This document shows positions 1-64,000 of a DNA stretch of 64,000 nucleotides, piece by piece. Position 1 is the stretch's first letter, and every line of letters starts with the position of its first letter. Source of the stretch: Phycisphaerales bacterium (GTDB lineage Bacteria; Planctomycetota; Phycisphaerae; Phycisphaerales; UBA1924); assembly GCA_016793015.1 (NCBI GenBank), contig JAEUJD010000116.1, forward strand, positions 6,691 through 70,690, read 5' to 3'. A program made the position numbers and the translations under genes. The notes under the pieces are model-generated. The model was given only the letters and a program-made list of their open reading frames with translations, was not told the DNA's origin and ran no database searches.

Positions 1-150
1 TGTTACTCGGTGCGAAAATGGCGGAAAGATCCATTTCGGGCATAGGAGACTCTAGTTCTGGCTGGGGGACTTCGGAAAGTTGTGCACAATGGATGTGGAT
101 GATTTGGCGTTTGGAGAATCCGCAAGGGGGGGCGGAATACCGTCCGAGCG

Positions 151-1851
151 ATGAGCAGTTTCGGAGGACAAGAAGGCGGTGGGGGAGGTGGCAAGCCGTG
201 GCGGGAGCGCCGGCCACCGGTGTCGACCGAGAAATTATTTGATCGCCTGCCGCCTCACTCGCTCGAGGCGGAGATGAGCCTGCTCGGGTCGATCATGCTC
301 GATCCGAGGTTGCTCAGCGACGTGCTGGCGATCGTGCGCAAGCCGGACGAGTTCTACGCCGAATCGCACGCGACGATTTTCAAGTCGATCGTCGAGGTGT
401 ACGACCGCTTCAACTCGGGCGATCTTGTTCAGATCGTCGAGTCGATCAAGGACAAGGGGCAGCTCGAACTGGTGGGCGGGGCCGAGTACCTCGTCAAGCT
501 GGCGGAAAGCGTTCCGAGCGCGGTGAACGCGCCGCACTATGCGCGGATTGTGGCGGAGAAGGCGAAGCTGCGGAAGTTGATCGATGCCGCGGGAACGATT
601 CTGTACGACGCTTACCACACGGGTGAGCTCGGCCCGGACGGCGCACGCGAGGTGCTGGACAAGGCGGAGATGGCGGTCTTCGAGATCGCGCAGCAGCAGC
701 AGCTGGCGGACCCGCAGCAGTTGAAGGATTTGCTCCAGCTCGAGATCGACCGGATCGAGAGCCAGGAGGGCAAGGGCATCAGCGGCGTGCCGACCGGGTA
801 TCTCGATCTCGACGATCTGCTTCGCGGGATGCAGCCGGGGGAATTGGTGATCGTCGCGGCGCGTCCGAGCATGGGAAAGACAGCTCTTGCACTGAACATC
901 GCCGAGCAGATGGCCAGCGGCGTGACAACGGGCGGGTACAACTCGGCGCCGAACCCGGTCGCGCTGTTCAGCCTCGAAATGTCGAAGAGCGCGGTGACGC
1001 AGCGACTGATCTCGGCGCGATCGGGCATTCCCTCACAGAACCTGCGAGGCGGGCACAAGCTGAGTGATCGCGAGTATCGCAAGCTGCTTTCGGCGTGCGA
1101 CGAACTGGCGAAGGCACCGATGTTCGTGGACGACACGCCGAACATGACGGTGCTCGCGCTGCGTGCCCGCGCTCGGCGTCTGGTCGCGCAGCACGGCGTG
1201 AAGGCGATCATGATCGACTACCTGCAGTTGCTTACGTCGCCGGGTGCCGCACGGGAAAGCCGTCAGGTGGAAGTGTCCGCGATCAGCCGCAACATCAAGG
1301 CGCTGGCGCGCGAACTGAACGTGCCGGTGATTTGTCTTTCGCAGTTGAACCGCGCGAGCGAACAGCGCGAAGGCAACAAGCCCCGCATGAGCGATCTGCG
1401 CGAATCGGGTTCGATCGAACAGGACGCCGACGTTGTCATCCTGCTGCACCGCGAGGATTACTACCACACGCAGGACCCTGATTGGGGCCTTGATAACCCG
1501 GACAAGATGGGCGTGGCCGAGCTGATCATCGCCAAGCAGCGAAACGGGCCGACGGGCGTGGTGCGGCTGGCGTGGGATTCGGCGACGACCCGCTTCAAAA
1601 ACTACGCGGGCGGTCATGTGCAGCCGCCCCCGGAGTTCTCCGGTGGGGGAGCCTTTGGCGGCGGTGGGAATGCGGCGCCCGGCGGGTACGAATCGCCGTC
1701 CGGCGCGGCGCAGAGCTTTGTGGAGCCGGCCCCGCGGTCCGCATTTGCGCCGAGTCGCGCCACCGGGCCGATCGACGGCCATCGCGACGGGGGTGGACCG
1801 GATCGCGATGCCGAAGAGGCCGACGACTCCGTCGGTGGTGTTCCGTTCTAA
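151..1851 (+). CDS. dnaB: Replicative DNA helicase DnaB
   Basis: N-terminal DnaB motif LPPHSLEAEMSLLGSIML. Walker A GELVIVAARPSMGKTALAL. RecA-like core IMIDYLQLL and CLSQLNR. Carries a Gly-rich N-terminus and a roughly 75-aa Gly/Pro-rich C-terminal tail. Confidence 0.95.
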   Translation: MSSFGGQEGGGGGGKPWRERRPPVSTEKLFDRLPPHSLEAEMSLLGSIMLDPRLLSDVLAIVRKPDEFYAESHATIFKSIVEVYDRFNSGDLVQIVESIKDKGQLELVGGAEYLVKLAESVPSAVNAPHYARIVAEKAKLRKLIDAAGTILYDAYHTGELGPDGAREVLDKAEMAVFEIAQQQQLADPQQLKDLLQLEIDRIESQEGKGISGVPTGYLDLDDLLRGMQPGELVIVAARPSMGKTALALNIAEQMASGVTTGGYNSAPNPVALFSLEMSKSAVTQRLISARSGIPSQNLRGGHKLSDREYRKLLSACDELAKAPMFVDDTPNMTVLALRARARRLVAQHGVKAIMIDYLQLLTSPGAARESRQVEVSAISRNIKALARELNVPVICLSQLNRASEQREGNKPRMSDLRESGSIEQDADVVILLHREDYYHTQDPDWGLDNPDKMGVAELIIAKQRNGPTGVVRLAWDSATTRFKNYAGGHVQPPPEFSGGGAFGGGGNAAPGGYESPSGAAQSFVEPAPRSAFAPSRATGPIDGHRDGGGPDRDAEEADDSVGGVPF

Positions 1852-2405
1852 TCGGAGTGGTTGGACGCTTCGCCTGATGGCGAACCAGTTGCGTTGTGCG
1901 TCAGCGGGGCGTCGGTGTCCTTCGTATTGGGGCCGAGAGCCCGGATTGGAAGTTCGCACACCTTCATCACCACCAGCGTGAGCAGCGCCGCTGCCGTCAG
2001 CATCGTGGCGAGCGCGAACTCGCCCAGGCCGCACGCGGCACCGATCGCCGCGACGCACCAGACTGCTGCGGCAGTGGTCAGGCCGTGAACGCTCTTGTCG
2101 GCGCGCACGATCGTTCCCGCCCCGAGAAAACCGATCCCGGTTGTCAGGCCCTGCAGAACGCGGCTGGTTGCCTGTGCCGCGGCATCGCTCTGCATTCCTT
2201 TATTGCCGGCCCCGACCTCGATGACCAGCAGCACGAATGCCGCGGAGCCGATCGAGATCAGCGTCATCGTGCGGAAGCCCGCCGGGTGCTTTCCGATCTG
2301 GCGCTCGAAACCGATTGCTGCGCCCAGACCAAGTGCGGCACCGATGCGAAGCCCGGTCTCGAGCGTTGTGATGGTGAGCATGCGGGGCAGTCTAACGCGA
2401 TTCAC
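1848..2405 (-). CDS. mgtC: MgtC/SapB family membrane protein
   Basis: LRIGAALGLGAAIGFERQ motif followed by hydrophobic helices typical of MgtC. The GTG start overlaps the upstream stop (GTGA). Confidence 0.8.
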   Translation of the reverse strand: MNRVRLPRMLTITTLETGLRIGAALGLGAAIGFERQIGKHPAGFRTMTLISIGSAAFVLLVIEVGAGNKGMQSDAAAQATSRVLQGLTTGIGFLGAGTIVRADKSVHGLTTAAAVWCVAAIGAACGLGEFALATMLTAAALLTLVVMKVCELPIRALGPNTKDTDAPLTHNATGSPSGEASNHSD

Positions 2406-3460
2406 TTGGTCGAAGGTTCGGCGGGCGGACTCGCGGGTGTTGGCGCGTTTGGAGCGGCAAAGCCGTCGTACTTCACGAAGATGGCCACGTCGTCATCGGA
2501 CGGAGCGGAGGATTCCCAGGCGGCGATGTAGAGTTCGCCCAGAAATCCCGCGGCATCCACGAGGCGTTCGTTGATGAACGCAGAGCCCGGCGCCTTCCAG
2601 AGATCGCCGCTCTTTTCGAGTACATACAGCGGCTCGACCTGAGCGTGGGATTTCTCGATCTGCTTGAGCACTGCGGGCCATGGGTTCATGGGATCGGGCA
2701 TGTTCGCGACAGCCGGCGCTATTTTGAGCTGCGTGCGAATGGAGGCTTCTCCCAGCCCGTGCTTGCGGAGCGTGTCCGCGTCGATCTGTGCGTGGATTTC
2801 TTTCTTGGTCGTGAAGCCGTTGGGATTGTCGCCGACCCAGCCGTGGTGGTGGCGGGTGGTGTGCAGCGGCTGCGCGCAGTCGCCGACGAAGTGCGCCAGC
2901 GACCCCATCGACATGGCGATCGCGATGCGGAGCGCCTGCACTTCGTTGCGCCGCGCGGGGTCGTTGATTTTCTCGAGCACCCGGAGGGTCTTGAAATTCG
3001 ATTGCAGTTTGGCGTAGTTCTCGCAGATCGCCTGCGGCAGGAAGCCCGGGTACGCGTCGGTCTTCGAAAAGTCCTTTGGTCCGGAGGCGCGGCCGGCGCC
3101 CGGATGCGATTCGCGGGCGAGGCGGAGCTGTGCCGCGAACTCGTGCCGGAGCGGATCGATGGTTTCCAGCGACAAGTCGAGGTCTGTGAGGTCTTCGACA
3201 TCGAGATAGTGATCGGGGTTGTTGAGGTGCGCGAGGGAGGGCGACCGGATGTTGCGCCAGCGATCCGGCATGGTTGCGAGATCGGCGATCTGGATGGACC
3301 AGTCGTCTTCGGCAATCCACGCGGCGTTTGAATCGGGCACTTTTTCCTTGAAGCGTTCGATTCCAACGCGGGTGATGGCGCGGTGGCCCGGCGCATCCCA
3401 CGCGAGGGCGGAGGGCGAGATGAAGGGCGTCAATACGAGCAACAACAGAAGGTTTCGCAC
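2402..3460 (-). CDS. Secreted S1/P1 nuclease-like zinc enzyme
   Basis: The signal peptide ends ALA|WDAPGH, which would leave a mature N-terminal Trp as in P1 nuclease. Also has HFVGDCAQPLHTTRHHHGW, a zinc-ligand-like motif. Confidence 0.6.
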   Translation of the reverse strand: MRNLLLLLVLTPFISPSALAWDAPGHRAITRVGIERFKEKVPDSNAAWIAEDDWSIQIADLATMPDRWRNIRSPSLAHLNNPDHYLDVEDLTDLDLSLETIDPLRHEFAAQLRLARESHPGAGRASGPKDFSKTDAYPGFLPQAICENYAKLQSNFKTLRVLEKINDPARRNEVQALRIAIAMSMGSLAHFVGDCAQPLHTTRHHHGWVGDNPNGFTTKKEIHAQIDADTLRKHGLGEASIRTQLKIAPAVANMPDPMNPWPAVLKQIEKSHAQVEPLYVLEKSGDLWKAPGSAFINERLVDAAGFLGELYIAAWESSAPSDDDVAIFVKYDGFAAPNAPTPASPPAEPSTK

Positions 3461-3529
3461 ACCGATAGCGTAGCGAATCGGGCCCGGATTCCAAAGGGGC
3501 GTTCGCGGATTGAGGATTTGTTCATCCGC

Positions 3530-4036
3530 TCAGCGGGACGCGTTTGTGACGAGCGTCTGCAGGGACCGGAGGAACCCGGCGGCGGAGGACGACTCGCCTA
3601 CGCAGCCGATGGCGGCGAGCAGGAACTGGGTCGAACCGGCCTGGTTCAGGCGCACGGGAGCGGAAGACGCCCCGTTCCAGGCGATCACTTCGATGAGCGG
3701 GCCGGAGGACGTTGCCGCGGGTGTGGCTTTGGCCATGCAGATGAGCGCGTCTGCACCAGTCTCGACCGGAGTGGGCCGGATGGGAGATTTGTCTCGCTGC
3801 GCGATCCAGTTTGATGCTCCGTCGAGCGCGGCTTTCTCCGCCCAGAAGATGGTGGGTGGATTGGGACGATCGCTCGGGCCGACCCACGTGATGATGATGG
3901 CGGAAGGATTCGACATTGGTGGGGGATTGGGTGCGGGGTTGCTGGTTGATGGACGCAGCTGCGCTTGATCCTGGCGAGCATCGCACGCTGCAAGCGTGAA
4001 GGCGATGATCGTGAAGGCGGAGAGGTGCCGGTGCAT
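3530..4036 (-). CDS. Hypothetical lipoprotein
   Basis: Internal ATG preceded by GGAGGAAAC. Lipobox-like signal MHRHLSAFTIIAFTLAAC. The longer ORF (to 4222) would overlap the next gene. Confidence 0.5.
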   Translation of the reverse strand: MHRHLSAFTIIAFTLAACDARQDQAQLRPSTSNPAPNPPPMSNPSAIIITWVGPSDRPNPPTIFWAEKAALDGASNWIAQRDKSPIRPTPVETGADALICMAKATPAATSSGPLIEVIAWNGASSAPVRLNQAGSTQFLLAAIGCVGESSSAAGFLRSLQTLVTNASR

Positions 4037-4068
4037 GTTTCCTCCGAAGCAGGTTCCTTGCGTCGAGT

Positions 4069-4839
4069 TCAGGCGGCGCGGCGGCGACGGGCTGCGATGA
4101 ATCCGAGGAAGGCGAACGACGCGATCGCGCCCGGTGCGGGCACGAGGCAGTCGGCGCAATCGGTGCTGAGCGCGTACTTGTCCTTGCCGAATCGGGCATC
4201 GAGCGCGGCCTGCGTCAACCACGCCGGGGAGGCGAGCTCGTCGTAGCCGTTGACGATGTTGTTGCCTTCGTTGTCGATGTTGAATCCGTAGGTGCCGCTC
4301 CAGAGCACTCCGATCTTGCCGGGCGCGATGAAGCAGACGAGGGAGAGCTCGGCCTTCCAGTCGACCGCACCCCGGAGGTACTCGCGTGTGGGTTTATCCG
4401 AGAACGTCAGGCCCAAACCGCCGTCGGTCTGATTGTTTTTGTAGAACAGATTTGGATATTCGTTGCCGTCACGGGCCTTCAGGACGTAATTCCAATAGAA
4501 CGGATAGTCGACTCCCTTGGGATCGGTCTCGCCGGGATCGAAGTACGGAGTGCCCGCGGCGGTGCTGGTGTTGTGGGGCTTGTTGGTCTTGATGAGCTGA
4601 ATCCACTGCAGCTCGCCCTTGAGCATGTTTGTCGCGACGGCTTTGCCGCTAACGGAGACACCCTTCGCCTTGGCGTCATCGTCGCGGTACGGAATCGGGA
4701 AGGCGAGATTGATCGTGGCGAGCAGCTTGCCGTCGCACTTGATCTGCTTGTCCTTGATCTCCTTCGTGTCGTCTGCGCCGCGGGCAAGGCCAGCGAAAGT
4801 GATGAGCGAAACAAGGATTACGACCGGGCGGGTGGTCAT
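4069..4839 (-). CDS. PEP-CTERM-type sorting-domain protein (paralog A)
   Basis: Signal peptide MTTRPVVILVSLITFAGLA. C-terminus VPAPGAIASFAFLGFIAARRRRAA, i.e. PEP-like motif, TM helix and Arg cluster. AGGAG lies upstream of the ATG. Confidence 0.7.
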   Translation of the reverse strand: MTTRPVVILVSLITFAGLARGADDTKEIKDKQIKCDGKLLATINLAFPIPYRDDDAKAKGVSVSGKAVATNMLKGELQWIQLIKTNKPHNTSTAAGTPYFDPGETDPKGVDYPFYWNYVLKARDGNEYPNLFYKNNQTDGGLGLTFSDKPTREYLRGAVDWKAELSLVCFIAPGKIGVLWSGTYGFNIDNEGNNIVNGYDELASPAWLTQAALDARFGKDKYALSTDCADCLVPAPGAIASFAFLGFIAARRRRAA

Positions 4840-4927
4840 GGCTGCTCCTGCGGAAGTCACTGGGGAAGCCGGCGGTCGGGCGTTTGCCCGCGCGCCGGGG
4901 AGAAGTTGGATTCAGATCGGCCGATGA

Positions 4928-5698
4928 TCAGGCGGCACGCCGGCGGCGCCCCATGCAGACGATGCCCGCGAATGCCAAGGTGCACGCGGCGCCCGGAGCA
5001 GGGACGTTGCACGTTTCGCAGTCGGTGCTGATCGTGTAGATATCGCCGAAGCGCTGGTCGATCGCGGCCTGGGTGAGGTACGTGCCTCCGACGGCGAGTT
5101 CGTTGATGCCGTCGATGGTGAGCAGTCCTCCTGCGGTGATCGTGAAGCCGTAGCTGCCGGTCCAGAGCACGCCGATCTGGTTGGTGAGTTTGTTCCAGCA
5201 GACAAGGCTGAGTTCGGCGGTCCAATCGATCGCGCCGCCGGTCCACGTGCGCTTGGGCTGATCGCTGAATCCGAGCGTGTTGCCTCCGTTGGAGAACTGG
5301 TTCTGAACCCACAGGCCGGGATAGTTGTTGCCGTCGCGACCCTTGAGGTTTTCATTCCAGTAGAACGGATAGTCGTTGCCCTTGGGGTCGAGTTCGCCGG
5401 GATCGAAATAGGGAGTGCCTGCGGGCGTATTGGTGTTGAGGGGCTGATTGGTCTTGATCATCTGGAGCCATCGCATCTCGCCGGCGAAGTTCGCGGTTTT
5501 GGTGGCGTTGCCGTTGACGGTGATTCCGCCGGTCGCGCCGTTCGCGTACAGCGTGGGTTTATCGAAGTTGATGGTGGCAAGAAGGTCGCCGTGGCACTTG
5601 ATCTCGCGGTTGACGATCCCCTGCAGAACACCCAGCGACGAAGCGCTGCCTGCAACCAGAGCGATCGAGGCGGACACAAGAGCAAACGTGCGATTCAT
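4928..5698 (-). CDS. PEP-CTERM-type sorting-domain protein (paralog B)
   Basis: Signal peptide MNRTFALVSASIALVAGSA. C-terminus VPAPGAACTLAFAGIVCMGRRRRAA. Similar to 4069-4839 along its whole length (GTPYFDPGE.DPKG.DYPFYWN, AELSLVC). Confidence 0.7.
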   Translation of the reverse strand: MNRTFALVSASIALVAGSASSLGVLQGIVNREIKCHGDLLATINFDKPTLYANGATGGITVNGNATKTANFAGEMRWLQMIKTNQPLNTNTPAGTPYFDPGELDPKGNDYPFYWNENLKGRDGNNYPGLWVQNQFSNGGNTLGFSDQPKRTWTGGAIDWTAELSLVCWNKLTNQIGVLWTGSYGFTITAGGLLTIDGINELAVGGTYLTQAAIDQRFGDIYTISTDCETCNVPAPGAACTLAFAGIVCMGRRRRAA

Positions 5699-5957
5699 GT
5701 TGGAAACTCCAAAAGAGAAACCAAGCGGGCCGATCGCATGCGATCGACCGAGCCACATTTGAAACGGCGGCGCGTCTTGCCCCGCCCCATTCCCGCGCGC
5801 TGCTGGCGAAATTGGAAACCGCGGCGCTCGAGATCCCGGTCCGAGCCGGACTCGGGTAGTTTCCCGAGAACGCGGGCGCGCGTCAAGGCTGTCGCGCCCG
5901 AAATTGATTCGAGATCTGTTGCCGGATCACATGTATGGGGGGGGTGAATACCCCTAT

Positions 5958-7076
5958 TCACGAAACAAACAGGTCGCGGTGCGGCTCGTCGTCCCGTTCT
6001 GGTCGTGCGGCGCGGGACATCAGTGTCCCGATGGCGGTCAGTGGATCGACCTTTTCAAAGAGCACAGCGTGGACCGCGCGGGTGATCGGGACTTCGACCC
6101 GGTACTTTTCGGCCAGTTGCAGGACCGCCCGGGTGGTGTAGACGCCTTCGACGACGAATGGCGACTGAGCCAGATATTGCTCGACATCCGCGCCGCGGCC
6201 GATGGCCTCGCCGCAGGATCGGTTTCGGCCTTCGGGGCTGAAGCAACTGGTTGCGAGGTCGCCCATGCCAGCGATTCCGGCAAAGGTCTGGGTGGATGCG
6301 CCCATCGCGGCGCCAAGGCGCGTGATCTCGGCCATGCCTCGGGAGAGGAGAGCGCTCTTTGCGTTGTTGCCGGCTTTGAGCCCGTCGAGTACGCCGGCGG
6401 CGATGGCGATGACGTTCTTCACGGCGCCGGCGAGTTCGATCCCCAGCATGTCGCTGCTCGTGTAGACCCGGAGCCACGACGCGGTGAAGAGTGATTGCAT
6501 CTGGCAGGCGAATGCGGGGTCGTCGCTTGCGGCGACCATGGCGGCGGGCAGGCAGAGCGCAAGTTCCGCGGCGATGGTCGGACCGGAAAGGCAGCCGATC
6601 GGTCGGGGACGGCGATCGGGGTTGTCACGCCCCGAGCGATGCAGGACATCGGCGATGATCTCGGAGGGGCGAAGCATCGTGCCTTCTTCGATTCCTTTTG
6701 AAACCGAAACGATGCCGGCGGCATCGGGAAGAAGCGGGGCGGCGTTTTCGAGAGCGACGCGCATGAATTGCACGGGAATCGCGACCACAACGATGTCCGC
6801 TCCGCGGAGCGCCTCTGGCAGCGACAAGCAGACCTGCACCTGCTCGGGAAGTTTGAAGTGGTGCAGGCGGGGGCTGCGTCGAGTCTGCGCAAGTTGTGCA
6901 CTTTCCGATGGGTTTCGGCCCCACATCCGGACGTTGACCGGTCGACGCATGAGGCCGGCCGCGGGCGGGGGCTGTTCGGCGGCGGCGGAAAGGACGGCCG
7001 AGCAAACCAGGCCCATCTGGCCCAAGCCGAGGATGGTCACGGTGGGGAGGGCGGGATTGTGGGGGGAGTTCTGCAC
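5958..7076 (-). CDS. gpsA: NAD(P)H-dependent glycerol-3-phosphate dehydrogenase
   Basis: Rossmann start TILGLGQMG. C-terminal EGVYTTRAVLQLAEKYRVEVPITRAVHAVLFE is typical of GpsA. The start is uncertain: GTG at 7076 or 7040. The ORF extension to 7361 is unlikely to be translated. Confidence 0.8.
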   Translation of the reverse strand: MQNSPHNPALPTVTILGLGQMGLVCSAVLSAAAEQPPPAAGLMRRPVNVRMWGRNPSESAQLAQTRRSPRLHHFKLPEQVQVCLSLPEALRGADIVVVAIPVQFMRVALENAAPLLPDAAGIVSVSKGIEEGTMLRPSEIIADVLHRSGRDNPDRRPRPIGCLSGPTIAAELALCLPAAMVAASDDPAFACQMQSLFTASWLRVYTSSDMLGIELAGAVKNVIAIAAGVLDGLKAGNNAKSALLSRGMAEITRLGAAMGASTQTFAGIAGMGDLATSCFSPEGRNRSCGEAIGRGADVEQYLAQSPFVVEGVYTTRAVLQLAEKYRVEVPITRAVHAVLFEKVDPLTAIGTLMSRAARPERDDEPHRDLFVS

Positions 7077-7321
7077 GGGATCGAAACGATCTGCAGATGT
7101 TCGGTCTTTGGTCTCGATTCGCGCCCGAACCGTTCGGGCCGGAACGTCGTATTGTTGGCGTGCCGGAACGTCCGTCCGGCGGGTCGGGCATTCTGTCCGG
7201 CCCTTTCGCGTTGGATTGCGACACATGATGGTCGAGCAAGGCTCCACAGTCCAGAGTCGATCGGTTTGATTTGAATTTCCTGCCCCGAATCGCACCCCTC
7301 TTCGCGAGGCCCCAAAGAACC

Positions 7322-9409
7322 ATGGCTTCTCATACCCACGATCACTCCCACTCGCACGCACTTGATGGCCACCCGCATCCGCACGATCACGAGAGTGAAG
7401 AGCTGATCTGCTGCTCGCACCACGAGATCGAGATTGAGCGGTACATCAACCTCTCGCTCCTTGGCGGCGTGCTCGTGTTCGTTACGACGGCGGCCCGCAT
7501 CCTGCCGCTCGGCATCTCGCCGGCGATCGTGCAGATCCCCGCGATGATCGGCGCGGTGCTGCTGGCGCTCCCGCTGCTGTACGCAGCGTGGAAAGAGGTC
7601 TGGGCGGTGCATCTCTCGAGTTCGTCGCTCGCGGCAATCGCGATCATCGCGGCGATCGCCATCGGTGAGTACGAGATGGCGGGCTGGCTCGCGTTCATCC
7701 TCGTCATCTTCGGGCAGTTTGTGCGGCGGAGCGCAACCGGCGCTCAGCGGGCGATTGCCGAACTCGTGCAGTTGACCCCCGATGTTGCACGCATCGTCGA
7801 GAACGGCGCGGAGCGCGAAGCCCCGCTCGGTCAGGTCAAGGTCGGGTCGCTCGTTCGCGTCCGCCCCGGCGAGAACCTTCCGGTCGACGGCAAGGTGCGC
7901 ACGGGCCGATCCACGATCAATCAGGCATCGCTGACGGGTGAAGCGGCTCCGGTGGAAGTGCAGCCCGGCGATCTGGTCTATGCCGGTACGAGCAACCTCA
8001 CGGGCGGCCTTGATATCGAAGTGACGCAGATCGGTGCGGATACGACGATCGGCAAGGTGACCCAGTTGATCCGGCAGGCTGAACGCAGCCGCACCCCGCG
8101 TCAGTTGCTCATCGAGCAGGTTGCCGGGTTCTTTGTTCCTGTGGTGCTTTCGGTGGCGTTCATCGTCTGGTTCTTCATGAGCCAGTCGGAAGTGCAGGAG
8201 ATGCAGAAGAACGCGATGAAGACGGCGGTCGTCGTCCTCGTCGTCGCGTGCCCTTCGGCGATTCTGCTCGCAAGCCCGAGCGCGATGCTGGCGGCGTTTG
8301 CCGCGGCGGCGCGATTGGGCATCATGGTGAAGCAGCCGAGTTACCTGGAGGCATCGGCCGACATCACGGCGGTTGTTCTCGATAAGACCGGCACGATCAC
8401 GACCGGCAAGTTCCAGGTGACCAAGTTGGCGCCGGTTCCGGGCGTGGACGGCGCGGACCTGCTGCGTGCCGCGGCGAACGGTGAACAGCACTCCAACCAC
8501 CCGCTGGCACAGTCGATTCTCACGACCGCCCGTGCGGCACGCGTTGAAGTGGATGGGACCCAGAATTACGAAGAAATCCATGGCCGAGGCGTGATTGCCC
8601 GGACGTCGATCGGCGAGATCCGCGTCGGTCGAGGGAGCTGGATCGCCGAGGGCAATCCGAATGCCGCACGCGAGATGGAAGACGTCGAGAAGCGGATCGA
8701 GGGCATGACCGGCGTGCACGTGATGCGCGATGGCCGGTACCTTGGCGCGGTCGGGCTGGAAGATACGGTGCGGAGCAATTGCCGCCAGGTGATCCAGAAC
8801 CTGCGCGAGAACGGCGTGAAGCACGTCGCGATGTTCACGGGCGATCGGCTCAGCGTTGCGACGCGTGTTGGTCAGGCCGTTGGGGTCGACATGATCGAGG
8901 CCGAGTGCCTGCCCGAAGAAAAGCACGAGCAGATCCGCGGGCTGAAAAAGCTTGGCTACCGCACGCTGATGGTCGGCGACGGCATCAACGACGGTCCGTC
9001 GCTTGCCGAGGCCGATGTCGGCATCGCGATGGGTTTGTCGGGCTCGGATATCGCCGCGAACTCGGCGGGTATCGCGCTGATGAACGACGATCTGTCGCGC
9101 ATCCCGTTCCTGATCGAGCTTTCACGCCGCACGCGGTCGATCATCGCGCAGAACATCGCGGTTTCGGTGCTGATCGCAATCGTGGGCCTCGTTCTCGCGG
9201 CGACCGGCAACTTCAATCGCGCGGGCGAACTCGGGTTGCCTCTGGCGGGTCTATACCACTTCCTCGGCGATATATTCGTCCTTGCAAACAGCTTCCGGTT
9301 GTTCCGCTTCGGCGAGAGTTTCGCCTCGACCGAGACAGCGCAGCCGGCGCTCAAGCGTCGTGCGGCATCGGTGCGCGGTTTGGCTGGTTCGCAGCCTGCC
9401 GCAGCGTAA
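7322..9409 (+). CDS. Heavy-metal translocating P1B-type ATPase
   Basis: His-rich N-terminus MASHTHDHSHSHALDGHPHPHDH. Motifs DKTGTIT, GDGINDGPSLAEADVGIAMG and LTGEAAPV. The transmembrane metal motif reads ACPSAIL (CPS rather than CPC). Confidence 0.9.
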   Translation: MASHTHDHSHSHALDGHPHPHDHESEELICCSHHEIEIERYINLSLLGGVLVFVTTAARILPLGISPAIVQIPAMIGAVLLALPLLYAAWKEVWAVHLSSSSLAAIAIIAAIAIGEYEMAGWLAFILVIFGQFVRRSATGAQRAIAELVQLTPDVARIVENGAEREAPLGQVKVGSLVRVRPGENLPVDGKVRTGRSTINQASLTGEAAPVEVQPGDLVYAGTSNLTGGLDIEVTQIGADTTIGKVTQLIRQAERSRTPRQLLIEQVAGFFVPVVLSVAFIVWFFMSQSEVQEMQKNAMKTAVVVLVVACPSAILLASPSAMLAAFAAAARLGIMVKQPSYLEASADITAVVLDKTGTITTGKFQVTKLAPVPGVDGADLLRAAANGEQHSNHPLAQSILTTARAARVEVDGTQNYEEIHGRGVIARTSIGEIRVGRGSWIAEGNPNAAREMEDVEKRIEGMTGVHVMRDGRYLGAVGLEDTVRSNCRQVIQNLRENGVKHVAMFTGDRLSVATRVGQAVGVDMIEAECLPEEKHEQIRGLKKLGYRTLMVGDGINDGPSLAEADVGIAMGLSGSDIAANSAGIALMNDDLSRIPFLIELSRRTRSIIAQNIAVSVLIAIVGLVLAATGNFNRAGELGLPLAGLYHFLGDIFVLANSFRLFRFGESFASTETAQPALKRRAASVRGLAGSQPAAA

Positions 9410-9437
9410 ATCGCTGCTGCCAATCAGTGTGCTTGCA

Positions 9438-9465
9438 AGCCCGGGTTCGCCCCGGGCTTTTTCTT
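9438..9465 (+). terminator. Rho-independent terminator after the P-type ATPase
   Basis: AGCCCGGG-ttcgc-CCCGGGCT stem followed by TTTTCTT. Confidence 0.7.
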
Positions 9466-9663
9466 GGCTCATCCGGGATTCGCGGGGCGAAGCGGCCGCG
9501 GGAGTTCTACGGCATGCATCGATCGAGCCAGGAACAGCCTCCCGCGCTTCGGGTTCGCACGGCATGTCACTTCCGGCTTGCACGCCGTTCGAAGAAGCTG
9601 CGGTGCGCGACTGACCGAAGCAACGGAATGCTTCCCGCAAGTAGCGGATGGACCTCTCTTTGG

Positions 9664-11115
9664 TTAGAGCAACGTGCCGCGGAGAATCAGGATCGCGGCA
9701 GTGAAGTAGATGATGATGCCGGTGACATCGACGAGCGTGGCAACGAACGGCGTGCTGGAGCCTGCCGGATCGAGCTTGAGCTTCTTGAGCCCAAACGGCA
9801 GCAAGGCGCCCATCACCGATCCCCAGAGGACGACGCCGAAAAGGCTGGTGGAAATCGCCGCGGCAAGCCGGACGTAGTGCTCCTGTACCGACGAGTCGAT
9901 GTATTCGACTCCTGCTGCATCCTTGCGGGTATCGACCCACCAGCCCATGAGTCCCCAGATGCCGACGCGGACGAAGCCGATTGATCCGATGATCAGGCCG
10001 AGCACCGTTGCGACCATGAGCTCGCGCCGGAGAATTCTCCACCAGTCTTTGACGAGCACCTCGCCGGTGCCAAGTGCGCGGATCACAAGGGTGGAACTCT
10101 GCGAGCCGGAGTTGCCGCCGGAAGAGATGATTGCGGGCACAAAGATGGAGAGCACCACAACCTTCTGGATCTCGTCGTCGAAGAACCGCAGGGTGTTGCT
10201 CGTCAGGAGTTCGCTCAGGAACAGCAACGCCAGCCACGGAGCGCGCTTCTGGACGAGCGAACGCACGCTCGCCTGTGCGAAGTTTTCATCGAGGGCGGCC
10301 ATGCCGCCGACCTTCTGGATGTCCTCGGTGAATTCCTGCTGCGCGACGTCGGCCACGTCGTCGGCGGTGACGATGCCGATGAGGTTGCCCCGGCTGTCGA
10401 CCACCGGCAGCGCCGTGCGGTCGTAGCGGGCCATCAGTTGAACCGCTTCTTCCTGGGGCTGGTCGGCCCGCAGGGTGACGAAGTTGCGGTTCATCAGGTC
10501 TTCGATCTTGGCCGCGGGGTCGGCGAGGAAGATCTGGCGGAGTCGGAGATCATCGATCAGCTTGCCCGATTCATCCACGACGTAGACGACGTTGATGGTT
10601 TCGGCATCGCGACCGTGCTTGCGGACGTGATCGAGCGCCTGCGCGACGGTCCAATCCGGCTTGATCTTCAGATAGTCGGGCGTCATCAGACGACCGACGG
10701 TGCGGGGCGGGTAACCGAGAATGGCCTGGGTGGTTGCGCGGGTTTGGGGTGAGAGACTGGCGACCACGCGCTCGGCGACGGACTCGGGCAGTTCGTCGAG
10801 CAGGCGTGCCTGGTCGTCCGAGCTCATTCCTTCGATGACGCGGACCGAGCCCTCGGCGCCGAGTTCGTTGATCAGGCGTTCCTGAAACTCCGGCGAGAGG
10901 TAGGCAAACGCCTCGGCGGCGGCATCGCGGGGCATGAAGCGAAAGCCCAGGGCGGCTTCGGCCGGATCGAGGCTTGAGAGGATGTCGGCAACGTCGACCG
11001 GGGGCAGCCCGTGCAGCGCGCTGCGGACCTCGGAGAACGCTCCCTCCTTGATCAGCGCGGCAATATCGGGGGCCAATAGCTCGGCCGTGAGGTTCACAGA
11101 CTGATCAAAGCACAC
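9664..11115 (-). CDS. mgtE: Magnesium transporter MgtE
   Basis: MgtE N-domain, a CBS pair (VDESGKLIDDL, VVDSRGNLIGIVT) and a TM domain with SSGGNSGSQSSTL. Confidence 0.9.
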   Translation of the reverse strand: MCFDQSVNLTAELLAPDIAALIKEGAFSEVRSALHGLPPVDVADILSSLDPAEAALGFRFMPRDAAAEAFAYLSPEFQERLINELGAEGSVRVIEGMSSDDQARLLDELPESVAERVVASLSPQTRATTQAILGYPPRTVGRLMTPDYLKIKPDWTVAQALDHVRKHGRDAETINVVYVVDESGKLIDDLRLRQIFLADPAAKIEDLMNRNFVTLRADQPQEEAVQLMARYDRTALPVVDSRGNLIGIVTADDVADVAQQEFTEDIQKVGGMAALDENFAQASVRSLVQKRAPWLALLFLSELLTSNTLRFFDDEIQKVVVLSIFVPAIISSGGNSGSQSSTLVIRALGTGEVLVKDWWRILRRELMVATVLGLIIGSIGFVRVGIWGLMGWWVDTRKDAAGVEYIDSSVQEHYVRLAAAISTSLFGVVLWGSVMGALLPFGLKKLKLDPAGSSTPFVATLVDVTGIIIYFTAAILILRGTLL

Positions 11116-11154
11116 GGAAGCTTGGGTCGCAACCGGCTTTCCAGCAAAATGAGA

Positions 11155-11871
11155 TCAAAGAGCCAGATCGCCGAGGCCTCGAAGCCCGAGTGGTTCGAGC
11201 GTGAAGAAGGGTTCCGCCGCGGCCGTTCCGATGCGCGAGCCCATAAACGTCACGCCCGCGTCGAGGCGTTCGAGCAGCCCCTTTGCGGCCGGATTCATCT
11301 CAAATTGCGTGCGATAGGCGCCGATCGCGGCGCGGCGCTTGGCCTCGTAGCCCGAGATGTCCATGATGAAAGTCGGGTCGGGCACGCGGCGCAGGTGCGT
11401 GCAGTAGTAGTAAATCAGCCACTTTGGATAGAGCGGGGGCTTGCCGAGGTCGCCGGGCATCGGCTGGCACGTCAGTTTGGCATCGAAACGCGCATCCTCC
11501 ACGATCCGCGTCGTTGCGATGTGGTCCGGGTGGGCATCGAGCGGGTGAGGGCAAAACACGATCGTCGCCTGATGGGCGCGAATCTGACCCGCGACAAGGT
11601 GGCGATTTTCAATCGAGTGTTGGACGCGCCGGTTCGGGAGGTCGAGCAAGGTGCGTGTGATCTGCGGCTTTGGTGCGTCGGGTTGAAGGGCCGCGAGTGC
11701 TGCCCTTGCCTCGCCCAGACGGGTGTCGCGGTCGCCGATCGGGGTCGGGCTGCCGTCGGTCATATCGAGGATGAGGATGCTGTGTCCCTGATCGGCCAGA
11801 CGGGCGATGGTGCCGCCCATGCCCAGTTCCTGGTCATCCGGATGTGGACCAACTACAAGTATGTTCGCCAT
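11155..11871 (-). CDS. PIG-L/LmbE family deacetylase
   Basis: ILVVGPHPDDQELGMGGTIARL and HPDH motifs. Confidence 0.8.
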   Translation of the reverse strand: MANILVVGPHPDDQELGMGGTIARLADQGHSILILDMTDGSPTPIGDRDTRLGEARAALAALQPDAPKPQITRTLLDLPNRRVQHSIENRHLVAGQIRAHQATIVFCPHPLDAHPDHIATTRIVEDARFDAKLTCQPMPGDLGKPPLYPKWLIYYYCTHLRRVPDPTFIMDISGYEAKRRAAIGAYRTQFEMNPAAKGLLERLDAGVTFMGSRIGTAAAEPFFTLEPLGLRGLGDLAL

Positions 11872-11906
11872 TGCTCGTTCCGATCCAGGGTGGCCCTTCT
11901 GGGGTG

Positions 11907-12407
11907 TCAATTGGGATCAGCGCTGCCAGGGTCGGCGGGTACCTGCTCAAAGTTCGGGGCCGGCTTGGCGTTTTCACTCTTTGCCGCCAGCGAGAAGGGG
12001 CCTGTGGCGGGTCTCCAGGGTGGTTGTCCTTGCCACGTGAGTTGGCGAGCCCAGACCCAGACCGGAACGGTGTTGCGAATGGGCGTGGTGACGCGTTGCT
12101 CGACCGGGCTGGGCGTGACGACGAAACTGGGGTTGGGAGGCGAAAGCGAAATGAAGACCTCGGTGCGGCCGCGCTGCTCCATGATCTGATCGAGCGTGAC
12201 GGTCCACCCTCCGATCGGAGGCTGCGCGACGACGGTCCAGAGCGGGCTGGATTCGACCCAGACTTCCGGTCCGGTCCAGGCGTTTGGCGTCTTTTCCGGA
12301 ATGAACCTTCCGGGTCCGCAGGCGACGAGCGCGAGCAGGAGAAGCGCGGCGCCGAAAGGGGCCACGACTTTGCGAGTTTTTCGAGCCATCGGAACGATTC
12401 TGTACAT
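11907..12407 (-). CDS. Hypothetical lipoprotein
   Basis: MARKTRKVVAPFGAALLLLALVAC lipobox signal. The start may be 12407 or 12389. Confidence 0.5.
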   Translation of the reverse strand: MYRIVPMARKTRKVVAPFGAALLLLALVACGPGRFIPEKTPNAWTGPEVWVESSPLWTVVAQPPIGGWTVTLDQIMEQRGRTEVFISLSPPNPSFVVTPSPVEQRVTTPIRNTVPVWVWARQLTWQGQPPWRPATGPFSLAAKSENAKPAPNFEQVPADPGSADPN

Positions 12408-12501
12408 GCGCGAAGATCGTAACCAGTGGCCGCACGCTCGCGGCCGAAAGGACGACCTGTTCGCGCGGAATCTGCCTCTTTCAATCCGGAGTCGTCAAAG
12501 C

Positions 12502-13854
12502 ATGTCTCGCCACTGGATCGCGTGCGTTTCCCGCCTCGGCCTGATCGCCTCGATCGTGCTGGCGTCGACCGGGCTGGGTGGCTGCTCGACGTTCGACAGC
12601 AAGCCCACCGGCCGCCCTGTCGCTTTCCGCGAGGAGCCGGATATTCGGGTGCGGATCAAGAAGAATGTCCTCCAGACCCGGATCGAGGGCCCCAGCCACA
12701 TGGTCATCCGTCCGACGACCGTGGTCCGGGCCGAGGCGGTGACGGGCCCGCTGAGCTTCCGTGGCACCGTAAACGGGATGGTGATGACCGACGGGACCGG
12801 TCATCAGCGGGAATTCGCCCCCGGAACCGATGTGGAAGTGCTGCCACGCGAAATGACCGAGGCGGAAAGGCGATCGAGCGACGGGTATAAGCCCGGCGAC
12901 GCGCTGGTGGTGGATGGGGACACGCATCCCGGCTTCGCGCTTATTCACTCGAAATCCGGCGATGGGGGCGTGCTCGACGTCATCGGCGTGATGCCGATCG
13001 AGACGTATGTGCCGGGCGTGATCAGCCATGAACTGATCTCGAGCTGGCCCCGGCAGACGTTCGAGTGTCAGGCCGTCGCGGCACGCAGCTACGCCCTGCA
13101 CGAGCGCGACCGCTCGCGTCGAACCAACGAGTACTTTGATGTCGAGAGCAACACCAGCGACCAGGTGTTCGGCGGGCTTTCCAGCCTGCCCGTCGCGATC
13201 GAGGCAACCCGGGCGACGCGGGGCGTTGTCATGACGGAAGGTGCGAGCGGACCGGCGGCCCGGGTGCTGCTCCGGACGTATTACTCCTCCACCTGCGGCG
13301 GCGAACAGGCCTCGGCCAAAGACGTCTTCCCGACCGCAGGCCCCAATGCATTCAACCTCGCCAAGCCCCTTCAGGCGCAGAAGCGGGCGCATTTCTGCCA
13401 GAGCGCGGGGCGGTATCGCTGGACCGTGAGGCGAAACGATGCGGAACTCTCCAAGCGGATCCGCGCGTGGGGAACCAACTCTGGGCATCCCGTCAAGGGC
13501 ATGAACCGATTGACCGAATGCAAGGCGCTCGATCGCAACGTCACCGGTCGGCCGATCCGCTATCAACTCACCGACGAACGCGATCAGGTCTTCAAGATCA
13601 GCGCGGAAGAGCTTCGCAATGCCTGCAACTTTGCCGTGCCGGGAGTGACCGAAATCACGAAAGAAACCCGCGTCTACAGCGGCAACCTCGAAATGTCGTT
13701 CGCCTCGGGCGAAGTGATCATCGGGGGCAAGGGCTTCGGACACGGCGTGGGCATGTGCCAGTACTGCGCCAAGGGAATGGCTGAAAAGGGCTGGGATTGG
13801 CCGAGCATGATGAAGTTGTTCTACCCGGGCGCGGGGACGATGAAGGCGTACTGA
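12502..13854 (+). CDS. SpoIID/LytB domain protein
   Basis: Lipoprotein-like signal ...STGLGGC. Motifs YYSSTCGG and GFGHGVGMCQYCA. ATG at 12502 lies inside a longer ORF. Confidence 0.85.
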   Translation: MSRHWIACVSRLGLIASIVLASTGLGGCSTFDSKPTGRPVAFREEPDIRVRIKKNVLQTRIEGPSHMVIRPTTVVRAEAVTGPLSFRGTVNGMVMTDGTGHQREFAPGTDVEVLPREMTEAERRSSDGYKPGDALVVDGDTHPGFALIHSKSGDGGVLDVIGVMPIETYVPGVISHELISSWPRQTFECQAVAARSYALHERDRSRRTNEYFDVESNTSDQVFGGLSSLPVAIEATRATRGVVMTEGASGPAARVLLRTYYSSTCGGEQASAKDVFPTAGPNAFNLAKPLQAQKRAHFCQSAGRYRWTVRRNDAELSKRIRAWGTNSGHPVKGMNRLTECKALDRNVTGRPIRYQLTDERDQVFKISAEELRNACNFAVPGVTEITKETRVYSGNLEMSFASGEVIIGGKGFGHGVGMCQYCAKGMAEKGWDWPSMMKLFYPGAGTMKAY

Positions 13855-13887
13855 GGCGATAGAAACTGTGAGGGCAAGAGCAGGAAA

Positions 13888-14967
13888 CTAGAAACCGGAT
13901 CTGCGATGCCGCAGAACCACTGCTCCAAATATTGAAGCTACTCCGAAGGCGCCTAAATACCATGGCAGGTGACTGGTGGTCGAGGAGGGGCTCGAACTTT
14001 CGGAAGACGGTGTCATTTTTCCGGCCGTCGGAGGCTTGCTATCGTGAGCGGCGGACGAGCTTTTCGCCATCGGAGGATCTTTGGGTATCGCGATTTCAGA
14101 GCTTGTCGATTTTTTGAATTCCGCCGGCACGACGAACATCGAGTTGTCAAGTCGTGTCGGAAAATCGATGCTCTTGACCAGGGTTTCGCTGCCGCGGGTG
14201 ATCTTGTCGTCGATTGTCGAGTGCTTCGAATGAATATCAAATGTCTCCCGTCGCCACCAGTTGGTTCGCTTAAACGGAACGACTACCGCGATTCCGGGTA
14301 CGGCTCGGAAATCATCAAACTCAAAGACTTCTTCCGCAACTCCGTGGTGAACGCCTTTCTCAAGCCGAATCAACCTTGGTCCTAGCGGCCCTTCGTTCGT
14401 GAGCTGAAACCGCTGGCCTGTGCCCTTTATCGTGATCGAGACTGTGCCCTTTCCCGTTTCGACGATGCGATCTTGGTTAGGGGTCGAATCGATAAGTCGA
14501 GCAACAAGCCAAGGCTGAAATTCGGAATGAGGCCAAGCGCCTTCTGCAAAGAGCATCGGCTCCGGAGTCTGAATTAAATCATCTGGTGTTCCGGAAAACA
14601 GAGTAGCATCTGGCCGAAACACTCGCAGAAACACCATCTCGCGCTTCCAATCGGCGAGAGGTTTCGTTGTTCCGGAAGAAAGCGAATTTTCTATGGGCGT
14701 TGGAGATCGATATTGTTCTTGAACGAAACGAAGGCCATCTGGCCATCGCATCAAAATGGTGTCGTCAAAGCGGACTTGAGTGGTGTCGTTTTTGCCTTCG
14801 ATGACGGGTCGCCCGACGGTCGTTTGAACAAGTCGAACACAATCAAATTTCTTGTTCTCGGCAATCCATTCAATCCACCAGTTCGCTTTTTCTCCAGCAG
14901 CAACAGCCTCAACTGCCGTAAAGCTGCAAGCAATGAGTAACGCAGTTGTGAGCGTCGATCCGCGCAT
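13888..14967 (-). CDS. Hypothetical secreted protein with C-terminal TM anchor (cassette 1, large subunit)
   Basis: Signal peptide, Ser/Pro-rich stalk, then LGAFGVASIFGAVVLRHRRSGF. The ATG overlaps the upstream stop (TGATG); an alternative GTG lies at 14979. Visibly lower G+C than the flanks. Confidence 0.55.
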   Translation of the reverse strand: MRGSTLTTALLIACSFTAVEAVAAGEKANWWIEWIAENKKFDCVRLVQTTVGRPVIEGKNDTTQVRFDDTILMRWPDGLRFVQEQYRSPTPIENSLSSGTTKPLADWKREMVFLRVFRPDATLFSGTPDDLIQTPEPMLFAEGAWPHSEFQPWLVARLIDSTPNQDRIVETGKGTVSITIKGTGQRFQLTNEGPLGPRLIRLEKGVHHGVAEEVFEFDDFRAVPGIAVVVPFKRTNWWRRETFDIHSKHSTIDDKITRGSETLVKSIDFPTRLDNSMFVVPAEFKKSTSSEIAIPKDPPMAKSSSAAHDSKPPTAGKMTPSSESSSPSSTTSHLPWYLGAFGVASIFGAVVLRHRRSGF

Positions 14968-15425
14968 CAGACTTCGCACGTGCAGCAGACGGGATTGTTT
15001 CCCGGGCAGCTGATAGGGTTCTTGAGACGTGGAACATTGTACGCGGGTTCTACCGTGCCTGTGCTAATGACGCTTGAACTGCATCTGGTGCCGCCCATTC
15101 CGTCTGATACGCAGTCGTATTTCTTGAACGAAACCCTTTCACTGCTTGGAGTCGGATTGCCGCAAGACTTAAGTCCATTGACCCCAGGGTCCACCGCTCC
15201 GCATGTATCTCCGTTAGGCGTCGTCCATTCACGGCACGTACACGGCGTAGAAGAAGAATTGGGTTCTGCCGGAATTTTGGTGTCCAAATTCACGATTTTG
15301 TCCCGACAATCTGGGTTGGTCGGTTGTCCATTGCACGGGGGGTCACTGTAAACCGGCTGGCCCAATGCGATTCCAACGCAGATCAAACCGCCTAAAATTG
15401 GAGTGATTTCGCGTATTCGAGACAT
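14967..15425 (-). CDS. Small Cys-rich secreted protein (cassette 1)
   Basis: Signal peptide MSRIREITPILGGLICVGIALG. Many Cys in the mature part (PPCNG, NPDC, PCTC, ... CPGNNPVCCTCEV). AAGGGG/GAGG lies upstream of the ATG. Confidence 0.55.
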   Translation of the reverse strand: MSRIREITPILGGLICVGIALGQPVYSDPPCNGQPTNPDCRDKIVNLDTKIPAEPNSSSTPCTCREWTTPNGDTCGAVDPGVNGLKSCGNPTPSSERVSFKKYDCVSDGMGGTRCSSSVISTGTVEPAYNVPRLKNPISCPGNNPVCCTCEV

Positions 15426-15513
15426 CCTCAACCCCTTTGTTGAAAAACTGTCGGTTTCCTAGTACGCTTTATCAGGCTACGGAAATGAAAGTAGTCTGTC
15501 AAGAGTACATGAG

Positions 15514-16281
15514 ATGCCCAAGCCATTAAATTTTCGAAAGGCCTTTACGCTCGTTGAACTGTTCGCAGTGATTGGAGTAGTCTGCCTGTTGCTCGCGCTA
15601 TCTTTGCCGCTGTTGGCTGCTTCTCGTCAACGGGCATTAGAGCTAAAGTGCCGACTTAATGTGGCGCAACTTGGCAGCTTGGTTGTGATGTATTCCGTCG
15701 ACTTCAAAAATTATTATCCGACATGGGTGACTGATGGCGCGTCAACAGCTACACACCCGGAACGCTGGAAGGCCTATGCCATGCAAGGTGCGCGTTTGTT
15801 TAACACCGAAAGATGGCTTTCGTATTCAGATTGTGGCTCGGATCAACCGTTGTATAGATGCCCGGCAAATCGGGAATTTCGGGTTCTCGGTGCCAAGGCG
15901 CAATTTGACTACTACGGCGGCGGTTCCATGTATGCTGATCCTGCATTTCTTGATCCAGATCAATCACCTTCTACCTGGAAAAATCGGTTCATCGGGCGCG
16001 CGCAAACCATAGATTCTGTTCGCTTTCCTTCGTCGAAAATCGGACTTTTTGAATTATTTGTTTGGCACGGGTGGCGCGGCGCATATTCAGCAACGGGGTC
16101 TTGGTCGACAGATAGCCTCTCAATGTTTACTTCAGATCGGCCTTTTTCAGCTTGGTATTTCGATGGGAGTGTTGGTTCACTTGCATTTTCGCAGGCTCTA
16201 GGAGGAGTCGACCGCGCCCCCGATTGGTATTCAGAAGCAGTATGGCTCACTGCGTTCGGATCTCGCGGGCGCGACAAATAG
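15514..16281 (+). CDS. Pseudopilin-like protein with prepilin-type N-terminal cleavage/methylation motif (cassette 1)
   Basis: MPKPLNFRKAFTLVELFAVIGVVCLLLALSLP. C-terminal WYFDGSVGSL resembles the DG motif of the planctomycete DUF1559-type family (from memory). Confidence 0.75.
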   Translation: MPKPLNFRKAFTLVELFAVIGVVCLLLALSLPLLAASRQRALELKCRLNVAQLGSLVVMYSVDFKNYYPTWVTDGASTATHPERWKAYAMQGARLFNTERWLSYSDCGSDQPLYRCPANREFRVLGAKAQFDYYGGGSMYADPAFLDPDQSPSTWKNRFIGRAQTIDSVRFPSSKIGLFELFVWHGWRGAYSATGSWSTDSLSMFTSDRPFSAWYFDGSVGSLAFSQALGGVDRAPDWYSEAVWLTAFGSRGRDK

Positions 16282-16301
16282 GAGAGCTTGGCCGTGGCTT
16301 G

Positions 16302-16901
16302 TCAGCCCAGCAAATCAATAACCATCCCCGCGATGATCTGATCCGCCGACTTGTTGATGTTGTCGAGGATCTTGCTCGTCTGCTGAAATGACGTGTAGAG
16401 CTGAGCGGCCTTGAAGAGCCGGACGCCCTCGGTTCGCAGTTTGCGTTCGGATTGCACGACATCGGGCACCTCGGGCATCGACGCGACCTGCGATGCGAGC
16501 CGTGCCGCGGCCTGGCTGCTCTCCCGATTCTGCTTCGTCAGGTACAGATCGAATGGCGTGCGCGGCGGGTTGGTCAGCAGCGCACGGAGGTACTCGTTCT
16601 GCGAGAGCAGGACGACATCAATCGGCGCCTGCGTACCCCGAGCCACAACCGGCGTCGTTGTGCCGTCATTTCGAATGACGGCCGGAACGAGCGTCGATCC
16701 CTGTTCAACTCTGTTCACCGGCGGGAGCACGCGAAGCCTTCTTTCAACGGCTATGCCAGAAACCGTGCGGCCGGGGCTGCTCCGATAAAGGGCGGCTCCT
16801 GGGCCGCCACGCCCGCGAGGCGGTCGAATCCTTCGGAGTGGCCGGTTCCGTCTGTGACGCCTGTGGCGGATTGGAAACGCAGCAGGTGGGACGTTGACCA
16901 C
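16302..16901 (-). CDS. Hypothetical protein (Arg-rich N-terminus)
   Basis: High third-position G+C in the C-terminal two thirds. A GTG at 16901 lies 8 nt after GGAGG. The start is very uncertain and no family was recognised. Confidence 0.35.
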   Translation of the reverse strand: MVNVPPAAFPIRHRRHRRNRPLRRIRPPRGRGGPGAALYRSSPGRTVSGIAVERRLRVLPPVNRVEQGSTLVPAVIRNDGTTTPVVARGTQAPIDVVLLSQNEYLRALLTNPPRTPFDLYLTKQNRESSQAAARLASQVASMPEVPDVVQSERKLRTEGVRLFKAAQLYTSFQQTSKILDNINKSADQIIAGMVIDLLG

Positions 16902-16926
16902 ACGCAACACCTCCAAAGATCGCTCC

Positions 16927-18078
16927 GTGCTACGGACGAGCGAACTCGAATACGAACTGCCGGAAGACCGGATTGCCATTGAACCGGCATCGCCCCGCGA
17001 TGCCGCGCAGCTCATGGTGGTGTCCCGCGGAAGCGGGCAGGTGGCAGAGCATGCCCTGGTGCGCGATCTACCCCGGTTCCTGCGGTCGGGCGACGTGCTG
17101 GCCTTCAACACGACCAAGGTCGTGCCGGCCCGCTTGCTGGGCAAGCGAGAGGACACAGGAGGTGCCATCGAAGGGCTCTTTCTCTCCCGATCTCCGGATG
17201 CGTCCGGCGAGCGCTGGACGGTGCTGCTGCGAGCAAAGAAGGTCCGTCCGGGAATGCGATTCGCGCTCGTGGATCGAAGCGGGGGAATCTGCGGCGTGGT
17301 GCTTGCCGCGATCGCCAAAGTCGAAGGTGAGGCCGGCGCCTGGATCGTCTCGGTCGAGAACCCAGCCGGAGGCGATGCGCTCGAACGGGCAGGCCACACA
17401 CCCTTGCCTCCATACATCATCAAAGCGCGGGAAAACGCGCACCGGCAACCCGATGAGGCAACCGACCGCGACCGGTATCAGACGGTGTACGCCGACAGCG
17501 CAGGCTCGGTGGCGGCACCGACCGCCGGGCTGCATTTCACCCCCGAGTTGCTCGCGGCACTAGAACAACTGGGGGTGGAGCGGGTGGATGTCACCCTGCA
17601 CGTTGGTACCGGCACGTTTCGGCCAGTTGAGGTCGATGTTGTCGAACAGCATCCCATGCACTCGGAACGATGCGCGATGTCGAAGGATGCGGTTCGGCGC
17701 GTGCTGCGGGCCAAACAAGAGCATCGCCGGGTGATCGCTGTCGGCACCACCAGCGCGCGGACGCTCGAGAGTTTCGGTCAGGCTTGGGAGGGCCTTGTTG
17801 AGGCGGGTGCCGATCGGGGCGAGGCGATTGAGCGGTTGCCGGGGTACCTGGACACCTCGTTGCTCATCACCCCGGGGTATCGGTGGCGCTGGGTTTCGGG
17901 TCTGATGACGAATTTCCACCTGCCTCGCAGCACGCTGCTGGCGATGGTGGGGGCTTTTGTTGAGGCGGATGCCGGCCGGCTCCGGATCGGCCTTGAGGGG
18001 CTGAGGACCCTGTACTCCGAGGCGATTCGCAGGAACTACCGCTTCTACTCCTACGGCGATGCGATGCTGATTCTGTAG
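16927..18078 (+). CDS. queA: S-adenosylmethionine:tRNA ribosyltransferase-isomerase
   Basis: LRTSELEYELPEDRIAIEP, GHTPLPPYI, YQTVYA...GSVAAPTAGLHFT. The start is either GTG 16927 or TTG 16894. Confidence 0.9.
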   Translation: MLRTSELEYELPEDRIAIEPASPRDAAQLMVVSRGSGQVAEHALVRDLPRFLRSGDVLAFNTTKVVPARLLGKREDTGGAIEGLFLSRSPDASGERWTVLLRAKKVRPGMRFALVDRSGGICGVVLAAIAKVEGEAGAWIVSVENPAGGDALERAGHTPLPPYIIKARENAHRQPDEATDRDRYQTVYADSAGSVAAPTAGLHFTPELLAALEQLGVERVDVTLHVGTGTFRPVEVDVVEQHPMHSERCAMSKDAVRRVLRAKQEHRRVIAVGTTSARTLESFGQAWEGLVEAGADRGEAIERLPGYLDTSLLITPGYRWRWVSGLMTNFHLPRSTLLAMVGAFVEADAGRLRIGLEGLRTLYSEAIRRNYRFYSYGDAMLIL

Positions 18079-18185
18079 TGTTCGATCGTCGGCGGTGCGA
18101 ACTGCCTCCGCCTTTGGTGCGGGGAAAGCCGGGGGACCGATATACGATTCGCGCGCCGGATCGGTCGCCGCACGGAGGCTTGGGA

Positions 18186-19508
18186 ATGGATACGTTCGTG
18201 ATCGAGGGTGGTCGGCGCCTGGAGGGCAAGCTCCGGATCAACGGGAGCAAGAACGCGGCGCTGCCGCTGATGTGCGTTCCGCTGCTGACCGACGAGCCGG
18301 TGACGCTCCGCGATGTTCCCAACCTGGCCGACATCCGCAGCCTGCGCAACCTGCTGGCCGAGTTGGGTTGCGTTCAGACCGGCGAACAGCAGGGCATGAT
18401 GCGTCTGCACACGCAGGACCCGACCAAGAGCCATGCCCGGTACGAGATCGTCCGGACGATGCGCGCCAGCATAAGCACGCTCGGGCCCATGGTTGCCAAG
18501 CGCGGGTACGCCAAGGTTTCCATGCCCGGCGGCTGCGCAATCGGCGATCGCCCGGTGGACCTTCACCTGCGCGGGCTGGCGGCGCTCGGTGCCGAAATCA
18601 CGCTTGATGGTGGCGACATCATCGCCAAGGCCCCCCGAAAAGGCCTGCAGGGGGCGACGATCTTCCTGGGCGGGCAGTTCGGTTCAACGGTGCTGGGCAC
18701 GGCAAACGTGCTCTGTGCCGCGACGCTTGCAAAGGGAACCACGGTCATCGAATCGGCCGCATGCGAGCCGGAAATCGTCGATCTGGCCAACCTGCTCATC
18801 AAGATGGGTGCGCGGATCACCGGGCACGGCTCTCCGCGACTCATCGTCGAGGGCGTTGAGAAACTCTCCGGCGTTGATTACACCGTGATGGCCGATCGCA
18901 TTGAGGCGGGCACGTTCATGCTTGCCGCGGCAATCACCAACGGCGACATCACGCTCGAAAACTGCCCGATCGACGCCATGCTCGTCGTCAAGGACAAGCT
19001 GAACGCGATGGGTATCCAGCTCGCGGTGACCGGCAGCGATCTGCTCCGCGCCACCGTTCGGGTCACCAGCGCCCGCACGCTCAAGCCGGTCGAGTTCACG
19101 ACCCAGCCTCACCCCGGCTTCCCGACGGACCTGCAGGCCCAGATGATGGCCACCCTCACACTGGCGGACGGAAACAGCGTGATCACCGAGCGGATTTTCC
19201 CGGAACGGTTCATGCACGTTGCCGAGCTTTCCCGCATGGGTGCCCGGCTGATGCGACAGGGGCCCACGGTGATCGTCAGCGGGGTTCGCAAGCTTGTCGG
19301 GGCACCGGTCATGGCGAGCGATTTGCGAGCGAGCGCCGGGCTGGTCTTGGCCGGAATGGCCGCGGAAGGCACCACCACGCTGAATCGCGTCTACCACCTG
19401 GATCGCGGCTACGAGAGGATGGAAGACCGGTTGACCTCACTCGGGGCCAACATCCGGCGGGTTGACGACAAGGACCTGCCCAGCCATCTCACCGGCGGCG
19501 CGGATTAG
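18186..19508 (+). CDS. murA: UDP-N-acetylglucosamine 1-carboxyvinyltransferase
   Basis: MDTFVIEGGRRLEGKLRINGSKNAALPLM. Catalytic-loop GGCAIGDRPVDLHL. Confidence 0.95.
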   Translation: MDTFVIEGGRRLEGKLRINGSKNAALPLMCVPLLTDEPVTLRDVPNLADIRSLRNLLAELGCVQTGEQQGMMRLHTQDPTKSHARYEIVRTMRASISTLGPMVAKRGYAKVSMPGGCAIGDRPVDLHLRGLAALGAEITLDGGDIIAKAPRKGLQGATIFLGGQFGSTVLGTANVLCAATLAKGTTVIESAACEPEIVDLANLLIKMGARITGHGSPRLIVEGVEKLSGVDYTVMADRIEAGTFMLAAAITNGDITLENCPIDAMLVVKDKLNAMGIQLAVTGSDLLRATVRVTSARTLKPVEFTTQPHPGFPTDLQAQMMATLTLADGNSVITERIFPERFMHVAELSRMGARLMRQGPTVIVSGVRKLVGAPVMASDLRASAGLVLAGMAAEGTTTLNRVYHLDRGYERMEDRLTSLGANIRRVDDKDLPSHLTGGAD

Positions 19509-19646
19509 GCGGAAACTCGCCCTCAACTGAGCCGTCCAATGGTTCCGAATCGGGGCAGGAAGCCCGCGAACTCGTTCGCATCCTGTCCGTATGATTGGCG
19601 GAACGGGGGTCTTCCACACCCGTTCACTTGTGTGCAGGAGCCAGCA

Positions 19647-21011
19647 ATGCGGCAACGATTTTCCGCGTCATTGAAGTCGGTCCTTGTTGTGTCTGTTCTT
19701 GCCGGCATGGCCGCGAACGTGCTGGCGTCGGGCTTTGATCCGAATCGCAAGGGCGCCGGCGAGAGCCGCGCCAAGCTGACCGCCATGGAACGGGCTCCCT
19801 TTGACTGGACTCTTCTTTCGAAGCTCTCAGACTGGAAGAACGGCGCGGCACCATCCGCAGCATCGCTCGATGGCAAGGTCGTGCTCTTCGTCACCTACTC
19901 CGACTGGTATCGCCCGGCGGCCCGCGCGCTGGCGATCGCGCGTCGCGCCGCCGAGACGTACGGCAAAGATGGTTTGGTCGTTATCGCAGCGCACAACCCC
20001 GAGGGCTGGAAGGACGCTGCCAAGCCCGAGGCGCCGACGGGCGGCACGATGTTGCTCGCCCACGACGACAAGGGCGAGTTCCGCAAGGCGCTGCTGAGCT
20101 CACAGGATCCGAATTTCTATCTCGTCGACCGCGCCGGGCAGTTGCGCTTCGCCGATGTTGCGAACGAGTCGGTCGAAGAAGCGATCAAGTTCCTGGTCGC
20201 GGAAAAGCGCGACGACGCGGCCAACCTGAACAAGATCGAAGCCGATGCCAAGCGTGCCAAGGCCGTGCAGGACAGCAAGACCTCTTCGGTCAACAGCCAG
20301 AACGATGTGCTCCGCACGCTGCCAGAAATCGCGTTCACCCCGCCCGCCGCGGAAGAGTACACCGACGCAAAGTGGCCCAAGCTGCCTTCGGACGATCGCG
20401 GCCAGACCACGGCCCAGCCGAACAAGATCACGCTTCCCAACGCCGGCTGGTCGCCGGCGCAGCCCCCTTTGACCGGGCGCGCCGTGCTGCTCTACTTCTG
20501 GAATCCCGGAGTTCCGGCCTCGTACGACCAGATGCAGCGATTGGCCGACCTGATGCAGCGTCAGTACCAGCGTGATTTGGTGGTCGTGGGCGTGCTGAGC
20601 GACTTTGCGTCGTTTGGCCAGCGCGAGGACAAGCTCACCGACGAAGAGCGGGCCAAGAAGGCGCTCACGCCCGAGACCGCGCTCAAGCGAATCCAGGAGT
20701 TCCAGACCGCCCGGAAGTACGACCATGCGATGGTCGTGGACCTCACCGGCTCGGTGCTCAAGTCGGTCACTTCTGAGACCGAGATTCCGCTGCCGTACGT
20801 CGCGATCATCTCGTCCGACGGCATGTCGCGTTGGTGGGGCTTTGTCGGCTCGCCCGAGGCCAAGGGCGCACTCGACCGTGTGCTCGATGCCGATCCGGGT
20901 GTGCAGGCACGCCGCAAAGCCGAAGCGGAATACCTCCGAACCACCAAGAGCGCTGCCTCGGGAGAATCGACCGCTCCCGCGACAAAGCCCGCCGAAGCCC
21001 CCAAGAAGTGA
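19647..21011 (+). CDS. Secreted tandem thioredoxin-fold (TlpA/redoxin-like) protein lacking cysteines
   Basis: Signal peptide. Two redoxin-like blocks, GKVVLFVTYSDWYRPAARAL and GRAVLLYFWNPGVPASYDQM, where the WCxxC motif would normally sit. The protein has no Cys at all. AGGAG lies upstream of the ATG. Confidence 0.6.
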   Translation: MRQRFSASLKSVLVVSVLAGMAANVLASGFDPNRKGAGESRAKLTAMERAPFDWTLLSKLSDWKNGAAPSAASLDGKVVLFVTYSDWYRPAARALAIARRAAETYGKDGLVVIAAHNPEGWKDAAKPEAPTGGTMLLAHDDKGEFRKALLSSQDPNFYLVDRAGQLRFADVANESVEEAIKFLVAEKRDDAANLNKIEADAKRAKAVQDSKTSSVNSQNDVLRTLPEIAFTPPAAEEYTDAKWPKLPSDDRGQTTAQPNKITLPNAGWSPAQPPLTGRAVLLYFWNPGVPASYDQMQRLADLMQRQYQRDLVVVGVLSDFASFGQREDKLTDEERAKKALTPETALKRIQEFQTARKYDHAMVVDLTGSVLKSVTSETEIPLPYVAIISSDGMSRWWGFVGSPEAKGALDRVLDADPGVQARRKAEAEYLRTTKSAASGESTAPATKPAEAPKK

Positions 21012-21517
21012 GTACGGGCGCGCTGCTGAATCTCGTGCTGCACGAGCCCGAGATCCCCAACAACACCGGCAATATCGGGCGCACAGCGCTGGTGCTCGGT
21101 TGTTCGCTGCACCTCATTGAGCCGCTCGGGTTTGATACCAGCGAAAAGGCATGCCGGCGCGCGGGGCTTGATTACTGGCCCCGTCTCGGGGTCAAGCATC
21201 ATGCATCATGGTCCGAGTTCAACTCGGTCGAGTCGCCCGCCCGGCTCTGGTATTTCTCGGCGCACGCGAAGCGCAGCGTGTTTGATGCCGAGTTCCTCCG
21301 GGGGGATTGGCTGGTCTTCGGCAAGGAAACCGCGGGATTGCCCGAATCGATCCTGAACGCGGCCGACCCCGCCTCGTGCCTGCGGTTCCCGATGGTTGAG
21401 GGCGAACGCGGGCTGAACCTCGCGACGGCCGTCTGTGCCGCGGCATACGAGGGTGTGCGCCAGTTGCACGCGAAGGGCCAACTTCGAATCGACGAGCGTG
21501 GCATCATCCTGCCGTGA
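21008..21517 (+). CDS. trmL: tRNA (cytidine/uridine-2'-O)-methyltransferase, SpoU/TrmL type
   Basis: LHEPEIPNNTGNIGRT, LVFGKETAGLPE, LNLATAV. The GTG start overlaps the upstream stop (GTGA). Confidence 0.85.
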   Translation: MSTGALLNLVLHEPEIPNNTGNIGRTALVLGCSLHLIEPLGFDTSEKACRRAGLDYWPRLGVKHHASWSEFNSVESPARLWYFSAHAKRSVFDAEFLRGDWLVFGKETAGLPESILNAADPASCLRFPMVEGERGLNLATAVCAAAYEGVRQLHAKGQLRIDERGIILP

Positions 21518-22628
21518 TGCCGGATTGATCCTGCTCCTGGGGGTCGGGGTTGAAAACAAAACGATCCAGGAACTCGGTCGTTCGCCACACGCAGTGCGCG
21601 AGCGCGTGGCTGCGACCTTCACGCCCCATTTGCCGGCGAAGTCCGTGATCGGACGCGAGCCGCTCCATACACGACGCCAGGCCCGCATCATCCGTGAAAC
21701 ACAGTCCGGCACCGGTGTCGAGCTTCTCCCGAATCGCCGGAATATCGCGGCCGATCACCGCTATCCCGGTCAGCATCGCCTGCACGCATGCCTGCGAATA
21801 CGTCTCGGATGCCGACGCGATGATCAAGACGTCCATTTCTCGAAGGAACGCAGGCACTTCCGTGGCCGGCATCCACGGATGCGGGATGACGCCGGTTCCC
21901 CAGGAGGTGCGAGTCTGTTCGGAGGGCATCGTCGGAAAGCTCGCGAGGTGCAGCTCGCACCGTTCACGCAACTCCGGAGGCAGCGACGCAAACGCCTTGA
22001 CCACGCCGTCGACGCCCTTGAGCGCCGTGTCGAGTTTGCCCAGCATGCAAAATCGCACGGGCCGTTCGGGGCGCGAATCCGGTGGCGGAAAGAACGCGTC
22101 CGGATTGCAGACGCCGTAGTAGACATCCACCGGTTCGCCGCCCGCGCGGGCCGGAAACGCCTCGGCCACATGGCGACTCACGGCGACCACACGCGCGGGC
22201 CAGCGCGCGAGCGACTTGAGGAAAGCCGGCTTCGGCGCCGCATTGGCCTGAATCACCATCCGCGTAAAAACGCCTCTCCGCAACATCATGTTCACGCCGG
22301 GCACGATGCCCCGCGCGACGTTGCCGAGAATCGCAACATCGAATCGGTGATTCCGAAGGGCGAAAGCGCACGCGATCGTCGCGAACAGCGGCTTGCGCAG
22401 GGCGGGCACGACCACAACCTCCAGATTCGCGGCCCGGGCGAGCGGCCCCATCTGTTCGTCAAACCGCGCCTTCCACGTCTTTTCGATCGGCACGCACACG
22501 CGATGTCCGAGCGAAACCAGGTCGGTCAGGATCTGAAAATCCATGACCTGCACGCCCCGGATCTGTTTGCGGGTGCGGTTCGCCAGGAACGTCGGCGCGA
22601 GATACAGGATCGAACGCGCGCCGCTCAT
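21504..22628 (-). CDS. Glycosyltransferase (GT-B, GT4-like)
   Basis: C-terminal domain ...LIIASASETYSQACVQAMLTGIAVIGRDIPAIREKL. Confidence 0.8.
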   Translation of the reverse strand: MSGARSILYLAPTFLANRTRKQIRGVQVMDFQILTDLVSLGHRVCVPIEKTWKARFDEQMGPLARAANLEVVVVPALRKPLFATIACAFALRNHRFDVAILGNVARGIVPGVNMMLRRGVFTRMVIQANAAPKPAFLKSLARWPARVVAVSRHVAEAFPARAGGEPVDVYYGVCNPDAFFPPPDSRPERPVRFCMLGKLDTALKGVDGVVKAFASLPPELRERCELHLASFPTMPSEQTRTSWGTGVIPHPWMPATEVPAFLREMDVLIIASASETYSQACVQAMLTGIAVIGRDIPAIREKLDTGAGLCFTDDAGLASCMERLASDHGLRRQMGREGRSHALAHCVWRTTEFLDRFVFNPDPQEQDQSGITAG

Positions 22629-22667
22629 CGGTCGTTGGCTCCGCGATGGCTCGAAAGTACGGACGAA

Positions 22668-23561
22668 TCAGCCGAGTGCCGCGGCGCCCGCGACGATTTC
22701 GGTCAGTTCCGTCGTGATCTGAGCCTGACGGGCACGATTGAACACGCGGGTGAGACGCTTACCCATTTTGCCCGCGTTGTCCGTCGCGGCCTTCATCGCC
22801 ACCATGCGGGCGACCTGCTCGCTCACGACCGCGTCGTTGAACGCCTGGAAGAGCACGGCCTTCACGGCGGAAGGGAGCAGTTCGCCCAGCAGCTCTTCGG
22901 CCGAGGGGCTGAACTCGTACTGCACCGTCGCACCGGACTTGGCTTCGGGCTTGTCGGCCTTCTTTTCGGCCGCGTCGGCCTTGAACGGGAGCAGTTGCAT
23001 CACCGTTGGGACCTGCTTGCCGGCCGAAATGAACTTCATGTAGATCACGTGAACGCTGGAAACCTCGCCGCTGGTGAATCGGTCGATGTAGCTCTGCGCC
23101 AGTTCTTCGACATGCTCGTAGGTGGGCTTGTCGCCGAATTGCGTGTGATGCTGCGAGACCGGGATCTTGTTGTACTTCAGGAAGCCGGCGCCCTTCTTGC
23201 CGACCAGTTCGATGAAACCGGCGCGGTTGGCGGGATTCTCGCGGACAAAGTGCATGCCCGTGCGGAGGATGCTGCCGTTGTAAGGGCCGCAGAGGCCGCG
23301 GTCGGAAGTCAGCACCAGCAGGAGGGGCTTGGCGTCGGGCTTGGGCGTGCCGCCGGTGAGGAGCGGGTGCTTCACATCGGTCAGGCTTTTGGCGAGGCTG
23401 ACCACAAGCTCGAAAAGGGCATCGGTGTAGGGGCGGCTCGAAACCGAGCGCTGCTGCGCCGCCGAAAACTTGGCCGTGGCGATCATCTGCATCGTCTTGG
23501 TGATGCGACGAATATTGCCGACTGCCTTGATCCGCTTCTTGATCTCGCGCGTCTTGCCCAT
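22668..23561 (-). CDS. atpG: F-type ATP synthase gamma subunit
   Basis: MGKTREIKKRIKAVGNIRRITKTMQMIATAKF at the N-terminus. ARQAQITTELTEIVAGAAAL at the C-terminus. Confidence 0.85.
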   Translation of the reverse strand: MGKTREIKKRIKAVGNIRRITKTMQMIATAKFSAAQQRSVSSRPYTDALFELVVSLAKSLTDVKHPLLTGGTPKPDAKPLLLVLTSDRGLCGPYNGSILRTGMHFVRENPANRAGFIELVGKKGAGFLKYNKIPVSQHHTQFGDKPTYEHVEELAQSYIDRFTSGEVSSVHVIYMKFISAGKQVPTVMQLLPFKADAAEKKADKPEAKSGATVQYEFSPSAEELLGELLPSAVKAVLFQAFNDAVVSEQVARMVAMKAATDNAGKMGKRLTRVFNRARQAQITTELTEIVAGAAALG

Positions 23562-23649
23562 AGGGGGAGAAGGATAGGCGTTTCCTGCCCGGGAATCGCC
23601 CCGTCCGTCCGGCCGATCGGCGGGTGTTCGGTTCGAGACTGCCGTGTTT

Positions 23650-24366
23650 TTAGGCAGAAAACGTCGAGATCGGTTCGGCGAGAATTTTCCCGGCCGCGGC
23701 AAATGCCAGCGATATTCTGGGGTAATCCCTCGCTTCGATCAGGATCGATTGAGCGGGAGGGTCTGCCGCCACGATTCGGGCAATGGAACCGGGCTTGAGG
23801 CCGTGCTTTGCAACAAACGCGAGGAACTGCTGGTCTTGGTCCACGATCCGTGAAACTCGGACCCTCGTGCCGGGCGGGAAATCGGTCAGCGACTTCCCGC
23901 GAGCTTCGCGCACGCCCCCTTGGCTGTCGGGAATCGGATCGCCGTGCGGGTCCACGCTCGGGTGGCCCAGGTGCTTGTCGAGGGCCTCGAGCACGACCGG
24001 CGAGATGGCGTGCTCGAGTCGCTCGGCCTCCGCGTGCACAACGCTCCAGTCGAGATTCAGGGTTTCAACCAGGAAGGTCTCGATGAGCCGATGGCGCCGG
24101 AGGATGTCGATCGCCGCCTTGTCGCCCTTGACCGTGAGCTTCACACCGCCGAAACGCTCATAGCGGACGAACTTTCCGGCCGTGAGCTTCTTGACCATTG
24201 TCGTGGCGGTGCCGGTGGTCACGCCCACCAGCGTCGCGATGCGCGACATCGCGGCCTCGCCCGTCGCCGATTCGCGGCACAGGGCGTAGATCGCCTTCAG
24301 GTAGTTCTCGACGGCTTCCGTCGCCAAAACAGGGCTCTCCGGGGTCGCTGCGTGAAGGGACATCAT
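23650..24366 (-). CDS. DtxR/MntR-family metal-dependent transcriptional regulator with FeoA/SH3-like C-terminal domain
   Basis: ENYLKAIYAL, RRHRLIETFLVETLNLDWSVVHAEAERLEHAIS, DPHGDPIP. Divergent from the metal ABC operon. Confidence 0.85.
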   Translation of the reverse strand: MMSLHAATPESPVLATEAVENYLKAIYALCRESATGEAAMSRIATLVGVTTGTATTMVKKLTAGKFVRYERFGGVKLTVKGDKAAIDILRRHRLIETFLVETLNLDWSVVHAEAERLEHAISPVVLEALDKHLGHPSVDPHGDPIPDSQGGVREARGKSLTDFPPGTRVRVSRIVDQDQQFLAFVAKHGLKPGSIARIVAADPPAQSILIEARDYPRISLAFAAAGKILAEPISTFSA

Positions 24367-24398
24367 ACCCGCCGGACGGAAACAACCTTGACTTGTAG

Positions 24399-24444
24399 TC
24401 GGCAAATCATATAGTTTGAGCCATCAAACTTGGAAGTTTGCCGA
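24399..24444. promoter_or_regulatory. Candidate DtxR/MntR operator (nested palindromes) in the divergent promoter region
   Basis: AGTTTGA-gcca-TCAAACT (24413-24430) is nested inside TCGGCAAA...TTTGCCGA (24399-24406 and 24437-24444). It lies just upstream of the binding-protein gene. Confidence 0.45.
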
Positions 24445-24459
24445 TAGAAAGAGGTTGTG

Positions 24460-25497
24460 ATGAGGGCGGGATGCAATCCATCGCGGGAGATTCTGGCAGG
24501 GCCTCTGCTCGCGGCCACCTTTGCCGTCCTCGCAGCTATCGCCGCGAGTGCGGCGCCGCCCGAGTCGGCGAAACGATCCGCCCCCGTCAAAGTCGTCGCG
24601 ACCATCGGCATGATCGCCGACGTTGCGAAGGAAATCGGGGGCGAACACGTCCGCGTCACGGCGCTCATGGGCGAAGGCGTCGACCCGCATCTCTACAAGG
24701 CATCGCCCGGCGATGTGCGCACGATGTCCGACGCCGACATCGTCCTTTACAACGGGCTGCACCTCGAAGGCCGGATGGCCGACGTGATCGTGAAGATGGC
24801 CGGCCGGCGCACGGTTGCGCAGGTGACCGACTCGATCGATGAGAAGCTGCTGCGCGAGCCCCCGGAGTTCCAGGGCCAGTACGACCCGCATGTCTGGTTC
24901 GATGTCGGCCTGTGGTCCCAGGCCGCCGATCGAATCCGTGATGTGTTCGGCACCAAAGACCCGGCGAATGCGAAGGCGTACGACGCCGCGTCGAAGCAGT
25001 ACGCAGAGGTGCTGGCGGCTCTCGACGATTACGCGAAGGCCACGATCGCGACGATCCCCAAGGACCATCGCATCATGGTCACGGCGCACGATGCCTTTGG
25101 CTATTTCGGCCGGGCATACGGCCTGGAAGTGAAGGCCATCCAGGGCATCAGCACCGACAGCGAGGCGAGCCTGAAAGACATCAACTCGTTGGTGGATGTG
25201 CTCGTGAGTCGAAGGGTGCCCGCCGTCTTCATCGAGAGCAGCGTCCCGCGCAAGACGATCGATGCGCTCGTCGAAGGTTGCGGGGGACGGGGCCACACCA
25301 TCGCCATCGGGGGCGAACTGTTCAGCGACGCGATGGGTAAGGCCGGAACGCTCGAGGGAACGTACGTCGGCATGGTGCTGCACAACGTCGACACAATCAC
25401 GCGGGCCCTCGGGGGCACAGTTCCCGAAAGCAAACCCGGCGCACTCGGCGAGTACCTCAAGAAGCGTGCCGCCAAATCGCCTACGGAGGGCCCTTGA
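24460..25497 (+). CDS. Metal ABC transporter substrate-binding protein (TroA/MntC/PsaA-like)
   Basis: Signal peptide. [41 protein letters not shown]. There is no His-rich loop, so Mn/Fe type is more likely than Zn. Confidence 0.85.
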
Positions 25498-26315
25498 TCG
25501 TGATCAATACGCAGGCCCCGCCGCAGTCGGCGCTACCCGTCCCCGATCCCGCGCACATCAGCGTTGAAGTGCACGACGTAACCGTGGCTTATCACCGAAA
25601 GCCGGTGCTCTGGGATGTCGATGTTTCGTTCCCTTCGCAAAAACTCATCGCCATCGTCGGCCCGAACGGCGCGGGAAAATCGACGCTGCTCAAGGCGATA
25701 CTCGGGCTCGTTCCGCTCGCGAGCGGCGGGGTGCAGATCTTCGGCAAGTCGCTGAAGCAGGCCCGATCGCTCATCGGTTACGTCCCGCAGCGGGAAACCG
25801 TGGACTGGGATTTTCCCGTTGATGCGCTCGATGTTGTTCTGATGGGCCGCTACGGACGTCTCGGGTGGATTCGCCGCCCCGGCAGCGCCGACCGTGCCGC
25901 TGCGATGGATTCGCTCCGCAAAGTCGGTATGGAAGAATTCGCGTCGCGCCAGATCAGTCAGCTTTCGGGCGGGCAGCAGCAGCGGGTATTCCTCGCCCGC
26001 GCGCTCGCACAGGATGCCGACATCTACTTCATGGATGAACCGTTCGCGGGCGTGGATGCCGCGACGGAGAAAGCTATCGTGGGCGTGCTCCGCGAACTGC
26101 GGAGCGCAGGACGCACGGTCATCGCGGTGCACCACGATCTTCAGACCGTTCCGGAGTACTTCGACCACGTCGTCCTACTCAACATGCGGCTCGTCGCCGC
26201 GGGACCGGTCGCGTCGACGTTCACCCGCGCCAATCTTCAGAAGACCTACGGAGGCCGCCTCACCATTCTCGATGAAGCGATCGAGTCTGTCCGCCGCGAT
26301 GGTCCGGCGAGCTGA
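25494..26315 (+). CDS. Metal ABC transporter ATP-binding protein
   Basis: Walker [10 protein letters not shown], signature LSGGQQQRV, Walker B IYFMDEP. The start overlaps the upstream stop. Confidence 0.9.
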
Positions 26316-26338
26316 TCGCCACCAACCACGACCCCTCC

Positions 26339-28822
26339 ATGAACGAGTTCATCCGTCTCATCACCCTGCAGGATGCCAACACGCGGGTGGTGCTCATCGG
26401 CACCATGCTCCTGGGGATCGCCTCGGCGGTGGTGGGGTCGTTTGCGGTGCTGCGCAAGCAGTCGCTTGTGGGCGATGCGGTTGCGCACGCCGCGCTGCCC
26501 GGTGTGTGCGTCGCGTACTTTGTCATCGGTGAGCGGAACTTTGCCGCGTTTCTGGTCGGCGCACTGGTGTTCGGCGTGCTCGCGGCATCGTTCGTGACCT
26601 TTGTCAAGGCCTGGACGCGTGTGAAGGAGGACGCGGCGATCGGCCTAGCGATCGGCGGGTTCTTTGGCCTGGGCATCGTGCTTTCCCGGGTCATTCAGAA
26701 TCAGCCCGCAGGTAACCGCGCGGGCCTGGACAGTTTCATCTTCGGAAAAGCCGCCAGCATGGTCGCGGACGATGCGAAGCTCATCCTCGCAGTCGCGGCA
26801 GCCATTCTCGCGGCCACCTTGCTCTTCTACAAAGAGTTCAAGCTTCTCTGCTTCGACCGCGATTTCGCTGCAGGCCAGGGCTGGCCCACAGTGCTGCTGG
26901 ATCTCTTCCTGATGGCGCTCGTCTGCATCTGCACTGTGGTGGGTCTTCCCGCCGTAGGTGTCGTGCTCATGGTCGCGCTGTTGATCATCCCGGCGGTCGC
27001 GGCCCGCTTCTGGACGAATCGCCTGGGGGTGATGCTGGTCGTTGCGGCGGTGTTCGGCGGCGCGTCGGGCTTGTTTGGGACGATTCTGAGCGCGACGGTG
27101 CCCACACCCGCCGGGGCGCTGAGCCGGGGCTGGCCCACTGGCCCGCTCATTGTGCTGACCGCCGCGTTCATCTTCATCGTGTCTCTGTTGTGCGCTCCCA
27201 AGCGCGGGCTGATCGCCGATCTTGCCCGTCGATACCTGCTCCGCAGGCGGATTGCGGTCCAGAATCTGCTGCGCGATGTCTACGAAACCATCGAGCCCGC
27301 CGGCGATCTTGAACGTGCGTGGCAACCCAAGCGTCTCATGCGCCCCGCATCGTCCCACGCGCGCGGGCTTGGCCGCGCGATCCGAGACGGCCTGGTCGCT
27401 CCGCGCGGCGAGAGTTTCGTGCTGACCCCCGCCGGACGCGATGCCGCCGTCCGCGTGGTTCGCGCGCACCGCCTGTGGGAGCTTTACCTGATCGAGCAGG
27501 CCGATATCGCCCCGGATCACGTCGATCGCGATGCGGATCAACTCGAACACGTGCTCTCGCCGGAGGTCATCGCCCAGCTGGAAGCACGCCTCGCCGAGGA
27601 GGACCGGATTCATCCGCGAAGCCCCGTTCGGAGCGAGGCCGTCCCGGCATCCCCGCACCCGATCACAACTTCGACCGCCAAACCGCTCCCGACCGGCAAG
27701 GCGTCGATGCTCTCCCTGGTCTTTGCCGCGGCATTGTGCCTGCTGATTCCTTCAGCAGATTCTCTTGCGAATGCCTCAACGCCGCCCGCGCCCAGCACAG
27801 TTTCCAACGACGTTGTGCAAACACCCGGGGCGGGTGCAGCCAACTCCACCCTCCCAGCGCCAAGCGAGTCCGTGTCCAACGACGCGTGGTTCAGCATCGG
27901 CTCCTATCCCGTCCGGAGCGATGATCTCTGGACCGTCGCAATCGCGGCGTGCTGCTGCCTCGCCTGCGGCCTGCTCGGCTGTTTCCTCATGCTTCGGCGC
28001 ATGTCGCTCTTGGGCGATGCGATCTCGCACGCGATTCTGCCCGGGCTTGCCGCGGCATTCTTTCTGACGGGCAGCCGCGAGCCCTTCGCCATGCTCGCGG
28101 GCGCGATGGTGGTGGGGGTGCTGACCGCCCTTATTTCTACGGGACTCAACCGCTGGGGCCGTGTGCCCGAAGATGCCTCGATGGGCGTTGTTTTCACCAC
28201 GCTCTTTGCCTGCGGCGTCATCCTCATCACGCTCGTTGCACGCGATGTCGATCTCGATCCGGGATGCGTGCTGTACGGCCTGATCGAGTTCGCCCCCTTC
28301 GACACTGTTCGGCTGCTGGGTCTGGAGCTTCCCCGCTCATTCGTGTGGCTCTTCACGGTGCTCGTCATCAACGTGACGCTGATCACCGTCTTCTTCAAGG
28401 AACTCAAGATCGTCTGCTTCGATCCTTATCTCGCGACGACGATGGGTATCAGCGCCACCGCCGTTCACTACGGCCTCATGACCGCTGTCGCCGCAACATC
28501 CGTCGCCTCGTTCGAGGCTGTTGGCTCCATTCTTGTTGTTGCGATGCTGGTCGCGCCCGGGGCGACCGCGCACCTCCTCACCGACAAGCTCGATCGACTG
28601 CTCTGGTGGTCCGCCGCGAGCGCGGTGTTCAGCGCCGTGCTGGGATATGCCCTGGCCGTGCGATTCAACACCTCCGTCGCCGGGATGATCGCAACGGTGG
28701 GCCTCGGGCTGTTCATGTTCGCTGCGATCGCTTCGCCGCGGCACGGCGTCATCGCCCGGCAGTTTCACCGTCGGGTCGCGTCCCCACCCGAAGCGGCCAA
28801 AGCCTCGGACGTTACCGGCTGA
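26339..28822 (+). CDS. Fused metal ABC transporter permease (two ABC-3 permease domains) with an internal DtxR-like module
   Basis: Residues 1-295 and about 530-827 are each ABC-3 (TroC/TroD-like) permeases (LVGDAVAHAALPG and LLGDAISHAILPG). Residues about 296-430 read RDGLVAPRGESFVLTPAGRDAAVRVVRAHRLWELYLIEQ...QLEHVLS, which is DtxR-like. Confidence 0.85.
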   Translation: MNEFIRLITLQDANTRVVLIGTMLLGIASAVVGSFAVLRKQSLVGDAVAHAALPGVCVAYFVIGERNFAAFLVGALVFGVLAASFVTFVKAWTRVKEDAAIGLAIGGFFGLGIVLSRVIQNQPAGNRAGLDSFIFGKAASMVADDAKLILAVAAAILAATLLFYKEFKLLCFDRDFAAGQGWPTVLLDLFLMALVCICTVVGLPAVGVVLMVALLIIPAVAARFWTNRLGVMLVVAAVFGGASGLFGTILSATVPTPAGALSRGWPTGPLIVLTAAFIFIVSLLCAPKRGLIADLARRYLLRRRIAVQNLLRDVYETIEPAGDLERAWQPKRLMRPASSHARGLGRAIRDGLVAPRGESFVLTPAGRDAAVRVVRAHRLWELYLIEQADIAPDHVDRDADQLEHVLSPEVIAQLEARLAEEDRIHPRSPVRSEAVPASPHPITTSTAKPLPTGKASMLSLVFAAALCLLIPSADSLANASTPPAPSTVSNDVVQTPGAGAANSTLPAPSESVSNDAWFSIGSYPVRSDDLWTVAIAACCCLACGLLGCFLMLRRMSLLGDAISHAILPGLAAAFFLTGSREPFAMLAGAMVVGVLTALISTGLNRWGRVPEDASMGVVFTTLFACGVILITLVARDVDLDPGCVLYGLIEFAPFDTVRLLGLELPRSFVWLFTVLVINVTLITVFFKELKIVCFDPYLATTMGISATAVHYGLMTAVAATSVASFEAVGSILVVAMLVAPGATAHLLTDKLDRLLWWSAASAVFSAVLGYALAVRFNTSVAGMIATVGLGLFMFAAIASPRHGVIARQFHRRVASPPEAAKASDVTG

Positions 28823-29786
28823 GCGCCGTCGCCGATTCCCAGGTCTTCCCGAGCACCTGCTCGGCATACCGGTTCATCGAGTCGCGCAGCTGCTCGAAAC
28901 TCTCCAGGACGTAGTAGATCGGCTGGAAGTGATCGATCTCAAAGTCGGTGTTGCAGACACGCTCCATGTCGAAAGGGCGCCACTCCGCGACCGGCCGCTC
29001 GATGCAATCCGGTGCGCTCCGGCCCTTCTCTTCCCAAGCACCCTTGAGCGCGTACTCGCTCTCGCTGTGACTGCTGACAAGCCCGCTGCCGTAGATCTTG
29101 ACCTTCCCGTCCTCCTTGATCAACCCGAATTCAACCGTGAACCAGAACAGCCGCCCCAGCCGCTTGATGTGTTCTTCATCTTCGCACAGCAGCGACGCCT
29201 TGCCGTAGGTCTGAAGGAAGTCCGCGAACACCTTCAGCGCATGCAGCGGCACATGCCCGAACACATCATGGAAAATGTCCGGCTCGGGCAGATAGTCCAT
29301 CACTTCGCGCGGGCGGATCAGCACCGTCGTCGGAAACTCGCGCTGCGCGAGGCACGCGAAAAACGCCTTCGCCGGCAAATACCCGGGCACCCCGTACGAA
29401 GCCCAGTTCGATTGCGCACGCAGGAACTTGTTGATCCCGTCGATCTTCGTTCCTTTCGCCAGCTTCACGCCCCCGGCGATCTCAATCTCGCGGTCCAGCA
29501 CCACGTCGTCGAGCAGTGGCAGCCGATCCCGCGTCAGCCGCAGGATCTTCATCCCATCAATGAACTGCCCGCTCACCTGCTTCTCGAGCACGCTCCAGCG
29601 CCGATCAAACAAGTCACGCCAGACGTCATGATCCTGCGCCGTGTACTTCGTGTAGTGTTGCGTGATGTAGAACCGATCCGCATCAATGTCCTGATGGTGC
29701 ATCTCCGGCGCGCGATCCGCGATCGCCTGAGCCTGCTTTGCCTCGTCGGAATCGATGATGTTGTTGTAGCGAATTTCCTGACGCAT
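28812..29786 (-). CDS. phhA: Phenylalanine-4-hydroxylase (aromatic amino acid hydroxylase)
   Basis: PDIFHDVFGHVPLH, FWFTVEFGL, YGSGLVSSHSE (the His-His-Glu iron triad context). Confidence 0.85.
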   Translation of the reverse strand: MRQEIRYNNIIDSDEAKQAQAIADRAPEMHHQDIDADRFYITQHYTKYTAQDHDVWRDLFDRRWSVLEKQVSGQFIDGMKILRLTRDRLPLLDDVVLDREIEIAGGVKLAKGTKIDGINKFLRAQSNWASYGVPGYLPAKAFFACLAQREFPTTVLIRPREVMDYLPEPDIFHDVFGHVPLHALKVFADFLQTYGKASLLCEDEEHIKRLGRLFWFTVEFGLIKEDGKVKIYGSGLVSSHSESEYALKGAWEEKGRSAPDCIERPVAEWRPFDMERVCNTDFEIDHFQPIYYVLESFEQLRDSMNRYAEQVLGKTWESATALSR

Positions 29787-29884
29787 GAACTGCTCCGTCG
29801 CTGGTCTTCGTCACGCCGCGATCGAGGGCACTGTATCCAAAGCCTCCGCGTTGCTTCGTCCGCCCGGGACCCGGCCGGTTTCCG

Positions 29885-29919
29885 ACAAAAATAGCATGGG
29901 CCGCATTGACTGCGGCCCA
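29885..29919 (-). terminator. Rho-independent terminator (minus strand)
   Basis: 9-bp stem TGGGCCGCA-ttgac-TGCGGCCCA. On the minus strand it is followed by TGCTATTTTTG. Confidence 0.55.
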
Positions 29920-30337
29920 CGCCAGGTCAGAGGCGCGCAAACGCCCCTTTATGTACGGGATGGACGAGACGGACGGGAAATCGGAACTGGCTGCGCAACC
30001 GGCCCAGGCGATGCTTCGCCGATCAGCCCATCTAGAAAACGGCGAAGCCGACCCATGAGCGCGCGCAGCATGATGGTTTTCCTCCCTTCGTCCGCCATCG
30101 GCGGACGTCCCTTGATTCCCGAATCCCGGCCGTGCGCGGCACATGCGGAAAAACATGCCGCCCGGATTCGCCGAATCCCTCGTCTCTCGATCCAGAGACT
30201 ACCGCTCCCCTTCCCTGAAACGCAAGCAAAATCCCGCCACCCGTCTCATGTTCGTGTCGCGTCAGGTACTCCGTTTGCCCTCTTGTATATAGACGTCTGA
30301 AAACCGGCACCAGGGTCGGGGCGGTGTCGTCTCGCGT

Positions 30338-31663
30338 CTACCAGCGCTGAGAGCCGTTTTCGGCCCACCGGGCAAAGCAGCGCCAAGCCTCCTTTTCGGA
30401 GATCGCCTGTTCCGGCGCGATCGCCACCGGATCGCCGATTCGCCCCCGCCCGACCGCTGCTTGGATGCTGTCGCCGGGTTCCGCGCGCACCACCGGAACA
30501 TCGCTTCCAAACAGCAGAGTCTTTCCGGGTTCGAGCCCCGAATGAATCAGATCGCGCCACGGCATGACGCGGTGCAGCTGATCCCGCAATCCGGTCCGAA
30601 GCGCCTCAATATCCGCAAGCAGATGGCACGGCTGCACGCTCGCGATCGCTCCCAGCTCGGCAAACCGGGGCACATCCGCTTCGTCGATCAGTTCGCAGTG
30701 TTCGATGCGCACCCGCTCGCGGCTCCCCGGCGATGCCCTTTGCCCCTTTGCCTGAATCGCATCGAGGCACGCCCTTACTGCGCCGTCTCCGATCGCGTGC
30801 ATCGCGATGCCAAGCCCGAGTGCGCCGCACCGTTCGATCGCATCGCCGATCCGCCCGGGGTTCATCAATGGCTTGCCGTGTTCGAGTCCGGGCGGCGCAT
30901 CCGCGAACGGATGGAGCACCCACGCCGTGCGGCTGTTCAGCGTTCCATCCGCAAAGATCTTTCCCCCCGCAAGGCGGAGAAGATCCGTTTCCCACGCCGA
31001 TCGCCCGTTGTGGGCCGCTTCGATCTCCTCGAGCGGAACAAACAAATCGACTCGCATCGGAGCCGGGCGCCGGAGATTCAACTGCTTGAGCAGCGGCCCG
31101 AGCCACGCCGGGGCAAAGAGTTCGTGCACTTCGCTGAACCCAAGCCCCTCCAGATGGTCGAGCGCGCGCGAAATCTGGTCCGCCCGCGCCGATTCAGGCG
31201 GTTCGGGTGCCAGACCCCAGATCGCAAACGCCGCCGCCTCGAGCAGCAATCCGGTCGGCTCACCCAGGCGGTCCTTTTCGATGATTCCGCCAGCCGGATC
31301 GGGGGTTCCCCTGTGAATCCCGGCCTTTTCCAGTGCCGCCGAATTCGCAAAGACCGCATGGTGGTCGAACGACATCGCCAGGGTGGGGGTCTCCCCGGTC
31401 ACACGGTCGAGTTCGGCCCTGCCAAACCACCGTCCCTCTCGCCACCCAAGCACCCGGGCGGAATGTGATTGGACCCAGCCCCCGCGAGCTCCTTCCGCGC
31501 GTGCCGATGCGGCGCGAACAGCGATGCGATCGAGCGCTTCACCCGCGCTCCCGCACCCTTCAAGCGAAAGCATGTCGAGAGCGCGACCGAGCCAGGGCAG
31601 GTGCGCGTGCGCCTCCCGCAGGTTGCTCGGATGTGATTGATCATTCAAGACTTGCGCATCCAT
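30338..31663 (-). CDS. Amidohydrolase-family metal-dependent hydrolase (Amidohydro_3/YtcJ-like)
   Basis: EAHAHL (HxH), IAMHAIGDGAV, RIEHCELI, SVQPCHL, FGSDVPV. Appears shorter at the N-terminus than typical family members. Confidence 0.7.
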   Translation of the reverse strand: MDAQVLNDQSHPSNLREAHAHLPWLGRALDMLSLEGCGSAGEALDRIAVRAASARAEGARGGWVQSHSARVLGWREGRWFGRAELDRVTGETPTLAMSFDHHAVFANSAALEKAGIHRGTPDPAGGIIEKDRLGEPTGLLLEAAAFAIWGLAPEPPESARADQISRALDHLEGLGFSEVHELFAPAWLGPLLKQLNLRRPAPMRVDLFVPLEEIEAAHNGRSAWETDLLRLAGGKIFADGTLNSRTAWVLHPFADAPPGLEHGKPLMNPGRIGDAIERCGALGLGIAMHAIGDGAVRACLDAIQAKGQRASPGSRERVRIEHCELIDEADVPRFAELGAIASVQPCHLLADIEALRTGLRDQLHRVMPWRDLIHSGLEPGKTLLFGSDVPVVRAEPGDSIQAAVGRGRIGDPVAIAPEQAISEKEAWRCFARWAENGSQRW

Positions 31664-32262
31664 GCCTCGATTGTTGGTTGCACGCTTTCAGGGGTCAGCG
31701 GGACTTCAACCTCCACGCGCTCAACGCCCGTCCGCGTGCGAACATCAAGCCCGAGATCATCCACACCCACCGCTTTGGGTTCGATCGTGCTCCTGCCTGA
31801 CAATTTCAGAACAAGTGCGCCGAGCGCACCGGCATCCGCGTTCAGAAGTCGGCACAAGCGCGGCTCTTCCTTCGCCAACGGGTTCGCCAGGAAAAAATTT
31901 TCGATTTGCAACCTTCGGAGCGCCCATTTCACGTCAATCGGGCGCATCGCGACGAATTTCGCGCCCTCTGCGCGACCGTGATAGATGAGCAACCGGTCGC
32001 ACGCCGCGTCACGATTCGCATCGAGCACGCGACACTCGGCCATCAACTGAAGCGAGCCGCGCGACTCGTCCGGCACGTGCAGCACGACCGACTCGGCGTC
32101 TTCCAGCGAGGGCGGCAGCGCCGCAACAAACTCGCCCGAGATCGGATCGATCACGATGTTGCGCCGGTGAACGACCTCATCAACCGTGATGATCGCCGTG
32201 TAGTGACGGCGCGCAAATCGGACCGGGTCGGTGGTGGAATCTGTATCAGAAGTGTTCGTCAC
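31645..32262 (-). CDS. Hypothetical protein, possibly DUF2470/HugZ-like
   Basis: C-terminal AVGVDDLGLDVRTRTGVERVEVEVP resembles the DUF2470 pattern (recalled, not searched). Confidence 0.45.
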   Translation of the reverse strand: MTNTSDTDSTTDPVRFARRHYTAIITVDEVVHRRNIVIDPISGEFVAALPPSLEDAESVVLHVPDESRGSLQLMAECRVLDANRDAACDRLLIYHGRAEGAKFVAMRPIDVKWALRRLQIENFFLANPLAKEEPRLCRLLNADAGALGALVLKLSGRSTIEPKAVGVDDLGLDVRTRTGVERVEVEVPLTPESVQPTIEAWMRKS

Positions 32263-32327
32263 GCGTGCATCTTGGACGAAGCGGGCGCGAAATGCAAATC
32301 GGCCGGAATCGGCCTGAATTCAGGGCC

Positions 32328-32359
32328 AAAACGACAGCGGGGCCGCACAGCGGCCCCGC
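32328..32359 (-). terminator. Candidate terminator downstream of the Lys-rich sORF
   Basis: Perfect 10-bp stem GCGGGGCCGC-aca-GCGGCCCCGC. On the minus strand it is followed by CTGTCGTTTTGG, so the T-tract is offset by 6 nt. Confidence 0.45.
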
Positions 32360-32529
32360 TACGATCGCGAAATTTTGAATGCGGATCAGAACATGCCGGG
32401 TAAGCCGGCCCAACCGTTCACGAATGCAAACGGTCGGTTGCGAGAGGGCTGTGCGCCGCGGCTATTTGGCAGGGACCGCCGCGGCCTCCCTAAACCTCTC
32501 GCTGGGGATATTTCGGTCCCAGCAGCGCG

Positions 32530-32583
32530 TTAGCGCCGCTTGGATTTCTTCTTGCCCTTCTTCTTAGCTTTCTTCTTGGCCAT
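32530..32583 (-). CDS. Lys-rich 17-residue sORF (MAKKKAKKKGKKKSKRR)
   Basis: The ATG lies 9 nt after GAGGAG and the ORF ends at TAA. An in-frame upstream ATG at 32604 would give a 24-aa product (MFEEISL...). Too short to appear in the ORF track. Confidence 0.4.
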   Translation of the reverse strand: MAKKKAKKKGKKKSKRR

Positions 32584-32767
32584 GAGAGAGATCTCCTCAA
32601 ACATGATGTTCGTGCGCCTTGACCGGTCGGATACGCGATAGACCCGAGCGGACGCACGATGAATTATCGGAAGTGTGACAACTTTCTCTTGAGAGTGCAA
32701 GTCAAAATCTCATGCGGACGAAAGTTTTCCACATCGTGCGCGCTTCTCGCGCGTCGCGCAACACCTC

Positions 32768-33280
32768 TTACCTGTCGTTTGCGCGCGCACTGCGCCACTT
32801 CGGCGACTCAAACAGCGAGTCGAGCGCTGTCGTGTTCACCCGGTTGTACTGCGCAAGCGTCTCTCGATCGCTCGCACCCGTCGGAACACGCGCCCGGATG
32901 TTCCCGTTTGCGGGGTTGTACCAGAACTCCGCAAGCTCCGCGCCCACCCGCGCATCAACGGCCCGCACCACCGGGTCTTCCAGGTACGTCTGCTCCGCCG
33001 ATGCGATCTCGATCCACGGACGCCCGCCCGTGATCCACACATTGCGGGGTGGATCATCGCCGAACCATTCCGGATCGATCTTCTTTGGCCAGCCTTCCGC
33101 GCCCTTGAGCGTCTCGAGCATCGCCGCCCGCCGATCAACTTCCCGCTTCAGCCGCACCGTCGCGGATCGCAGCTCGCTCTCGCGCCCCCCCGTCACAACA
33201 CGCTCGTACTGCCACCCGCCTACCACCATCACGCCCAGCAGGAGCGTGATCGCCGCGACGACATTCACGAGTCGGTTCAT
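32768..33280 (-). CDS. Hypothetical N-terminally membrane-anchored protein
   Basis: The ATG follows GGGGGGAG. TM helix MNRLVNVVAAITLLLGVMVVGGW, followed by a coiled-coil-like segment. Confidence 0.5.
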   Translation of the reverse strand: MNRLVNVVAAITLLLGVMVVGGWQYERVVTGGRESELRSATVRLKREVDRRAAMLETLKGAEGWPKKIDPEWFGDDPPRNVWITGGRPWIEIASAEQTYLEDPVVRAVDARVGAELAEFWYNPANGNIRARVPTGASDRETLAQYNRVNTTALDSLFESPKWRSARANDR

Positions 33281-33456
33281 GTTGCTCCCCCCAAATCGGC
33301 CTCCCAAGCCCGACCTCTCGGGTCTCTTTCGGCCTTCCATTCGGAAGACTCTTCCGAAAGTGCCGGCATCCCGGCCCGAAGTGCGCGATCGCAACGCCTG
33401 TGCGGGCCTTTGCCCGAAAAGATTGGTACGATTCGTCCGTCCTTCCGGAGACAGCC

Positions 33457-33645
33457 ATGAATACTCGGACCCAGCAACTTTCCCGTTTCGCTGCCGCCAC
33501 GCTTGGTGCCGCCCTCGGTACCGCTGCGCTGCTCACCCTCTGCACCCTCGTCGGCTGCAGCAGCGCAGGTCAAAGCCAGGTCACCGAGACCGATCGCCCC
33601 GCAGAAGGTGAAGGCTGGGCGGTGCAGGAAGACATGGCCCGCTGA
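33457..33645 (+). CDS. Small lipoprotein-like ORF; looks like a duplicated N-terminal fragment of the downstream FKBP lipoprotein
   Basis: Lipobox LTLCTLVGC. The post-lipobox SSAGQSQVTETDRPAEGEGWAVQEDMA parallels KSGTSEVSPTNRPSDGDGSHVQEQMA in the 33735 gene. Confidence 0.35.
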   Translation: MNTRTQQLSRFAAATLGAALGTAALLTLCTLVGCSSAGQSQVTETDRPAEGEGWAVQEDMAR

Positions 33646-33734
33646 TCTTCACCGATCTCGCCGCCGTCAATACAGTTGCGACGCAGCTCCCGCTTCGGGG
33701 CTGATAGCATCACGCACACACTCCGGAGCCTCGT

Positions 33735-34535
33735 ATGCGACATCGCCGCGCTTTGAATCAATTCTTCCTTTGCCCCATCGTCCTCGCAACTTCCGTCGCC
33801 GTCTTTGGCACCGCCGGTTGCAAGAGCGGCACCAGCGAAGTCAGCCCCACCAATCGCCCCTCCGATGGCGACGGTTCGCATGTTCAAGAGCAGATGGCCG
33901 CCGCGAACGCGCCTCAAGAAGAACGCCGCGCCGAAGCAAACCAGGAATCCGCGGCAGGCGAAGCCGCAAACCGCCAGCTGGCCAACTCCCCGCCTCCCGC
34001 TCCAGCAGCATCCGCCCAACCCGCCGCCACGCCGGCACCCGAAACCAAAAACGATCCAAAGCCCGAGGCCAAAGCCGAAACCAAGCCCGAGGCGAAGGCA
34101 GAACCCAAGCCGGAACCCAAGCCAGAAGCGAAGGCCGAAGCCAAGCCGAACGTCACCTTCCTCAACGCCGACACCGCAACAGCGCTCTCGAGCAAAACCG
34201 CCGACAACGGCCTCGTCATCGAAGAACTGAAAATCGGTGAAGGCGCCGAAGCCAAGTCGGGCGCCGTCGTCACCATCAATTACCACGGCACGCTCAAAGA
34301 AGGTGGCACGCTCGTCGATTCCACCCGAGGCAAGCAGCCCGCAACCTATCCGCTCAATCGACTCATCAAGGGCTGGCAGCAGGGCGTTCCCGGGATGAAG
34401 CCCGGCGGGATCCGCCGCCTCACGATTCCCTCCGCGCTCGCGTATGGCGATGCCGGCCGGCCCCCCGTCATCCCGCCCAAGAGCGATCTGATCTTCATCA
34501 TCGAACTCGTTCAAGTCGTCGAACCCTCAAAGTAA
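33735..34535 (+). CDS. FKBP-type peptidyl-prolyl cis-trans isomerase lipoprotein
   Basis: Lipobox VFGTAGC. Low-complexity linker. FKBP domain VVTINYHGTLKEGGTLVDST...LIKGWQQGVPGMKPGGIRRLTIPSALAYG. Confidence 0.85.
   Translation: MRHRRALNQFFLCPIVLATSVAVFGTAGCKSGTSEVSPTNRPSDGDGSHVQEQMAAANAPQEERRAEANQESAAGEAANRQLANSPPPAPAASAQPAATPAPETKNDPKPEAKAETKPEAKAEPKPEPKPEAKAEAKPNVTFLNADTATALSSKTADNGLVIEELKIGEGAEAKSGAVVTINYHGTLKEGGTLVDSTRGKQPATYPLNRLIKGWQQGVPGMKPGGIRRLTIPSALAYGDAGRPPVIPPKSDLIFIIELVQVVEPSK
34038..34148 (+). repeat. Coding low-complexity K/P/E/A repeat in the FKBP linker
   Basis: PETKNDPKPEAKAETKPEAKAEPKPEPKPEAKAEAKP. Confidence 0.6.
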
Positions 34536-34560
34536 TTCCGTTCCTCAGGAGGACACACAC

Positions 34561-34893
34561 ATGCCCACCACGCCCGGCGGCGTCGAGATTGAGGAAATCA
34601 CCCTAGGAAAGGGTGGCACCGCGACGCTCGATTCGATCGTCATCGTTCACTACCACGGCACGCTCAAGTCGAACGGCAAGGTCTTCGACTCCACCAAGGG
34701 TGGCCAGCCGATCAACTTCCCTCTTGAAGACCTGATCCAGGGTTGGCAAGAGGGCATCCCCGGCATGAAGATCGGCGGCAAGCGCAAGCTCACGATCCCC
34801 TGGGCGCTCGCATACGGCGCAGCAGGTGCTCCGCCCGACATCCCGCCCAAGGCCGATCTCGTCTTTGAGATCGAACTCGTCGGCCTTCAGTAA
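34561..34893 (+). CDS. FKBP-type peptidyl-prolyl cis-trans isomerase (single domain)
   Basis: IVHYHGTLKSNGKVFDST...LIQGWQEGIPGMKIGGKRKLTIPWALAYG. AGGAGG lies upstream of the ATG. Confidence 0.9.
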   Translation: MPTTPGGVEIEEITLGKGGTATLDSIVIVHYHGTLKSNGKVFDSTKGGQPINFPLEDLIQGWQEGIPGMKIGGKRKLTIPWALAYGAAGAPPDIPPKADLVFEIELVGLQ

Positions 34894-36209
34894 TGACCAA
34901 GTCAGAGAACTCGCAACGCGGCGTGCAAAGCCCCTGGTGGGCCAATGCTGGCGTGCGCGCTGCCGCACATGTTGGAAGCCTCGCGATCGTGCTCTACGGC
35001 ACGAACGCGAGCTATCGCATCATGACCGGCACCGAGCCGCTCGACCGGCGCTTCCGCGACTTCTTTGAGTTCTACAGCGGAGCCGAAGCGCTCGTCAAGG
35101 GCACCGATGTTTTTGCCGCGGGCGAACTCGGTTACATCTATCCGCCCCTGCTCGCCACGCTCCTGATGCCGCTCGTAAAACTCGGCATCGCGGGTGCCGG
35201 GCTGGTGTGGCTCATTCTCAATGCGCTTCTGCTGGCGTTCGCCGCGTGGCTCGGAGGCTGGACGGTCGCAACCCGGCTGGGCGTGCCCAAGGCGGCGCCG
35301 CTCGTCACGTTCATCGGCCTTGCCCTCCTCGCCGACAAGTTGTTCGGCGACATGAAGATGCAGCAATCCAACATCCTCATGCTCACCTGCTGGGTCATCG
35401 GCATGTGGGGTCTGGGTCGCCACTGGCTCATCTCGGGCCTCGCGCTCGGCTTTGGCTTCAGCATCAAGTACCTGCCGATCGTCGCGCTGCCGTACTTCGG
35501 CGTTCGGGGGCGTTTCAAGCACGTCGCTGGCCTTGTCGCCGGCGTGCTCTTCTGGGCCATGATCCCCGCGGCATTCATCGGCTGGCAAATGAATACCGAC
35601 CTCTGGCGCGGCGCAACATCCGGCCTCATTCACGCCGGCGATGGCGACTGGAAGACCGATGCAGGCCAAGCCCGCGTCATGAACACCCGCGAGTACGGGA
35701 TCTCGATCACAACCGCCGTTGTACGGACGGCCGATTCACTGGGCCAGCCGAAACTGGGCATGCCGGTCGCTGCGCTGTTGATGGGCGCGACCTTCCTTGC
35801 CGCGTGGTGGGTCTATCGCCGGAATCAGCAGCCGATGTGGCTCGGTCGTTTCGGTGCAGTTGAAGAAAACCGGTGGCCCGTGCTGCTGGTGGAATGGACC
35901 GGCCTGATCGTCGTCACGCTCGCATTCTCGCCCCAGACCAACTCACGCCACCTTGTGCACGCGATGCCGCTCGGTTTCCTGATCGGCGCCGTGATCGTGA
36001 CCGGTCGCAGCGCGGGCGTGCGCCGGCTCGGAATCGCGGCCGCGGCAATCTGGTGGTTCGGCATGGTCCTGCCGCCCTCGATCCCCTCCATGCAGGATGC
36101 GGTCTGGATGTGGAGAAGAGCATCCGGCTCATGCATCTTCATGATCATCGCATGGCTCATCACCGCCGAAGCGGTGTTGCGATCAACAAAATCAACTTAT
36201 TGCCGTTAG
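34893..36209 (+). CDS. Polytopic membrane protein, DUF2029/GT87-like glycosyltransferase
   Basis: GELGYIYPPLLATLLMPL followed by many TM helices. The start overlaps the upstream stop (TAATG). Confidence 0.55.
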   Translation: MTKSENSQRGVQSPWWANAGVRAAAHVGSLAIVLYGTNASYRIMTGTEPLDRRFRDFFEFYSGAEALVKGTDVFAAGELGYIYPPLLATLLMPLVKLGIAGAGLVWLILNALLLAFAAWLGGWTVATRLGVPKAAPLVTFIGLALLADKLFGDMKMQQSNILMLTCWVIGMWGLGRHWLISGLALGFGFSIKYLPIVALPYFGVRGRFKHVAGLVAGVLFWAMIPAAFIGWQMNTDLWRGATSGLIHAGDGDWKTDAGQARVMNTREYGISITTAVVRTADSLGQPKLGMPVAALLMGATFLAAWWVYRRNQQPMWLGRFGAVEENRWPVLLVEWTGLIVVTLAFSPQTNSRHLVHAMPLGFLIGAVIVTGRSAGVRRLGIAAAAIWWFGMVLPPSIPSMQDAVWMWRRASGSCIFMIIAWLITAEAVLRSTKSTYCR

Positions 36210-37348
36210 CCGGCGGGGAACGTCCATTTTCTTCTGAGGACAGTGACGCACGCAGAAACGATCAGTGTGATGCCCGCCGCAAGAAACCATGTTCGCCATG
36301 CGACGGTCCGATCTATGAGCGTCGGTGGCCCGCTCGTCGAGTTCAGAAATTGCGGGGCGACCGGCTTCGCCAACGCCGCGTTGTGAGCGACAAGTCGAGC
36401 GCTTGCCGCTTCATCGATCAAACCGTCTTTGCCTATCACGGATTCGGACCCTTGCCAATGGGCGAGCGGAGCGATATCGCTCCAATGAAACCGTTCCGCC
36501 GAAACTTCCGCAAACAAGGCCCTCGAAAACTTGAACCTGGAGCAGGTCAACGCGTCTTTGTCGGTGCGACTCTCGACCTCCAGAAGCATTTCTTCGGGCT
36601 GCGGTGCCGGATAGAGCGCCGAGCCGAGCGAGCCGGAATAGCGGACACGGAGGAGCACTTCAGGAGACATGCGGGTCACAACTCGGCTAATCGCACCGGA
36701 TTGTTCATCAATATCTATGTCAAAGTCTTCTGGCACCGACGACCGCACGCAGAGCAATCCGTTCTTTTTTTCAAAACGATAATCGTTTCGTTGACTCAAT
36801 TCTGAAATCAAAAGACGAGCGACAAAGCCTGGGGACATGATTGTTGTGGGTGAAAGCCAACGCTTTCCGATGCGATCATCCGTCTGGTATCGCAACGTGA
36901 CGATCTCGGCCCGCTTCGTACGGGATTCTATGAAAAAATCTCTGCTTGCGAGGGTTACATGAACCTTAAGATCTCTTGGACCGAGCAGTTTCGTTATCGA
37001 AGCCGATTCGCGACGCCAGTCTCCCTCCATGCGAATCCAGCTGGTTCCGTCCTCGCGCTCAATCTCCGGATTCGAATCGGTGCTGCCGAGAGCCTCGAGA
37101 GAATTTCCGAGACGACTAAAGTCGTCTCGAAAAGAAACCTTCCAGCCAATTTCAACGGAGGCCACGGCCTCCGAATGCACCGCTATCCCATATGCACGAT
37201 TGAGCGTTTCGAGAATCGCAGCATGGTCAGACGACACGACAGCGCCGCCAGCGCTTACGCAGAGTACGGGAAGCACTCCCCCGATGACGACCAGCATTTT
37301 GAGCCAAATCAAATTGACGCGGCGCGATAAATTCAATCCTCCGTACAT
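36206..37348 (-). CDS. Hypothetical secreted protein with C-terminal TM anchor (cassette 2, large subunit)
   Basis: N-terminal RR plus a hydrophobic signal. C-terminal WFLAAGITLIVSACVTVLRRKWTFPAG. The ATG at 37348 overlaps the end of the upstream Cys-rich gene by 16 nt. Lower G+C. Confidence 0.5.
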   Translation of the reverse strand: MYGGLNLSRRVNLIWLKMLVVIGGVLPVLCVSAGGAVVSSDHAAILETLNRAYGIAVHSEAVASVEIGWKVSFRDDFSRLGNSLEALGSTDSNPEIEREDGTSWIRMEGDWRRESASITKLLGPRDLKVHVTLASRDFFIESRTKRAEIVTLRYQTDDRIGKRWLSPTTIMSPGFVARLLISELSQRNDYRFEKKNGLLCVRSSVPEDFDIDIDEQSGAISRVVTRMSPEVLLRVRYSGSLGSALYPAPQPEEMLLEVESRTDKDALTCSRFKFSRALFAEVSAERFHWSDIAPLAHWQGSESVIGKDGLIDEAASARLVAHNAALAKPVAPQFLNSTSGPPTLIDRTVAWRTWFLAAGITLIVSACVTVLRRKWTFPAG

Positions 37349-37722
37349 GCCGTGGGACAAGGATCGCCCCCTTTCACAAGCGTTATGCTTTTCGGCGACT
37401 CGGGCTGCCATGGCCCAACACAGATTTTGTTTGTGCTGTCCCAAACTCCTATCTTTTCATGGCAGCTCGCGTTCGCGTGCGATGTAACTGTGTTCGCATA
37501 CTTCTTGCCAGCAACTTCTCGCATCGGCGCTTCATCGTTCGCACAACGGCGATGCACGCAGTTGCCATTTGGAAGTTCTTCGTCACCGCTGTCTGTGTCT
37601 ACGCATCCGGACTGGATGCTGTCACCGCAGTCGGGCGGGTTAGAATGTTCATCAGCCAGGGCGAAAGCGCCGGCAAGGGTGGCGGCACATGCGATACCTA
37701 TTCGGGACCTGAGAATTTTCAT
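37333..37722 (-). CDS. Small Cys-rich secreted protein (cassette 2)
   Basis: Signal MKILRSRIGIACAATLAGAFALA. Cys-rich mature part (PPDCGD, SGCVD, GNCVHRRCAN ... DPCPTACTED). An alternative ATG lies at 37737. Confidence 0.5.
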   Translation of the reverse strand: MKILRSRIGIACAATLAGAFALADEHSNPPDCGDSIQSGCVDTDSGDEELPNGNCVHRRCANDEAPMREVAGKKYANTVTSHANASCHEKIGVWDSTNKICVGPWQPESPKSITLVKGGDPCPTACTED

Positions 37723-38605
37723 GAAAACAGCCTCCAAGGAAAGTAGAAAGTTTCAATCCCCCCAAAATGTACTGAATCTTGGGGGCGGTGTCAATAGCCA
37801 AATTCACACCAGCCGCCGCTCAAAAAATCGATTACAAGCCTTTACAATCATTGAACTTATGGTTGTGTTGGGCACTGTGGCCATACTCATCGCACTTGCA
37901 ATTCCGAGGCTCGTTAAGACGCGGCAGCAGGCGAGGGATCTGACCGATCTCACAAAGATTCGACAACTTGGACTTCTTGTTACCGCTTATGCCAACGACT
38001 CGAAAGATCTTCCGCCCCAAATTTTTGCACCGATATTCGTGAATGGACCGCTCGGTATCCCGCCGCTCCAGATCAAGTATCGTGGCGCATCACTGACGGG
38101 TTCCTGGTTCACAAACGCAACCGTGTTTCACTTGGCCTTCGATGTACTGCCAAGCCCTGCACAAGTGCGGGCAACTGGATCGCCCACACGAATGTTCAAG
38201 GCGCACACAGACATTGGGACAACCGCGATGTATTCAGATTTCAAAATATCGGATGTGTATTACGCAGACCCGGAATATTGGTCCCGGGATCACCAGAAAG
38301 GGCCTGAACAATGGCGAACTCAGACTCTGACAAGCGTCGCCTTCCCATCCGCTAAGGGTTTTATGTGGCAGACGAAGCTCTATACAATCCCCGGTTATCC
38401 CGACGGTATTTACGGATGCTGTACCGCTGGTGTCCAAACCGCTGTGCTTTGGGCGGACATGAGTGCGAATCCACAGGTCGTCGCAGACTTGACATGGGGT
38501 GTTCCGAATGCGTGGACGTATGGCTCGGCAGGGCCTGTTTCGCCGGACGCAAAGGGGCCGCCTATTGACGGAACAGAACTTGGTGTGTTCGGTCGTGATC
38601 GGTGA
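37721..38605 (+). CDS. Pseudopilin-like protein with prepilin-type N-terminal methylation motif (cassette 2)
   Basis: QAFTIIELMVVLGTVAILIALAIP. Paralogous to 15514-16281 (RTQTLTSVAFPSAK vs RAQTIDSVRFPSSK). The only canonical in-frame start is ATG 37721, which gives an atypically long leader; the true start may be non-canonical. Confidence 0.7.
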   Translation: MKTASKESRKFQSPQNVLNLGGGVNSQIHTSRRSKNRLQAFTIIELMVVLGTVAILIALAIPRLVKTRQQARDLTDLTKIRQLGLLVTAYANDSKDLPPQIFAPIFVNGPLGIPPLQIKYRGASLTGSWFTNATVFHLAFDVLPSPAQVRATGSPTRMFKAHTDIGTTAMYSDFKISDVYYADPEYWSRDHQKGPEQWRTQTLTSVAFPSAKGFMWQTKLYTIPGYPDGIYGCCTAGVQTAVLWADMSANPQVVADLTWGVPNAWTYGSAGPVSPDAKGPPIDGTELGVFGRDR

Positions 38606-38650
38606 TGAAAATTGCCGGATGAGCTCGGCCAACGCCGCGCCCAAATGCGT

Positions 38651-40387
38651 TCAGACTCGAAAAATGGATCCGAGTCTTTTGCCGAGCAAGATCGACGCCG
38701 AGAAGAGCGTGACCGTCAACAGCGCCATTCCCCAGACGCCCATCGCGCTCGCGATGTAAACCCCGTCCCCCAGCCGCTCGGTGAACGCGAAGATGGCTTT
38801 GGTCAGCGGGTACTGGTGCTTCTGCTGCGCGAGCAGCATCGAGTCGGAGACTTCCAGCATCGAGAAGCTGAAGACCAGCATGCCACCGGCGATCAGGTTC
38901 GCCATGATCAGCGGCACGATCACCCGCCGCACCGCCGTAAACCGCGATGCACCCAAATTCATCGCGGCTTCTTCGAGTTCGCCGCTGGTCTGTTCGAGTC
39001 CGGCGACGGTCGATCGCACGATGTAGGGCAGCCGCCGGATGGCGTACGCCGCGATCAGAAGCGGGACCGGATTGGGATTTGCCGCGAGCACGCTGACGAA
39101 ATCACCCAGCGGTCCCTCCTTGCCGAACGGCCAGCGAAGGCTCATGGCAACGTACCCAAAGGCCATCACCAGCCCCGGAACCGCCAGAGGCAGCATGCAG
39201 AGCGCATCGAGCACCGCCCGCCCCTTGATCGTGGTCCGCACGATCAGGTACGCGATCACCACGCCCGCCACCATGCTGATCAGCATCGCGGCAGTCGAGA
39301 GCTTCAGGCTGTTCACGATCGCGCCGAAACTGTCGCGGGCCGTCAGCGCTTCGCGATAGTGCGACATGGTCCAAGAGGTTGGGAGGATCGAGTTGTACCA
39401 CTGTCCGGGAACTGTGAAACTGGTCAGAACCACGCCAAGGTGGGGCAGAATCGCGAGCAGAAAGACGAGCAGGAAGGCGCCCGAAGCCGCGATACCCGCG
39501 ATCCCCTTCAACTCGATCTCTCCGCCCGCGCGGCTCGCCTTGCTGTACATGGCGTAGCCCGCGCGCCCGAAGAAGTACTTCCCGAGAACGTACATCACCA
39601 CCGCCGTGCCGAGCAGAACGAGCGTCAGCGCATACGGCTCAGCACTCGTCTCCACCTGCTTCAGCCCGTAGAAAATCTGCACGCTGGTGACGTTGTAGAA
39701 ATCGAACATCAGGGGCGTTCCGAGTTCGGTGAACGCCCAGATGAAGACGATCGTCGCGCCCGCGAAGATACCGGGTCGCACCAAGGGCAGGGTGATCTTG
39801 AAGAACCGCCTCCACCAGCCCGCGCCCAGGTTTTCCGCCGCCTCGTCCAGGGCCGGATCGAGGTTCGCAAGCGCTGCCGTGGTATTCAGGAAGATAATCG
39901 GGTACAGCGAGAGCGCCTGCACGCCGACCACTCCCCACACTTTCGCAGACCCCAGGATGTCGAAGTGCGTGCCGAACAGCGCGTTGAACGCTCCCTCGCG
40001 CCCGAGGATCGCCCGCACGCCGATCGCCCCGACAAACGGGGGCAGGATCATCGGCACCAGGACCGCCGCATTGAAGAAGGTCTTCCCCGGGAACTTGTAC
40101 TGTGCCGCGAGCAGTGCCAGAGGAAGCGCGATGATCGTCGCCAGCGTGGTCGTTGCGACCGCCAGCAGCGCCGAGTTTCCCAGCGATCGGAAGAACATCG
40201 GATTCTCGAAGAGCAACCGGAAGTGATCGAGCGTGAAGTTTGAGAACCCCCGGCCCAGCCCCTCTCCTTGCACCTTCTCGAAGGCACCCTGAATCGTCAG
40301 AAAGATCGGGTAGACCAGCAGCATGCCCATCACGCCGAGCGTGAGGACCAGAAGGGAATAGTGCCAAGCCTGCCGTCGGAACCGCAT
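38651..40387 (-). CDS. Two-domain ABC transporter permease (iron(III)/thiamine-type, FbpB-like)
   Basis: Two MetI-like domains, each with an EAA loop (DEAAENLGAGWWRRFFKITLPLVRPG and EEAAMNLGASRFTAVRRVIVPL). Confidence 0.85.
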   Translation of the reverse strand: MRFRRQAWHYSLLVLTLGVMGMLLVYPIFLTIQGAFEKVQGEGLGRGFSNFTLDHFRLLFENPMFFRSLGNSALLAVATTTLATIIALPLALLAAQYKFPGKTFFNAAVLVPMILPPFVGAIGVRAILGREGAFNALFGTHFDILGSAKVWGVVGVQALSLYPIIFLNTTAALANLDPALDEAAENLGAGWWRRFFKITLPLVRPGIFAGATIVFIWAFTELGTPLMFDFYNVTSVQIFYGLKQVETSAEPYALTLVLLGTAVVMYVLGKYFFGRAGYAMYSKASRAGGEIELKGIAGIAASGAFLLVFLLAILPHLGVVLTSFTVPGQWYNSILPTSWTMSHYREALTARDSFGAIVNSLKLSTAAMLISMVAGVVIAYLIVRTTIKGRAVLDALCMLPLAVPGLVMAFGYVAMSLRWPFGKEGPLGDFVSVLAANPNPVPLLIAAYAIRRLPYIVRSTVAGLEQTSGELEEAAMNLGASRFTAVRRVIVPLIMANLIAGGMLVFSFSMLEVSDSMLLAQQKHQYPLTKAIFAFTERLGDGVYIASAMGVWGMALLTVTLFSASILLGKRLGSIFRV

Positions 40388-40457
40388 GGGGCCGAGTGTA
40401 GCGGGAAAGATGAATTCAAGAGAACACGCGCTTCCGCGTTCTCTCTACCTCCTCCGC

Positions 40458-41411
40458 CTACTTCGCCTCGTGCTCCGGATTCTCTCCGTTCAGCACCCGC
40501 CAGACATCCCGAACCACCCACGACATGTTTTCCTGCGCCCGGTCCGTTGCCGCGGCAAGGTGCGGGGACAAATGCACGTTCTCCATCCCCAGCAGCGGAT
40601 AGTTCGATCCGAATGGCTCCGGCTCGTGCACATCCAGCAGCGCCATCGCCTCGGGATGCGACGAGAAGAACGCGGCACACGCCCGGTTGTCCATCAAAAA
40701 GCCCCGGGCGGCATTCACCAGTATGACATCGGGCTTCATCCGCGCAAACGCCGCCCCATCGATCAGATTCCGATTCGATGGCCGCCCATCCACATGGATC
40801 GTGAGAATGTCCGCGTTCGCAAGCAGTTCATCGCGCGAAACGGGGGTCGCCCCGTGCCGCAGATCCGATTGGATATCAAGCAGGTCGTGATAGATCACCC
40901 GCATCCCGAGCGCCGCGCCCATTGTGGCCATGCGTTTGCCGATGCGCCCGAGTCCGTACACACCCAGCGTGAGTTCGTTGATCTGCTTCTCCGCCCGCAG
41001 TTCCCGCCGCACCTCGCCCCAGTGCGACTTCTCGAGCGCCTCGCTCAAAAACAGGCGGGGGCGCAGCGCATCGAAGATCAGCGCCCACACAAACTCCACC
41101 ACGGCCTGCGTGTTCGCGTCCGGTGTACTGACCACCCGCACACCCCGACTTCGGCAGGCTTCCAAATCAATGTTGTCCAGCCCCACGCCCGCCCGCCCGA
41201 TCACCTTCAGCTTGGGCCCCTTCGCCAGCATCGCTCCATCTACCTTGGTGTACGTGCGGACAACCATGCCTTCCGCCAAAGCGAGCAGCTGTTCAAACCG
41301 CTTTTCGCCCGCCCCGCAGCGAACCAGTTCGCAGCGCTCTGAGAGCCAGGCAGCCGGAGCGGGGTCGAGGTCTTCAGTCTGGATGACGAGGGGCTTTGCC
41401 ACGCAGGACAA
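40458..41411 (-). CDS. D-isomer-specific 2-hydroxyacid dehydrogenase (phosphoglycerate dehydrogenase-like)
   Basis: GRAGVGLDNID, GVYGLGRIGKRMA, NAARG, HLAAAT. The start is TTG 41411 or GTG 41402. Confidence 0.85.
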   Translation of the reverse strand: MSCVAKPLVIQTEDLDPAPAAWLSERCELVRCGAGEKRFEQLLALAEGMVVRTYTKVDGAMLAKGPKLKVIGRAGVGLDNIDLEACRSRGVRVVSTPDANTQAVVEFVWALIFDALRPRLFLSEALEKSHWGEVRRELRAEKQINELTLGVYGLGRIGKRMATMGAALGMRVIYHDLLDIQSDLRHGATPVSRDELLANADILTIHVDGRPSNRNLIDGAAFARMKPDVILVNAARGFLMDNRACAAFFSSHPEAMALLDVHEPEPFGSNYPLLGMENVHLSPHLAAATDRAQENMSWVVRDVWRVLNGENPEHEAK

Positions 41412-41482
41412 TATCGACCGTTGCGCAAGAAAAAGCCCCCGCGTTCGGCGAGGGCTTCAAGGGTTTCGACCTGACTTCCGAC

Positions 41483-44074
41483 TTACGTGGACTGTCCCGC
41501 CGCCTCCGGCTTCGACTGCTTGGGCTCGGCCGCCTGCTCGGCGGGGAGCTGCTCGGTCTTGAAGTAGAGGTGGTCATCGGCCTTGGTCGAGGTATCGCCC
41601 TCGGCCGGCTTCTTGTGCGTGATGGTGATCTTGCACGGCGGAGTGAAGTCGCCCTGCAGGAGCATCTCGGAGAGCGGGTCCTCGACGTACTGGCCGATCG
41701 CGCGACGAAGCGGGCGAGCGCCGTACTCGGGGTTGTACCCGCGCTCGATGAGGAAGTCCTTGGCCAGATCGTCGATGCCGATCTCGATCTTCTGCTGCTT
41801 GAGCCGCTTGCTCACCTTCGCGACCTCATAGTCGATGATGTTGGTGATGTCGGCCTTGGTCAGCGGGCGGAAGACGATCACGTCGTCCAGACGGTTGATG
41901 AACTCCGGCCGGAAGAAGCGCTCGATCTCCTTGGCGAGGACAACCTTGATGTTGTCGTAGTCGCCCGCCTCGGTGCGCTTCTGGAAGCCAAAGCCCGCTC
42001 CACCCTTGATCAGGTCAGCACCCAGGTTGCTGGTCATGATCATGATCGTGTTGCGGAAGTCAACGTTCCGGCCGAACGAGTCGGTCAGGCGGCCTTCTTC
42101 CATGATCTGGAGCAGCATGTTGAAGACGTCCGGGTGCGCCTTCTCGACTTCGTCGAGCAGGACCACCGAGTACGGACGGCGACGGATGCGCTCGGTGAGC
42201 TGGCCGCCTTCCTCGTAGCCGACGTATCCCGGAGGAGCGCCAACCAGACGCGAGACGTTGTGCTTCTCCATGTACTCGGACATGTCGAGGTGGATCAGCG
42301 CCTCTTCATCTCCGAACATGAATTCAGCCAGCGCCTTGGCGAGCAGCGTCTTACCCACGCCGGTCGGACCGACGAAGATGAACGAGCCCATCGGGCGCTT
42401 GGGATCCTTGAGCCCCGCGCGAGCGCGCCGGATGCTCTTGGCAATCGCCTTGATCGCCTCGTCCTGGCTGATGACCTTCTTGTGCAGTTCCTTCTCGAGT
42501 TCGAGCAGGCGCTGCGCTTCGTTCTTCTCAAGACGCTGGAGCGGGACGCCCGTCATCTTGCTGACGACTTCGGCCACCACTTCCTCGTCCACGACGCCGT
42601 CCACGGCCTGCGCCTTCGTGCGCCATTCCTTCTGCAGCTCCTCCTTCTTGCGGCGGAGCTGTTCGGCCTGATCGCGCAGCTCTGCCGCACGCTCGTAGTC
42701 CGCGGCCTTCACGGCCTCGTCCTTCGAGACGGACAGACGCTCGATGTCGCCCTCGATTTCCGCCAGATTCGGCGGCTTGGTCATGCTCTTGATGCGGACG
42801 CGTGCGCCCGCTTCGTCGATCACGTCGATCGACTTGTCCGGCTGCACACGACCGGTGATGTACCGGCCCGAGAGATCGACCGCGGCCTTCACGGCGGCGT
42901 CGGTGATCTTCACCCGGTGGTGCTGCTCGTACCGATCGCGCAGGCCCTTGATGATCTCGATCGTCTGCTCATCGCTGGGCGGATCGACCGTGATGGCCTG
43001 GAAACGACGGGCCAGAGCGGCGTCCTTCTCGATGTATTTGCGGTACTCGTCAAAGGTGGTCGCGCCGATGCACTGGATCTCACCACGGGCGAGCGCGGGC
43101 TTGAGCACGTTGGACGCGTCGATTGCGCCCTCCGCGCCGCCGGCGCCGACCAGGGTGTGGAGTTCGTCGATGAAGAGCATCACGTTCTTGGCGCGACGCA
43201 CTTCGTTCATGACGGCCTTGATGCGCTCCTCGAACTGGCCCCGGTACTTGGTGCCGGCGACCATCATCGCGAGGTCGAGGACGACCAGGCGCTTGTCGTG
43301 GAGGATCTCGGGGACGTCGCCGCTGATGATGCGCTGGGCGAGCCCTTCAACGATCGCGGTCTTGCCCACACCCGCTTCACCGAGCAGCACGGGGTTGTTC
43401 TTGGTGCGCCGGCAGAGGACCTGCACAACGCGTTCGATTTCGATCTGACGGCCGATGACCGGATCAAGCGTGTTCTCACGCGCGAGTTCGGTCAGGTCGC
43501 GGCCGAAGCTGTCGAGGGCCGGAGTCTTGCTCTTGCCACCCTTGGCGGCAGCAGCCGAGCCGCCACCCGAAGCCTGAGCTCCAGCAGCACCGGCCGTACC
43601 CGCGACGCCGCCTTCCATCTCTTCCGAGCGCTCGTTACCGGCGCCGAGGAGATTGAGGACTTCTTCGCGAACCTCTTCGAGCTTGAGGCCAAGGTTCATC
43701 AGGACCTGTGCCGCCACGCCGTCGTGCTCGCGGAGCAGACCGAGCAACAGGTGCTCGGTGCCGACGTAGTTGTGGTTGAGGTTGCGGGCCTCTTCGATGG
43801 CGTACTCGATCACCTTCTTGGCGCGAGGCGTCTGGGGCAACTTGCCCATGGTGACCATCTCGGGCCCGGCCTTGACGAGCTTCTCGACCTCGAGGCGAAC
43901 CTTCCGAAGGTCCACGTCGAGGTTCTTGAGCACGTTGGCGCCGACGCCGGAGCCTTCCTTGACGAGGCCGAGCAGAATGTGCTCGGTCCCGATGTATTCG
44001 TGGTTGAAGCGCTGGGCTTCCTGGTTGGCCAGCGCCATGACTTTGCGTGCCCGATCGGTAAAGCGTTCAAACAT
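41483..44074 (-). CDS. clpC: ATP-dependent Clp protease ATP-binding subunit ClpC
   Basis: [37 protein letters not shown] (Clp_N repeats). Two Walker A sites, GEAGVGKT and GPTGVGKT. Confidence 0.95.
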
Positions 44075-44515
44075 CTCTGGCACTCCCGGAGGGTGGGGTC
44101 TCCCTCCATTATCTTCGCCCCGCAAGGCCCCCCGGCTTCTGGCCGGTTTGGGAAGGGGAAGGGGCGAAAGCTCTTACTGCCTGTCAATAAAGGAAATAGA
44201 AGCGAAAAAGAACCTGAAGAAATCCGGCCTGCGGGCCCTGCCCCCGGCTTTCCTGACCCCCTTTCGTGGCTCCTGAAGATTGCCCATCAGGCGAAAGGGA
44301 GCGAGGAAACCGGCGGCACGCCGCATCAGTTGTATCGTCTGCACAGGGCGTGCCGTTCGGCAGAAGTTGGATGCAGCCCACGGAAGCTGGCAACAGCCAG
44401 TCAAGCCCGATTGCAGCCCATTCGCGGAGTCAGAAACGCCCCAGTCACCAACAGCCTGCCAAGTTGGCAGAGTTGGGGCGCGTTGCGTAGGGCTTGGCGG
44501 GGGCACTCGGACGAT

Positions 44516-45832
44516 TTATGGGCAGAACAGAGCGTCGTATGCCGCGACGAAGAACACAAAGTCGGCGTCGTCGACGGAGCCGTCTTTTGTGATATCCGAC
44601 GGGCAACCCGCGGGCATGGCCGGGTCGCTGCATGCGAGCAGGTTGTACGACTGAGCAAAGACGATGAAGTCGGTGTCGTTCACCAGATCGTCGCCGTTGA
44701 AGTCGGATGTCGCGCACGACCCCGAGACCTGCAAAGCGTACTTGCCGCCCCAGGGCTGGCTGCGCGAGACCTGAATCACGTAGGTTCCGGGCGCGAGCGA
44801 CTTGGACAAATTGGCGTCGTACGTGCTGCCGTTGAGAACGAAGAAGCCCTGAGCGATCTGCCCGCCGCCGGCTGACAGAATCCGGATGTTGGCGTTGCTT
44901 TGCGCCCAGACATTGTCGGCCTGCGCGACGACGGTCAACGTGCGATATTCGTTGAGCGTCACCTTGAAGTAGTCGTTGGTGGCGATCAGTTTCATGTTGT
45001 ACGCGCTGCCCAGCGAAATCTGCTTTGCCGTCGCCAGGGTGGCGTTGGGCGCGAACGCGTCATCGACCGGCAATCCGTACCGGCTGACCAGGCCGTCCTT
45101 GTCGCCCTGGCTCATGAAGCTGCGATTGCCCATCGAGGTCGCGAACTGTGCGTACGCGGGCAACGTGTCGATCGCGCGGCAGTTTGCCGGGCACGCACAG
45201 GATGACCCGGCGGGGCAGCAGATCGAGAACGAGCACTCGTCGTAGTGCATGATGCTCTCGAAGTCGTACGTGCCCTGGGGCGTCGCGTTGTTCACGGGGA
45301 AATTGGCGTTGAAATACTGCGACTGGATGTTCGCCTGATTGACAACGACGAACGTGCCCCGGTCGGACCGCTGCTGCTCGTGGAAGATTCCCAGCGCGTG
45401 CATCAGCTCGTGGCAGATGACGTAGCGGGACGACCAGCTGACCAGATTGACCGTCTGGCTCCCGCCGATCCGCCCGACAAACGAATTGTTCCCGGTGCTG
45501 TCCTGCACCATGATGTAGTTGGCCTGGGCCACCCGCGGCACATACGACACATTGCAGACGGTCTCGAGCTCGTTCATGGCGATTCGCAGCCGGTTTGCGT
45601 TGGTCGCGTTCACGTTGGCGTTCATGGTGTACGGGACGATGCCGCCGGGCCAGAGGTTGGTTGCCCAGAGGCTCCGGTCGTCGAATTCCTGGAGGGGCAT
45701 CTGGCAAGGGACGTCATTCGCGGTCGGATTCGAGAAGAGCGGGTGATCGGGGAACGGCTGGCTCTGGCCAAAGGCTGAAAAGGCGAGGCACCCACAGGCG
45801 AGGGAAACGGCAACGCATGAATTCAGGCTCAT
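44516..45832 (-). CDS. Secreted astacin-family (M12A) zinc metalloprotease with pre-peptidase-like domain and tandem Cys-flanked dockerin-like tail
   Basis: HELMHALGIFHEQQRSDR zinc motif and SIMHY Met-turn. C-terminus ...DFNGDDLVNDTDFIVFAQSYNLLAC...DITKDGSVDDADFVFFVAAYDALFCP. Confidence 0.85.
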   Translation of the reverse strand: MSLNSCVAVSLACGCLAFSAFGQSQPFPDHPLFSNPTANDVPCQMPLQEFDDRSLWATNLWPGGIVPYTMNANVNATNANRLRIAMNELETVCNVSYVPRVAQANYIMVQDSTGNNSFVGRIGGSQTVNLVSWSSRYVICHELMHALGIFHEQQRSDRGTFVVVNQANIQSQYFNANFPVNNATPQGTYDFESIMHYDECSFSICCPAGSSCACPANCRAIDTLPAYAQFATSMGNRSFMSQGDKDGLVSRYGLPVDDAFAPNATLATAKQISLGSAYNMKLIATNDYFKVTLNEYRTLTVVAQADNVWAQSNANIRILSAGGGQIAQGFFVLNGSTYDANLSKSLAPGTYVIQVSRSQPWGGKYALQVSGSCATSDFNGDDLVNDTDFIVFAQSYNLLACSDPAMPAGCPSDITKDGSVDDADFVFFVAAYDALFCP

Positions 45833-46088
45833 TTGGAGGCTCCAGAGGCACTTTGGACGGATTTCGCACCCGGCCTTTCAATCTACCGGCCGTTCGACCG
45901 GATTGATTCGTTTGAGTTCCCGATTCTGCCTAGAATCTCGACCCCGGTGGCCTTTAAGGGCTGGCGGAAGGGACATTTAGCACCGCGTTCACTACCGCTC
46001 TGCCCGAGGCTTCGCCGCCCCGGGATTCTGAAGGCCCTGCCTGGTTGGCAAAGGCTTCTCAGAACAGGTCGGTGGGAGGTTGAAAGTT

Positions 46089-46520
46089 ATGGCGAAAAAA
46101 GAAGTCACTCAGATCTTCAAGATCATGGCCCCGGGCGGGCAAGCGACGCCCGCGCCACCCCTTGGCCCGGTTCTGGGCTCGAAGGGTGTGAACCCCGGTC
46201 AGTTCATCCAAAAGTTCAACGCGGCAACCGCGTCCTTCAAGGGCAAGGTCGTCGGCTGCATCGTCACGGTGTACAGCGACAAGAGCTTTGAGCTTGAAGT
46301 CAAGAGCTCGCCCGCGAGCGTCCTGATCAAGGATGCGGCAGGCGTCGAAAAGGGCTCGGGCGTTCCGAACAAGGACAAGGTCGGCAAGATCACCAAGACG
46401 CAGGTCAAGGCGATCGCGGCGACCAAGCAGGCCGACTTGAACGCTGCAAGCGTTGAGGCGGCGATGCGGATCATCGAAGGCACGGCGCGCTCCATGGGCG
46501 TCACTGTGGTTGAAGGCTAA
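46089..46520 (+). CDS. rplK: 50S ribosomal protein L11
   Basis: MAKKEVTQIFKIMAPGGQATPAPPLGPVLGSKGVN. GGGAGG lies upstream. Confidence 0.97.
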   Translation: MAKKEVTQIFKIMAPGGQATPAPPLGPVLGSKGVNPGQFIQKFNAATASFKGKVVGCIVTVYSDKSFELEVKSSPASVLIKDAAGVEKGSGVPNKDKVGKITKTQVKAIAATKQADLNAASVEAAMRIIEGTARSMGVTVVEG

Positions 46521-46535
46521 AGGAGAACAGACCAC

Positions 46536-47237
46536 ATGCAATACGTCACCAAGCGCACAAAGAACAACGACAAGATCCGCGTCAACGACGCGGTCGAACC
46601 CGCCGCGGCGATCGCGGCCCTCAAGAAGTTCAAGCCCACCAAGTTCGATCAGACGGTCAACGTCTGCTTCCACCTTGGCATCGATACCGCCCAGGCCGAT
46701 CAGGCCCTGCGTGGTTCGCTCAGCCTGCCCAAGGGCATCGGCAAGACCAAGCGCGTCATCGCGTTCTGCCAGAGCGATATCGCCCCCAAGGCGCTCGCGA
46801 ACGGCGCGGTCAAGGCCGGCGCTGATGAACTGGTTGCCGAGATCGAAAAGGGCTGGATGGACTTCGACGTCGCCATCGCGTCTCCGGACATGATGCGCGT
46901 TGTTTCCAAGCTCGGTAAGGTGCTCGGACCGAAGGGTCTCATGCCGAGCCCCAAGGCCGGCACGGTGACCACAAACGTGCCCGAAGCGGTGAAGGAATAC
47001 TCGGCCGGTAAGGTCGAGTACCGCGCCGACAAGGGCGGCAACGTTCACGCCGTGATCGGCAAGATGAGCTTCAAGGACAACGACCTCGTTGAGAACCTTG
47101 AGCACTTCATCAAGGCGATCGAGAAGGTTCGCCCCGTGACCGCCAAGGGCGTGTACATCAAGAAGATCACCGTCAGCGGCGTCATGACGCCGGGCGTCCA
47201 GATCAAGTACGTCAACGCTGCGGCCACCGACGAATAA
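46536..47237 (+). CDS. rplA: 50S ribosomal protein L1
   Basis: FDQTVNVCFHLGIDTAQADQALRGSLSLPKG, LGPKGLMPSPKAGTVT. Confidence 0.97.
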   Translation: MQYVTKRTKNNDKIRVNDAVEPAAAIAALKKFKPTKFDQTVNVCFHLGIDTAQADQALRGSLSLPKGIGKTKRVIAFCQSDIAPKALANGAVKAGADELVAEIEKGWMDFDVAIASPDMMRVVSKLGKVLGPKGLMPSPKAGTVTTNVPEAVKEYSAGKVEYRADKGGNVHAVIGKMSFKDNDLVENLEHFIKAIEKVRPVTAKGVYIKKITVSGVMTPGVQIKYVNAAATDE

Positions 47238-47287
47238 GCACACCAGCATTCAAGTGGGCCTTCCAAGGCTCCTGAGAGGATTCACGT

Positions 47288-47833
47288 ATGTCAAAGACTG
47301 TCAAGAACATGATCATGCGGGACTACACGACCCGCATGGGCGATGTGGAGACGGCGCTGGTGATCGGCGTCCGCGGCCTCAACGCCAAAGACACGACCAA
47401 GCTCCGGGCCGGTCTCGCCAAGAAGAAGATGAAGGTCAGCATCGTCCGCAACGCGCTCGCGAAGAAGACCTTCGAGGGTGGCAAGCTCAAACCCCTCACC
47501 GAGTTCTTCTCTGAATCGACCGCGCTCGCCTACGGCGGCGAGTCGATCATCGAGCTCACCCGTGAGGTCGTGACGCTGACCAAGACCATGCCGAAGGTTG
47601 AATTGCGAGCCGCGATGCTCGACGGCATGATCTTCAAGGGTAAGGCCGGCGTGACGGAACTCTCGCAGTTCCCGACCAAGGACGAGGCGATCGGCAAGGT
47701 CGTTGCGCTCGTCATCAGCCCGGGCAAAAAGGTCATGGCCCAGCTGCTCGGACCGGGTCGCACGGTCGGCGGTTTGGTCAAGGCCATCGAAGCCAAGCTC
47801 GAAAAGGGCGAGGCGATTGCCAAGGCTGGATAA
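47288..47833 (+). CDS. rplJ: 50S ribosomal protein L10
   Basis: Position after rplA. TKLRAGLAKKKMKVSIVRNALAKK and length are typical of L10. Confidence 0.93.
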   Translation: MSKTVKNMIMRDYTTRMGDVETALVIGVRGLNAKDTTKLRAGLAKKKMKVSIVRNALAKKTFEGGKLKPLTEFFSESTALAYGGESIIELTREVVTLTKTMPKVELRAAMLDGMIFKGKAGVTELSQFPTKDEAIGKVVALVISPGKKVMAQLLGPGRTVGGLVKAIEAKLEKGEAIAKAG

Positions 47834-47893
47834 GAAACAGGCACTTGGCACTGGGCATTTGGCACGAGTGACAGGCAACCCGATTCGATTCAA

Positions 47894-47927
47894 CCGCGGG
47901 GCTCCGAGCCCCGCGGTTTTTTGTTTG
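47894..47927 (+). terminator. Strong rho-independent terminator after rplJ
   Basis: CCGCGGGGC-tccga-GCCCCGCGG followed by TTTTTTGTTTG. Confidence 0.8.
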
Positions 47928-47983
47928 TCCGGAATGACATTGGGAATGCATCAGGCGTGCCTTTCTGCCGTTAGGCTGCACGC

Positions 47984-49843
47984 ATGGAGCATCCGGGGCT
48001 CGCCAAGACACCAGTGGGTAGAGTGACGTTGATCGCGCTGGCGACGACGTTGGTCCTGATCGCCGTGACGATTGCGTTGCGGTCGGCGATGCTCTTTTCC
48101 AAGTTGCTGCCTCCGGGCATCGATGCGGCGTACTACCCGATGCAGGCGCGGGGCGTGCTCGAGAACGGCAAACTGCCGTATGTCGAGGTGCCGCTGATTT
48201 TCTGGATCGATGCGGTGGTGGCGAAAGCGCTGGTTGTGATGCGGGGCATGGACGTTGATGGTGCGACGCTGCTCGCTTCCCGCCTGGTGGATGCGGTTTC
48301 GCAGCCGCTTGCCGCGATTCCGCTTGCGCTGCTGATGCTCGGCTTCGGCGGTGCGATGCATACGAGCCGGGCGGCACGCGCCGCCAACGGGGAAGAGAAT
48401 GCGGAAGAGAATGGGAAAGGAAATCACTCCCCCTGGCGTGCTCCGGTCGTCATCAGCGTCTTCGTCGTTGTTGCGATCGCGATTCTCAGTCCGCCAATTC
48501 TCCGCATGACCGGCGATTTTCAGAAGAACTCGCTCGGGCTGGTGTGGATGGCCGCGAGCGCGTGGGCCGCATATTTCGCGCTGCGATTGGGCGGTTTGAT
48601 CCGCTGGATTCTGCCCGCGTTCTTCCTTGCGCTCGCGGCGATGACGCACATCGGTGCATTCGGCGTGACCGTGGTGCTCGTCGGAAGCACCATCGCTATT
48701 TTCGTTCTGTGCAAGTGGCGGCTGCGACCAAAGACGATCGCGATGACCGGCGTCGCGTGTGTGGTCGGTGCGGGCGTGCTTTGGCTGCTGGTCTACACCG
48801 TCGCACCATCCAAGGCGATCGGTCTTGCGCAGGGCGTGACGAAGATGTTCACCGTCGGAGATCGCCCGCAGGGAAGACCGGCGATGGTGGGCGGCCCCGC
48901 AAGGCAGAATGCATCAGGCGATGGCCCCGAGTTCGATCGTCCATCACGTGAGAATGGTCCGCCCGATCGCCAGGGCGGTCGTCCGCAGGGGCCGCCGGGG
49001 GGCTTCCCGCAGTCCGCGCTCGCCCTGCGCTCGGTTGCGTGGGCGGTGCTTCTTGTCTTCGGCGGCATCGCGATCTGGCGTGCGAAGCGCATCGGCGCGC
49101 CGGAACTGGCGATGGTGTCGGGCGCGGTGTGCACGGCGGCGCTGATCACTTGTCCATTGATTCAGGGTCAATACGCCGAGCGGCTCTCGCTCATGACACC
49201 GATTCCGCTGGCGATCATCGTTGGTTTTCTTCTGTTGAGTTGGGCCGAGTCGGGGCGGAGGTGGCTCCGAATCGGCGCGCCCGCGATCGGCGCACTCGCT
49301 GGTCTTGCGATTCTGGTGGCCGCGTTCCCGATGGCGATGCGGGGAAAGGGAGGGCCGCCTCCCGCGTTTGCAAATGCTGGATCGGATGCCCGTCGCCAAG
49401 GCCAAGGTCCAGGACCGGGCGGACCGGGCGGCGGCGGGGGATCGGTTGTTGCCGATGAAGCGGTTCCCGAGTTCCGTTCGATGCGCGGGATCGTGCCGAC
49501 CGATGGCTCGGCGGTCGTCATCGCGCGCCACGGTCTTCAGTGGTGGGCGGGCTACTTCCTCAAGACTCCGGTGCGCGAAGAGCACGCGACGCAGGAGCAA
49601 CTGGAAAAGTACGACCGCGTGTTTGTGCTGACCGAAAAGCGAGGCGGGGGCGGGGGTGGGGGCGGGCCGGGGCGGGCACCGAATGGAAACGGCGGACCGG
49701 AGGATGGACCGGGCCCGGATCGGGGCGGGACGGGGCGACCTGCTGGTGGCGGCTCGGCGATCCGCGTGCCGCCGAATGCGGAGGTCGTGCACGACGGCGA
49801 GTTCTACAAGCTGGTTTTGCTGCCCGCGTCGCCGGCGCGGTAA
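47984..49843 (+). CDS. Polytopic membrane protein, possibly GT-C (ArnT/PMT-like) glycosyltransferase, with Gly/Pro-rich inserts
   Basis: N-terminal ...LLPPGIDAAYYPMQARGVLENGKLPY resembles the GT39/GT83 first-loop motif. More than 10 TM helices. Three Gly/Pro-rich low-complexity stretches. Confidence 0.4.
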   Translation: MEHPGLAKTPVGRVTLIALATTLVLIAVTIALRSAMLFSKLLPPGIDAAYYPMQARGVLENGKLPYVEVPLIFWIDAVVAKALVVMRGMDVDGATLLASRLVDAVSQPLAAIPLALLMLGFGGAMHTSRAARAANGEENAEENGKGNHSPWRAPVVISVFVVVAIAILSPPILRMTGDFQKNSLGLVWMAASAWAAYFALRLGGLIRWILPAFFLALAAMTHIGAFGVTVVLVGSTIAIFVLCKWRLRPKTIAMTGVACVVGAGVLWLLVYTVAPSKAIGLAQGVTKMFTVGDRPQGRPAMVGGPARQNASGDGPEFDRPSRENGPPDRQGGRPQGPPGGFPQSALALRSVAWAVLLVFGGIAIWRAKRIGAPELAMVSGAVCTAALITCPLIQGQYAERLSLMTPIPLAIIVGFLLLSWAESGRRWLRIGAPAIGALAGLAILVAAFPMAMRGKGGPPPAFANAGSDARRQGQGPGPGGPGGGGGSVVADEAVPEFRSMRGIVPTDGSAVVIARHGLQWWAGYFLKTPVREEHATQEQLEKYDRVFVLTEKRGGGGGGGGPGRAPNGNGGPEDGPGPDRGGTGRPAGGGSAIRVPPNAEVVHDGEFYKLVLLPASPAR

Positions 49844-49891
49844 CCCACCCAGTTTCCCTACCATCGCCTCCTACCAACGCGGAGGCTCTAA

Positions 49892-51364
<1,473 letters not shown>

Positions 51365-51366
51365 CA

Positions 51367-52227
51367 ATGTTACCCGACCGGTTTGATGTCACGTTAGATC
51401 CGATGGGAATTCGCGGACAAGCCGAATCGCGACTTCGTGCATTGCAGGATGTTGCACTCGCCGCACTCACAGCGATCAAGGAATCGCCGAATGCTGCAGA
51501 CACGACTCTCAATGCAGCAGACGGAGTATTCCTGTATTTGGGCGAACCTCGCCGTATGGACGAAGGCCTGCGGTTAGAGACGACAACGTGGATTTGTCGA
51601 AGCGCTCTCGAGGACGCATTTGAAATTTTAATGGACTGTTGCGATGAGTCGCATCGCATATGTTTCTTGGCGCAAATGGGACCTGGACCGATAGCGCTTC
51701 AAAATTCTCTCGATCCAACGAAGGGCCTCAAGGGGTTTGTAGAAGCCGTTAGCACTGAGCGAAGCATAATCAAAGTCGACCGTGGCAAGGTAGAAGACAG
51801 ACTAAAGGGCCTGAAAGACAAGTATGGCGTGACTTTCCCTTGGGAGCAAGAGATCGATTCACTTCGCCGAGCGAGAAACTGCTTGGCGCATCGACTTGGA
51901 ATTGTTCATGGAGAGGACTGCCAAGACGGCAAGACTTTGACGATCCATTTGCGGAAGCTTGCGTTCACAATTACAACTGTGGACGGCAAAGTAGTTCCAC
52001 TCAAGACAGGCCCTCTTGGATCGCCGGTTCCGGGAGCGGCGTGCCTTTCCATGCAGATCGTGCCGACGAATTATGTTTTCTCTGTCGGCGACTCAATAGC
52101 GGTTGCGGCACCCATGCTTTCAGAATTGCTCACCACGGTGCTTTGGACGGCGATTGAGCTGACAACGTCCGTGGCGACTTACGTGCAAGCGAAGCTTGCT
52201 CCGCCACAAGACAAGACCACCGCCTGA
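51367..52227 (+). CDS. Hypothetical protein with HEPN-like Rx4H motif
   Basis: SLRRARNCLAHRLGIV (RNxxAH) in a helical context. Visibly lower G+C than its neighbours. The ATG lies 2 nt after the asnS stop. Confidence 0.45.
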   Translation: MLPDRFDVTLDPMGIRGQAESRLRALQDVALAALTAIKESPNAADTTLNAADGVFLYLGEPRRMDEGLRLETTTWICRSALEDAFEILMDCCDESHRICFLAQMGPGPIALQNSLDPTKGLKGFVEAVSTERSIIKVDRGKVEDRLKGLKDKYGVTFPWEQEIDSLRRARNCLAHRLGIVHGEDCQDGKTLTIHLRKLAFTITTVDGKVVPLKTGPLGSPVPGAACLSMQIVPTNYVFSVGDSIAVAAPMLSELLTTVLWTAIELTTSVATYVQAKLAPPQDKTTA

Positions 52228-52342
52228 ATTCGACTAGATCGGGGGCGTAGGCAATCATCAATGAGCCGAATGGACTGCGAGTTCGGACCCTGCCTGAAAG
52301 AGTGCTTCAGGACAATGTCGCAGCGGCAGCGTTAATACGAAG

Positions 52343-52368
52343 AAAAAGCAGCCCCGACGAATCGGGGC
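52343..52368 (-). terminator. Rho-independent terminator (minus strand) after 52413-53261
   Basis: GCCCCGA-cgaa-TCGGGGC. On the minus strand it is followed by TGCTTTTTCTT. Confidence 0.6.
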
Positions 52369-52412
52369 GTTCGTTCACTTATCGGCATGTTCAAACACCG
52401 CGAAGCGACGAT

Positions 52413-53261
52413 TCACGGGCACAACAGCATGTCGTACGCGCCCGCAAACTCGACGAAGTCGGCATCATCCACGTAGCCGTCGAAGTTGATGTCACCGTCG
52501 CAAGCCAGCCCGAGCGTCATCGTCTCTTCGGTGATCACAAACGAACTCATCGCGCTCGTCGTGATTTCGTACGCGGAGATCGAGGCGACCTGCGGCGTCG
52601 CGGTGACAGCTGTGACTACGACGTGATCGAAGTTGAGCAGATTGCCACCGACGGTCATGCCCGTCTCCCAGCCCGGGCCACCGATGTTGAATCCGTGGCG
52701 CGGGGGCGGTCCCGGGTAGTAGCGCCACGACAAATCGAGACGAACAGCCGTGAGTCCGCCGGGGAAGACAAGAAGAGTGGGGCCGCCGGGAACGTTGGGA
52801 TCGAGGTTCTCTTCGGTGAACACGAGTGCGCCCTGGTAGTAATACTCGGCCGTCAGGCTGTCCGGATTGCTCTCGTGATAGTCGAACGACACCTGAATGA
52901 GGCCGCCGGGCTGATAGTTCGCCTGCATGGTGTTTGCTGTGCGCTTGACGTTTTCCTTCAGGTTCCAGCTCGCTTTGACCTTGAGTTCGCCGACGGAGCC
53001 CCCGCCACCGCCGCCGGAACCATCGAGCATCACGTGCATTTCGCGCGTGTCGGGATGAGGCAGCATCACAACGCCGTCGTTGCCGCTCGAGCCGATGTTC
53101 GCGACCTCAAGCCCGGCCGGCGACAGCGAGAGCTTCGCTGCCCCGAGCGGATAGTGGGGGCGATCATCAAGATTGATCGGTTGTGCGATCGCTTGCCCGG
53201 CGACCGCCGAGAGCGCGAGCAACCCGAGCCGCATGGACGTGGCGTGGTTTTGATTGGACAT
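52413..53261 (-). CDS. Secreted hypothetical protein with Cys-flanked dockerin-like C-terminal tail
   Basis: Signal ...ALSAVAGQAIA. C-terminus LACDGDINFDGYVDDADFVEFAGAYDMLLCP matches the tail of the astacin at 44516. Confidence 0.6.
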   Translation of the reverse strand: MSNQNHATSMRLGLLALSAVAGQAIAQPINLDDRPHYPLGAAKLSLSPAGLEVANIGSSGNDGVVMLPHPDTREMHVMLDGSGGGGGGSVGELKVKASWNLKENVKRTANTMQANYQPGGLIQVSFDYHESNPDSLTAEYYYQGALVFTEENLDPNVPGGPTLLVFPGGLTAVRLDLSWRYYPGPPPRHGFNIGGPGWETGMTVGGNLLNFDHVVVTAVTATPQVASISAYEITTSAMSSFVITEETMTLGLACDGDINFDGYVDDADFVEFAGAYDMLLCP

Positions 53262-53413
53262 CGAAAGCTCCTTGAAATCGATGAGCCATTCGGTCGGCCG
53301 CCCCTGAAGGAGCGATTTCCCCCGCCCGTGATTGCTCGTCTATCCGTCTTGTCCGAGAACCACGCAACCTTGCAGGAGTTCCTCCGCTTTCGGTGGAGTG
53401 GAATGGTGAGGGC

Positions 53414-53447
53414 AAAAAAGCAAGCCGCGGAACACGAGTTCCGCGGC
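53414..53447 (-). terminator. Rho-independent terminator (minus strand)
   Basis: Perfect 10-bp stem GCCGCGGAAC-acga-GTTCCGCGGC. On the minus strand it is followed by TTGCTTTTTTG. Confidence 0.6.
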
Positions 53448-53650
53448 CGCTCTGAAGAACGGACAGCGTTTGAAGCGACAGGGCCACTGCCGGGCTGATC
53501 GATCGCCCGGTTGAACACCCCGCGCAGGGATATCCCCGCACGCTCGCTTGCTGGAGTGACTTGCCGGAGCCTGGCAGGACCTTGCAGATGAAAACTCCGG
53601 ATCTCGAAATTTTCTCAATCGGCCGGATCGCGGGCTTGTGCGCCTCGACG

Positions 53651-53677
53651 AAAAACGCCGCCCCTTGCAGGGCGGCG
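53651..53677 (-). terminator. Rho-independent terminator (minus strand)
   Basis: 8-bp stem CGCCGCCC-cttgca-GGGCGGCG. On the minus strand it is followed by TTTTTCG. Confidence 0.5.
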
Positions 53678-53859
53678 ATCCAGAACTCGGCACTGCCGTT
53701 CTTCAGAAGCGGCCGCACCGTCACGGACACGATTTCGCGCGGACGGATCGCGCGGCGGAGAGCCCGCGGAACGTTCGCTCGGCAAGGTTAACTGAAAATG
53801 AAGACGCGGGCAATGGAAAGTCGTCGGAGGATCGTGGGGGATGCGATGTGAAGTTCTGG

Positions 53860-53891
53860 AAAAAAGAAGGGCCGCCCGGAATGGGCGGCCC
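53860..53891 (-). terminator. Rho-independent terminator after the Kazal-like gene
   Basis: GGGCCGCCC-ggaat-GGGCGGCCC. On the minus strand it is followed by TTCTTTTTTCC. Confidence 0.65.
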
Positions 53892-53914
53892 TGGAAATCG
53901 CGGACTTCGAGAGT

Positions 53915-54151
53915 TCAGACCGCGCCGTAGGGGACGCAGTTCTTCTGGCAGGCCTTGGCGGCGTAGCAATCATTGCTGTAGACGACGCCGTTCGGACAAA
54001 GCACGGGTTTATACACGTCGAGGCAGTATGTGCCCTTGCCGCAACCGCCGCCGATGGGGCCGACCGCGACCGTCACCGACGCGACACCGGCAACAGCGCA
54101 GACCGCCGCGGCCACTGCAAGCATGGACAACTTCTTCACGTTCGCTTTCAT
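53915..54151 (-). CDS. Small secreted Kazal-like 6-Cys protein (copy 1)
   Basis: MKANVKKLSMLAVAAAVCAVAG signal. Mature part CGKGTYCLDVYKPVLCPNGVVYSNDCYAAKACQKNC. GAGGAG lies upstream of the ATG. Confidence 0.55.
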   Translation of the reverse strand: MKANVKKLSMLAVAAAVCAVAGVASVTVAVGPIGGGCGKGTYCLDVYKPVLCPNGVVYSNDCYAAKACQKNCVPYGAV

Positions 54152-54388
54152 GGGAGACTCCTCGTTCGTGCGGCCCCGCATCCCACGCGGAGCGGTGCCG
54201 CCGGAGGGGACAGCATACCGCGCCGTGCGCCGAACGCAATGGCAGAGCGGACCGAATCGCGGAATCGGGGCGCAAGTCGTGACCTCCATTCGCGCTGCGC
54301 GGAGCAAATAGGCATTTCGAATGAACAGGAATCCACAAATCTGTGGATTTTGCGGTCGGGCCCGGCGTGCGTGGTAGCATCGGCCGTG

Positions 54389-55036
54389 ATGGAACCAGAC
54401 ACCGAATCTTCCCGGCCCGCACGCGATGTGCCGGCGACGGATCGCACTTCGCAGTTGTTCCAAGCCTTTCTTCTCGTGGCGGTTTGCGGATTGACGGTGC
54501 TCGTCATTTTGCTGCTGCGGCAGAATCGCGATCTGCGTACACAGATTGAATTCAAGAAACGCGTCGAACAGACATCCGCGGCGCCGAGCCTTGCGATCGG
54601 CGAGACGGTGGATGCGCTCGAACTGATCGGCCCGGACAAGAAGGTCACCCGGACCACCTTCGGCGAGCACGAGCCCGCCACGATCGTGTTCTTCGTTGCG
54701 GAGCACTGCGGCTACTGCGAGAAGGCGATCCCGCTGTGGACCGCGGCGCTTCGCGATTCGCACGAGACGCTGGCTTCGGCGAAGGGGCCGGGCGTTCGCG
54801 TGGTGGGCATCGTCGCCGACGCGCTCGATGATGCCTCGCTGAAGCAGATCGCAAGCGAGATCCCGACGTTTCGCGTGCAGGATGGCCACAAAACATGGCT
54901 GATTCGCGTCAACGCAACGCCCAGCGCGGTGCTGCTTTCGCCGACGGGAAAGGTCGAGAACTTCTGGATCGGCGAGACGAATTCGGCGCAGGTTGAAGAA
55001 TTGCGTACGGCGATCCTGACCGCCGCGGCACGCTGA
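54389..55036 (+). CDS. Membrane-anchored TlpA/ResA-like thiol-disulfide oxidoreductase
   Basis: TM anchor LFQAFLLVAVCGLTVLVILLL. Thioredoxin fold with ATIVFFVAEHCGYCEKAIP (CxxC). Confidence 0.75.
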   Translation: MEPDTESSRPARDVPATDRTSQLFQAFLLVAVCGLTVLVILLLRQNRDLRTQIEFKKRVEQTSAAPSLAIGETVDALELIGPDKKVTRTTFGEHEPATIVFFVAEHCGYCEKAIPLWTAALRDSHETLASAKGPGVRVVGIVADALDDASLKQIASEIPTFRVQDGHKTWLIRVNATPSAVLLSPTGKVENFWIGETNSAQVEELRTAILTAAAR

Positions 55037-55072
55037 GCGCTGCGGGATCTCTGCGGCACCTCTGCGCCACAG

Positions 55073-55103
55073 AAAAAAAGACCCGCCACGGGGCGGGTCT
55101 TTC
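55073..55103. terminator. Shared (bidirectional) terminator between convergent genes
   Basis: AAAAAAAGACCCGCC-acgg-GGCGGGTCTTT. Confidence 0.65.
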
Positions 55104-55126
55104 AAGAGCAATCGGTTGCGATCGGC

Positions 55127-55345
55127 TCAGTACGCGCCGCAGTTTTTCTGGCACGCCTTCGCGGCGTAGCACGCGTTCGGATAGGTCTGGCCGTTCGGGC
55201 ACGTCACCGGGTTGTACACATCAAGGCATCGATCCGGTCCGCACTTTGCCGAGGGCATGAATCCGCCGAGCGAGGCTGTTGCCGTTGCTCCGACGGCAAA
55301 CACGATCGCGGCGAACGCCAACTTCGAGCTGGTCTTCAGGTTCAT
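55127..55345 (-). CDS. Small secreted Kazal-like 6-Cys protein (copy 2)
   Basis: MNLKTSSKLAFAAIVFAVGATA signal. Mature part CGPDRCLDVYNPVTCPNGQTYPNACYAAKACQKNC. GGAGG lies upstream. Confidence 0.55.
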   Translation of the reverse strand: MNLKTSSKLAFAAIVFAVGATATASLGGFMPSAKCGPDRCLDVYNPVTCPNGQTYPNACYAAKACQKNCGAY

Positions 55346-55535
55346 CTTCACGGGGACCTCCTTCGTGTGCTGAACTCGGCGTCGCACCGCGCGGCGTCGC
55401 CCCTGATCAGCGTATCTGTTTCCGGGGGGATCGCAACCGAGAAGTATGCAGTCGCCCTCGAAGCGGCGTAAATACTGATTGTGCAACGCACTTGGGTTCG
55501 GTCATGCAGAACCGAATGAGGTACAGAGAGAAGGT

Positions 55536-57245
55536 TTAGATCGCGCCGTGCAGTGCGCCCTCGCGCGGGAACGCCGAGCCGATGAGGCCCGGGGCGAGCT
55601 GGGATTCGCCGCTCAGGAGGGCCGCGTTCGCGCTCGCGTCGCTTGCGCTCTGGAGCACGCCGTAGGCGACGCCGCAGACGACGTGGTTGATGTGCTTGAG
55701 CTGGCTGAGGATCTCGAGGTGGAGATCGGTGGTTTCGAGCGACTGCTGGCTGCCTTTCTGGAGGCGGTCGTAGTGCTTTTCGCGGAGCGCGATCTCGTGA
55801 TCGCGCATGCGGGTTTTGTGTTCGAGGAGTTTGCGGGCCATGTCGGCGGAATCGGAAACGAACACGGCGCTCGCCAGCTCGAGCGTGGCGGTGGTGCCGC
55901 GGAAGTAGTCCTTGAGTTCCTCCCAGCCCTCTTCGCTGAAGCGGACACCCTTCTTGGATTTCTTGATCGCGGCAGAGAGAATGTTGCGGTCGATCACGTC
56001 GCCGATGGTTTCGAGATCGGTGAGGAAGCGGAGCTGGCGATCGCGTGCCTTGTCGAGTTCCGCGGGCAGGTCGTCGCCGAGGGTTGTCGTCAGGTACTTC
56101 TTGATCTGGCGGTCAAGTCGGTCGACCTGATCGTCGCGGACGCGGATCTGCTTGAAGACCTGCTCGTCGCCGGATTTGAGCGCTTCCCAGGCTTCTTCGA
56201 GCATGTCCACGATCTCGCGGGTGACGAGGCCGATCTCGCGTTTGCTTTGCGAAAGGGCGATCGCGGGCTCGTTGGGCCAGCGGCTGGTCCGAAGTGCCGC
56301 GCTCCCGCCCGCCACGCCGGCACTGCCGGTCAGGTAGGTCGAGAACCGTGCAACCCACACCAGGAACGGAAGCGAGGCAACCACCGCAATGACGTTGAAG
56401 AGCGTGTGAACCGTTGCAATCCGCGCTGCCAGCGAGAAGGGCAGTTGTTCCATCCACTGCACGGGAATGGGAAGCAGATAGATGATGACCGCCGCCAGCA
56501 CGCCGCGGCAGATCGTCACGCCGATTCCGAGGCGCCGGGATTCGATCTGCTTCCAGCCCGCCATCAGCAGCGTGGCGCACAGACCGAGATTGGCGCCGAC
56601 GACAAAGGGCAGCGCGACGCCGTCGGACATAAGCCGATCGTCGGTGAGGCCGAGAGCGACCAGGACGGCGATCGTGGCGGTACTCGATTGTGCCGCGACG
56701 GTGAGGGCCATGCCGAGCAGCACAAGGACCATCGGGCTGGTCGCGGCCATCTCGAGCAATTGGGGAATCTGCTTGGAGGCCGCCATCTGCTTGGTGGCCT
56801 CGGAGATCACCTCGACGCCGAAGAAGAGGAAGGCGATTGCCAGGATGATCTGGCCGACGGCCCGGGGCTTTTCGCGGCTGGTACCCTGAAAGAGAATGAC
56901 GCCGACGAGCGCGAGAATCGGGGCTTGGTGGAAAATGTCGAAGGCGATGAGGTGGACCGTGAGGGTGATGCCGACGAAGGCACCGAGAAGCAGCCCCATC
57001 GCGCGGTGCAGGGCGAGTTCGCCATCACGGACGAGGGCGACTGTGAGCAGGCTGACCGAGGTGCTGCTGGGGACGACGGTGCCGATGAGGGCCCCGGCGA
57101 TGGAAGCTTTGGCGGCATTGCCGGTGACGCGACCGATCCAGATGTCGAGGCGTTCGCCCACGAGACGATCGAGCCCCTTGCGCAGGAACCTGATCGCGAA
57201 AAGCAGCAGTGCAATTCCGCCTGCGGCGTGGAGAAACACGACCAT
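55536..57245 (-). CDS. Na/Pi cotransporter family protein with PhoU-like C-terminal domain
   Basis: GGIALLLFAIRFLRKGLDRLVGERL, a duplicated TM core, and a C-terminal helical PhoU-like region (DDQVDRLDRQIKKYL). Confidence 0.8.
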   Translation of the reverse strand: MVVFLHAAGGIALLLFAIRFLRKGLDRLVGERLDIWIGRVTGNAAKASIAGALIGTVVPSSTSVSLLTVALVRDGELALHRAMGLLLGAFVGITLTVHLIAFDIFHQAPILALVGVILFQGTSREKPRAVGQIILAIAFLFFGVEVISEATKQMAASKQIPQLLEMAATSPMVLVLLGMALTVAAQSSTATIAVLVALGLTDDRLMSDGVALPFVVGANLGLCATLLMAGWKQIESRRLGIGVTICRGVLAAVIIYLLPIPVQWMEQLPFSLAARIATVHTLFNVIAVVASLPFLVWVARFSTYLTGSAGVAGGSAALRTSRWPNEPAIALSQSKREIGLVTREIVDMLEEAWEALKSGDEQVFKQIRVRDDQVDRLDRQIKKYLTTTLGDDLPAELDKARDRQLRFLTDLETIGDVIDRNILSAAIKKSKKGVRFSEEGWEELKDYFRGTTATLELASAVFVSDSADMARKLLEHKTRMRDHEIALREKHYDRLQKGSQQSLETTDLHLEILSQLKHINHVVCGVAYGVLQSASDASANAALLSGESQLAPGLIGSAFPREGALHGAI

Positions 57246-57641
57246 CAACCAAGCTCCATCCTGTGCGTGTCCACGCCGGTCTGCGCCGCCTTGCGCTGCC
57301 ACTCTGCCGCGTCACGCCCCCAAACCCTTTTCCAAGATCCTGGGCTTCTGGCCGAGGCCCTGCTGCCCACTGCGCCGTTCCGACCGAACGCGCAAATATC
57401 GACCGGTAAGCTACTTCGACACTGGGAACCGACCATCTTTATCATTTCTTAACACTTGTTCGGGTTCGGGTCAAGGGATTTTTGCGCGGGAGGTTCAAAA
57501 ACCGGATTCTGGCAGACGGGCGTTTCGCGTCCATCCGACCCGACTTGCTCCGCGCTTTCGGCTCAGTTTCATGAACGGATCGGCCTTGCGACGACTACTT
57601 TCCCTCACCAGCCCGGCCCTCACCTTTTGGGAGTGACACCG

Positions 57642-58388
57642 ATGTCGAGCACCAATCGTCAACCCCAATCCGCCCAACCCACCATTCGGCTCTACGACGG
57701 CGACGCCGAGGCTCTGCTTCGGGCCGATCAATCGCCGGATCGGATCAGCCTGCTGCCGGGCGCGGGCGGCAAGCTTTCGAGCGGGCAGCGTCTGCGAATC
57801 CTCTGGGGGCAGGACATGCTGCGCGACATACTCGATGGGCGGTATCGAACCGTCGTCTGCGGCGTAAACGACCAGGACAACTCGCACGGCATCATCGCGC
57901 AGCTCTGCGAACTCGTTTCGACCAGCCAATGGTCGTCGCGCTCGGTGACGAGTTACGCGAAGCTCTTCCAGGAGTCGGTCGCGGTGCACGCGGCGCACGA
58001 CCGCGAGCCGTACGTGCTCAAGTTCGACCTGGACAGCGTGCTCATCCTCGCGCTGCTCCGGCCCCGCGGGCGCGACCACTTCACAACCGATGACCTCTCA
58101 CGCGGATTTGTCACGGTGAACAAGATGCTGGCCGATCGACGCGACCGGTTGCCGGTCTGCACCGTGAGCTTTCTGAATGCCCGCGCGAACAAGCTTGTGA
58201 ACGGGGGGGCGGGTGCCGCGGCGTCCGCCGAACCGAGTTTCGAGAACGTGCTGAAAACGATGTACCACGCCGGATTCCGGGGGGATGTCTACACCTCTCC
58301 GGCGATGTGGAAATTCGGCAACGTCGGAGTTTTCCCGAATTACCCGTTCCCGGAAGGCGTCGAACGGATGCGCGACGGGAGCAGCTAA
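57642..58388 (+). CDS. Hypothetical protein
   Basis: ATG after GGGAG. High third-position G+C. No family recognised. Confidence 0.45.
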   Translation: MSSTNRQPQSAQPTIRLYDGDAEALLRADQSPDRISLLPGAGGKLSSGQRLRILWGQDMLRDILDGRYRTVVCGVNDQDNSHGIIAQLCELVSTSQWSSRSVTSYAKLFQESVAVHAAHDREPYVLKFDLDSVLILALLRPRGRDHFTTDDLSRGFVTVNKMLADRRDRLPVCTVSFLNARANKLVNGGAGAAASAEPSFENVLKTMYHAGFRGDVYTSPAMWKFGNVGVFPNYPFPEGVERMRDGSS

Positions 58389-58502
58389 CAACCCGCATGG
58401 GGGCACGGAGAAACCCCTCTCGAACCGTGGTGCAGCGGATTGTGCTACAAGGGCGGGCGTGATTTACGCGCTCTCGGCAGATTGACACGCAGGAGTTCTC
58501 AC

Positions 58503-59237
58503 ATGATTACGACCAAATCGTCTCTTCTCGCTCTGACGATCTGCTTGCCGGTTGCGATTGCAGCATCATCCGAGACAACGCTGCACAACGAATCCTCAGC
58601 GGAGCAATCCTCCGAAAATCTGAACCAGCGGGTGGGCGAGCTTGTCGCCAATCTCAAGAAAAGCCGCGATGCGATCAAGAAATACGAGTGGATCGAGACG
58701 ACCACGGTTAGTCTCAAAGGCGAGCAGAAAGCACAGATCGAGAAGCGCTGCTATTACGGGGCGGACGGCAAGGTTGAGAAGGTGATGATGACGCAGCCGG
58801 CCCCGCCGGAGCGCAAGCGCGGCCTCCGGGGCCTGATCGCTGAGAAGAAGAAAGCCGAACTCTCCGACGAGATGAAGCAGGCGGTTGAAACACTGCACCA
58901 GTACGTGCCGCCCACGCACGAACAGATCGAAGCCTGCAAGAACGCCGGTAATGCCTCGATCGACGTGATCGATCCGGGCAAGCGCGTTCGTCTGAATTTC
59001 AAGGATTACAAGATGCCCGGCGACAAGCTGAGCATCGAGGTTGATCTCACGAACAACCGCCCGGCGACGCTGGCGGTCGCGAGCTATCTCGATACGCCCG
59101 CGAAGCCGCTCAACTGCAGCGTGACCTTCGGAACGCTCGACGATGGCACGACGTACGCGGAAGAAACGACCCTGAATCTTGAGAAGCAGGGGATCAAGGT
59201 TGTGGTGGAAAACTCGGGCTATCGCAAGCAGCTCTAG
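58503..59237 (+). CDS. Hypothetical secreted protein
   Basis: AGGAG upstream. Signal MITTKSSLLALTICLPVAIAA. No family recognised. Confidence 0.5.
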   Translation: MITTKSSLLALTICLPVAIAASSETTLHNESSAEQSSENLNQRVGELVANLKKSRDAIKKYEWIETTTVSLKGEQKAQIEKRCYYGADGKVEKVMMTQPAPPERKRGLRGLIAEKKKAELSDEMKQAVETLHQYVPPTHEQIEACKNAGNASIDVIDPGKRVRLNFKDYKMPGDKLSIEVDLTNNRPATLAVASYLDTPAKPLNCSVTFGTLDDGTTYAEETTLNLEKQGIKVVVENSGYRKQL

Positions 59238-59240
59238 GCG

Positions 59241-60062
59241 TCACGATAGTTCGAGGCCGTCCCACGCCAGCATCATTCTTTCGGGCAGGTCGTTCTGCGT
59301 TTCCGCGTGGGAGATGTCGTGCGTCATGTGCACGAAATAGGTTTGTTCCGCACCGATTTCGTGCGCGATGCTGACCGCCTGACCGATCGTCAGGTGCGTG
59401 GGGTGATGCCTGTGGCGCAGTGCATCAAGCACCAGCGTGCGCACGCCCCGGAGTTGCGGCCATGTTTCCGGCGGAATCGCCGACACATCCGTCAGGTACG
59501 CGAGCGGCAGAATCGATCCGGCGGCATCGTTCGCAGTTTCGATCCGAAACCCCGCGATCGGCAATCGTCCGTGGAGCACGCGTAAGGGCGTGAACCGCAC
59601 CCCGTGCAATTCGACCGCTTTCCCGATCTCCAGCGGCCACGCAATCAGCGTCGCGACGAAACTCTGGTTGATGTTCTTTTCGCTCTCAAAGATGTGACCG
59701 AAGATCCGCTTCAGGAATGCGAGCGTCGGCGCTTCGGCGTAGACATCGATCGCCTGCCCCTGCATCGCGTTGTACCGGCGCACCTCATCGAGCCCGAACG
59801 TGTGATCGACGTGATTGTGCGTATACAGAATCGCGTCGAGGCGCTTGATGCCAAACCGCAAAGCCTGCTGACGCAGATCGGGGCTGGTGTCGATCAGCAC
59901 CGTTCGCGGCTTGCCCGAATCGTCGATCCACTCGACGGCGGCACTCGTCCGAAGCCGATTGTCCTTTGGGTCTGCACTCGTGCAGACGGCGCAGTCGCAC
60001 CCGATCACCGGGATCCCGCTCGATGTGCCCGTGCCGAGGAACTTGAACTTGAAATCGCGCAC
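59241..60062 (-). CDS. MBL-fold metallo-hydrolase (PhnP-like)
   Basis: FLGTGTSSGIPVIGCDCAVCTS and THNHVDH motifs. Confidence 0.75.
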   Translation of the reverse strand: MRDFKFKFLGTGTSSGIPVIGCDCAVCTSADPKDNRLRTSAAVEWIDDSGKPRTVLIDTSPDLRQQALRFGIKRLDAILYTHNHVDHTFGLDEVRRYNAMQGQAIDVYAEAPTLAFLKRIFGHIFESEKNINQSFVATLIAWPLEIGKAVELHGVRFTPLRVLHGRLPIAGFRIETANDAAGSILPLAYLTDVSAIPPETWPQLRGVRTLVLDALRHRHHPTHLTIGQAVSIAHEIGAEQTYFVHMTHDISHAETQNDLPERMMLAWDGLELS

Positions 60063-60097
60063 GGTCCTTCGGTTGGATGTGGATGGGTGTGGTGGGG

Positions 60098-60850
60098 TCA
60101 GTGCTTGGTCTGCTGCATCGGGATGCCTTCCACAAGCAGCGGATTCTCAAGCGGCTTGTGCGATCCGATGAAGATCGAGCGTGTCAGGGGCGTGCCCGAC
60201 TCCTTGGCTTCCCAGTCGGTGATGAAGTTCTTCCAGTTCGGCTGCGTCTTGGGCATGTAGACATGCGGGAAGTGACGCTTCATCTGGTTGTAAATCCACG
60301 GGCGCGTCGGTCGGCAGCCCGTCCCGTGCATCGCCTGCGAGAAGTGTGCCTTCTCTTCTTTCACCAGGTTGATCGCCTCTTCCGAGCCCATCGAAACACA
60401 GGTCTCGAGCAGGAACAACTCCTTCGCGAAGGGCGCGAGGTATTCGAGCGATTCCTTGGGGTTCGCGAGGTGGTAGAGCACTCCGAAATTGAAGACGATG
60501 TCGTAGCGTTCGGTGCGGGGCAAGTTGCTCGTCGCCGGGTGCTCGAGATCCAGGAAGAAGAAGCGCAGCTTCTCCATCTCTTTCTCGAAACGCCATTTGA
60601 GCATCGCCAGGTTTTCGGGGCGGCTGTCGGTCGCGTCGATCGTGCAGCCGCGATCCATGAAGAACGTGGTCAGGTCGCCGATGCCTGCGGAGATTTCAAG
60701 TATCCGCTTGTTCTTCAGGGGCAGATTCAGGCTTGCCAGATGCTCCATCACGCGGAAGGTGTGGCGCAGGTACCACCACGAGTGAAAGTCCGAGCGCGGA
60801 TCGCGCTGGTTGTCCCACGCTGCCAAAGGTTGCATGCCGCCGGCTCGCAT
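60098..60850 (-). CDS. Class I SAM-dependent methyltransferase
   Basis: Motif I ILEISAGIGDLTTFFMDRGCTIDATD. The start was chosen downstream of the guaB stop, and 60835 is also possible. Confidence 0.65.
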   Translation of the reverse strand: MRAGGMQPLAAWDNQRDPRSDFHSWWYLRHTFRVMEHLASLNLPLKNKRILEISAGIGDLTTFFMDRGCTIDATDSRPENLAMLKWRFEKEMEKLRFFFLDLEHPATSNLPRTERYDIVFNFGVLYHLANPKESLEYLAPFAKELFLLETCVSMGSEEAINLVKEEKAHFSQAMHGTGCRPTRPWIYNQMKRHFPHVYMPKTQPNWKNFITDWEAKESGTPLTRSIFIGSHKPLENPLLVEGIPMQQTKH

Positions 60851-60936
60851 TGGTCCGCCTGTCGTTGTGGTGAATGTCTGGAAATTCTGCACGCCCGGTC
60901 TCCTGCTGGCCTCTTGATCCGCCGGATTCTTCGCGT

Positions 60937-62592
60937 CTAGTCGCGATCGCGGAATTGGCCCTCTCCCGTGTAATTCGGCGATTCCTTGGTAATCCTGATA
61001 TCGTGCGGATGATTTTCCACCACGGTCGCGCTGCTCACGCGGCAGAACCGGGCGTTGTGCCGCAATTCCTCGATGGTCCGGCAGCCGCAATAACCCATGC
61101 TGCTCCGAAGCCCGCCCACCAACTGGTAGACAAATTCCGCCAGCGAGCCCCGGTACGGGACCAGTCCTTCCACGCCTTCGGGCACGAACTTCATCCGCAC
61201 CTTGCCATCGTCATCCAGCTTTTCCGACTGCCGATACCTGTCCGCGCTTCCCGCGCTCATGGCGCCCTCACTGCCCATGCCGCGGTAGGTCTTGTAGCGA
61301 CGGCCGCCGCTAATGACCGCCTCGCCCGGCGATTCATCGAGGCCCGCAAAGAGCGAACCCATCATCACGCAGCTCGCGCCGGCCGCGAGGGCCTTGGGGA
61401 TGTCGCCCGAGTGTCGAATGCCACCGTCCGCGATGACCGGGACGTTTTTGTCGGCCGACTGCGCTCCGCTCACGGCGTTCATGATCGCGGTGATCTGGGG
61501 CACACCCACACCAGTCACAACGCGCGTCGTGCAGATCGAGCCCGGCCCGATGCCCACCTTGATCGCATCCGCGCCCGCCTCGATCAGATCGATCGCAGCC
61601 TCGCGCGTCGCGATATTTCCGACGATGACCGGGACGTTCGCCTTCTTCTTCACTTCACGAAGCGTCCGCAGCACATTCTCGCTGTGGCCGTGGGCCGTGT
61701 CGATGACGACCACGTCCACTTCCGCCGCGAGCAGTTGTTCGAGCCGGTCAAACTGCCCGACGCCTATTGCCGCACCGCAGAGCAGGCGGCCGCGCGAATC
61801 CGTATTCGCGTTGGGGAACCGGCTGAGCCGCTCGATATCCCGCATCGTGATCAGCCCCCGCAGGTTTCCCTGCCCGTCCACCAGCAGCAGCTTTTCGACT
61901 TTGTTCTTGCTGAGGACGACTTCTGATTGCTCGAGCGTCGTGCCCTGTGCCGCCGTGATCAGCCCGTCGTGCGTCATCACATCGCGCACCAGTGTCGTGG
62001 GCTCTTCCACAAACTTCAGATCGCGGCGGGTCAGGATGCCGAGCACCTTGCCCTTGCCCCGCGGGTTGGTTGCCCCATCCTCCGTCACCGGAAATCCGCT
62101 GACGTTGTGCGCCCGCATCAGTTCTTTCGCACGGCTCACGGTATCGGTCGGCCCGAGGGTCAGCGGATCGGTGATGATCCCGTTTGCGCTGCGCTTTACC
62201 TTCGCGACTTCCCGCGCCTGTGCTTCCACCGACAGGTTCTTGTGGATGATCCCGATGCCGCCTTCTTGCGCCAGCGCGATCGCGAGCGAATGCTCCGTCA
62301 CCGTGTCCATCGGCGCCGAAACCAGCGGAATCTTCAGTGTCAGCGTGCGGGTCAGTCTCGCCCCTGTATCCGCCTCCGAAGGCATCACGCCCGACAACCG
62401 GGGCAACAGCAGCACGTCATCGAACGTGATCCCGTCGTACTCGATTTTGTTGAAGGGGTCAAAGCCCGCCCGTTCCGCGCTTGTATCGGTTTCTGCGACA
62501 CTCCCGGGCCGTCCGGAACCATCGGGAGTTCCTTTGGAACTCGCTTTGGATTCGGGCGAAATCGGCCGCACCGCGTCTGCTTTGGGCAACAT
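60937..62592 (-). CDS. guaB: IMP dehydrogenase
   Basis: [13 protein letters not shown], a CBS pair, [32 protein letters not shown]. Has a roughly 45-aa N-terminal extension. Confidence 0.95.
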
Positions 62593-62730
62593 GGATGAGC
62601 GTTGGGGGCGACTCGCGCCGGGTCAAGTCCGAGAGACCGATCCGGGGCTGCGGCATCTCAAGATTCTGTCCAACTTCACGTTCGGTTCGGGCCTTCGTTC
62701 GTTTCCAATCGCTAACCTTGCCGCGCTGCC

Positions 62731-64000
62731 ATGCCAATTCCACTCATCAAAGTCGATCTCGCCAATTCCGGAGACGCGCCGGGCCACGGTGGTCTGGCCG
62801 CGCCGCTCCGGCGCGAGTGGTTCCTGACCAACGGCCTGGGCGGCTTCGCCAGCGGCACGCCGGTGGCCGTGCCGCAGCGCCGCTATCACGCGTGGTTGAT
62901 CGGAGCGATGCAGCCCCCGGTCGGGCGCGTGGTTGCGCTCAACTCGATGATCGAGACCGTCGTGCTGAAGGCCACCGAGAATCAGAAACCATTGACCGGT
63001 TCCGGCGCAGCGGGGAATAGTGCTTCCGCGGGCGGGGAGCAACGCCTCGATTTCTCGTCGTTCATGTTCCCGGGCAATCCCGAACCCGCCCGAATGGGCG
63101 ATGCCGCGGGCCCAACCACCGTCATCGTTCCGTCGGGGCATTCGTATCTGCGCCGATTTGAAAAGGATGTCTCCTGCCGCTGGTTTTATCAGTGCGGCCC
63201 GGTCGATTTCACCCGCGAACTCACGCTCGTTCGCCACCAGAACATCGCGGTCCTTCGTTACCGCATCAAGTCATCGCGTCACGCGGCACGCCTGGAACTC
63301 CGCCCGCTCACCGCTCTCCGCGATTTTCACGAACTCGTGCGCTTCTCTGAACGCAAAAACGATTACAGCGTGCTGGCCGGGGCCTCTTCGTGCGATGTCA
63401 GCGCCCGGGGCAATCGCCTCACGCTCGAATCCTCGCACGGTTCGTTCGTCCAGGATCGCAACTGGTGGTACAACTTCCGCTACGAACGCGATGCCGAGCG
63501 GGGCCAGGATTGTCTCGAAGACCTCTTCACCCCCGGCCTGTTTTCGTGGAACGTCGCGCCCGGCAGCGAGCAGACGATCGAGATCATCGCCCGCGTTGCG
63601 CCGACGAATGTTCGGTCCACGCGGGTCGCGATTACCTTCGATGCCGCGGCAAGCGCCGAGCGCGATCGCCTGGGGGAGCTTGTCGCCAAGGCCGCTTCCC
63701 GCCTCGAGGCCTCTAGAAATTCCGCGACCGATGCGGATTCCGTCGCATCGCTCGCGCAGTCCGCGGATCAGTTCGTCGTTCGGCGCGTACGTGCCATGCC
63801 CAGCGGCGTTCGCGCGATGGCGGGCGTCGCGCCCTCCGAGCCGACTCAGCCCGAAGAATCCTCGGTGATCGCGGGCTACCCGTGGTTCAGCGACTGGGGG
63901 CGCGACACGATGATCTCGCTGCCCGGGCTCTTTCTGACAACCGGCCGCTTTGATGAGGCCCGGCGCGTGATGGAGACCTTTGCCAATCTCACCCGCCGCG
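62731..64000 (+). CDS. Glycogen debranching enzyme / amylo-alpha-1,6-glucosidase family (3'-truncated by the window end)
   Basis: I translated this open frame by hand, as it is absent from the ORF track. [72 protein letters not shown]. No stop before 64000. Confidence 0.8.

Follow-up and report, generated by a model that had tools for sequence, protein, structure and literature searches.

A conserved three-gene module built around a type IV pilin-like gene occurs as two divergent types in a Phycisphaerales genome

Two three-gene cassettes in one window

The window, by which we mean the whole 64-kb stretch of Phycisphaerales DNA that was analysed, carries two cassettes of three genes each. In both, a pilin-like gene (A) is divergent from a coupled pair of genes that encode a small Cys-rich secreted protein (B) and a larger protein with a C-terminal membrane anchor (C). 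A preliminary description had outlined the first cassette and had pointed to a second trio, laid out in the same orientation, at 36206-38605. Its gene models stand: A1 with an N-methylation motif, B1 as a Cys-rich signal-peptide protein divergent from A1, C1 with its signal peptide, Ser/Pro stalk, TM helix, basic tail and TGATG overlap, and the open reading frames and orientation of the second trio. The features are listed below, with an arrow marking the predicted prepilin cleavage site.

13855 to 16301, no strand: islet 1, a 2,447-nt low-G+C insertion
13888-14967, minus strand: C1, 359 aa, with a signal peptide, a domain of about 270 aa, a Ser/Pro linker, a C-terminal TM helix and a basic tail
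14967-15425, minus strand: B1, 152 aa, with a signal peptide followed by GQPVYSDPPC and 12 Cys in the mature part, ending CPGNNPVCCTCEV
15426 to 15513, no strand: divergent intergenic region between B1 and A1, 88 nt, G+C 0.43
15514-16281, plus strand: A1, 255 aa, type-1 subfamily, with a 10-residue leader and an RKA↓FTLVE motif
36210 to 38650, no strand: islet 2, a low-G+C block between a GT87 gene (ends 36209) and an ABC permease gene (ends 38651)
36206 to 37360, minus strand: C2, 384 aa, MBL8886647.1; NCBI start TTG at 37360, alternative ATG at 37348
37333 to 37722, minus strand: B2, 129 aa, with a signal peptide followed by ADEHSNPPDC and 8 Cys in the mature part, ending PCPTACTED
37721 to 38605, plus strand: A2, 294 aa from its only canonical start, type-2 subfamily, with an RLQA↓FTIIE motif at 37838

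B and C are a translationally coupled two-gene operon divergent from A. The start ATG of C1 overlaps the stop codon of B1 as TGATG, and C2 overlaps the 3' end of B2 by 16-28 nt. From its position, the region between B1 and A1 is presumed to hold the promoters of both genes; a search of 15426 to 15513 for a sigma-70-type consensus found none, and neither was a terminator-like site found in 13700-16450.

Composition and surroundings of the two islets

The AT-rich island that had been judged by eye around the first cassette is confirmed by windowed G+C and by GC3, and it holds for both copies. In 1-kb windows, G+C falls to 0.508-0.520 at 14001-16000 against 0.65-0.66 in the flanks, and to 0.526-0.535 at 36501-38500 against 0.62-0.64. 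Both dips are located mostly at third codon positions, with a GC3 of 0.47-0.55 in A1, B1 and C1 and 0.52-0.59 in A2, B2 and C2, compared with 0.72-0.84 in neighbouring genes; the cassette has a low GC3 in every host examined.

Islet 1 occupies the spacer between a convergent SpoIID-like gene (stop codon 13852-13854) and a gene ending at 16302. The two closest reference genomes (L011 and L012) have an empty site here, with the flanking genes about 19 nt apart and copy 1 absent, and by this comparison copy 1 is a 2.45-kb insertion relative to its closest reference relatives. A search for flanking repeats, an integrase or a tRNA found none. Of five independent Logan contigs, four stop at 13821, which is roughly a k-mer inside the left boundary of islet 1, and the fifth stops at 13809. 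At the position of islet 2, by comparison, L006 and L007-L010 carry an orthologous trio, itself with a G+C of 0.56-0.58 against 0.63-0.65. The flanks of this locus are 83-97% identical to those of the relatives and the trio 43-64%; copy 2 is syntenic in relatives, yet far more diverged than its own flanks.

The pilin-like protein A

By its motif and its N-terminal helix, A is a type IV pilin-like protein. We defined a class III signal peptide as a short basic leader followed by [G/A/S]↓[F/M]-[T/S]-[LIV]-x-E, with Glu at +5, and a hydrophobic helix of about 20 residues; A1 and A2 both have one, and the motif is conserved across the A-family alignment (A10). A1 carries the prepilin-type sequence RKAFTLVELFAVIGVV, with the cleavage region RKA↓FTLVELFAVIGVVCLLLAL, and is labelled at NCBI as hypothetical protein JNK16_08200, while A2 (MBL8886649.1), with the cleavage region LQA↓FTIIELMVVLGTVAILIAL, is named there as a type II secretion system protein. 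Throughout the family the class III signal peptide, with its invariant Glu at +5, and the hydrophobic alpha1-N helix precede a globular domain of about 230 aa. Most members have Ala or Ser at position -1 in place of the canonical Gly, and type-2 leaders are unusually long or ill-defined.

The preliminary description had proposed HMM searches for the N-methylation and DUF1559-type families, and the outcome is divided. N_methyl (PF07963) matches six of the eight A-family members at E<=0.1 (best E 1.7e-5); A2 itself scores 18.9-19.5 bits, below the cut-off of 21.2, A1 has no match to this Pfam family, and TIGR02532 gives 11.8 and 10.4 bits against a cut-off of 16.3. DUF1559 (PF07596, SBP_bac_10) gives A1 12.8 bits against a cut-off of 23.3, over profile positions 4-49 only, and does not match A2; three of the eight members match it at E<=0.1 (best E 0.025). 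Against the PDB, the A10 profile finds geopilin (E=9e-8), PilA (3e-5), PilE1 (7e-5) and GspG (2e-4), in matches confined to the N-terminal helix, that is, the first 30-60 or so residues. The NCBIfam equivalogs GspG/H and ComGC/GE give 24-28 bits against cut-offs of 75-89, with an N-terminal match only, and Verru_Chthon cassette protein D (TIGR02596) gives 16.3-17.3 bits against 70, over the first 27-33 profile positions.

The resemblance between the pseudopilins of the two copies, as proposed earlier, is clear: A1 and A2 are 29% identical over 183 aa (BLASTP E=1e-16) and align end to end in the family alignment. The family aligns full length across types 1 and 2, with invariant YADP, V.FPS.K (or SV.FPS.K) and terminal G..D (or G.D[RK]) motifs. 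A2 is 62-64% identical to its orthologues in L006 and L007, and A1 is 53% identical to two proteins (P0022 and P0023), each of which lies in the same kind of trio. A six-frame translation of all 64 kb contains exactly two prepilin-type motifs, those of A1 and A2. The pairing is therefore no by-product of many scattered pseudopilin-like genes, the counter-case that the preliminary description had raised.

The Cys-rich protein B

The orthologues of B1 in L090 and L087 begin with the identical GQPVYSDPPC and keep a terminal CP..C. The B2 frame is conserved in L006 and L007 (44-49% identity, E about 1e-29 by tblastn), with a dN/dS of 0.11-0.31. In a MAFFT alignment of the B2 family, six of the eight Cys columns are invariant and the first two Cys are offset, with 8 mature Cys in each member. 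B is a small protein exported through Sec, with an even number of Cys. Type 1 has 10-12 of them and type 2 has 8, except for L083 with 10, and the protein is presumably fully disulfide-bonded. Neither B1 nor B2 matches a family in Pfam or NCBIfam. The gene callers had overlooked the B2 homologues in L006 and L007.

B1 and B2 had been described as alike after the signal peptide, a likeness that did not reach significance (BLASTP E=0.12; hhalign probability 0.6-15% between the family profiles).

The membrane-anchored protein C

C1 ends in the tail RHRRSGF after a single C-terminal hydrophobic helix, and C2 has a signal peptide and a predicted LolA-like domain, followed by a flexible linker and a W..W-TM-RRK anchor; this topology would hold the periplasmic domain of C at the outer face of the cytoplasmic membrane. 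A word-indexed search among 5.8 billion proteins found no word-sharing homologue of C1 except itself, and C1 shares 22-24% identity with the large proteins in the trios of L090 and L087. C1 and C2 also gave no match at E<=1 in Pfam/NCBIfam, including the LolA, LolB and RseB families. Sequence matches of C in the PDB were rejected as repeat artefacts. The large proteins of the two copies, like the small ones, fail to bear out the resemblance seen by eye: C1 and C2 align at a non-significant E=0.42 (BLASTP), and hhalign gives their family profiles a probability of 1-24%, with the membrane-anchor region alone aligning.

Structure prediction gave a single-sequence AF2 model of C1 with a pLDDT of only 32. 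The model of C2 (pLDDT 78.9, pTM 0.69) has 13 strands and a helix at 177-190, and its best Foldseek matches are LolA 4ki3 (E=8e-7), LolA 2w7q (1e-5), LolB 9tpm (4e-5) and LprF 4qa8 (1e-4), at probabilities of 0.99-1.0 and target-normalised TM-scores of 0.5-0.57 for LolA and LolB and 0.31 for LprF; MucB follows as a weaker match. The C2 domain is thus predicted to have a LolA/LolB-like half-barrel fold. The idea of a LolA-like fold, floated in the preliminary description, is supported by the AF2 model of C2 and its Foldseek matches, and finds no counterpart among Pfam/NCBIfam families for either protein.

Conservation of the module and relation of the two copies

Complete trios were found 11 times, at distinct loci and in distinct lineages, and two further contigs end upstream of B. 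Wherever the contig reaches, the arrangement is the same, with A divergent from the coupled B-C pair. Type-2 trios keep order and orientation in L006, L007-L010, L083, L085, L095, L096 and L097, and L098 and L099 have the B-C pair on contigs that are cut off upstream of it. Type-1 trios occur at L087-L089 and L090-L092, in a genomic context that differs from that of the window. One A homologue, in L093, stands alone without B or C. The C proteins of the trio-bearing loci are only 19-25% identical to C2, which indicates that the linkage of A, B and C is old, and the trio genes have a dN/dS of 0.09-0.30, which indicates purifying selection on them. Whether the three families co-localise in other genomes had been posed as a question; both trios of the window have orthologous trios elsewhere in the same order and orientation, and on gene order and alignment the trio is a real, conserved module. 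Named source records with the module or its closest relatives are all Phycisphaerales or Phycisphaeraceae MAGs. The family is very rare, with 11 representatives among 1.84 billion protein clusters, which makes for a narrow ecological reach.

This recurrence bears on the possibility that the cassettes are chance neighbours, either unrelated fast-evolving ORFans or mis-called ORFs in horizontally acquired junk DNA, and that the two regions resemble each other by coincidence. The non-significant B1/B2 and C1/C2 similarities would suit such a view, as would the failure of the word-indexed search to find a homologue of C1 and the B2 homologues left uncalled in two genomes. It is nonetheless contradicted by the conservation data, with both trios recurring elsewhere as trios, the B2 frame open and conserved with 8 mature Cys in all members, a dN/dS of 0.09-0.30, and both pilin-like genes of the 64 kb sitting in trios; we consider it highly improbable.

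The same comparisons indicate that the window holds two old, distinct types of the module, type 1 at 13.9-16.3 kb and type 2 at 36.2-38.6 kb. Equal layout and orientation and similar sizes might instead speak for copy 1 as a recent intragenomic duplicate of copy 2 that has since drifted. A1, however, is 53% identical to the type-1 A proteins of other organisms and only 29% identical to A2, so the two copies are no recent duplication. The mature N-terminus GQPVYSDPPC of B1, shared with foreign trios, differs from that of B2, and copy 2 is syntenic in relatives while the closest reference relatives lack copy 1; we give duplication almost no credence. The alignments of B1 with B2 and of C1 with C2, whose significance had been set beforehand as the refuting test, are not significant; by sequence neither pair can be called paralogous, so that "copy 1 of 2" holds only for the architecture and gene A. 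Treating the two as types of a single module draws on A together with that shared architecture.

Neighbouring genes and proposed function

At two loci besides the window, T2SS/T4P machinery adjoins the trio: in L083, A has a secretin and a T2SSE ATPase as neighbours, and in L096 T2SSE, PilO and PilN genes adjoin C. The 64-kb window contains no gene for T2SS/T4P machinery or for a prepilin peptidase. In L085, L095 and L098 the gene immediately after C is of the MauE family. MauE is required for maturing the disulfide-rich small subunit of methylamine dehydrogenase, and its presence at three loci fits a need of B for oxidative folding. No sigma or anti-sigma factor, LolCDE or lipoprotein gene is linked to the trio at any locus seen.

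Our preferred reading, held with a little less than even confidence, is that the module, of which the window carries two anciently diverged versions, serves a type IV filament (T2SS/T4P-like) system as an accessory cassette. A prepilin peptidase would cleave A, which would then wait in the inner membrane and become a minor or specialised subunit of the (pseudo)pilus that a T2SS/T4P-like machine builds. B would be the cognate periplasmic partner of A, either cargo or displayed ligand, and C a membrane-tethered chaperone or docking factor that keeps B, or a hydrophobic part of A, beside the assembly site. The pilus association of the whole set, and with it the "tip or ligand" role that the preliminary description had offered for B, is something we infer. 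A more specific version, which we regard as a long shot, is that C is a membrane-tethered LolA-style pilin chaperone whose hydrophobic half-barrel accepts the N-terminal TM helix of processed A, and that could also pass disulfide-locked B to A. We know of no periplasmic chaperone step of this kind in type IV filament systems; if true, it would let a large pilin-like protein be delivered or released without staying embedded in the membrane, and the trio would then define a new, exchangeable subsystem within the type IV filament machines of Planctomycetota.

The predicted LolA-like fold points to the binding of a hydrophobic ligand, which would be just as compatible with lipid or lipoprotein handling that has no connection with a pilus. 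The module would then serve envelope lipid or lipoprotein handling or sensing, with C tethered and binding acyl chains or some other hydrophobic ligand in the manner of LolA, LolB or RseB, A as an unpolymerised membrane-anchored DUF1559-like periplasmic protein, and B as a stable periplasmic cofactor. The best structural matches of C2 are indeed lipoprotein and glycolipid carriers (LolA, LolB, LprF), A has faint DUF1559 matches, and pilus machinery does not adjoin most loci. We nevertheless judge this unlikely, with the loci lacking the linked genes named above, the DUF1559 cut-off not reached, secretin, ATPase and PilNO genes adjoining two loci, and the class III signal peptide with Glu+5 being the sole strongly conserved recognisable feature of A.

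The trio probably behaves as an exchangeable cassette, given its low GC3 everywhere, its divergence faster than that of its flanks, and its presence or absence at a locus. The same traits could mark a secreted effector system under conflict-driven evolution, in which B is exported as a disulfide-rich toxin, bacteriocin or binding factor, C is a membrane-tethered immunity or holding protein, and A is a dedicated pseudopilin that selects B for export. To the rapid divergence relative to flanks, the atypical composition in all hosts and the presence/absence variation of locus 1 may be added two divergent copies within one genome and a B protein that is small and disulfide-stabilised. PADLOC and the Pfam toxin and immunity families gave no match, though, dN/dS is well below 1, and C far exceeds the usual size of immunity proteins, with a predicted fold like that of a carrier, so that we find an effector system decidedly unlikely. 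It shares export by a type IV filament machine with the accessory-cassette reading, and only the role of B differs.

Comparison with known systems

The accessory-cassette reading has its nearest parallel in Pseudomonas aeruginosa, where pilA is accompanied by the pilin-accessory cassettes tfpO/W/X/Y/Z, and where TfpY is reported to interact with pilins and is undetected in the filament (PMC11841053). In both cases one or two non-pilin genes are the cognate partners of a pilin-type gene and lie in tight linkage with it, and several divergent allelic types exist; at locus 2, the trio likewise lies between conserved housekeeping flanks and is far more diverged than they are. By the adjacency and joint inheritance that mark a pilin-accessory cassette (PMC11841053), A, B and C are adjacent at every locus that is long enough, with the exception of L093. 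The accessory gene of P. aeruginosa, however, lies downstream of the pilin behind a Rho-independent terminator, whereas B-C is divergent from A. The disulfide-rich secreted B and C-terminally anchored C match no described accessory protein in Pfam/NCBIfam, and A is about twice the size of PilA; we do not claim that it is a major pilin. Low GC3, fast divergence between conserved flanks and an insertion with an empty site recall surface-antigen and pilin-allele loci, a resemblance suggesting that, in this almost unstudied lineage, the cassette sits at an interface where selection changes.

The T2SS minor pseudopilins (GspH/I/J/K) and the minor pilin/PilY1 tips of T4P also combine a specialised pilin-like subunit with a non-pilin partner, as we propose for the trio, and the role we suggest, priming or cargo contact, is one that those complexes fill. 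The trio differs in having one pilin-like gene, not four, and no PilY1-like protein; A resembles the minor pilin families of T2SS and T4P over the N-terminal 30-60 or so residues only, far below equivalog cut-offs. C2 resembles the LolA/LolB/LprG-LppX/RseB-MucB superfold in its predicted domain (Foldseek E=8e-7 to 4e-5, probability 1.0), but exceeds members of the superfold by about 100 residues and has a C-terminal TM helix as its tether where they are soluble or lipid-anchored; its gene is linked to that of a pilin-like protein, not to LolCDE or an anti-sigma factor. If a partner with such a fold acts on the pilin-like protein or its cargo, this would be a new accessory step in type IV filament biology.

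PVC-group bacteria have large, unexplained expansions of pilin-like genes. Like the DUF1559/H-X9-DG-type and Verru_Chthon expansions, A belongs to the PVC superphylum, joins a prepilin-type N-terminus to a large globular domain and is present more than once per genome; unlike them, it shows conserved motifs of its own and has B and C as fixed partners. Judged against Pfam and NCBIfam, in which B and C belong to no family, the three-gene module is undescribed. One PVC pilin-like subfamily now has two fixed partners, and with them forms a testable three-gene unit with clear topologies and one predicted fold.

Results

Gene layout and base composition

The window is part of a Phycisphaerales MAG. 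Two three-gene cassettes lie in it, each with a gene for a pilin-like protein (A) divergent from a pair encoding a small Cys-rich secreted protein (B) and a large, C-terminally anchored protein (C). The three ORFs of copy 1 (islet 1, 13855..16301) were found where the preliminary description had placed them, and the second trio that it had reported at 36206-38605, in the same layout, is present as well (islet 2, 36210..38650).

Genes of the two trios
13888-14967, minus strand: C1, 359 aa, with signal peptide, Ser/Pro-rich linker, single C-terminal hydrophobic helix and RHRRSGF tail
14967-15425, minus strand: B1, 152 aa, C-terminus CPGNNPVCCTCEV
15514-16281, plus strand: A1, 255 aa, MPKPLNFRKA/FTLVELFAVIGVVCLLLAL, MBL8886627.1
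36206-37360, minus strand: C2, MBL8886647.1
37333-37722, minus strand: B2, small Cys-rich protein
37721-38605, plus strand: A2, MBL8886649.1

The stop codon of B1 overlaps the start codon of C1 in TGATG. The drop in G+C that had been judged by eye was borne out at both copies in 1-kb windows, with 0.508-0.520 across 14001-16000 against 0.65-0.66 in the flanks for copy 1, and 0.526-0.535 across 36501-38500 against 0.62-0.64 for copy 2. Third codon positions carry most of the drop in both trios: GC3 is 0.47-0.55 in the copy 1 genes and 0.52-0.59 in the copy 2 genes, against 0.72-0.84 in the surrounding SpoIID-like, QueA, MurA, GT87, FKBP, permease and dehydrogenase genes. The prepilin motif occurs exactly twice in a six-frame translation of the entire window, in A1 and in A2, so abundant pilin-like genes in the background do not account for the pairing. 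The gene content of the window is housekeeping only (DnaB, P-type ATPase, MgtE, SpoIID, QueA, MurA, ZnuABC, IMPDH), and no filament machinery genes were found within the 64 kb. Neither a consensus promoter in the divergent spacer nor an intrinsic terminator around the islet turned up in searches of the copy 1 region.

The sole canonical start of A2, an ATG at 37721, abuts the B2 ATG at 37722 on the opposite strand, back to back, and gives A2 a leader of 38 residues that is not kept in L006 or L007, two type-2 contigs from other assemblies. At other type-2 loci the divergent starts are 3-24 nt apart and the A leaders run to 27-45 residues (L095 and L096), while type-1 A leaders are of normal length at 10-12 residues. 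Either the promoters lie inside the coding region of the partner, or translation of A2 begins at a non-canonical codon closer to the cleavage motif.

A third islet of low G+C (0.536-0.554 in 1-kb windows) lies at 51352-52227 on the plus strand, directly after an AsnS-like gene (49892-51364); its ORF of 291 aa has a GC3 of 0.53 against 0.84 for AsnS, no Pfam match and no relation to the trio. The nearby gene at 52413-53261, on the minus strand, encodes a secreted-looking protein of 282 aa with a Gly-rich stretch and no Pfam match at E<=0.01, whose C-terminal segment DGDINFDGYVDDADF resembles a dockerin or calcium-binding repeat.

Recurrence of the trio in other genomes

Judged by sequence comparison, the trio is a real module, and this is our main result. 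Type-1 and type-2 trios both recur as trios elsewhere, so the opposite outcome, families that fail to co-localise in other genomes, is rejected, and chance adjacency of the three genes is contradicted by the data. For type 2, C2 has orthologues at 43-46% identity on contigs L006 and L007-L010, which are syntenic with the window (dehydrogenase, ABC permease, A on the minus strand, C on the plus strand, GT87 and two FKBP genes). The B2 counterpart in these relatives is an open, conserved frame lying exactly between A and C (tblastn, 44-49% identity, E about 1e-29); in a MAFFT alignment of the B2 family, six of its eight Cys columns are invariant, and every member has eight mature Cys. Public gene calls over-extend A upstream, to 4424-5329 in L006 (301 aa) and 3219-4280 in L007 (353 aa), and leave out the conserved B gene on both contigs, the extended L007 call overlapping it; automated annotation thus hides the module.

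Only 11 proteins matched a C2-family profile at E<=1e-3 in a full HMMER search of 1.84 billion cluster representatives. The distant members P0013-P0016 and P0018-P0020 are full-length (347-409 aa) and have in common the motifs YPAPQP and F.W.SIA and a W..W-TM-RRR end; P0017 is a truncated member of 216 aa, and P0021, of 737 aa, matches the profile in seven short stretches. All seven distant members that were looked up have a small Cys-rich ORF immediately upstream of C, and an A-family gene diverges from it on every contig that reaches far enough (L083, L085, L095, L096 and L097); L098 and L099 are cut off upstream of B-C.

For type 1, no protein among 5.8 billion other than C1 itself is a word-sharing homologue of C1. 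The two homologues of A1 (53% identity) both lie inside trios of the order C-like (-), B-like (-), A (+) that sit between Dus and an ABG transporter, a genomic context different from that in the window. The B proteins of these trios begin their mature part with GQPVYSDPPC, identical to B1, and end in PCP.GDC. The C proteins of these trios share 22-24% identity with C1 and have RWPD, FRPDAT, SPW[LI]VA and DFRA in common with it. An alignment scan of metagenomes with the A family yielded two loci only, a solo A homologue after accB/accC (L093) and a truncated A homologue (L094).

Relationship between the two trios

Paralogy of the two trios is only partly demonstrable at the sequence level, namely for A. 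All three pairs had been called similar by eye, and a lack of significant alignment for the small and large proteins had been named as a refuting outcome, which is the outcome that B and C gave. The A1/A2 similarity holds (29% identity over 183 aa, E=1e-16, with end-to-end alignment in the family alignment), whereas direct BLASTP comparison gave no significant similarity for B1/B2 (E=0.12) or C1/C2 (E=0.42), nor did hhalign with profiles of 3 to 11 sequences, in local and global modes and with anchors trimmed. Against C1 or its family profile, the C2-family profile reached an hhalign probability of 1-24%, with the membrane anchor alone aligning; once the anchors were trimmed, a collinear alignment paired PW[LI]VA[RQ] with PG[LF]VA[RQ], and so took in the PWLVAR/PGFVAR pairing noticed earlier, at a probability below 1%. 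The B profiles reached 0.6% in local and 15% in global mode.

The two types do have common patterns. In B, x-S-[DN]-P-P-(x)-C comes after the signal peptide, with a second Cys 6-10 residues on, and a C-x(2-6)-C pair lies in the last ~10 residues; the mature Cys count is even, at 8 in type 2 (10 in L083) and 10-12 in type 1. C proteins of both types begin with a signal peptide, and their domain of ~270-300 aa is joined through a low-complexity linker to a TM helix with a basic tail. Recent intragenomic duplication as the origin of the two copies is contradicted by the data.

Evolution of the two loci

At locus 2 the window and L006/L007 share 83-97% identity in the flanking proteins, except for the second FKBP (70-74%), against 62-64% for A2, 44-49% for B2 and 43-45% for C2. 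Nei-Gojobori dN/dS is 0.09-0.31 in the trio and 0.03-0.18 in the flanks, so the trio genes are coding sequences under constraint, with a faster rate of evolution than the genes around them. In comparisons of the window with these relatives, synonymous sites are saturated in the trio and the flanks have a dS of about 0.5-1.2; acceleration and allelic replacement both fit this divergence, with no firm choice between them because GC3 differs. By the dehydrogenase gene the window falls with L006 (92% vs 80%), and by the FKBP genes L006 falls with L007 (97% and 87% vs 91-93% and 75%), mosaic relationships that suggest recombination among lineages around the cassette.

At locus 1, the two closest GTDB representatives, L011 (Phycisphaeraceae ACE_PLA17) and L012, whose MurA and QueA are 96-98% and 70-77% identical to those of the window, have the SpoIID-like gene ~19 nt from the counterpart of the 16302-16880 gene; the window has 2,447 nt between this pair of genes. 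This right-flank gene, on the minus strand, encodes a protein of ~192 aa with 66-70% identity in L011/L012 and no Pfam match; in a mechanical ORF list it runs to 373 aa through the antisense strand of queA, almost certainly spuriously. The boundaries of islet 1 carry no integrase or tRNA and no convincing direct or inverted repeats. Five independent Logan assemblies from different runs (L001-L005, contigs of 2.1-2.9 kb matched to 13809-16708) carry the islet at 99.8% identity. Four of these contigs end at 13821, ~31 nt (about one k-mer) into the SpoIID-like gene from the islet boundary, and the fifth at 13809, which suggests an assembly-graph branch and hence that filled and empty sites may occur in the same populations.

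The module has lower G+C and GC3 than its host at all loci examined (GC3 0.54-0.69 vs 0.82-0.93, the gap being smaller in L096), so this composition does not simply reflect a recent entry into the window genome. Recent horizontal transfer as its sole cause is rejected: locus 2 is syntenic in three lineages, with low G+C in each.

Protein families and the predicted fold of C2

The recognisable part of A is a class III signal peptide followed by an alpha1-N helix. N_methyl matches six of eight family members (A2 scores 19 bits, against a cut-off of 21.2), and the NCBIfam GspG, ComGC and PilA models match residues 1 to 30-60 only, far below their cut-offs. The family profile matches the N-terminal helices of solved pilins and GspG (E 9e-8 to 2e-4). 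Most members have Ala or Ser at position -1, and invariant positions of the globular domain fall in YADP, V.FPS.K, D.S and a terminal G..D. Membership in DUF1559 was rejected (12.8 bits vs 23.3).

A LolA-like fold had been raised for checking, and the outcome differs between the two C proteins: an AF2 model supports it for C2, while the single-sequence model of C1 (pLDDT 32) is unusable. The C2 model, built on an 11-sequence alignment (pLDDT 78.9, pTM 0.69), has a long antiparallel sheet of 13 strands and an internal helix (177-190) that carries the conserved PG[LF]VA[RQ] motif. Target-normalised TM-scores are 0.5-0.57 for LolA and LolB and 0.31 for LprF.

Foldseek matches of the C2 model in the PDB
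LolA (4ki3): E 8e-7
LolA (2w7q): E 1e-5
LolB (9tpm): E 4e-5
LprF (4qa8): E 1e-4
MucB and VioE: weaker

Searching PDB sequences with profiles of C2 and B2 brought up repeat-protein artefacts only (designed Kelch propellers, TAL effectors), with zero individually significant stretches.

Discussion

The trio encodes three extracytoplasmic proteins in a conserved divergent set: A has a pilin-type N-terminus, B a conserved Cys scaffold, and the C-terminally anchored C2 a LolA-like predicted fold, with B and C translationally coupled. As to function, we infer that all three would come together on the periplasmic side of the inner membrane, where a T2SS/T4P-like machine would process and use A, B would be the cognate cargo or displayed ligand of A, and C would keep B, or the hydrophobic end of A, close to the assembly site. 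We put this whole reading forward tentatively, as quite possible. Given the LolA and LolB matches, one may also think of C in filament-independent lipid or lipoprotein handling, with A a mere membrane-anchored periplasmic protein; we consider this unlikely. At other loci the trio has filament machinery genes as neighbours: the A gene of L083 adjoins a secretin and a T2SSE ATPase, and the C gene of L096 adjoins T2SSE, an unknown gene, PilO and PilN. B and C have no Pfam, NCBIfam or PADLOC family match, and PADLOC gave no defence-family match; a conflict-type effector and immunity system strikes us as somewhat less likely still, and its export mechanism would be the one also invoked by the preferred reading of a T2SS/T4P-like machine.

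Directly 3' of C, a MauE/DoxX-family membrane protein is encoded in L085 (6254-6688), L095 (3045-3569) and L098 (1615-2148); the C stop overlaps the MauE start in L098, and the MauE gene of L085 has a GC3 as low as that of the trio. Neither window copy carries such a gene after C, and a candidate in L083 was rejected, the 138-aa gene there not being MauE-like. MauE is needed to mature the disulfide-rich small subunit of methylamine dehydrogenase, a role consistent with B requiring oxidative folding.

The linkage of A, B and C is robust, and the B and C families appear to be undescribed; full-text searches of the literature gave no paper linking pilin-like or DUF1559-type proteins with LolA-like partners. 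Among described concepts, the pilin-accessory gene cassette of type IV pili (PMC11841053) comes closest; TfpY is reported there to interact with pilins but not to be detected in assembled pili. The module differs from those cassettes in gene orientation, in the nature of both partners and in the size of the pilin-like protein, and a role of A as major pilin is unsupported; what the two have in common is divergent pilin alleles with cognate neighbouring accessory proteins.
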